Shown piece after piece: positions 1 to 24,533 of a stretch of DNA of 24,533 nt. The DNA is taken from positions 1 through 24,533 of IMG/VR virus record IMGVR_UViG_3300020045_000128; one strand, 5' to 3'. The first letter of the stretch is position 1. Every line of letters begins with the position of its first letter. This stretch comes from a virus. Lineage: Duplodnaviria; Caudoviricetes. The notes beneath the pieces are model-generated. The model was given only the letters and a program-made list of their open reading frames with translations, was not told where the DNA came from and made no database searches. Made by a program: the position numbers and the translations under genes.

Positions 1-1078
1 CCATATTGCTCATCGCCAGACCACCCATGTTACGACCAGCATCCCCAAGAATAGATGCAAGAGAAAAATCGGATTGTCCTGCAGATTGAATAGATTGTTG
101 TGGGCTACCTGAAGAAAAGGTATCCAGGCCACCACCAAACCCATAATCAGGATTGGCTGTAGTCATACTATCTGATCCAGTAATCATTTCAGCATAACGA
201 TTTGGAGATACATCAGTTTGACCAGACATATCACCACCACTACCCTCTAGAGCAGCAAAATCAGCATCATCTCCACCAGGAGACAGCCAACTGTTTAAAC
301 TATTTTTATAGAAGTCCATTGCTCCCTTTCCTGCTGAGTTAAGTCCAGAGAGAACAGCACCAGTTGCCCCACTCTTAAGAATATCACTGCCATTACCGCC
401 CGATGCCAAAGTACCTAGAGCACTCCCAGCGCCTCTATTAACCATTCCGGCTAGGGTAGGGTTAGTCACCCCTGCATAGCCTGCTATAGACGTTCCTGGT
501 GTACCTGGGACGTATGCTGAAGGGTTATTTCCTGCAATTGCTGGTGTTCCAGCAGCCATTCCCTGTAAACCACCTCCAACAGCACCAGAAAGAAACCCTT
601 TTCCGAAGTTACCTCCCTGCATAGCAGAAAGTGTTCCACTAGCTAGTCCTTGCCCAGCAGCACCCCCGGCAATACCACCACCAAACATACTACCCAAGGC
701 ACTACCAAAACCCCCTGAAACCAAAGCGGGAATAAGCATCCCCGCAGCTTGGTCCATCCAATCGTCTCCTTTTTGTTTATATTGACCGATTGATTGTCCT
801 TTAGGATTAAAGGCATCTAATACACCAGCACCAGTGTTATCTTCAGGGGACCAATTAAAAGTATAATCATTAAAAGCAGATAGAGCCTCTTGATTAGGAA
901 CAGGATTCCAAACAATGCTGTTACTATCATTAAGTCCAAAGTCAGTGGCCCAACTAGGACCGTCTCCACGATTAGATCCTTCATTTATTCCTGAGAAGCC
1001 TTGGGAACTAAAAAGAGAGTCATAAAGACCACTTCCTAAAATACCCCCTAGATCGGAAAGTTCATATTGCCCTGCCAT
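1..1078 (-). CDS. Gly/Ser/Ala-rich putative DNA ejection (pilot/internal virion) protein, truncated at the window edge
   Basis: Not in the ORF track. Read manually from ATG at 1078 (SD AAGGA upstream): MAGQYELSDLGGILGSGLYDSLF...GGFGSALGSMFGGGIAGGAAGQGLASG..., open to position 1. Position after hub/tailspike matches P22-like ejection genes. Confidence 0.7.
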   Translation of the reverse strand, partial: MAGQYELSDLGGILGSGLYDSLFSSQGFSGINEGSNRGDGPSWATDFGLNDSNSIVWNPVPNQEALSAFNDYTFNWSPEDNTGAGVLDAFNPKGQSIGQYKQKGDDWMDQAAGMLIPALVSGGFGSALGSMFGGGIAGGAAGQGLASGTLSAMQGGNFGKGFLSGAVGGGLQGMAAGTPAIAGNNPSAYVPGTPGTSIAGYAGVTNPTLAGMVNRGAGSALGTLASGGNGSDILKSGATGAVLSGLNSAGKGAMDFYKNSLNSWLSPGGDDADFAALEGSGGDMSGQTDVSPNRYAEMITGSDSMTTANPDYGFGGGLDTFSSGSPQQSIQSAGQSDFSLASILGDAGRNMGGLAMSNM

Positions 1079-1087
1079 AATATTCCT

Positions 1088-1516
1088 TTAAGGTTTAGTA
1101 GTACCTAGGTCAGTGATTACAAGAACCCCAACTGTACTAATAGTAATTCTCCAATAATGTGGGGTTCCTTGTGTGTCCTTTAACACTAAACCTTTTGTTG
1201 CTAGATCAATGATAACATCATCAGTGGTGTCCACACCTTTAGTTGTTCTAGTTGAAGCATTAAGTCCTGCATAACCATTAATAGCGTTTTTATTTGCAAG
1301 ACTTTCTTTAGCATTTAACAAGGTATCTGTAGATGTTTTAGTGTAAGCATCAGTAATGCCATAACCAGAAAGAGAGGTAGGAGTAGATGTAATAGAACTA
1401 AAAGGAAACCCTGATGCAAAACTATTAATTAAAGTTCTTAACTTTTCATACCAGTCATTCCAATAACCAGAACCGGGGGCTACCCCTACAGGAAGAGGAG
1501 GAAGTTTATTTGACAT
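1088..1516 (-). CDS. Small tail-associated protein with tail-fibre repeat motif
   Basis: Contains TPTSLSGYGITDAY (PTTLAGYGITDA-type fibre repeat); TAATG-coupled to the tailspike. Confidence 0.6.
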   Translation of the reverse strand: MSNKLPPLPVGVAPGSGYWNDWYEKLRTLINSFASGFPFSSITSTPTSLSGYGITDAYTKTSTDTLLNAKESLANKNAINGYAGLNASTRTTKGVDTTDDVIIDLATKGLVLKDTQGTPHYWRITISTVGVLVITDLGTTKP

Positions 1517-3153
1517 TATAAAGTAGGAAGAGCCACAAGAGTAGCACTAGAAAAACCAACTGCTGCTGCTACAACACTAGCAGAGGCATTGTTATCTAAA
1601 TAAGCAGTTGTTCCTACAAGCTTACGAATATAAAAAGGACCACCAGCACCCGCAACTGTAATTCTTTGTCCTTCGGAAGTACCTGTTGCACTACTTAAAG
1701 TAAGGACGTTACTACCATTAGAAATAGTACCAGTAGTTGCGCCACCATTTAATGTACCTAGTGTACCACTGACAGTACATTTCCATCCAGTTGGTTGGCC
1801 CACAACAGGGGTTTCTCGAATAAGATTTTCTCCCACTGTATAAGTACCTGTTGTTGGTAAAGCTGTTACTACTTTATTAATTGTTGATCCTAAAGCAGCT
1901 TGATTACTTTGCATAATTGAAGCAGCCTCAATTCGGCTATTTTGACAAAAACCAGAAACATAAATAACACCATCATTTTGAGAAGATCGAAAACTTACAT
2001 CAGAAGACGATAAAACATAGCAATTTAAACTTAGTCCTGTCGATCCTGGGGGGGCTTTAAAAGGAGTCCAAACAGCACCACGTAAAATAGGTTGTTCTGC
2101 AATGAGAGTGCGATTAAAGTCAACTAAAGACATAGAGGGTCCAACTACGTAATGACCACCAAAACTTTGAAGCCCTTCCAATGTCCATGAAGAACCACTA
2201 CCATCAAGATAGTGTACTACACAATTATCAGTCCCAATGATTTCAAAATGACAACCATGCCATTCAATAGGCCCATTAAAAACACCTGTAATTGGGTTTC
2301 TATAAACAACTCCTTTACAATTAGCTGAGCCTGCACTATTGTACCCAATAACAGTACATCCATGCATTGAATAACCAGCAGCCCTAGAAAAAACTAAAAT
2401 CTCACAGGGAGAAATATTTCCAAAAGGACTATAAAACTCACATCCCCTCATTGTGTTGTCGGTATTAGGGCCTTCAATAGAAGAGGCACCATACCCAGGT
2501 AATACTGCAATTTCTGTATTTCTAGTGCTAGTAAAAAAGGTTGTATATTTTGCAGCACTATTTGTGTTTTCAAAACGACAATTATTCCAATCAGTAGATT
2601 CAGCAGCAATTGAAACAACTCCTGCTTTTGTATAACTTCCTGTAATCCATACATTATTAAATGTATTATTGTTTGCATTCCCACTAGTAGTCGTTCTGCA
2701 CATAAAAATAGCACATTGACTGGCAAGAGAAGAAGAATCAATTTGAAAATCAGAGAAATGAGCGTGGTTTCTACCAGCCATGTTTAGTAAAACTTCGCCA
2801 GCATTTAAAGGAACAATACGAGAAGCAAATCTCCCTGCACCAGTAATACCTAGTTGTTTATAAAAGTTAGCAGGATCGTCGTTTGTCCAATCAATATAAG
2901 ATACAGGAACAGTGCCCATAGGCAATGAAACTACACCACCTTTAGGTAAAGCTTCACATTCTGCTCTGGCACTAGCAAAAGCATTTTTACAATCATATGT
3001 ACTAGTTCCAGATTGAATGGCTGACCACTCAGTTACAGGAACATATTTAAGTAGCGGAACTTTTTCAGTAGCTTGATTATAAGTATAAAAATTAACATCA
3101 TTTAGCCAACTTGAGGCTACAACTGTCCCTGCTGTAAAATTAGTAGTAGCCAT
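1516..3153 (-). CDS. Tailspike / depolymerase with pectate-lyase-like beta-helix
   Basis: N-terminal anchor TNFTAGTVVASSWLNDVN; helix cap DCKNAFASA...GGVVSLPMGT; Asn/Gly-rich beta-helix rungs; C-terminal GTYTVGE...PTGWKCTVSGT motif. Confidence 0.8.
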   Translation of the reverse strand: MATTNFTAGTVVASSWLNDVNFYTYNQATEKVPLLKYVPVTEWSAIQSGTSTYDCKNAFASARAECEALPKGGVVSLPMGTVPVSYIDWTNDDPANFYKQLGITGAGRFASRIVPLNAGEVLLNMAGRNHAHFSDFQIDSSSLASQCAIFMCRTTTSGNANNNTFNNVWITGSYTKAGVVSIAAESTDWNNCRFENTNSAAKYTTFFTSTRNTEIAVLPGYGASSIEGPNTDNTMRGCEFYSPFGNISPCEILVFSRAAGYSMHGCTVIGYNSAGSANCKGVVYRNPITGVFNGPIEWHGCHFEIIGTDNCVVHYLDGSGSSWTLEGLQSFGGHYVVGPSMSLVDFNRTLIAEQPILRGAVWTPFKAPPGSTGLSLNCYVLSSSDVSFRSSQNDGVIYVSGFCQNSRIEAASIMQSNQAALGSTINKVVTALPTTGTYTVGENLIRETPVVGQPTGWKCTVSGTLGTLNGGATTGTISNGSNVLTLSSATGTSEGQRITVAGAGGPFYIRKLVGTTAYLDNNASASVVAAAVGFSSATLVALPTL

Positions 3154-4628
3154 TAATTAGTTCCTTTATTAATATCAACCTCAATGTCTTGAATGCGCAT
3201 AGGGTAATTATCAGAGTAAGTAAATTTAAAAATACGTTGTCTAAACCAACCAAGTTGTCTTGTACAAGATAAATCTTGTTTTAAATTGACAAGTCTAGCG
3301 GTACTAAATGTTTCATAGTCATCATCACTCCATTGAATAGAAATATTACTATTTGCGGAAGGACGATCACCTAAAATAGAAAGTCTATGCATTGTTTTTC
3401 TATTTAATGTCCCAAAGTCATTAGCTTCAGTGATAATGCTACAAGTAAAATTTGTTCCTGAGTCTTGATAAACACTTTCATCAAATTTAAAAATCTGACT
3501 GGTGTTATTATCCAAAGCAAAATAAGTTCTTACATTAGCTGTACTAATTGCATTGTTTGACATTAAAATGTCAAAGGTAGAGTTGTTTTGAAAAGCAAAT
3601 CTAGTGACAAGTCCACTATCTACATCAATAGCCCAGCTTTTACCACTGCCTGCATTTACTAAGTAGAAGGTATGCCCTTGAAAAGAAACAATTGCTCCTA
3701 TCCATGTACTAATACTGTCTGTAACAGTATTTAAATATCTACTAATTGAAGGACTTCCGATAGACTCAATTTTAAAATCTTTAAGCATGAATACATCGGG
3801 TTGTCCTGAAGCATCATTACCAATATAGTAAATAGTATTTCCATAAACAGCAAAGCCTGCAAGATAGGCATTAATCTTAACAGGCGTGTCGTTTCTTTGC
3901 CACGGACTGTCAGGAGCAGGATTTGCTGCATCCCAAAAGTATTCTACTGAGGTCTTACCAAAAGCAATAATGTAGTTGTTTAGTTTAGCAATCTTTACAA
4001 TTTTATCTGCTTCCATTTCAGTTGCAATAAAAGTATCTGCTGTAAAGACTAAAGGGTCATTTAGATCACTGTTCCATAAATTAGCTGTATTAGTTTCAGC
4101 AATAAATAAATAGCCATCTAAGAAAACAGGAGTAGGATGATGTGTTGGAATATCAACATCGGAACTAGTAACTACAGTGTTTGAAGTATCAATAGAAACA
4201 AGACCCGTGGTTGCTGTGCCATCACTTGCAATTACTTTAACAGTACCATCATCATAAAGAAACTCACAGAAACCTACAGCACCAGAGCTACTTGTAAAGA
4301 CATTTGTGAGAGTTGTACTTGCGGCTGTATTTACATTATAAATGTAAACGTTACGACCAACACAATAAAACAATTTACTTTCATCTGCCCAAAAATACAT
4401 TCCACGAATATTAGAGGCCCCTACAGAAGCAACAGCACTTACAGTACCACAACGTTTAATGATAAACCGTCTTTGATCTCCTGTTTTATTTTGTTTAACT
4501 ACTTCCATAAAAACATTTAGGTAGTCTTCGTCTTTACCTGCAAGACCCCCATCTCGCGTAGCAATTTCACGAAATAAAGACACCCGTTCAGAAGAATAGG
4601 TATCCTGTGTAGGTGCTTTGCTGTACAT
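3153..4628 (-). CDS. P22 gp10-like tail hub / packaged DNA stabilization protein
   Basis: 491 aa, beta-propeller-like; motifs VFLDGYLF, IAFGKTSVEYF, GHTFYLV, ISIQWSDD, RQLGWFRQRIFKF typical of gp10; follows the gp4-like gene. Confidence 0.85.
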   Translation of the reverse strand: MYSKAPTQDTYSSERVSLFREIATRDGGLAGKDEDYLNVFMEVVKQNKTGDQRRFIIKRCGTVSAVASVGASNIRGMYFWADESKLFYCVGRNVYIYNVNTAASTTLTNVFTSSSGAVGFCEFLYDDGTVKVIASDGTATTGLVSIDTSNTVVTSSDVDIPTHHPTPVFLDGYLFIAETNTANLWNSDLNDPLVFTADTFIATEMEADKIVKIAKLNNYIIAFGKTSVEYFWDAANPAPDSPWQRNDTPVKINAYLAGFAVYGNTIYYIGNDASGQPDVFMLKDFKIESIGSPSISRYLNTVTDSISTWIGAIVSFQGHTFYLVNAGSGKSWAIDVDSGLVTRFAFQNNSTFDILMSNNAISTANVRTYFALDNNTSQIFKFDESVYQDSGTNFTCSIITEANDFGTLNRKTMHRLSILGDRPSANSNISIQWSDDDYETFSTARLVNLKQDLSCTRQLGWFRQRIFKFTYSDNYPMRIQDIEVDINKGTN

Positions 4629-5017
4629 TATAAAAATTCCTTAAGGTATTTAATTCCATTTTCCAGAGTCTCTATCTTATCTCTAGCACTACCTAACATA
4701 CTATTACAATGATTACATAATAGACCACGTACTATACCAGTAGCATGGCAGTGGTCCACACATAGAGGCCGAACATCCCCGTTTCTATTTTTACAGGTTT
4801 CCTCTTTAAAACAAATTGCACATTTATTGTCTTGTTTTTTTACCAACTCAAAGTGATCTTCGGCTGACAGGTTATACAATCTTTTTCTTTGTGCTTTTCT
4901 AGAGTTCTCTAAGAGTGTTTCTTTGTTTTTTATCGCATACTCTTGGAAATACTCTTTCCATTTATAATGGTTTCTTTTTCTACACGCCTTTAAGTCTTCT
5001 TTATTTTTGTAAGGCAT
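4628..5017 (-). CDS. Recombination endonuclease VII family (His-Me) homing-type endonuclease
   Basis: QDNKCAIC...LCVDHCHATGIVRGLLCNHCNSMLG signature. Confidence 0.92.
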   Translation of the reverse strand: MPYKNKEDLKACRKRNHYKWKEYFQEYAIKNKETLLENSRKAQRKRLYNLSAEDHFELVKKQDNKCAICFKEETCKNRNGDVRPLCVDHCHATGIVRGLLCNHCNSMLGSARDKIETLENGIKYLKEFL

Positions 5018-5709
5018 TAATAATTCCTTGTAGGAGAAACAAAGAAACTTCCTGCTTCTTGTCCAGTCATTTGAGCTGTTTCAATATAATCTTTAGCTTC
5101 TGATTTTAATACTTGCCTATCAGGTAAAGGTACTCCCCATTCAGGGGCGAGTAACACTGCAACAGAGTAGATAATAGCATTATACCATTCCTCTGGAAAA
5201 TCTAATGTTTGACCACTTGCTGTAAAGAACTGAAAGGGTCGTTGATATACAAGAGTTACTGTAGAGGTATTTGTAGCTGAGGGACTAGGCCAGAAAGAAA
5301 TAATACCATAGTTAACAAATTGTTGGTAGTTTACTTTTAAAGGACTTCCACCTGAAGATGTGGGATAGATGTTAAAATCTTCCCTACCTTCAATCTCCAT
5401 TGGAATGTTTGCACCATTCTCACGTCTTACTGCTTGTAGTAGTTTAACAGGATAGGGGGTATTTAAAGTATAACCAGTTCCAATGGTGTAGGTAGAAGTA
5501 GTAGGAGTAAAAGTATACTCTGCTCTTGACCATAAAGGCATTCCAACAGCCCGTAATTGAGCTAGGGTGCTATTAAGAGCTACTTGACCATCAGCAAGGT
5601 TTTGTGCCGTAGGAGTCTGTCCTTCTGAGATAACACCAAGCTTTCGTAAGGAAGCTGTAATTAACTCATCTCTAGTAAGTTGATAAGAATAGATATTTGA
5701 AGTAGTCAT
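5017..5709 (-). CDS. P22 gp4-like head-to-tail adaptor
   Basis: ELITASLRKLGVISEGQTPTAQNLADGQVALN and FPEEWYNAIIYSVAVLLAPEWG are gp4-family-like; synteny with gp10. Confidence 0.85.
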   Translation of the reverse strand: MTTSNIYSYQLTRDELITASLRKLGVISEGQTPTAQNLADGQVALNSTLAQLRAVGMPLWSRAEYTFTPTTSTYTIGTGYTLNTPYPVKLLQAVRRENGANIPMEIEGREDFNIYPTSSGGSPLKVNYQQFVNYGIISFWPSPSATNTSTVTLVYQRPFQFFTASGQTLDFPEEWYNAIIYSVAVLLAPEWGVPLPDRQVLKSEAKDYIETAQMTGQEAGSFFVSPTRNY

Positions 5710-5724
5710 TGGTTTTTTATAAAA

Positions 5725-6486
5725 TTAAACACATTCTAAAACAACATCTAAGTGCTGCAAAACAGGTGTTTCTAATCCAGCACTCATTTGAAGTGTTGTA
5801 GATACAAAAAGACTATTTGTATCTAGATCAGAAACAGTTACAGAAAACGCTTGTTGAGAAGCTTGTACACCACTAAAAGCACTTAGTCCAGTAGATGGAG
5901 TTGTATTACCCACCGCTCCTAAATGCTGTAAAGTTGTTGCGTTAACTCTGCGAAAATCTTTTAGTGACCCTACTGATTTATTTGCTCCAGTAAGAGCACT
6001 GGAAGAAAATAAAATAGTATCTGAAGTAGTCCCAGCAGTTCCTATACGAATTCTAATTTGTAAAGTATCTGCGGTACCATTTTTTTCATATGCAAATTTA
6101 AAAGCTAACCTATCTCCATTTTTAGTTAGAAGATTCATAGGTAAAGTAAATTGATCCATAATTTGCTCTAGACTATTAACAACACCTGTGACACTTAATG
6201 GAAGACTTCGGAGAAGTATTTTACCACCTTCAGGCCGCCAATTAGTACCATTGTACATCCATAGACTAGGACCAATACCCAAATTTGTTACAATAAATTG
6301 CTGTCCTGTGGTTGGACTAGATACAGCTAGCATATTTGTATAAGTACCTGTTGTAGCACCACCTGCTAGGTTAGCAATAGCTTGTGTTGTGGTACGTACA
6401 GTTGATCCACTTTGCACAATCGGAACTAATTCAGTTCCAGTAAGACTACCCCCTACTGTTAAATTAGAAATCTTTGTATTTGCCAT
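5725..6486 (-). CDS. Virion fibre/appendage protein
   Basis: N-terminal ANTKISNL...LTGTELVPIVQSGSTVRTT anchor motif common in phage fibres; beta-rich body. Confidence 0.6.
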   Translation of the reverse strand: MANTKISNLTVGGSLTGTELVPIVQSGSTVRTTTQAIANLAGGATTGTYTNMLAVSSPTTGQQFIVTNLGIGPSLWMYNGTNWRPEGGKILLRSLPLSVTGVVNSLEQIMDQFTLPMNLLTKNGDRLAFKFAYEKNGTADTLQIRIRIGTAGTTSDTILFSSSALTGANKSVGSLKDFRRVNATTLQHLGAVGNTTPSTGLSAFSGVQASQQAFSVTVSDLDTNSLFVSTTLQMSAGLETPVLQHLDVVLECV

Positions 6487-6488
6487 TC

Positions 6489-6923
6489 TTACTCCAAAAT
6501 TAAAAGTAAATCATCTTCTGTAAGAAGAACATCTCCAAGTTCAGTAAGGAGATAAAAGGTTTCTACTGGAACAATAGAATTAACTTGTCCATGACCATTT
6601 CCAGAAAGATCAAAAAGCATTTGATAAGTATAAGTATTATTATCAGCTTGCATACAGTCTGCTGTTCCCATATCTGCATAACCTGATCGTGTAGTAATAT
6701 CACAATAAGAAACAAAGACAGGAGTATTATCCTTACTTACAATATCTGGAAATGCTTTTTCTCCATGAACTTTAATTAATGTTTGAGGGTGACGGGGCTC
6801 ATAGTCTTTTTTACAAACATACAGCCCTGTCCATTCTTTTTTAATTTCAGTAGAAGGAAACCAAAACCCGCACCGATGGCAGGCCATTTTGTATCCTTTA
6901 CCGGGCCATCCAATACGTTTCAT
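6489..6923 (-). CDS. Conserved phage protein, Cys-containing N-terminus and LLTE-repeat C-terminus
   Basis: CHRCGF...WTGLYVC..DYEPRHPQ; C-terminal YLLTELGDVLLTEDDLLLILE; SD AAGGAA upstream. Confidence 0.65.
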   Translation of the reverse strand: MKRIGWPGKGYKMACHRCGFWFPSTEIKKEWTGLYVCKKDYEPRHPQTLIKVHGEKAFPDIVSKDNTPVFVSYCDITTRSGYADMGTADCMQADNNTYTYQMLFDLSGNGHGQVNSIVPVETFYLLTELGDVLLTEDDLLLILE

Positions 6924-6948
6924 AAAGTTCCTTTTTATTCCCCACCGG

Positions 6949-6961
6949 CAGGGGCTTGGAA
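6949..6961. repeat. Left copy of an imperfect inverted repeat bounding the GC-rich cassette (CAGGGGCTTGGAA)
   Basis: Reverse complement TTCCAAGCCCCTG matches 8221-8233 TTACCAGCCCCTG at 11/13; lies 1 nt past the TGA stop. Confidence 0.7.
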
Positions 6962-6962
6962 G

Positions 6963-8402
6963 TCAGGCGGCGTAGGGCTGGATCAGCGCCCAGATGCGTG
7001 CTGCTAGGTCGGTATACCCGGCCGGCGTCATGTGGTTGTTGTCCTCGTTCACGCCCCCGGTCCAGTTGCCCACCGAGTCACCGTAGATCTGCAGCGGAGA
7101 CAGCCAGGGCACATTGAGCCCTGCCACGAACGCCTCGAAGTCGAGTGCCATTGCCATCTGCGCCGGCATGCCGGCAGGCCCCACGGGGAAGATGCTCACG
7201 ATCGCCGGGATGATTCCAAGTTCACGGCAGCGGTTGACGTGCTGCAGGACGCGCCACTTTGCGGCGGCCATCGTCGCTTCGGTTGGGGCGCCGTCATTGA
7301 TCGTGTAGCCCAGGAACACCGACACGCCCGGCTGCACGCCAGCCGAAAGAATCTCGGTTGCTCGCTGGAAGTAGGTGGCGCCGACTGCGCCGCCCTGCCC
7401 AGCTCGCGTGGCCTTGAGCTTCACGCCAGCAGACAGTGCGGCCTGCTCGATCTTGGTGGTCAGCGTGCGATAGGTGGTCGCACTCTCAGCCGCAGGCACC
7501 GAGAAGAACCGACTGTCGCCACACATCAGGAACGTCGGCTTGCGGTCGGTGGTGTAGCACTCGATGATGAACGGCATCACCGCCGAGTCGCTGAATGCTG
7601 GCGTGCTGGCTTGATTCCAGCCGGCGATGGTGCCCACATAGTCGCCCGAGCTTCGGTTGGCCCCCAGCACCACAGCCGGGCCGCACTCGGCCAGGAACTT
7701 GGTGGTGTCGGCAAAACCGCTGTAGCTGCAGCGCGTGAAGTAACCGGCGCCGGGGTAGACGCGGATCAGCAGGGGATACCAGCCGGTGAAACGGGCAGTC
7801 GGGTCGGATGCCAGTTCGCGCGCTTGCACCGGGATCAGGTCGGACCAGGCCACGTCCACCAGATTGGCGCCCAGGTCGGACGCCGCCCCCGTGGCGTTGC
7901 CGCCCCAGGTGACAGCCTGCCAGCCATCGGCCGAAAGCTCGTTCTTTTCCACGCCAGCCCGCATCGGCGTGATGAACTTCTTGGCGGCCGTGGTGTTCGT
8001 GTTGGTCAGGTCGCCGATTTCATCGGTGGCGGCAACCAGGGCTTTCAGCCCCGACAGCGCACCGTTGCCACCCAGGTGGGGCCAGCCGATGCGGACAGCG
8101 GAGAACTTGACCGGCAGCATGATGCACTGCACGTAGTTCGTGCTGTTCACGCTGTTGTCCACGTTGGCATAGCTGCCAGAGAAGGCCGACAGGTGCACGG
8201 GGCGCAGCGGCAGGCCACGATTACCAGCCCCTGTCACCAAGGTTTGGATTTCTGACCAAACCTCTCCATTACAAACAGCTTTATTTGTTGGACTGTTCCC
8301 TACATTAGCAAAACAACCAACATAATCAACAGGAGGAAATTTAGAAGTAAGTTCTTCAATGGTAGAGTAACTACCAACAAAACCATTTACTTGACGTGCC
8401 AT
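6963..8402 (-). CDS. Virion-associated SGNH/GDSL esterase-domain fibre (putative polysaccharide deacetylase)
   Basis: SGNH blocks CGDSR, AGQGG, GYTIND, DNNHMTPAGY; AT-rich ~57-codon N-terminal anchor fused to a GC-rich body. Confidence 0.85.
   Translation of the reverse strand: MARQVNGFVGSYSTIEELTSKFPPVDYVGCFANVGNSPTNKAVCNGEVWSEIQTLVTGAGNRGLPLRPVHLSAFSGSYANVDNSVNSTNYVQCIMLPVKFSAVRIGWPHLGGNGALSGLKALVAATDEIGDLTNTNTTAAKKFITPMRAGVEKNELSADGWQAVTWGGNATGAASDLGANLVDVAWSDLIPVQARELASDPTARFTGWYPLLIRVYPGAGYFTRCSYSGFADTTKFLAECGPAVVLGANRSSGDYVGTIAGWNQASTPAFSDSAVMPFIIECYTTDRKPTFLMCGDSRFFSVPAAESATTYRTLTTKIEQAALSAGVKLKATRAGQGGAVGATYFQRATEILSAGVQPGVSVFLGYTINDGAPTEATMAAAKWRVLQHVNRCRELGIIPAIVSIFPVGPAGMPAQMAMALDFEAFVAGLNVPWLSPLQIYGDSVGNWTGGVNEDNNHMTPAGYTDLAARIWALIQPYAA
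8221..8233. repeat. Right copy of the imperfect inverted repeat (TTACCAGCCCCTG), inside the CDS at peptide VTGAGN
   Basis: Coincides with the abrupt GC-to-AT transition. Confidence 0.7.
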
Positions 8403-8411
8403 AATATTCCT

Positions 8412-8654
8412 TTAATTTTTAACAACTTCATGGAGTCGTCGTTCAAATGTATTTTCCATTTTATCAAGACGAACCCATAGCTCATCTTTAAAGTCCCTAA
8501 ACTCTTCTCGTTTAAAGTAGTTATCTTTAATGTGGATAATATCTTTACGTTGCTCAGCAAGTTGTTCTTTTGTTACATCGTTTGCTTGTTTCATAAAATA
8601 CATAGCAATACCTAGTAAACCGTTTACAATTAAAGATAAAATAAGCTCATTCAT
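8412..8654 (-). CDS. Small membrane-anchored coiled-coil protein (possibly lysis-related)
   Basis: N-terminal hydrophobic helix ILSLIVNGLLGIAMYF followed by a charged coiled coil. Confidence 0.6.
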   Translation of the reverse strand: MNELILSLIVNGLLGIAMYFMKQANDVTKEQLAEQRKDIIHIKDNYFKREEFRDFKDELWVRLDKMENTFERRLHEVVKN

Positions 8655-8944
8655 TATGCACCGTAATGCACAATAAAAGAAGCACCAGTACCTGCTAAAA
8701 CTGCCCTAATACCATTTTCACAATAAAGGGGTTTAGTAAATACAATTGGCAAATAAACATCAGTAGTCTTACCAACAATCTTAGCAACCACTTTCCCTGA
8801 AGCAGCAGAGGCGTGGTCATAAATAGTTAAAGTAGGGGCGTTAGTCCCGTCTCCAAATAAAATTAAACTATTAATACGATTAGCACCAACACCTACTTGT
8901 GTAGTGGCAGTCTGTAAATCAGAGGTTCTTGCAGAAGTAGACAT
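8654..8944 (-). CDS. Small beta-rich virion protein (96 aa); start revised to ATG 8944
   Basis: SD AAGGAG upstream of MSTSARTSDLQ; the ORF-track start at 8986 lies at the terminator hairpin. Confidence 0.65.
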   Translation of the reverse strand: MSTSARTSDLQTATTQVGVGANRINSLILFGDGTNAPTLTIYDHASAASGKVVAKIVGKTTDVYLPIVFTKPLYCENGIRAVLAGTGASFIVHYGA

Positions 8945-8967
8945 ATAGCTCCTTAAATATATTAGAA

Positions 8968-8984
8968 GGAGGCTTTTCACCTCC
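8968..8984 (-). terminator. Putative intrinsic terminator/attenuator after the capsid genes
   Basis: GGAGGT-GAAAA-GCCTCC hairpin followed by only TTCT (weak U tract). Confidence 0.45.
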
Positions 8985-8993
8985 ATTGGACAA

Positions 8994-9404
8994 TTAATCG
9001 TCTACACCTTCCCCTGGCCCGGGAATAAAGAAGTCAATAACTACAAAACCAGTACCACCCGCAGTGGAGCTACCAACAGCATAGGTAACAGTAACTGGAG
9101 CATCTACAGTGAGTTTAGTTAGAACAGAAACACCCGCAGATGTTCCGGCATTAACCAAACCTACTTTAGTAGTAGCCATTGTAAAACTTTCCAAAATTCC
9201 ATCAACATCACTACCTAAACCTACTGTAAAGGTTGCAGCAGCAGTTGAAGCAGCAACGTTCTGTAGAACATGCACTCCAGTTACAACAGCATCTTTAGGA
9301 AGCCACGCTTTAGTCGTGGCATTATCAGTACGGTCTACAGCAAGAATAAGCTGTAAGGTAGAACGTCTTTTGGGATAGGAAAGACTAGGGTTAGTATAAC
9401 TCAT
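8994..9404 (-). CDS. Putative capsid decoration/cement protein
   Basis: Directly after MCP; LPKDAVVTGVHV...ATFTVG...VTVTY...GTGFVVIDF beta-sandwich pattern. Confidence 0.6.
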   Translation of the reverse strand: MSYTNPSLSYPKRRSTLQLILAVDRTDNATTKAWLPKDAVVTGVHVLQNVAASTAAATFTVGLGSDVDGILESFTMATTKVGLVNAGTSAGVSVLTKLTVDAPVTVTYAVGSSTAGGTGFVVIDFFIPGPGEGVDD

Positions 9405-9419
9405 AATCTCTCCTTAAAC

Positions 9420-10352
9420 TTAAATACCAGGACTACCGTAAATACCCCGGCGATCAGTCCAACCAAAGCTATAACGAGCAGTAGCCTTGTACTTGGCATT
9501 CTCAGTGTCAAAGTCCTCGTCCATAGTGAACTCATCAGGACGCCGCTCAAAATACTTTAGACCATCTCGTACATCAGTAAGAATGAACCAAGCATCAGTA
9601 TCGGTTAGATAATGATTAACCACGATTTCAGGAATCATGCCCATAGTCTTAACCGCGTTAATGTCGTTTAGGTCAGTGCCCACGCGACCTTCGGTTTTTA
9701 GAATACGGTTGGCCTCGAACATCAGTTCCTTGGGAATAATTAGTTTACGAGGACGAACAGCGATCTTTAGACCACGATCATTGGTAAAACCAGCAATATC
9801 AATACAGGCTTGCTCAAGAGCAGCTTCTGACAGGTCAACACCAGCGGAAGGACCATTGGTATAGGTGCCACCAGTTACGTTAGGAGCAGAAGCAGAGCCA
9901 CCACCACCTGCACTGGCAACAAGGGTTGCACCGTCACCACCAAGATAGCTGGTATTAAAAGCACGGTTGTATACGTTAGCTGCAATGATTTCCTTGGTCT
10001 GACGCATAGAGAATGCAAGGCTTTGGGCCTTCTTCTTAGCTACAATGTCATACTGGTCATCATCAAAAGCTTCACGAGTAACAATAAAACCTAGACCATA
10101 GGTTACATGGTTGTACCGTGAGGTAAACCCTTGACGCATGCTGTCATAAGTAATTGAACCAGCTTGGTCCTTAACAACAGCCAGACCTAGACCTGAAGTA
10201 CCCACATCCTCTTCAAAGGCACGCCGACTGGTATTCTTTTCAAACAATTTATCCCATTCAACGGGATACTCTGAATAAGCCTGACCGAACCAAGTGTTAA
10301 CACCGGGCCATAGGCTTTTTGCAAAACTAGAGGTAGTAATTACGCCACTCAT
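9420..10352 (-). CDS. Major capsid protein (HK97 fold, Mu gpT-like family)
   Basis: FAKSLWPGVN.WFG, SRRAFEE, YNHVTYGLGF.VTREA.DD, PRKLIIP, NHYLTDTDAWF, YKATARYSFG motifs; strong SD AAGGAG. Confidence 0.9.
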   Translation of the reverse strand: MSGVITTSSFAKSLWPGVNTWFGQAYSEYPVEWDKLFEKNTSRRAFEEDVGTSGLGLAVVKDQAGSITYDSMRQGFTSRYNHVTYGLGFIVTREAFDDDQYDIVAKKKAQSLAFSMRQTKEIIAANVYNRAFNTSYLGGDGATLVASAGGGGSASAPNVTGGTYTNGPSAGVDLSEAALEQACIDIAGFTNDRGLKIAVRPRKLIIPKELMFEANRILKTEGRVGTDLNDINAVKTMGMIPEIVVNHYLTDTDAWFILTDVRDGLKYFERRPDEFTMDEDFDTENAKYKATARYSFGWTDRRGIYGSPGI

Positions 10353-10364
10353 TTATTTTTCTCC

Positions 10365-11000
10365 TTAAACACCGGCTACACCAACGCTACCAAAGGCATG
10401 GACGTTGATACGAACATGAACCTTATTGAACGCTGAGTTAATCTCATTATCTACACGTTTAACCACACCTACAATTTGTAGAGGTAGGGTTGAAGTAGTA
10501 GCAGGAGCAGTGGTGGAATACACATACATAGGTGAAGCACCAGTTAGCAGGGGAGTAGTATGGGCAGAAGCACCAATACCTACGTTTAGACCTACGCTGG
10601 CAGCAGGAACGGCTGCATCAGCCTCTGCTTCAAAGATAAGATCGGGAGCATCTGCTACCAAAATATACTGCTTAGTTGAAGCAGGACGATACTGAGGAGT
10701 ATCTAGAGAAATACTACCAGCAGTCATGTTACCATCCAGGGGGTCCATCTTGGCATTTAGAATACCAACAACAGCACCAAGAATAGGACCAGCAGTAATT
10801 TGTGCTGAAGCACCTACAACAACTTCTACAGCGGGAACACCAGCAGTAGCAGCAGAGTCAGACAGTTTAACTAGGTCGCCCACAAACACAGGGACAGCTT
10901 CGCCTGCGGGAACCTCATACAGATTGGCTTGGCCGTTGTAAGGAGCACCAGTGATGTGCTTTACAGGGCGGAAGCCACTAATTTTAGAAGTGTTAGCCAT
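10365..11000 (-). CDS. Head-associated structural protein preceding MCP (minor capsid/decoration-like)
   Basis: MAN...GFRPVK...VFVGDLVK...DAPDLIFEAEAD pattern seen upstream of this MCP type. Confidence 0.65.
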   Translation of the reverse strand: MANTSKISGFRPVKHITGAPYNGQANLYEVPAGEAVPVFVGDLVKLSDSAATAGVPAVEVVVGASAQITAGPILGAVVGILNAKMDPLDGNMTAGSISLDTPQYRPASTKQYILVADAPDLIFEAEADAAVPAASVGLNVGIGASAHTTPLLTGASPMYVYSTTAPATTSTLPLQIVGVVKRVDNEINSAFNKVHVRINVHAFGSVGVAGV

Positions 11001-11047
11001 TGGCTTATTCCTTTCGTTTCATTAAAAATAAGCAAGGCCCATTTGTC

Positions 11048-11446
11048 TTATGACATTTCTAGCTTGCCATAATCGGCAGCTTTACGGGCATCGCTTTTCA
11101 TCGAAGCCTCTACCGCACTAATTTCTTGTTGTTTAGCATTCTGGTCTTCTTTATACCAATCTTCGGGGATTCGCATAACTACAGCCTTAGTACCTTGACC
11201 TACAGAAAAATATGCAGCAGAGCCTAAAGAACTTGTATTGTCAACACGCTTGTTACCAATTGCACCAACTTGTTCTGTAGTGCAGATTTCATAACCTACA
11301 CCTTTTAGTTGTTCCACACGATCATCTACATCGTTTACAATACGGTATACAAAACCATCTTCTTTGTTCTTAATTGAAAGACGGTCACGTTTGCCTAGAG
11401 AGGCACGTTGGGGACGGGCACTTGCCACGGTTGGGGTTCTAGCCAT
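11048..11446 (-). CDS. Conserved head-module hypothetical protein
   Basis: GFVYRIVND...GYE...VMRIPEDWYKEDQ; SD AAGGAG. Confidence 0.7.
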   Translation of the reverse strand: MARTPTVASARPQRASLGKRDRLSIKNKEDGFVYRIVNDVDDRVEQLKGVGYEICTTEQVGAIGNKRVDNTSSLGSAAYFSVGQGTKAVVMRIPEDWYKEDQNAKQQEISAVEASMKSDARKAADYGKLEMS

Positions 11447-11456
11447 GTAGTTCTCC

Positions 11457-12236
11457 TTACTTTAGGCCCTTAACGGCCTTGAGATCAGCAATATATTTCT
11501 CTTTGGTCAATAGACCGGAACGAACTAAATCATTCATTACTTTTTTCTCTTGTTCATTCATAAATGAATCAGAGTCTTTTCCAACAGGTTTAGTATTACC
11601 ACCACGGCTTTGCTCTACATTAGGAGCAAGCTCTTTGTTGGGATTCACAAACTTATTAGGAAATTCTTTTCGTACAGCTTGCTCAACTTGTTTTAGTACC
11701 TCTGCTGGTGCAATGCCTTTTGAGGCAAGATCTTGACCAATTTCATCAGCGTATTTACGCATATAACTGGTATTACTATACCAAGGATTACGACTTTGAA
11801 AAGCTTGCCACTCAGGATGAACAACAGTTTCTTCTACAATAGGCTGGTTTTTAACCTGCTCAATTTGTGTCAGTTGATGCTCAGCCTTTTTAATTTCATC
11901 GTCAATGAGTTCAAAACTATCACCATCTCCATCAGCCAGCGCGCTTTTACGTTGGGCTTTAAGCTGATTAATGGCTTTTTGTACAGCCGCTTCTTCCACT
12001 CGGGTATAATGTACTTTAAGAGCTTCTAGTGCCTTAGTAACATTCTTTAGCTGTTTGTTTTGATTCTCAATACGATCAAATAAAGGTTGACGCCGAACAA
12101 ACTCTTTAGCATCAATAAACTCTTCTTCATCTCCCTCAAACTGTTCTTTTGGGCGCCAGCCCATTTGAATAGCCTTTTCTTCAATTGAAGATAGTTGTGG
12201 GGCTTCTTGTTGTTCTTGGTTTAGGTCTTCGTCCAT
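11457..12236 (-). CDS. Capsid scaffolding protein (259 aa); start revised to ATG 12236
   Basis: Acidic, helical/coiled-coil, MGWRPKEQF, NPWY, C-terminal LTKEKYIADL; SD AAGGAA before MDEDLNQEQ. Confidence 0.75.
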   Translation of the reverse strand: MDEDLNQEQQEAPQLSSIEEKAIQMGWRPKEQFEGDEEEFIDAKEFVRRQPLFDRIENQNKQLKNVTKALEALKVHYTRVEEAAVQKAINQLKAQRKSALADGDGDSFELIDDEIKKAEHQLTQIEQVKNQPIVEETVVHPEWQAFQSRNPWYSNTSYMRKYADEIGQDLASKGIAPAEVLKQVEQAVRKEFPNKFVNPNKELAPNVEQSRGGNTKPVGKDSDSFMNEQEKKVMNDLVRSGLLTKEKYIADLKAVKGLK

Positions 12237-12237
12237 G

Positions 12238-12723
12238 TTATTCCTTAAAAATTGCAACAACGTCTTCGGGATTAAATTTATTACCTTTACTTGCATTTTG
12301 CTTTCTTGTAAGCATTTGCAAATTTTCTGGTATATGTAAACCACAAACTAATTCATGTTGAATTGGAATAATATGATCTACTTCTAATCCACGTCGTCTT
12401 GCTAGGTCGTAAAATTCTTCTATATAAAAAAGATCCCACTCTGTTAAACTTGCTAAAGAGGCTTCTTTCATTCTAGAAACCCTAGTAGCGGCTTTTGCAT
12501 AGTAATAATCTTTATTTTTATAATAGTAATTACTGCTCGTTTGTGCACGTACACCTGGATTATTTTGTAACCACTTTTCTTGTGATTGTTTATTTTTATC
12601 TGGATGTTTTTGTCTATAAGCAGTTTTACTACATTTAGAAGAACAGTATTTTCTTTGATGCGGCCAATTACGTGTGTATCTAGGTAATGGACACTCAGCA
12701 TTACAAATAATGCATTTATTCAT
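12238..12723 (-). CDS. HNH homing endonuclease
   Basis: CxxC...YCSSKC N-terminus; EVDHIIPIQHELVCGLHIPENLQMLTRKQNASKGN. Confidence 0.9.
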   Translation of the reverse strand: MNKCIICNAECPLPRYTRNWPHQRKYCSSKCSKTAYRQKHPDKNKQSQEKWLQNNPGVRAQTSSNYYYKNKDYYYAKAATRVSRMKEASLASLTEWDLFYIEEFYDLARRRGLEVDHIIPIQHELVCGLHIPENLQMLTRKQNASKGNKFNPEDVVAIFKE

Positions 12724-13036
12724 CTTTAAAAATACAAATTACATCCTCATCATTAATTACGAGGAAAATATCCTCGGAACCGGGTTCTTGAATAAACTTA
12801 CCACCAAACTTTGCGTATGCAATGGTGTCTCCTACAGTAAGTTCTCCTACATAATCCTCATGGCATTTAGAACCAATTTGGAGAACAGTACCTTTGTCAA
12901 CATTAATTTGCTCTTTACGCTCAGAAACTTCGGTAAGAATGATACCTGCTTTTTTAGCAGATTCAAACACCTTATCATGCTCTTGAATTTTAAAAGGTTT
13001 AACAAGGATTCTACATCCAGTGATTTTAATTGTCAT
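12716..13036 (-). CDS. groES: Phage co-chaperonin GroES (Cpn10)-like
   Basis: RILVKP...AGIIL...GTVLQIG...VGDTIAYAKFGG...LVINDEDVICI. Confidence 0.9.
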   Translation of the reverse strand: MTIKITGCRILVKPFKIQEHDKVFESAKKAGIILTEVSERKEQINVDKGTVLQIGSKCHEDYVGELTVGDTIAYAKFGGKFIQEPGSEDIFLVINDEDVICIFKDE

Positions 13037-13233
13037 TAAATACCCTCTACGGTAAATGTTCTAGGATCAAGGTCAACGAGTGCTTGGAGATAACCCTGTC
13101 GTTTTAACAGTGTTTCGTTATCCCACATTTGTACTTCTTGTAGTACCTCTTTGACTCTGGTATCAATTGCTAAAGAATAAAAACGAGTTACTTCGTCCCG
13201 CTTCCATTGTTTGAGTTCTTCTGCTGAGATGAT
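13036..13233 (-). CDS. Small post-portal protein (65 aa), probable ATC start
   Basis: Not in the ORF track. IISAEELKQWKRDEVTRFYSLAIDTRVKEVLQ...GYLQALVDLDPRTFTVEGI; SD AAGGAGG 7 nt before ATC; stop overlaps the groES ATG (TAATG); homolog at 24457. Confidence 0.75.
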   Translation of the reverse strand: MISAEELKQWKRDEVTRFYSLAIDTRVKEVLQEVQMWDNETLLKRQGYLQALVDLDPRTFTVEGI

Positions 13234-15263
13234 TTTGCAGCCTCCTTTTGATGAGACATTTTCTGTTGATGGGCCTGTTCACTTTGAACCATGCCCTGCT
13301 GTGCTTTAGTGCGCTCTGCTGCACTAAAAATATTAGCCATCTGAATATCAGAGGCTGATTTAATCATTGCGGATTCTTCTTGCTGTTGCATTTTCTGTGC
13401 ATGAGCTTGAGCTTCCATCATCATTTTTTGTTCGGCATTCCGACCTTCTAATTCCATTTTGGCTTGTTTAGCTTGAATGTCTACAGCAGCCTTTTGTTGG
13501 TCTGCTTTCATTTTAGCTTGAATTGCCATCATCTTAGGATCAGGAGGAGGGGGAGGAACTTGTCCAGACTGTTGAACCTCATCACTAAACAGTTCTTGCC
13601 AATTAGGCTGTTCCTGGGCTTCTAGCACCCTTGAGAGCACTTTAACTGGATTAAGCATGGGGCCAGCTACTTGTAACATTTCCATGAGTCCTTGCGCCTT
13701 CATCAACTTCTCCTGCTGTGAGGCTGCATTGGGATCAGCTCCTGGAGCTACATCGCAAGCACTTTTATCAAAATCATCTGGACCAATTTCCATATCAATT
13801 ACATTAATGTATTTGTTAGGATCGGTATACAGTTTGTTAAGTTCAAAAATCTTATCAAACTCTTGAGACAAAGCACGAAAGATTCGTTTGTAAACAGCAG
13901 TGAATACTTTCATACCTTGCTCTACTGTAGCCATTGTGGTAGTCGCTGGGGTATTTTGCCCTGGCATCTTACCCGTAAAGATTTCTGCTACGGATGCCAG
14001 TTCTTTGCCAGAGGTAATAAGGGTCCCCATGAGTTGGAAGAGTACGGAAGAGGGTTCTTTTGTGGGAAGAGGTACAATTTGCTTGCGAAGGTCGTCGGCT
14101 GTTGCATTAACAGGCCGCCATTCACCGGGACGCAAAGACTGGTCACCCATCTTAACTCGTAAAGCTTTTCCGATAAATCCTGACTGAAGGTTGTGTAAGT
14201 GTCCACTATCCACCAATTGGTTAATGAGGGTATTTACTGATTCGTTAATTGGGCCAAGAAGGACACCAAAGCCAATATCATAAAAAGACCCATCTGGATT
14301 AGGAATAAAGCCAAATTTGGTGTACATTTGAATTGGCTTAATGCGTGCAATCTTTTTAGTATCTTCTTTAAGAATAACATCATCTAAAAGATAGCGTCTG
14401 CTAATTCGTAAGAGTTTACCTGAAGAATAGTCAAATGTTACAATGTAAGGCTCAGCATAATCATCACCATCTAAATCTAGGAAAGTATGTTGCTCTACAA
14501 TAGTGTAAGGTAAGCTTGAACTATTAGTGTCTGCATCATTAGGCATCAAATGGTTCTCAGCAACAGGATCACCTAAATCCAAATCTTCATACACTCCCAT
14601 ATTTTGACGCTCTTTAAGCAGTCTAGGAGACATATGAATGACTTCAGAGATTCTTTCTGATTCTTCTAAATTGGTTGTCCAATAATTAACAACTAAGTAT
14701 TTAGGAAGAATAAGTTTGCTTTTAATTTTATCTTCTGTTTTATCATACCATGTCTTTTTAAACATAGTACCAACAATAGGAAGCATCATTAGCATTTTAT
14801 CCATGTCTTCTTCCCAGCCAGACATTTCATGCATTACTTGATAAGACATGTAGGTAGAAACACGTTGGGCTTTTTCATACTTTTGCCCATCAATATCTTT
14901 ACCAATTACTACACTGTTAACAATCTTTCCATTAGAGGGAACAAGAGAGGGATAGGACCTAGCTGCAAATTGCATTGCTGCTGTGGCAACAATGGGGTAT
15001 TTAACATTAGAAGCCCCAGGCCAAGGATAAGTTTTATCTTGTTTTGTTTGTTTTGCTAAAGCAATCCAATCATCAATATTACTTTCCCATTCACCTCTAC
15101 TACGCAAATCATCATCAAAAGCCGCTTTACATTCCGCAGCAACTGCCTCTTGTTTTTCTTTTGAAAGTGTCTTTAAAATGTTTTCTACAGGAAGAGGAGG
15201 GTCAGTATCCGCAGATTGTGCTGGCACCTGACTTTCCATATCCTGATTGTTGTAATTCATCAT
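13188..15263 (-). CDS. Portal protein, copy A (start probably ATG 15263 or 15260)
   Basis: PWPGASNVKYP, AAMQFAAR, GTMFKKTWYD, FYDIGFG, NQLVDSG, Q/M-rich C-terminal helix; follows TerL; GAGG SD before MMNYNN. Confidence 0.92.
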   Translation of the reverse strand: MMNYNNQDMESQVPAQSADTDPPLPVENILKTLSKEKQEAVAAECKAAFDDDLRSRGEWESNIDDWIALAKQTKQDKTYPWPGASNVKYPIVATAAMQFAARSYPSLVPSNGKIVNSVVIGKDIDGQKYEKAQRVSTYMSYQVMHEMSGWEEDMDKMLMMLPIVGTMFKKTWYDKTEDKIKSKLILPKYLVVNYWTTNLEESERISEVIHMSPRLLKERQNMGVYEDLDLGDPVAENHLMPNDADTNSSSLPYTIVEQHTFLDLDGDDYAEPYIVTFDYSSGKLLRISRRYLLDDVILKEDTKKIARIKPIQMYTKFGFIPNPDGSFYDIGFGVLLGPINESVNTLINQLVDSGHLHNLQSGFIGKALRVKMGDQSLRPGEWRPVNATADDLRKQIVPLPTKEPSSVLFQLMGTLITSGKELASVAEIFTGKMPGQNTPATTTMATVEQGMKVFTAVYKRIFRALSQEFDKIFELNKLYTDPNKYINVIDMEIGPDDFDKSACDVAPGADPNAASQQEKLMKAQGLMEMLQVAGPMLNPVKVLSRVLEAQEQPNWQELFSDEVQQSGQVPPPPPDPKMMAIQAKMKADQQKAAVDIQAKQAKMELEGRNAEQKMMMEAQAHAQKMQQQEESAMIKSASDIQMANIFSAAERTKAQQGMVQSEQAHQQKMSHQKEAAKSSQQKNSNNGSGTK

Positions 15264-16731
15264 TGTATTCCTCGTCTTCCATTTCTTGTGGGGTTGGCGC
15301 CTCAACGAGCGAATCCAACATAAGTCCTAAATAGGATAGGGCATCTACTTGGTCATCATGCGTGTCTCTAGGAAAGCGTGTACACTCATCTTCAAACGTT
15401 TGATACCAATCTTGTTCTTTATTAAAAAATACAGTGTGGGCACGTATACGGGCTTGCATACTACGTCCTCGTGCAATCTTATCCTTACCACCATGTTTTA
15501 ATGGTTTAATGTTTAAGAACACACCTGTTTTTAACATCTCTTCTCGAAGAAAAGGGCCAATAGATTTAGATACTTGCATTTCTTCAATACCAACAATCTC
15601 AGGATCATATGCACGTTGGAGGTTAATTAGGGTATCTACAATATCTCTACCATCAAGTCGTTCACGAATAACATCAAGAATAAAGATTCTTTTATATTCA
15701 TCAATACCTGAAATTAGAAATACTGAGTAGTCAGCTTTCTCACTTTCAGAAATAGCCAAGTCAACTGTAATATAAATATGTAGTTTCTGTTGACTATGCT
15801 CTTCTTTCATTTCTAAGAAGTCTTTACGTTTATAGTAAGCAACAGACTCATCTACAGGATAATTTAAATACTCTTGACTGTAGGCATCAGGGATACCCTG
15901 TGCAATATACCCTTCTCGGGTTTCCTTTAGTTTTTCTTTAGGCCATCGATCAGGCCAAAGAATTTTAGTAAAATCTTCATTGTGAGCACGATATTTAATA
16001 CTAAACCAACCACCTGCTACAAGCTTTTCTGCATATAGTTTTAATGGGGTATTGACACTCCATTTATCCCATTGCTTAGGCATAAGCCTTTCTAGCAAAC
16101 TATCCATGTGAAGAATAGTACCCACAATACGAATAACACCAGTGGAACTTAAACATGGAAGTAAAGCAGAATAAAACCAACGTCTCATCTTCTCTCTTCG
16201 ATCTTTGTTTAACACTAACTCATCGTTTTCCATATCGTCACAGAGAATAATATCAGGACGAGTACCATTCCAAATCAAACCACGTAGTTTTTGTTCAGCA
16301 CCTTTAGCAATAATACGAAACTTATGCCCATCAGCAAACTGAACAATAATATCACTTTCAGTGTCTTTAATGAAAATAACCTTACCATTTTCATCTCGCT
16401 TTAAATTAAACAAATTAATCAAAGCATCGTTGTCTTGTAAATGTTCTTTAAAGAAACCTAGGAACATCATTGCCTGGGCCTCAGTGTCAGAAACTAACAG
16501 CATAAACTTACGCTGTCTAAACATTAAAGTAGCAAGGCCATATGAAACAGTAATACCTGTTGTTTTTGCGTGACCACGCGGTGCGCTAAGTGCTACTTTA
16601 GTATATTTACTGCAACAAATATCCCAAGCTTCTTTGTGAAAAGCTGGGGTTTCTACAGCACCTTCAAACTTACTTGATAACACTGTACGAACAAAACCAG
16701 CAATTACATCACTATTAAGCACTACGCTCAT
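15202..16731 (-). CDS. terL: Terminase large subunit, copy A
   Basis: Walker A APRGHAKTT, Walker B IILCDDMEND, nuclease ITVDLA and HDDQVDA. Confidence 0.95.
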   Translation of the reverse strand: MSVVLNSDVIAGFVRTVLSSKFEGAVETPAFHKEAWDICCSKYTKVALSAPRGHAKTTGITVSYGLATLMFRQRKFMLLVSDTEAQAMMFLGFFKEHLQDNDALINLFNLKRDENGKVIFIKDTESDIIVQFADGHKFRIIAKGAEQKLRGLIWNGTRPDIILCDDMENDELVLNKDRREKMRRWFYSALLPCLSSTGVIRIVGTILHMDSLLERLMPKQWDKWSVNTPLKLYAEKLVAGGWFSIKYRAHNEDFTKILWPDRWPKEKLKETREGYIAQGIPDAYSQEYLNYPVDESVAYYKRKDFLEMKEEHSQQKLHIYITVDLAISESEKADYSVFLISGIDEYKRIFILDVIRERLDGRDIVDTLINLQRAYDPEIVGIEEMQVSKSIGPFLREEMLKTGVFLNIKPLKHGGKDKIARGRSMQARIRAHTVFFNKEQDWYQTFEDECTRFPRDTHDDQVDALSYLGLMLDSLVEAPTPQEMEDEEYNDELQQSGYGKSGASTICGY

Positions 16732-16952
16732 ATATCTCCAATTTTAAGTTTTCCCTTAAAGAATGGAGGGGGAAAAGATTTGTGTTTTGGATTAATTGGG
16801 ACGTAGCTAATAAGTTTTATTTTATTATGTCGCATCTCCCCATAAAGAAAATGTGGAAATTTCCCCCATCTACTCCAACGTACTGTTATGTAACCAATAC
16901 CCCCACGCTTCCAAAATAAATAACAAGCAAAGAATAGGCAATTAGTTTTCAT
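16728..16952 (-). CDS. Small basic/aromatic hypothetical protein
   Basis: Fills the gap between holin and TerL; ATGA overlap with terL. Confidence 0.6.
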   Translation of the reverse strand: MKTNCLFFACYLFWKRGGIGYITVRWSRWGKFPHFLYGEMRHNKIKLISYVPINPKHKSFPPPFFKGKLKIGDI

Positions 16953-16953
16953 A

Positions 16954-17355
16954 TTATTTAGTTAAGTTTTTACTTTTTTCAAAAGTACGTAAACCACCTA
17001 TACCAAGCATACCTGTAATAACAACCCATAATAAATCCATGTTAATGTCAGGGGGTACAGGCCAACCTTTAGTTGTACCATACCAAACTAAAACAGGTTG
17101 AACTAACGTAGAATAAAGAAAAGCAATACCCCCACACCAACCAAAGAAAGGACGCCATCCTGCTACAAAAATACTGGCATGGGTAGCTTCTTTTGCATTA
17201 ATTTCAAGCTGTGCAATAACTTGTTTTAGTTCCCCGTCCATTGCAAGACGTAAAAAATCTGCCTCAGCTTTTCGTTTTTCTTCTTGATTAGGAATAAAAC
17301 GATCAATAATATCTTTACCTAAATCAAGAACAGTGCTGAGGATTAGTGGGTTCAT
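16954..17355 (-). CDS. Holin, GTA-type 3TM family
   Basis: QLEINAKEA...FVAGWRPFFGWCGG...GMLGIGGLRTFEK signature. Confidence 0.85.
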   Translation of the reverse strand: MNPLILSTVLDLGKDIIDRFIPNQEEKRKAEADFLRLAMDGELKQVIAQLEINAKEATHASIFVAGWRPFFGWCGGIAFLYSTLVQPVLVWYGTTKGWPVPPDINMDLLWVVITGMLGIGGLRTFEKSKNLTK

Positions 17356-17651
17356 TTCTTTCTCTCTCGCTTAGAAGTTTGTGATTTCATTGATCCGTCT
17401 TTGTTTCTACTAAAACTTTTGTTTCTACTTTCGGAAACAACTCGTAGATTTGACTTAGCAGAAGATCCTCCTTTAGAAAGGGGAATACGGTGGTCCAGGT
17501 TGGTTCCATCACCTTTACTGGTACGACCATCTGCGTTAGCTTGGTTTCTTGCAATTGTTCGTTCACTGCGAGCCTTTCGTTGTTCTGGCTTAGAATTGTA
17601 AAGCTCATTCTCGCGTTTATAATCGCGTTTTCCGTTTCGCATGTAAGGAAT
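17352..17651 (-). CDS. Small basic HNH-motif protein next to terminase, copy A (probable ATT start; first ATG at 17642)
   Basis: LDHRIPLSKGG...NLRVVSESRNKSF; SD AAGGAG 7 nt before ATT CCT TAC ATG; paralog at 20060. Confidence 0.8.
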   Translation of the reverse strand: MPYMRNGKRDYKRENELYNSKPEQRKARSERTIARNQANADGRTSKGDGTNLDHRIPLSKGGSSAKSNLRVVSESRNKSFSRNKDGSMKSQTSKRERKK

Positions 17652-17652
17652 T

Positions 17653-18237
17653 TTAGTTCTCCTTGGAATCTTCAATATTTTCTGATGAAAGAAAAACAAC
17701 GTCCGTTACATTAACAGGAGCTTTTGTTTTTTGAGCTACAGCAAACTGTTCAAATTGTTTAGCAAGAGCAGCTAGTTTATCATTAACACTGCTTTCCTCA
17801 ATTGCTGTTACAACAGGTTTTTCAATGCTTTCTCTCATTTGAAAACTACTTTTCATAACCTCATGAGCATCTCGCAGGGAAACTTCTTTACGAACAACCT
17901 TACCTGTTTTTTGGTCGTAAAAAAAGTCACCTTTTTCCAACCTGTCTTCAACTAAAGCAAGGGAACGGGCAACAATGTTTTGTAGTTTATGAGAAAGTTC
18001 AATGTTATCTTGCTGTTTAATTTCATCATACATTTCTTTCCACCACTGTGTTTTAGTCCACATTCTAATGGTGGCATGTGGAATTTGTAAGGCAGTGGAG
18101 GTTTGAAGAATGTTACCACCAAGGACAACATATGTTGAAACAGCTTCCATTTTCTGTTTATCACCCCAGGTTTTCTGGGACTCAGTGGGTTTACGAACAG
18201 GAATTTTACGGGTAGTTTTCTTTTTGTCTGACAGCAA
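17653..18237 (-). CDS. Putative terminase small subunit, copy A
   Basis: First gene of the packaging operon; N-terminal HTH-like region (LGGNILQTSTALQIPHATIRMWTKTQWW); DRLEKGDFFYDQKTGKVVRKEVSLRDA shared with 19036; TTG start with SD AGGAG. Confidence 0.7.
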   Translation of the reverse strand: MLSDKKKTTRKIPVRKPTESQKTWGDKQKMEAVSTYVVLGGNILQTSTALQIPHATIRMWTKTQWWKEMYDEIKQQDNIELSHKLQNIVARSLALVEDRLEKGDFFYDQKTGKVVRKEVSLRDAHEVMKSSFQMRESIEKPVVTAIEESSVNDKLAALAKQFEQFAVAQKTKAPVNVTDVVFLSSENIEDSKEN

Positions 18238-18311
18238 GGGTTTTCTCCTACAAGAAAAATCTAAACAAGCAACTGAAAGTTGTTGCGTAAAGCACCGGTA
18301 AAGGTGCGCTA

Positions 18312-18347
18312 TACATCTATTATAACAGACAATTAAAGTAATTACAA
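18312..18347 (-). promoter_or_regulatory. Leftward promoter for packaging operon A
   Basis: TTGTAA-17 nt-TATAAT with extended -10 (TGt), followed by AGATGTA. Confidence 0.75.
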
Positions 18348-18356
18348 GGGTAACTG

Positions 18357-18899
18357 TTAATGACTGTACCCCATTTTGTCAAGATAATCTGCAATTTTAC
18401 GATGTTCTTCAGCACTACCGTCATTTTTTAAACGATTGGCTCTCCAAGAAATGATCTGAACATTTCCTTTAACATACCCAGCACTAGGATCTATCTGGTC
18501 AAATGAGCAACTATTTTCTTGCCTACCTTCTGCAAAGTAGTCAATTTTAATCCCAAGGATGGGGCAAAACGCAGGAAAGTCAAGCTCACCAAACGCTACG
18601 GTAAAGACCTTTCCTTCTTGTTTAGCCCTGCTTTTCTTACTTCTATACTTAGCTCTGTGTGCTCTGTACAAATCAGAGTCTTCTTTTTGACCCCATTTTT
18701 TATTATATTTTTCAGCATGATGTTGTGCTTTTAGCTTTAAGCCTACTTGCTCAATCTCATACTTAGCAAAGATTTGTTTGATACGCTGTTTAGAGACCTC
18801 GTATTTCTCAGCAATTGCTACCATAGTAAGTCCACTTTTTGTAAGCTCTTTTAAAAATGGAACTTCTTGTTCCCAGTTGATTCGTGAAGTAAAAGACAT
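18357..18899 (-). CDS. HTH plus His-Me/HNH-like endonuclease (180 aa); start revised to ATG 18899
   Basis: GLTMVAIAEKYEVSKQRIKQI (sigma70 region-4-like HTH); CPILG...SFDQIDPSAGYVKGNVQIISWRANRLKND; SD AGGAG. Confidence 0.8.
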   Translation of the reverse strand: MSFTSRINWEQEVPFLKELTKSGLTMVAIAEKYEVSKQRIKQIFAKYEIEQVGLKLKAQHHAEKYNKKWGQKEDSDLYRAHRAKYRSKKSRAKQEGKVFTVAFGELDFPAFCPILGIKIDYFAEGRQENSCSFDQIDPSAGYVKGNVQIISWRANRLKNDGSAEEHRKIADYLDKMGYSH

Positions 18900-18929
18900 T
18901 AATTCTCCTATATTTAACTTTATCCTATT

Positions 18930-18958
18930 ATTATACACTACTGGGGCTTGTATGTCAA
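18930..18958 (-). promoter_or_regulatory. Consensus sigma70 promoter for the central HTH-HNH gene
   Basis: Perfect TTGACA (18958-18953), 17 nt spacer, TATAAT (18935-18930). Confidence 0.85.
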
Positions 18959-18984
18959 GAGATATTTATGGTACAATAGATGTA
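18948..18984 (+). promoter_or_regulatory. Rightward promoter for packaging operon B
   Basis: TTGTAT-18 nt-TACAAT with extended -10 (TGg), followed by AGATGTA as in the leftward promoter. Confidence 0.7.
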
Positions 18985-19035
18985 ATCTATTTCCTCTACA
19001 AGGAAAACAATGTTTCAGCTTCCTAAGAAGGACTT

Positions 19036-19806
19036 ATGGCTAAAGAATTCTCATTAAAAAATACAGCGCTCTCTATGAAGAGAGCTAAGGTAGAAATGCA
19101 TAAACCTGGATACAAGTTCTCTGTAGAGAAACGCATTGAGGTGATTTCTACATGGCTTGCCCTAGGCAACTTACGTCAGACATCTGTGCTATGTGGAGTG
19201 TCCTACGACCTCTGCTGCAAGTGGCGCGTACAGCCTTGGTGGCAACAGATGCAGGCTGAAATTGAAGCTGCACGAAAACACAAAGTTGACAACAAGCTTA
19301 ACAAAATTGTTGACAAGGCCCTCGGGGCCATTGAGGACAGACTGGACAACGGCGATTATGTCTACAACCAAAAGAGCGGAGAAGTTACACGAAAGCCTGT
19401 CTCCATCAAGGAAGCTCGCGGTGTGGCAAACGACCTTATGCAACGACAAATTGCCCTCTCTAAGCTGGAAGTAGAAACACAACATGCTTCTTCAGCCAAC
19501 ACCGTAAAAGATCAAATAGCTCTTCTTGCAGAAGAGTTTGCCAAGTTTAACACTAGACGAACAATAGAGGTATTACCAAATGCCATATCAAATTCGGGAA
19601 GCTCCATGCAAAAAGTGCAATCTTCCGAACCAGAAGACGCGTCTGAAATTGAATACACAGAACAAGACTCAGAAATATTATCTTCTGACGACATGTTCGA
19701 CATGCGAGAGGAAGGCGACGAAACTCCACCAACAGAACAACAAGAGCTACTGGCAGAGTATGAATCGCAAGAGTTATCAAAACTGGACTCCGGAGTATTA
19801 CGCTAA
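19036..19806 (+). CDS. Putative terminase small subunit, copy B, with acidic C-terminal extension
   Basis: LALGNLRQTSVLCGVSYDLCCKWRVQPWW and DRLDNGDYVYNQKSGEVTRKPVSIKEA align with copy A. Confidence 0.7.
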   Translation: MAKEFSLKNTALSMKRAKVEMHKPGYKFSVEKRIEVISTWLALGNLRQTSVLCGVSYDLCCKWRVQPWWQQMQAEIEAARKHKVDNKLNKIVDKALGAIEDRLDNGDYVYNQKSGEVTRKPVSIKEARGVANDLMQRQIALSKLEVETQHASSANTVKDQIALLAEEFAKFNTRRTIEVLPNAISNSGSSMQKVQSSEPEDASEIEYTEQDSEILSSDDMFDMREEGDETPPTEQQELLAEYESQELSKLDSGVLR

Positions 19807-20050
19807 ACGACTTTTGGAATCAAACTGTCGGCATAAGCGATTAAAAGGTATGTCTTGGGATCAAGAGCTTACAGAGTTTGTCACAGAAGAAGCCCACAAA
19901 CTACGGGCTCTACGAAAAGAAGCTACAGGTTTTGAGTGGCATGTTGACCATATTATTCCACTAAACGGGAAGAAAGTATCCGGTCTACACATCTGGAATA
20001 ATTTACAGGTTATCCCTGCTTCAGTAAATCTGAGCAAGGGAAATCGTTAG
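19580..20050 (+). CDS. HNH homing endonuclease
   Basis: CxxC...CxxC N-terminus; WHVDHIIPLNGKKVSGLHIWNNLQVIPASVNLSKGNR; SD GAGGT upstream. Confidence 0.9.
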   Translation: MPYQIREAPCKKCNLPNQKTRLKLNTQNKTQKYYLLTTCSTCERKATKLHQQNNKSYWQSMNRKSYQNWTPEYYAKRLLESNCRHKRLKGMSWDQELTEFVTEEAHKLRALRKEATGFEWHVDHIIPLNGKKVSGLHIWNNLQVIPASVNLSKGNR

Positions 20051-20059
20051 GAGAACCCT

Positions 20060-20371
20060 ATACCTTACATGCGCAAAGACCCAAAGACGGGCAAGTCAGT
20101 CAGAGACACAAAGCGTGAAAACGAACTTTATAATTCAAGGCCGGAGCAGATCAAAGCCCGCACGGAACGCAACCAAGCACGAGCGGCTATGGAGAAGGCG
20201 GGGAAAGTGACGAAGGGGGATGGGAAGGATGTGGACCACAAGATGCCTCTGAGCAAGGGTGGGACGAACGTGAAGACCAACTTGAGGGTTACGAGCCAAG
20301 CGAACAACAGAAGCTTTTCGAGAGCTTCCAACAGTTCAATGAAGAGTCAGAGAAGTAAGTCTGGTAAATAA
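20060..20371 (+). CDS. Small basic HNH-motif protein, copy B (probable ATA start; first ATG at 20069)
   Basis: KRENELYNS.PEQ.KAR.ER, KGDG..VDH..PLSKGG, NLRV and SMKSQ shared with copy A. Confidence 0.8.
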   Translation: MPYMRKDPKTGKSVRDTKRENELYNSRPEQIKARTERNQARAAMEKAGKVTKGDGKDVDHKMPLSKGGTNVKTNLRVTSQANNRSFSRASNSSMKSQRSKSGK

Positions 20372-20817
20372 TGTCTCTTGTAGAACAACTTACCAAGCAA
20401 CTCACTGTTGACGAAGGTATTAAACCACAGGTGTACAAAGACTCTCTAGGGCTTTGGACAATAGGCATTGGTAGGCTTGTAGACCCTTCTATCCCAGGCT
20501 CTGGCCTACGTCCTGAAGAGATTCAATATCTCTTTGCAAACGACTTAGAAGATAGGCTCATCAGCTTGTCAAGCAAGCTTCCGTGGATGTCAAATCTAGA
20601 TGAAGCACGGCAAGGTGTACTACTAAACATGAGTTTTCAGATGGGTGTTACAGGACTGCTTAAGTTTAAGAACACGTTAGAACTTGTACGTACAGGCAAA
20701 TACACGGAGGCGTCTGTGTCCATGCTACAAAGCCTCTGGGCTAAGCAAACACCTAAACGGGCTGCTAGGCTAGCTAAACAAATGTTAACAGGAGAGTGGC
20801 AGTATGAAGGGGTATAA
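20371..20817 (+). CDS. Endolysin, T4-type lysozyme (GH24)
   Basis: Catalytic E15-x8-D24-x5-T30 (DEG...YKDSLGLWTIGIG); NMSFQMG; SLWAKQTPKRA. Confidence 0.93.
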   Translation: MSLVEQLTKQLTVDEGIKPQVYKDSLGLWTIGIGRLVDPSIPGSGLRPEEIQYLFANDLEDRLISLSSKLPWMSNLDEARQGVLLNMSFQMGVTGLLKFKNTLELVRTGKYTEASVSMLQSLWAKQTPKRAARLAKQMLTGEWQYEGV

Positions 20818-20995
20818 AACTATCCTACTAAACGGTGTTGTTATGCTAGCTCCTTTACTGGATATGCTAGTAAATAATGGAGCCTTGTTTAGTGCTTTGC
20901 TAGGAGAACATACTCCTGTAGCCCTTAGCATCCTTGGCCTAGCAAACATTGGTCTTCGATGGATTACAACTACACCGATTGGTAAAGCAGAATGA
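20804..20995 (+). CDS. Small two-TM membrane protein (holin-like)
   Basis: Two hydrophobic segments, MKGYKT start, LRWITTTPI end; overlaps the lysozyme and terL. Confidence 0.65.
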   Translation: MKGYKTILLNGVVMLAPLLDMLVNNGALFSALLGEHTPVALSILGLANIGLRWITTTPIGKAE

Positions 20996-22485
20996 TTTTA
21001 ACAGCCGCAGTGGTACATGGGTTTAGCCAATCTATGCTACAGAAAAACTTTGATGCGGCTTCTGATTCTCCAGCCTGTCATTTAGAATGGTGGGAATTGT
21101 TCTGTAACAAGCATCCACAGGTAGCTATCAGTGCCCCACGTAACCATGCAAAAAGTACAGCCCTAACCTATTCCTATACGCTAGCTGCTGTATTGTTTCG
21201 AGAGCGTAGTTATGTGCTTATTGTCTCTGACACTGTTTCACAGGCTTCTCAATTCCTAAATGACATTAAGCAATGTCTTGCAGAGAATGAGCAAATTAGA
21301 AGCTTGTTTAAAATTAAAGAGTTTCTAAAAGATACAGAGGATGACATCATTGTCATCTGTGAAGATGGTCACATGTTTCGCATTCAGGCTAAGGGTGCTG
21401 AACAGAAGCTTCGTGGTTTGAAGTGGAATAATAAACGTCCTGATCTCATCATGTGCGACGACTTGGAAAATGACGAAATCGTTATGAACAAGGAACGGCG
21501 TGAAAAGTTTAGACGTTGGTTCTATGGTGCTTTGCTACCCTGTAAGAGTGTCTCAGGAATCATTCGCTATGTAGGAACTATTCTGCACACTGACTCTATG
21601 TTGGAATCTATTATGCCTAAACCATATCAAAAGGGCACAATAGTTACTCCATTAAAGACGTATACAGAAAAGCGTAACAGTTGGATTGCTGTAAAATATC
21701 GAGCACACACAGATGACTTTAAAAGCATCTTGTGGCCTGAGCGTTATACCAAAGACTACTTTATTGACAAGCGTAATGAGTATTTAGAGCAAGGCATTCC
21801 AGATGTCTACTCTATGGAATATTTAAATATTCCTATTGATGAGTCTGTTGCTTTCTTCAAAAGACGTGACTTTGTTCACATGACCGAAGAAGACAAGAAG
21901 AAGAAGCTTAATTATTACATTACGGCTGACTTAGCCATTTCACAAGCAGAGCATGCTGACTATTCAGTGTTTATTGTTGGTGGAATGGACGAAAACCGTA
22001 CACTCTTTATTAAGGAAGTTATTAGAGATCGTCTAGATGGACGAGAAATTGTTGATATGATATTGACATTGGAAAATCTCTACAAACCAGAGGCATTTGG
22101 CATTGAAGAAATGCAGGTGTCTAAGGCCATTGGGCCTTTCCTTCGTGAAGAGATGGTAAAAACTGGTATTTTCCCCAACTTAGTTAAGCTAAAACATGGT
22201 GGAAAAGACAAAATCTCTAGAGCACGCTCTATTCAAGCCCGTATTCGAGCCCTTGGTGTCAAGTTTAACAAAGCTGGTGAATGGTATCAGACATTTGAAG
22301 ACGAAATGTGCTCATTCCCACGCTCAAAACATGATGACCAAGTGGACTCAATGTCCTATTTAGGTATGCTTCTTGATTCTATGATTGAAGCCCCAACAAA
22401 ACAAGAGGAAGAAGATGACGCCTATGCCGATGAATATGAACGAAACATCGGGGAATCCGGCAGAAGCGCAGTCTGCGGCTACTGA
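20992..22485 (+). CDS. terL: Terminase large subunit, copy B
   Basis: Walker A APRNHAKST, Walker B LIMCDDLEND, nuclease ITADLA and HDDQVDS. Confidence 0.95.
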   Translation: MILTAAVVHGFSQSMLQKNFDAASDSPACHLEWWELFCNKHPQVAISAPRNHAKSTALTYSYTLAAVLFRERSYVLIVSDTVSQASQFLNDIKQCLAENEQIRSLFKIKEFLKDTEDDIIVICEDGHMFRIQAKGAEQKLRGLKWNNKRPDLIMCDDLENDEIVMNKERREKFRRWFYGALLPCKSVSGIIRYVGTILHTDSMLESIMPKPYQKGTIVTPLKTYTEKRNSWIAVKYRAHTDDFKSILWPERYTKDYFIDKRNEYLEQGIPDVYSMEYLNIPIDESVAFFKRRDFVHMTEEDKKKKLNYYITADLAISQAEHADYSVFIVGGMDENRTLFIKEVIRDRLDGREIVDMILTLENLYKPEAFGIEEMQVSKAIGPFLREEMVKTGIFPNLVKLKHGGKDKISRARSIQARIRALGVKFNKAGEWYQTFEDEMCSFPRSKHDDQVDSMSYLGMLLDSMIEAPTKQEEEDDAYADEYERNIGESGRSAVCGY

Positions 22486-24502
22486 GCAGGAGCTTCCTAG
22501 CCTACGTTCTTTTGTAGAATCTAAAAACATTGCTGAAAGCCTTAAAGAAGAACAACTTCGTGAAATTGCTTCACAAGTGTCTGAAGGCTTTGAATATGAT
22601 TTGTCAACCCGTGAATCATGGGAACAAAATATTGACGATTGGACTAAGCTAGCTCTACAAGTAAAAGAAGAAAAAAGCTGGCCTTGGCCTAAGGCCGCTA
22701 ATGTCAAATATCCGCTACTTTCTACAGCGGCTATGCAGTTTAATGCTCGTGCCTATCCTTCACTTATCCCTGCTAACGGCGATATTGTAAAGGTAGAGGT
22801 TAAGGGCAAAGATAAAACTGGAGAAAAGCTGGAACGTGCTAAGCGCATTAGCTCTTACATGTCTTACCAGCTTCTCTATGACATGTGCGGTTGGGAAGAG
22901 GACATGGACAAGCTGCTAATGATGCTTCCCATCATTGGCACTGTCTTCAAGAAGACCTATTACAATCCTGTAAAACACATTAATGTTTCTGAACTGGTTC
23001 TTCCTAAGAACCTAGTTGTCAATTACTGGGCTAAAAGCCTAGAAGATGCAGAGCGCATTAGTGAAATCATTCCTATGACAAAGCGACTTGTCAAGGAGAA
23101 GATGATGTCAGGTAGCTTCTTGGATGTTGAGCTTGGTGAGCCTATCCCAGATCCTAAATACATTACCGTTGCAACCCTGCAGGATGCCTCTACACCCTAT
23201 CAAATCGTAGAGCAGCACACCTACCTAGACCTAGACGATGATGGCTATGCAGAGCCTTACATTGTAACCTTTGAACGGACTAGTCGTGAAGTATTGCGCA
23301 TTGTTGCACGCTTTGATGAAGACACTATCTTTACAGATGACGAAGGCACTCTATTACGTATTGAGCCTATTTCGTACTACACTAAATTCGGATTTATTCC
23401 AAATCCTGATGGCGGCTTCTATGACATTGGTTTTGGGCTTCTTCTTAGCCCTATTAATGAAAGTGTTAACACCCTAATTAACCAGCTTATTGATGCAGGT
23501 ACTATTAACAACTTGCAGGGTGGTTTCTTAGGTAAAGGGCTTAAGCTTAAGATGGGTGAAACCCGTTGGCAGCCCGGTGAATGGAAACCAGTTAATAGCA
23601 CTGCTGACGACTTACGAAAACAAATTGTTCCTCTTCCAACAAAGGAACCATCGGCTGTCTTATTCCAACTAATGGGTAGTCTCATTACTTCTGGTAAAGA
23701 ACTAGCATCTGTAGCAGAGATTTTTGTGGGTAAGATGCCTGGACAAAACACTCCTGCCACTACAACGATGGCTACCATTGAACAAGGTATGAAGGTATTC
23801 ACTGCTGTGTACAAGCGTGTGTATCGGTCCTTGCGAGAAGAGTTTAAAAAGATTTATACACTAAACCGTGTATACCTAGATCCTGATAAATATATTGCTG
23901 TAGTAGATACAGAAATTGGTCCTTCAGACTTTGATAAAGAAAGCTATGATGTCTGTCCTGCAGCAGATCCATCAATTGCTACTTCTACAGAGAAACTGAT
24001 GAAGGCTCAAGGATTACTAGAACTCCTGTCTACAGGTATTCTAGATCCTATTGAAGTGGTTAGACGGGTGCTAGAGGCTCAAGAGCAGCCAAACCCAGAG
24101 CTACTATTCAGTAAGGAAATTCAAGAGTCTGGTCAAATGCAACCTCCTCCAGATCCTAAGCTGCAAGAAATGCAGATGAAGGGGCAGATGGAACAGCAAA
24201 AGTTTGCGCTACAAGCACAGCAATCTGAACGTAAGGCAATGCTAGATGAGCGTAGCCAACAAACTCAACTTGCTATGAAAGCACAAGAACACAACTTGAA
24301 TATGCAGGCTGCAGCACAGAAAGCACAGCTTTCAGCAGCAGAAGCAATTCATAAGCAACGAATCTTTAGTGTTACAGAGCAGGCTAAAGTAAATCAGCAG
24401 TTAGTACAAAAGGACCAACAGCATAGACAAAACCTCCAGCAGAAAAAGGAGCTAACATCAGTATCCAACAAGAACTCGAAGCCTGGAAATCAGAAAAAGT
24501 AA
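22415..24502 (+). CDS. Portal protein, copy B (start probably ATG 22415)
   Basis: PWPKAANVKYP, AAMQFNAR, GTVFKKTYY, FYDIGFG, GKMPGQNTPATTTMAT; GAGG SD 6 nt upstream. Confidence 0.92.
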   Translation: MTPMPMNMNETSGNPAEAQSAATEQELPSLRSFVESKNIAESLKEEQLREIASQVSEGFEYDLSTRESWEQNIDDWTKLALQVKEEKSWPWPKAANVKYPLLSTAAMQFNARAYPSLIPANGDIVKVEVKGKDKTGEKLERAKRISSYMSYQLLYDMCGWEEDMDKLLMMLPIIGTVFKKTYYNPVKHINVSELVLPKNLVVNYWAKSLEDAERISEIIPMTKRLVKEKMMSGSFLDVELGEPIPDPKYITVATLQDASTPYQIVEQHTYLDLDDDGYAEPYIVTFERTSREVLRIVARFDEDTIFTDDEGTLLRIEPISYYTKFGFIPNPDGGFYDIGFGLLLSPINESVNTLINQLIDAGTINNLQGGFLGKGLKLKMGETRWQPGEWKPVNSTADDLRKQIVPLPTKEPSAVLFQLMGSLITSGKELASVAEIFVGKMPGQNTPATTTMATIEQGMKVFTAVYKRVYRSLREEFKKIYTLNRVYLDPDKYIAVVDTEIGPSDFDKESYDVCPAADPSIATSTEKLMKAQGLLELLSTGILDPIEVVRRVLEAQEQPNPELLFSKEIQESGQMQPPPDPKLQEMQMKGQMEQQKFALQAQQSERKAMLDERSQQTQLAMKAQEHNLNMQAAAQKAQLSAAEAIHKQRIFSVTEQAKVNQQLVQKDQQHRQNLQQKKELTSVSNKNSKPGNQKK

Positions 24503-24533
24503 CTAAGGTTATTATGGACCTCTACAAGCAACG
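24457..24533 (+). CDS. Small post-portal protein, copy B, partial, probable ATC start
   Basis: ISIQQELEAWKSEKVTKVIMDLYKQ aligns with IISAEELKQWKRDEVT; SD AAGGAG at 24446-24451; overlaps the portal end as in arm A. Confidence 0.65.
   Translation, partial: MSIQQELEAWKSEKVTKVIMDLYKQ

Follow-up and report, generated by a model that had tools for sequence, protein, structure and literature searches.

How did an AT-rich phage come to carry a GC-rich enzyme cassette that is fused in frame to one of its own genes and ends at sharp borders? The window, i.e., the whole stretch of DNA analysed here, is an entire virus record of 24.5 kb (ca. 51% complete), and no recombinase was found anywhere in it, in agreement with the original prediction. 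The record carries a podovirus-like structural module on the minus strand with terminase, portal, major capsid protein, adaptor and head-closure genes. The gene in question, whose predicted reading frame is present, is flanked by the capsid genes on one side and the head-tail adaptor on the other (Table 1).

Composition and borders of the fusion gene

The abrupt flip from AT-rich to GC-rich DNA noticed earlier at ca. 6940 and ca. 8235 was borne out by a two-state segmentation, which placed the GC change points at 6940 (2-log-likelihood interval 6937-6945) and 8238 (8219-8257). Along the gene, GC3 was 0.14 in codons 1-50, 0.50 in codons 51-60 and 0.84 in codons 61-479, i.e., a native-style start is followed by a foreign-style remainder, as had been read from codon usage. 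An imperfect inverted repeat had been described at the two edges, and its arms indeed match at 11 of 13 positions, with the 3' arm starting 1 nt past the stop codon. Considered by itself, this repeat is weak, as shuffled sequences matched as well or better in 0.75%, 3.2% and 10.8% of cases (search ranges of ±20, ±30 and ±50 nt, respectively, direct or inverted), and its reality was decided by comparative data.

The cargo was predicted to be an SGNH enzyme. Its structure model (pLDDT 76) matched the beta-sandwich and SGNH carbohydrate esterases 9kr1, 7toj and 7tog (E ~1e-11), and the Ser, Gly, Asn and His block residues (Table 1) were invariant across 15 aligned cargo sequences, although searches of Pfam and the PDB with the sequence gave no match. 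Thus, fold and block residues uphold the SGNH assignment, whereas sequence families do not add to it, and the modelled cargo has the features of an SGNH carbohydrate esterase. For anchor residues 1-64, no confident structure model was obtained. The cargo of a relative with the same anchor (P0015) matched a tail-fibre PHROG. The proposed role of the window cargo as the tip of a fibre is putative, the gene being located in the structural module. Single-protein locus searches with the cargo returned nothing, as did genome alignment, and a metagenome scan with the anchor gave one weak match of 27 residues. Among the protein relatives of the cargo, no near-identical donor of the cassette was found, the best reaching 69%.

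Table 1. Positions of the fusion gene, its parts, the flanking sites and other features in the window.
Feature	Position	Strand	Remarks
Fusion gene: phage-native anchor and imported esterase cassette	6963..8402	-	479 aa
Anchor, codons 1-57, up to the end of the 5' spacer	8232..8402	-	AT-rich; GC3 0.14
Cassette between both centres	6951..8231	-	GC 0.65 versus 0.34-0.35 on either side
Predicted beta-sandwich domain, ca. residues 67-285	7548..8204	-	model and fold search
Predicted SGNH esterase domain, ca. residues 290-479	6966..7535	-	S297, G337, N369, H457; model and fold search
5' site	8222..8248	-	outer arm 8239-8248; centre GGTGACA 8232-8238; inner arm 8222-8231
3' site, beginning 2 nt past the stop	6934..6960	-	inner arm 6951-6960; centre TGCCGGT 6944-6950; outer arm 6934-6943
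Left repeat of the original prediction	6949..6961	+	3'-site inner arm, 2 nt of centre and 1 nt beyond
Right repeat of the original prediction	8221..8233	-	5'-site inner arm, 2 nt of centre and 1 nt beyond
Genes interrupting the structural module, GroES-like or HNH/endonuclease VII-like (listed jointly)	12716-13036, 4628-5017, 12238-12723, 18357-18938, 19580-20050		

Two further features of the record were observed. The structural module is interrupted by a gene for a GroES-like co-chaperonin and by several HNH or endonuclease VII-like genes. Additionally, two related terminase-portal modules (13530-16368 and 21328-24163), which share 66% identity over 2.9 kb, are divergently oriented, and the record may either join two related podoviruses near 18950-19030 or carry a natural duplication.

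Sites at the cassette boundaries and exchange in relatives

Each boundary of the cassette is a complete site of 27 bp, in which a 10-bp arm and its inverted counterpart enclose a 7-bp centre, and the upstream and downstream GC change points coincide with the 5' and 3' sites, respectively. These are the only two sites called in the window. The 5' site is translated in frame as L-V-T-G-A-G. A reading of the two arms noticed originally as the terminal inverted repeats of one transposition-like element is not supported, each boundary being a full symmetric site with its own centre. A profile of the inner arms scored the outer arms best at exactly 7-bp spacing, including at 3' positions that no search pattern had fixed. 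The 5' outer arm scored 4.2 at 7 bp versus at most -2.2 at 12 other offsets, and the 3' outer arm scored -2.5 at 7 bp versus at most -3.7 elsewhere. As far as can be judged from the letters, this is the layout of a lambda-type core site, with two inverted putative binding arms around a 7-bp overlap.

Among 16 protein relatives, 14 carried the same cargo behind other N-termini and two carried the same anchor with unrelated cargoes. Anchor identity was 97% in P0016, 95% in P0015 and 47% in P0017, the last of which lacks the junction peptide. Four blocks of the DNA encoding P0016 (L001) show 92%-97% identity to the window; both flanks of the cassette are 92%-93% identical, and at each of the two site boundaries the window's cassette gives way to a GC-rich LamG cassette. 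P0015 represents a third cassette on the same anchor. One anchor occurred with five different cassettes, and one cassette occurred behind three anchors. In a Leptothrix MAG, the same 2145-bp cassette (99.8%) was present in two unrelated prophages and ended at sites in both, these two loci holding the only two sites of each kind. One of the prophages has an HK97-like head module, and the other looks tailless and PM2-like by gene layout. A Paucibacter prophage (L314) has a relative of the window cargo (31% identity) between such sites, beside a recombinase gene. The coincidence of homologue breakpoints with the repeats, which had been proposed as a check of the original prediction, was thus observed, and a high-GC source of the cassette is supported. 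On these comparisons, the cassette of the window is an import, and unrelated phages have traded cassettes exactly at such sites.

A second module also differs between the two genomes (window ca. 5710-6590, a 253-aa gene; L001 3870-5690, a 571-aa gene), and its edges carry no sites of this keyed type. Given this variable module and the absence of the junction peptide from P0017, the backbone does not carry such sites as a rule.

The 5' centre of the family is GGTGTCA, and the 3' centres are TGCCGGT or TCCGCGA. The centre of the window clade, GGTGACA, is one base off the family form and was found in 1 of 76 sites, so that exchange with typical donors would need a tolerated mismatch. When the 5' site alone was used as the query, it was found at 89 viral loci, in frame as xVSGAG or xVSGGG. 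A 3' site followed downstream in 64 of 72 complete genes, at most 40 nt from the stop in 42 and after further genes in 22; of the eight genes without a 3' site by pattern, three had a variant site or a contig end. Among 1329 other stops, 16 matched, and all 16 were the ends of these cassettes. The 3' motif was found at 27 viral loci, in 16 of which it lay 0-2 nt past the stop of a reading frame that spans 100 codons or more. The motif pair is therefore enriched around other C-terminal domains, as the original prediction required. By Pfam, the 89 cargo proteins comprised 22 SGNH esterases, eight polysaccharide deacetylases, four lyases, four glycoside hydrolases, four LamG proteins, one PhoD and one FRG protein among the classes recognised, with no mobility enzyme. 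An FRG-domain gene was also seen in reverse between TCCGCGA and TGCCGGT sites beside an enzyme cassette (L075, 10082-11032; L090, 8988-9938). In genomes, a 5' site lay upstream of the 3'-site pattern in 3 of 37 matches. A scan of the host family for sites matched 43 of 401 genomes (control, 5), and since only 2 of the 30 loci inspected looked real, no chromosomal reservoir was seen there.

To locate the crossovers, 270 distinct sites were compared, which yielded 28 pairs with one flank shared (at least 90%) and the other unrelated (< 50%); these pairs are not independent, since a single backbone family takes part in 17 of them. On the side of the shared flank, the arm was identical in 25 of the 28 pairs, the other arm had an average of 2.6 mismatches, and in four pairs the first mismatch lay 0-1 nt from the centre. 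The centre itself was common to all 28 pairs, which is partly expected given the shared flank. In 25 of the 28 recombinant pairs, the swap is consistent with a crossover within the centre. The three exceptions include both window/L001 sites, which differ by one mismatch in the 5' outer arm and by 3 of 10 positions in the 3' outer arm despite the shared backbone; the window's own 3' site is thus exceptional.

A candidate recombinase and ordered site arrays

Neighbour clustering at 69 cassettes revealed one recurring non-structural family, a tyrosine recombinase found at six loci, where its gene follows the 3' site, in the same orientation, at a distance of 125-354 bp. The protein aligns to lambda Int residues 65-353 (E 3e-58). 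By Pfam, core-binding and catalytic domains are present, and the N-terminal arm-binding domain of lambda-type integrases is absent in five of five sequences, the alignment starting at residue 65. All catalytic residues (R-K-H-R-H-Y) are kept in 42 of 49 sequences, and the other seven were cut short or shifted in the single extracted frame. A reverse search with the recombinase gave 98 loci, in which near-identical genes were merged and at least 1.5 kb of upstream sequence was required. Cassette sites lay upstream on the same strand in 31 of 35 distinct genes at 55% identity or above (22 of 26 outside the discovery records), in 6 of 10 at 47%-55% and in 0 of 20 below 47%. The four unlinked genes in the first class lie at early-region arrays or array blocks. 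From this linkage and the intact catalytic residues, we predict that the enzyme acts on these sites. A serine recombinase was also considered as a candidate and set aside, with occurrence in 2 of 30 records.

The named hosts of the recombinase are Roseateles, Pelomonas, Paucibacter, Pseudorhodoferax and Albidiferax, and among GenBank phages no close relative was found (best, 34%). Only 3 of 401 host-family genomes carry the gene, and the Leptothrix MAG with the copied cassette is not among them. Since the window record and G018, a complete related phage without any tyrosine recombinase, lack the enzyme as well, its supply in trans would be occasional. In Pelomonas margarita LKC17W, two loci (L319 and L328) share both site types and differ in the cassette that these enclose; each locus has a recombinase gene beside it, one of which is apparently broken. 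Additionally, a small opposite-strand gene (ca. 55-60 aa) with a K-N-K-G-G-R-P type start lies 100-620 bp upstream of the recombinase in five of six loci checked (L246, L253, L288, L318 and L323) and possibly encodes a regulator or directionality factor.

When the arm-N7-arm pattern was scanned for with the centre left free, sites were found in rows, placed between small early genes and forming ordered arrays of up to 11 sites per phage; the shuffled DNA control gave 29 calls in 662 kb. The first series runs AGCAGAG, CGCGCCT, CGCAGTA, CGGTACA or TCACAGG, GCCGGTC, CATTGCC, TGCACCC and TGCCGAC, followed by the recombinase, and the centres of the second series are CGAACTC, GAAGCCT, CGCTTGA, GACGGTT and CCGCGCA. 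Among 101 sites in 19 records, a centre was repeated within a record once (G002) versus 14.1 times in shuffles, and the order was the same in 56 of 57 centre pairs in these records, with the centre list drawn from the same records, which favours both outcomes. The family recombinase was found in 5 of 15 records, one of them partial; it was not found in four array records, of which two were covered up to their final 1.2-1.4 kb. Near-identical stretches measuring 860 and 250 bp begin 4 nt away from the centre of a site, but only 10 of 32 early-array alignment ends fell within 16 nt of a site (expected share, 0.06), six of the ten being the recombinase gene start. Just ahead of the recombinase, early arrays have the centre TGCCGAC, and TGCCGGT takes this place in head regions (L254, L242, L243 and L249). 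Because these two centres share five of seven bases, the recombinase gene may have moved by an unlike-centre crossover.

Probable exchange between phage genomes and its alternatives

We consider it likely that the cassette was acquired by natural recombinase-mediated cassette exchange (RMCE) between phage genomes, with the arm-less lambda-Int-like tyrosine recombinase acting in trans as the most likely agent. The original proposal of an exchange with a recombinase in trans is supported to this extent, the record itself being without the enzyme. For the window phage, the enzyme would come from a prophage or a co-infecting phage, would bind the arms and would require identical centres. A crossover between like centres of two phage DNAs would generate a cointegrate, and a second crossover at the other site pair would resolve it with the interval swapped. 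Because the two sites of one genome have different centres, neither excision nor inversion would take place in cis, and because the 5' site lies inside the gene, an incoming cassette without a start codon would be fused in frame to the resident anchor. The donor of the 65%-GC cassette might have been a temperate phage of a high-GC Burkholderiales host, and the recipient the AT-rich window phage. As the cargoes are mostly polysaccharide-acting enzymes, a swap would likely alter the host surface that the virion can attack. Such a mechanism would explain why the cassette is in frame and lacks a start codon, why its GC edges are sharp, why the circle junction is absent, why the centres are unique and why the enzyme is linked, and it would provide phages with an inherent means of exchanging host-attack enzymes and accessory genes.

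On balance, and with less assurance, we favour a wider reading, in which freshwater Burkholderiales phages (tailed or tailless, temperate, AT-rich) have one recombinase and a set of more than 20 keyed sites in common, any matched interval can be swapped, and phages without the enzyme join the pool by means of two 27-bp sites. If true, phage mosaicism would be a programmed reaction, from the in-frame enzyme tip to a row of early genes. Sharp mosaicism at gene boundaries is an old open question and is usually ascribed to illegitimate or short-homology recombination and selection. With breakpoints, sites and a candidate enzyme all identified, a site-specific route is now testable, and it would explain the in-frame sharing of polysaccharide-degrading tips by unrelated phages. 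Multiplexed cassette exchange would also benefit from a small lambda-type recombinase that needs no accessory proteins and offers more than 20 natural centres.

As the main alternative, the sites might be operators of a recombinase-fold DNA-binding protein comparable to MrpR of SPbeta, and the swaps might arise by general short-homology recombination (linker/PeSL). MrpR binds a repeated element and has lost its activity (PMC10516654), and motifs around receptor-binding domains have been proposed as homologous hotspots (PMC10408124). An operator role would also suit the stop triplet found at most 6 nt before the left arm in 42 of 89 non-5' sites, many of which lie between a stop and a start, and the window/L001 3' crossover lies outside the centre. 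However, the candidate recombinase differs from MrpR in its largely intact catalytic residues, one site lies within coding sequence, and the centres are fixed per slot while the arms vary, which is the opposite of what an operator would show. General recombination is further disfavoured because mismatches as close as 0-1 nt confine the crossovers to 7 bp, a length too short for it. We therefore regard this explanation as unlikely.

Considerably less probable still is movement as an integron-like circle that is excised and integrated, or as a non-autonomous transposon or IS1111-type element with terminal repeats. The direct GGT shared by both ends together with the inverted inner arms, the presence of one cassette twice in one genome and the nested 3' ends in L111 and L075 would all fit such elements. 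Yet the arm-core-arm junction form had 0 matches in viral contigs, none of the 89 cargo proteins is a transposase or recombinase, and cassettes with TCCGCGA at their end have no core in common with the 5' end and so no duplicated core; the first two results also count against the transposition-like movement that had originally been considered. The 7-bp symmetric model, by comparison, explains both ends and more than 20 further centres. In genomes, the circle-junction pattern gave 30 scattered matches in many phyla, which were taken as chance by estimate. What we took early on to be a resemblance of the sites to gix/hix sites was dropped together with a 3-bp target-duplication model, as the 7-bp symmetric layout explains all ends. 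In integrons, a recombinase gene lies beside a row of small gene slots, with attC hairpins and interchangeable sites. The present system resembles them in that the recombinase gene adjoins a row of small gene slots, whereas no circle junction was found in viral contigs, the sites differ in centre, and the enzyme matched lambda Int and not IntI above the cut-off.

An inversion switch, in which a shufflon-like flip of the cassette between its inverted arms turns the enzyme tip off and on, is scarcely credible: a flipped cassette would stay in frame for ca. 18 codons (ORF 6783-7007), and Rin, likewise a tyrosine recombinase without an arm-binding domain, is encoded beside an RBP anchor (PMC6109161), but the two ends have different centres, neither being the reverse complement of the other, spare cassettes were absent within 5 kb in 29 loci, and all 5'/3' site pairs examined are in the expressed orientation.

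Returning to exchange between genomes, no description of the present system was found in the literature searched, with most subscription journals outside the search, and the closest known systems are the Acinetobacter dif modules and the Rin shufflon. On Acinetobacter plasmids, dif/pdif modules lie between tyrosine-recombinase sites with variable spacers, single modules are replaced by cointegrate formation and resolution at identical spacers, and one spacer mismatch is tolerated (PMC13141974). Those modules depend on host XerC/XerD, a 6-bp spacer and alternating C/D sites on plasmids (PMC13141974). In contrast, the present system has a phage-encoded lambda-Int-like enzyme, a 7-bp centre, one arm type, one in-gene site that gives fusion proteins, each centre once per genome and a shared order. 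Its arms do not resemble the pdif boxes given in PMC13141974, and the enzyme falls far below the XerC/XerD cut-offs. By replacing modules between matching spacers, the system appears to work like the dif modules without being one of them. The Rin shufflon of Bifidobacterium prophages likewise combines an arm-less tyrosine recombinase with a constant RBP N-terminus and a variable C-terminus, and it flips spare tips inside a single genome, at 11-bp sites that are identical (PMC6109161). Unlike Rin, the present system has no spare tips or inversion geometry, its centres differ, and exchange would be between genomes. With only two sites in the window and different centres, it does not fit the shufflons and invertases Rin, Rci, Gin and Min.

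Other likenesses are more partial. The core sites of lambda and HK022 Int are palindromic with a 7-bp overlap; lambda-family integrases need identical overlaps, and that of HK022 Int may be arbitrary if it is identical between the partners (PMC7736782). In the present system, by contrast, the enzyme has no arm-binding domain, the arm sequence is its own, and the sites lie in head, tail or early regions and not at a prophage end. RMCE, which HK022 Int performs, is a laboratory use in lambda and HK022 (PMC7736782) and would be the natural role here. Tailspike-domain motifs (PMC10408124) and T4-type PeSL cassettes (PMC2839356) share with the present sites short conserved DNA at module edges across phage genera and swaps of receptor-binding or accessory genes. 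Those are proposed to be homologous hotspots or promoter-terminator units, with neither a dedicated enzyme nor keyed centres. We describe the system as spacer-matched module exchange. New in it are the model of a symmetric site with a 7-bp centre, the mapping of crossovers, the arrays that several phages share and the copy in two prophages of one genome.

Well-formed arms with other centres, such as TCACCGG, were occasionally seen in L279 and L284, whose recombinases are relatives of 41%-47%, and in record G021 (L002). These sites possibly belong to a sister system.
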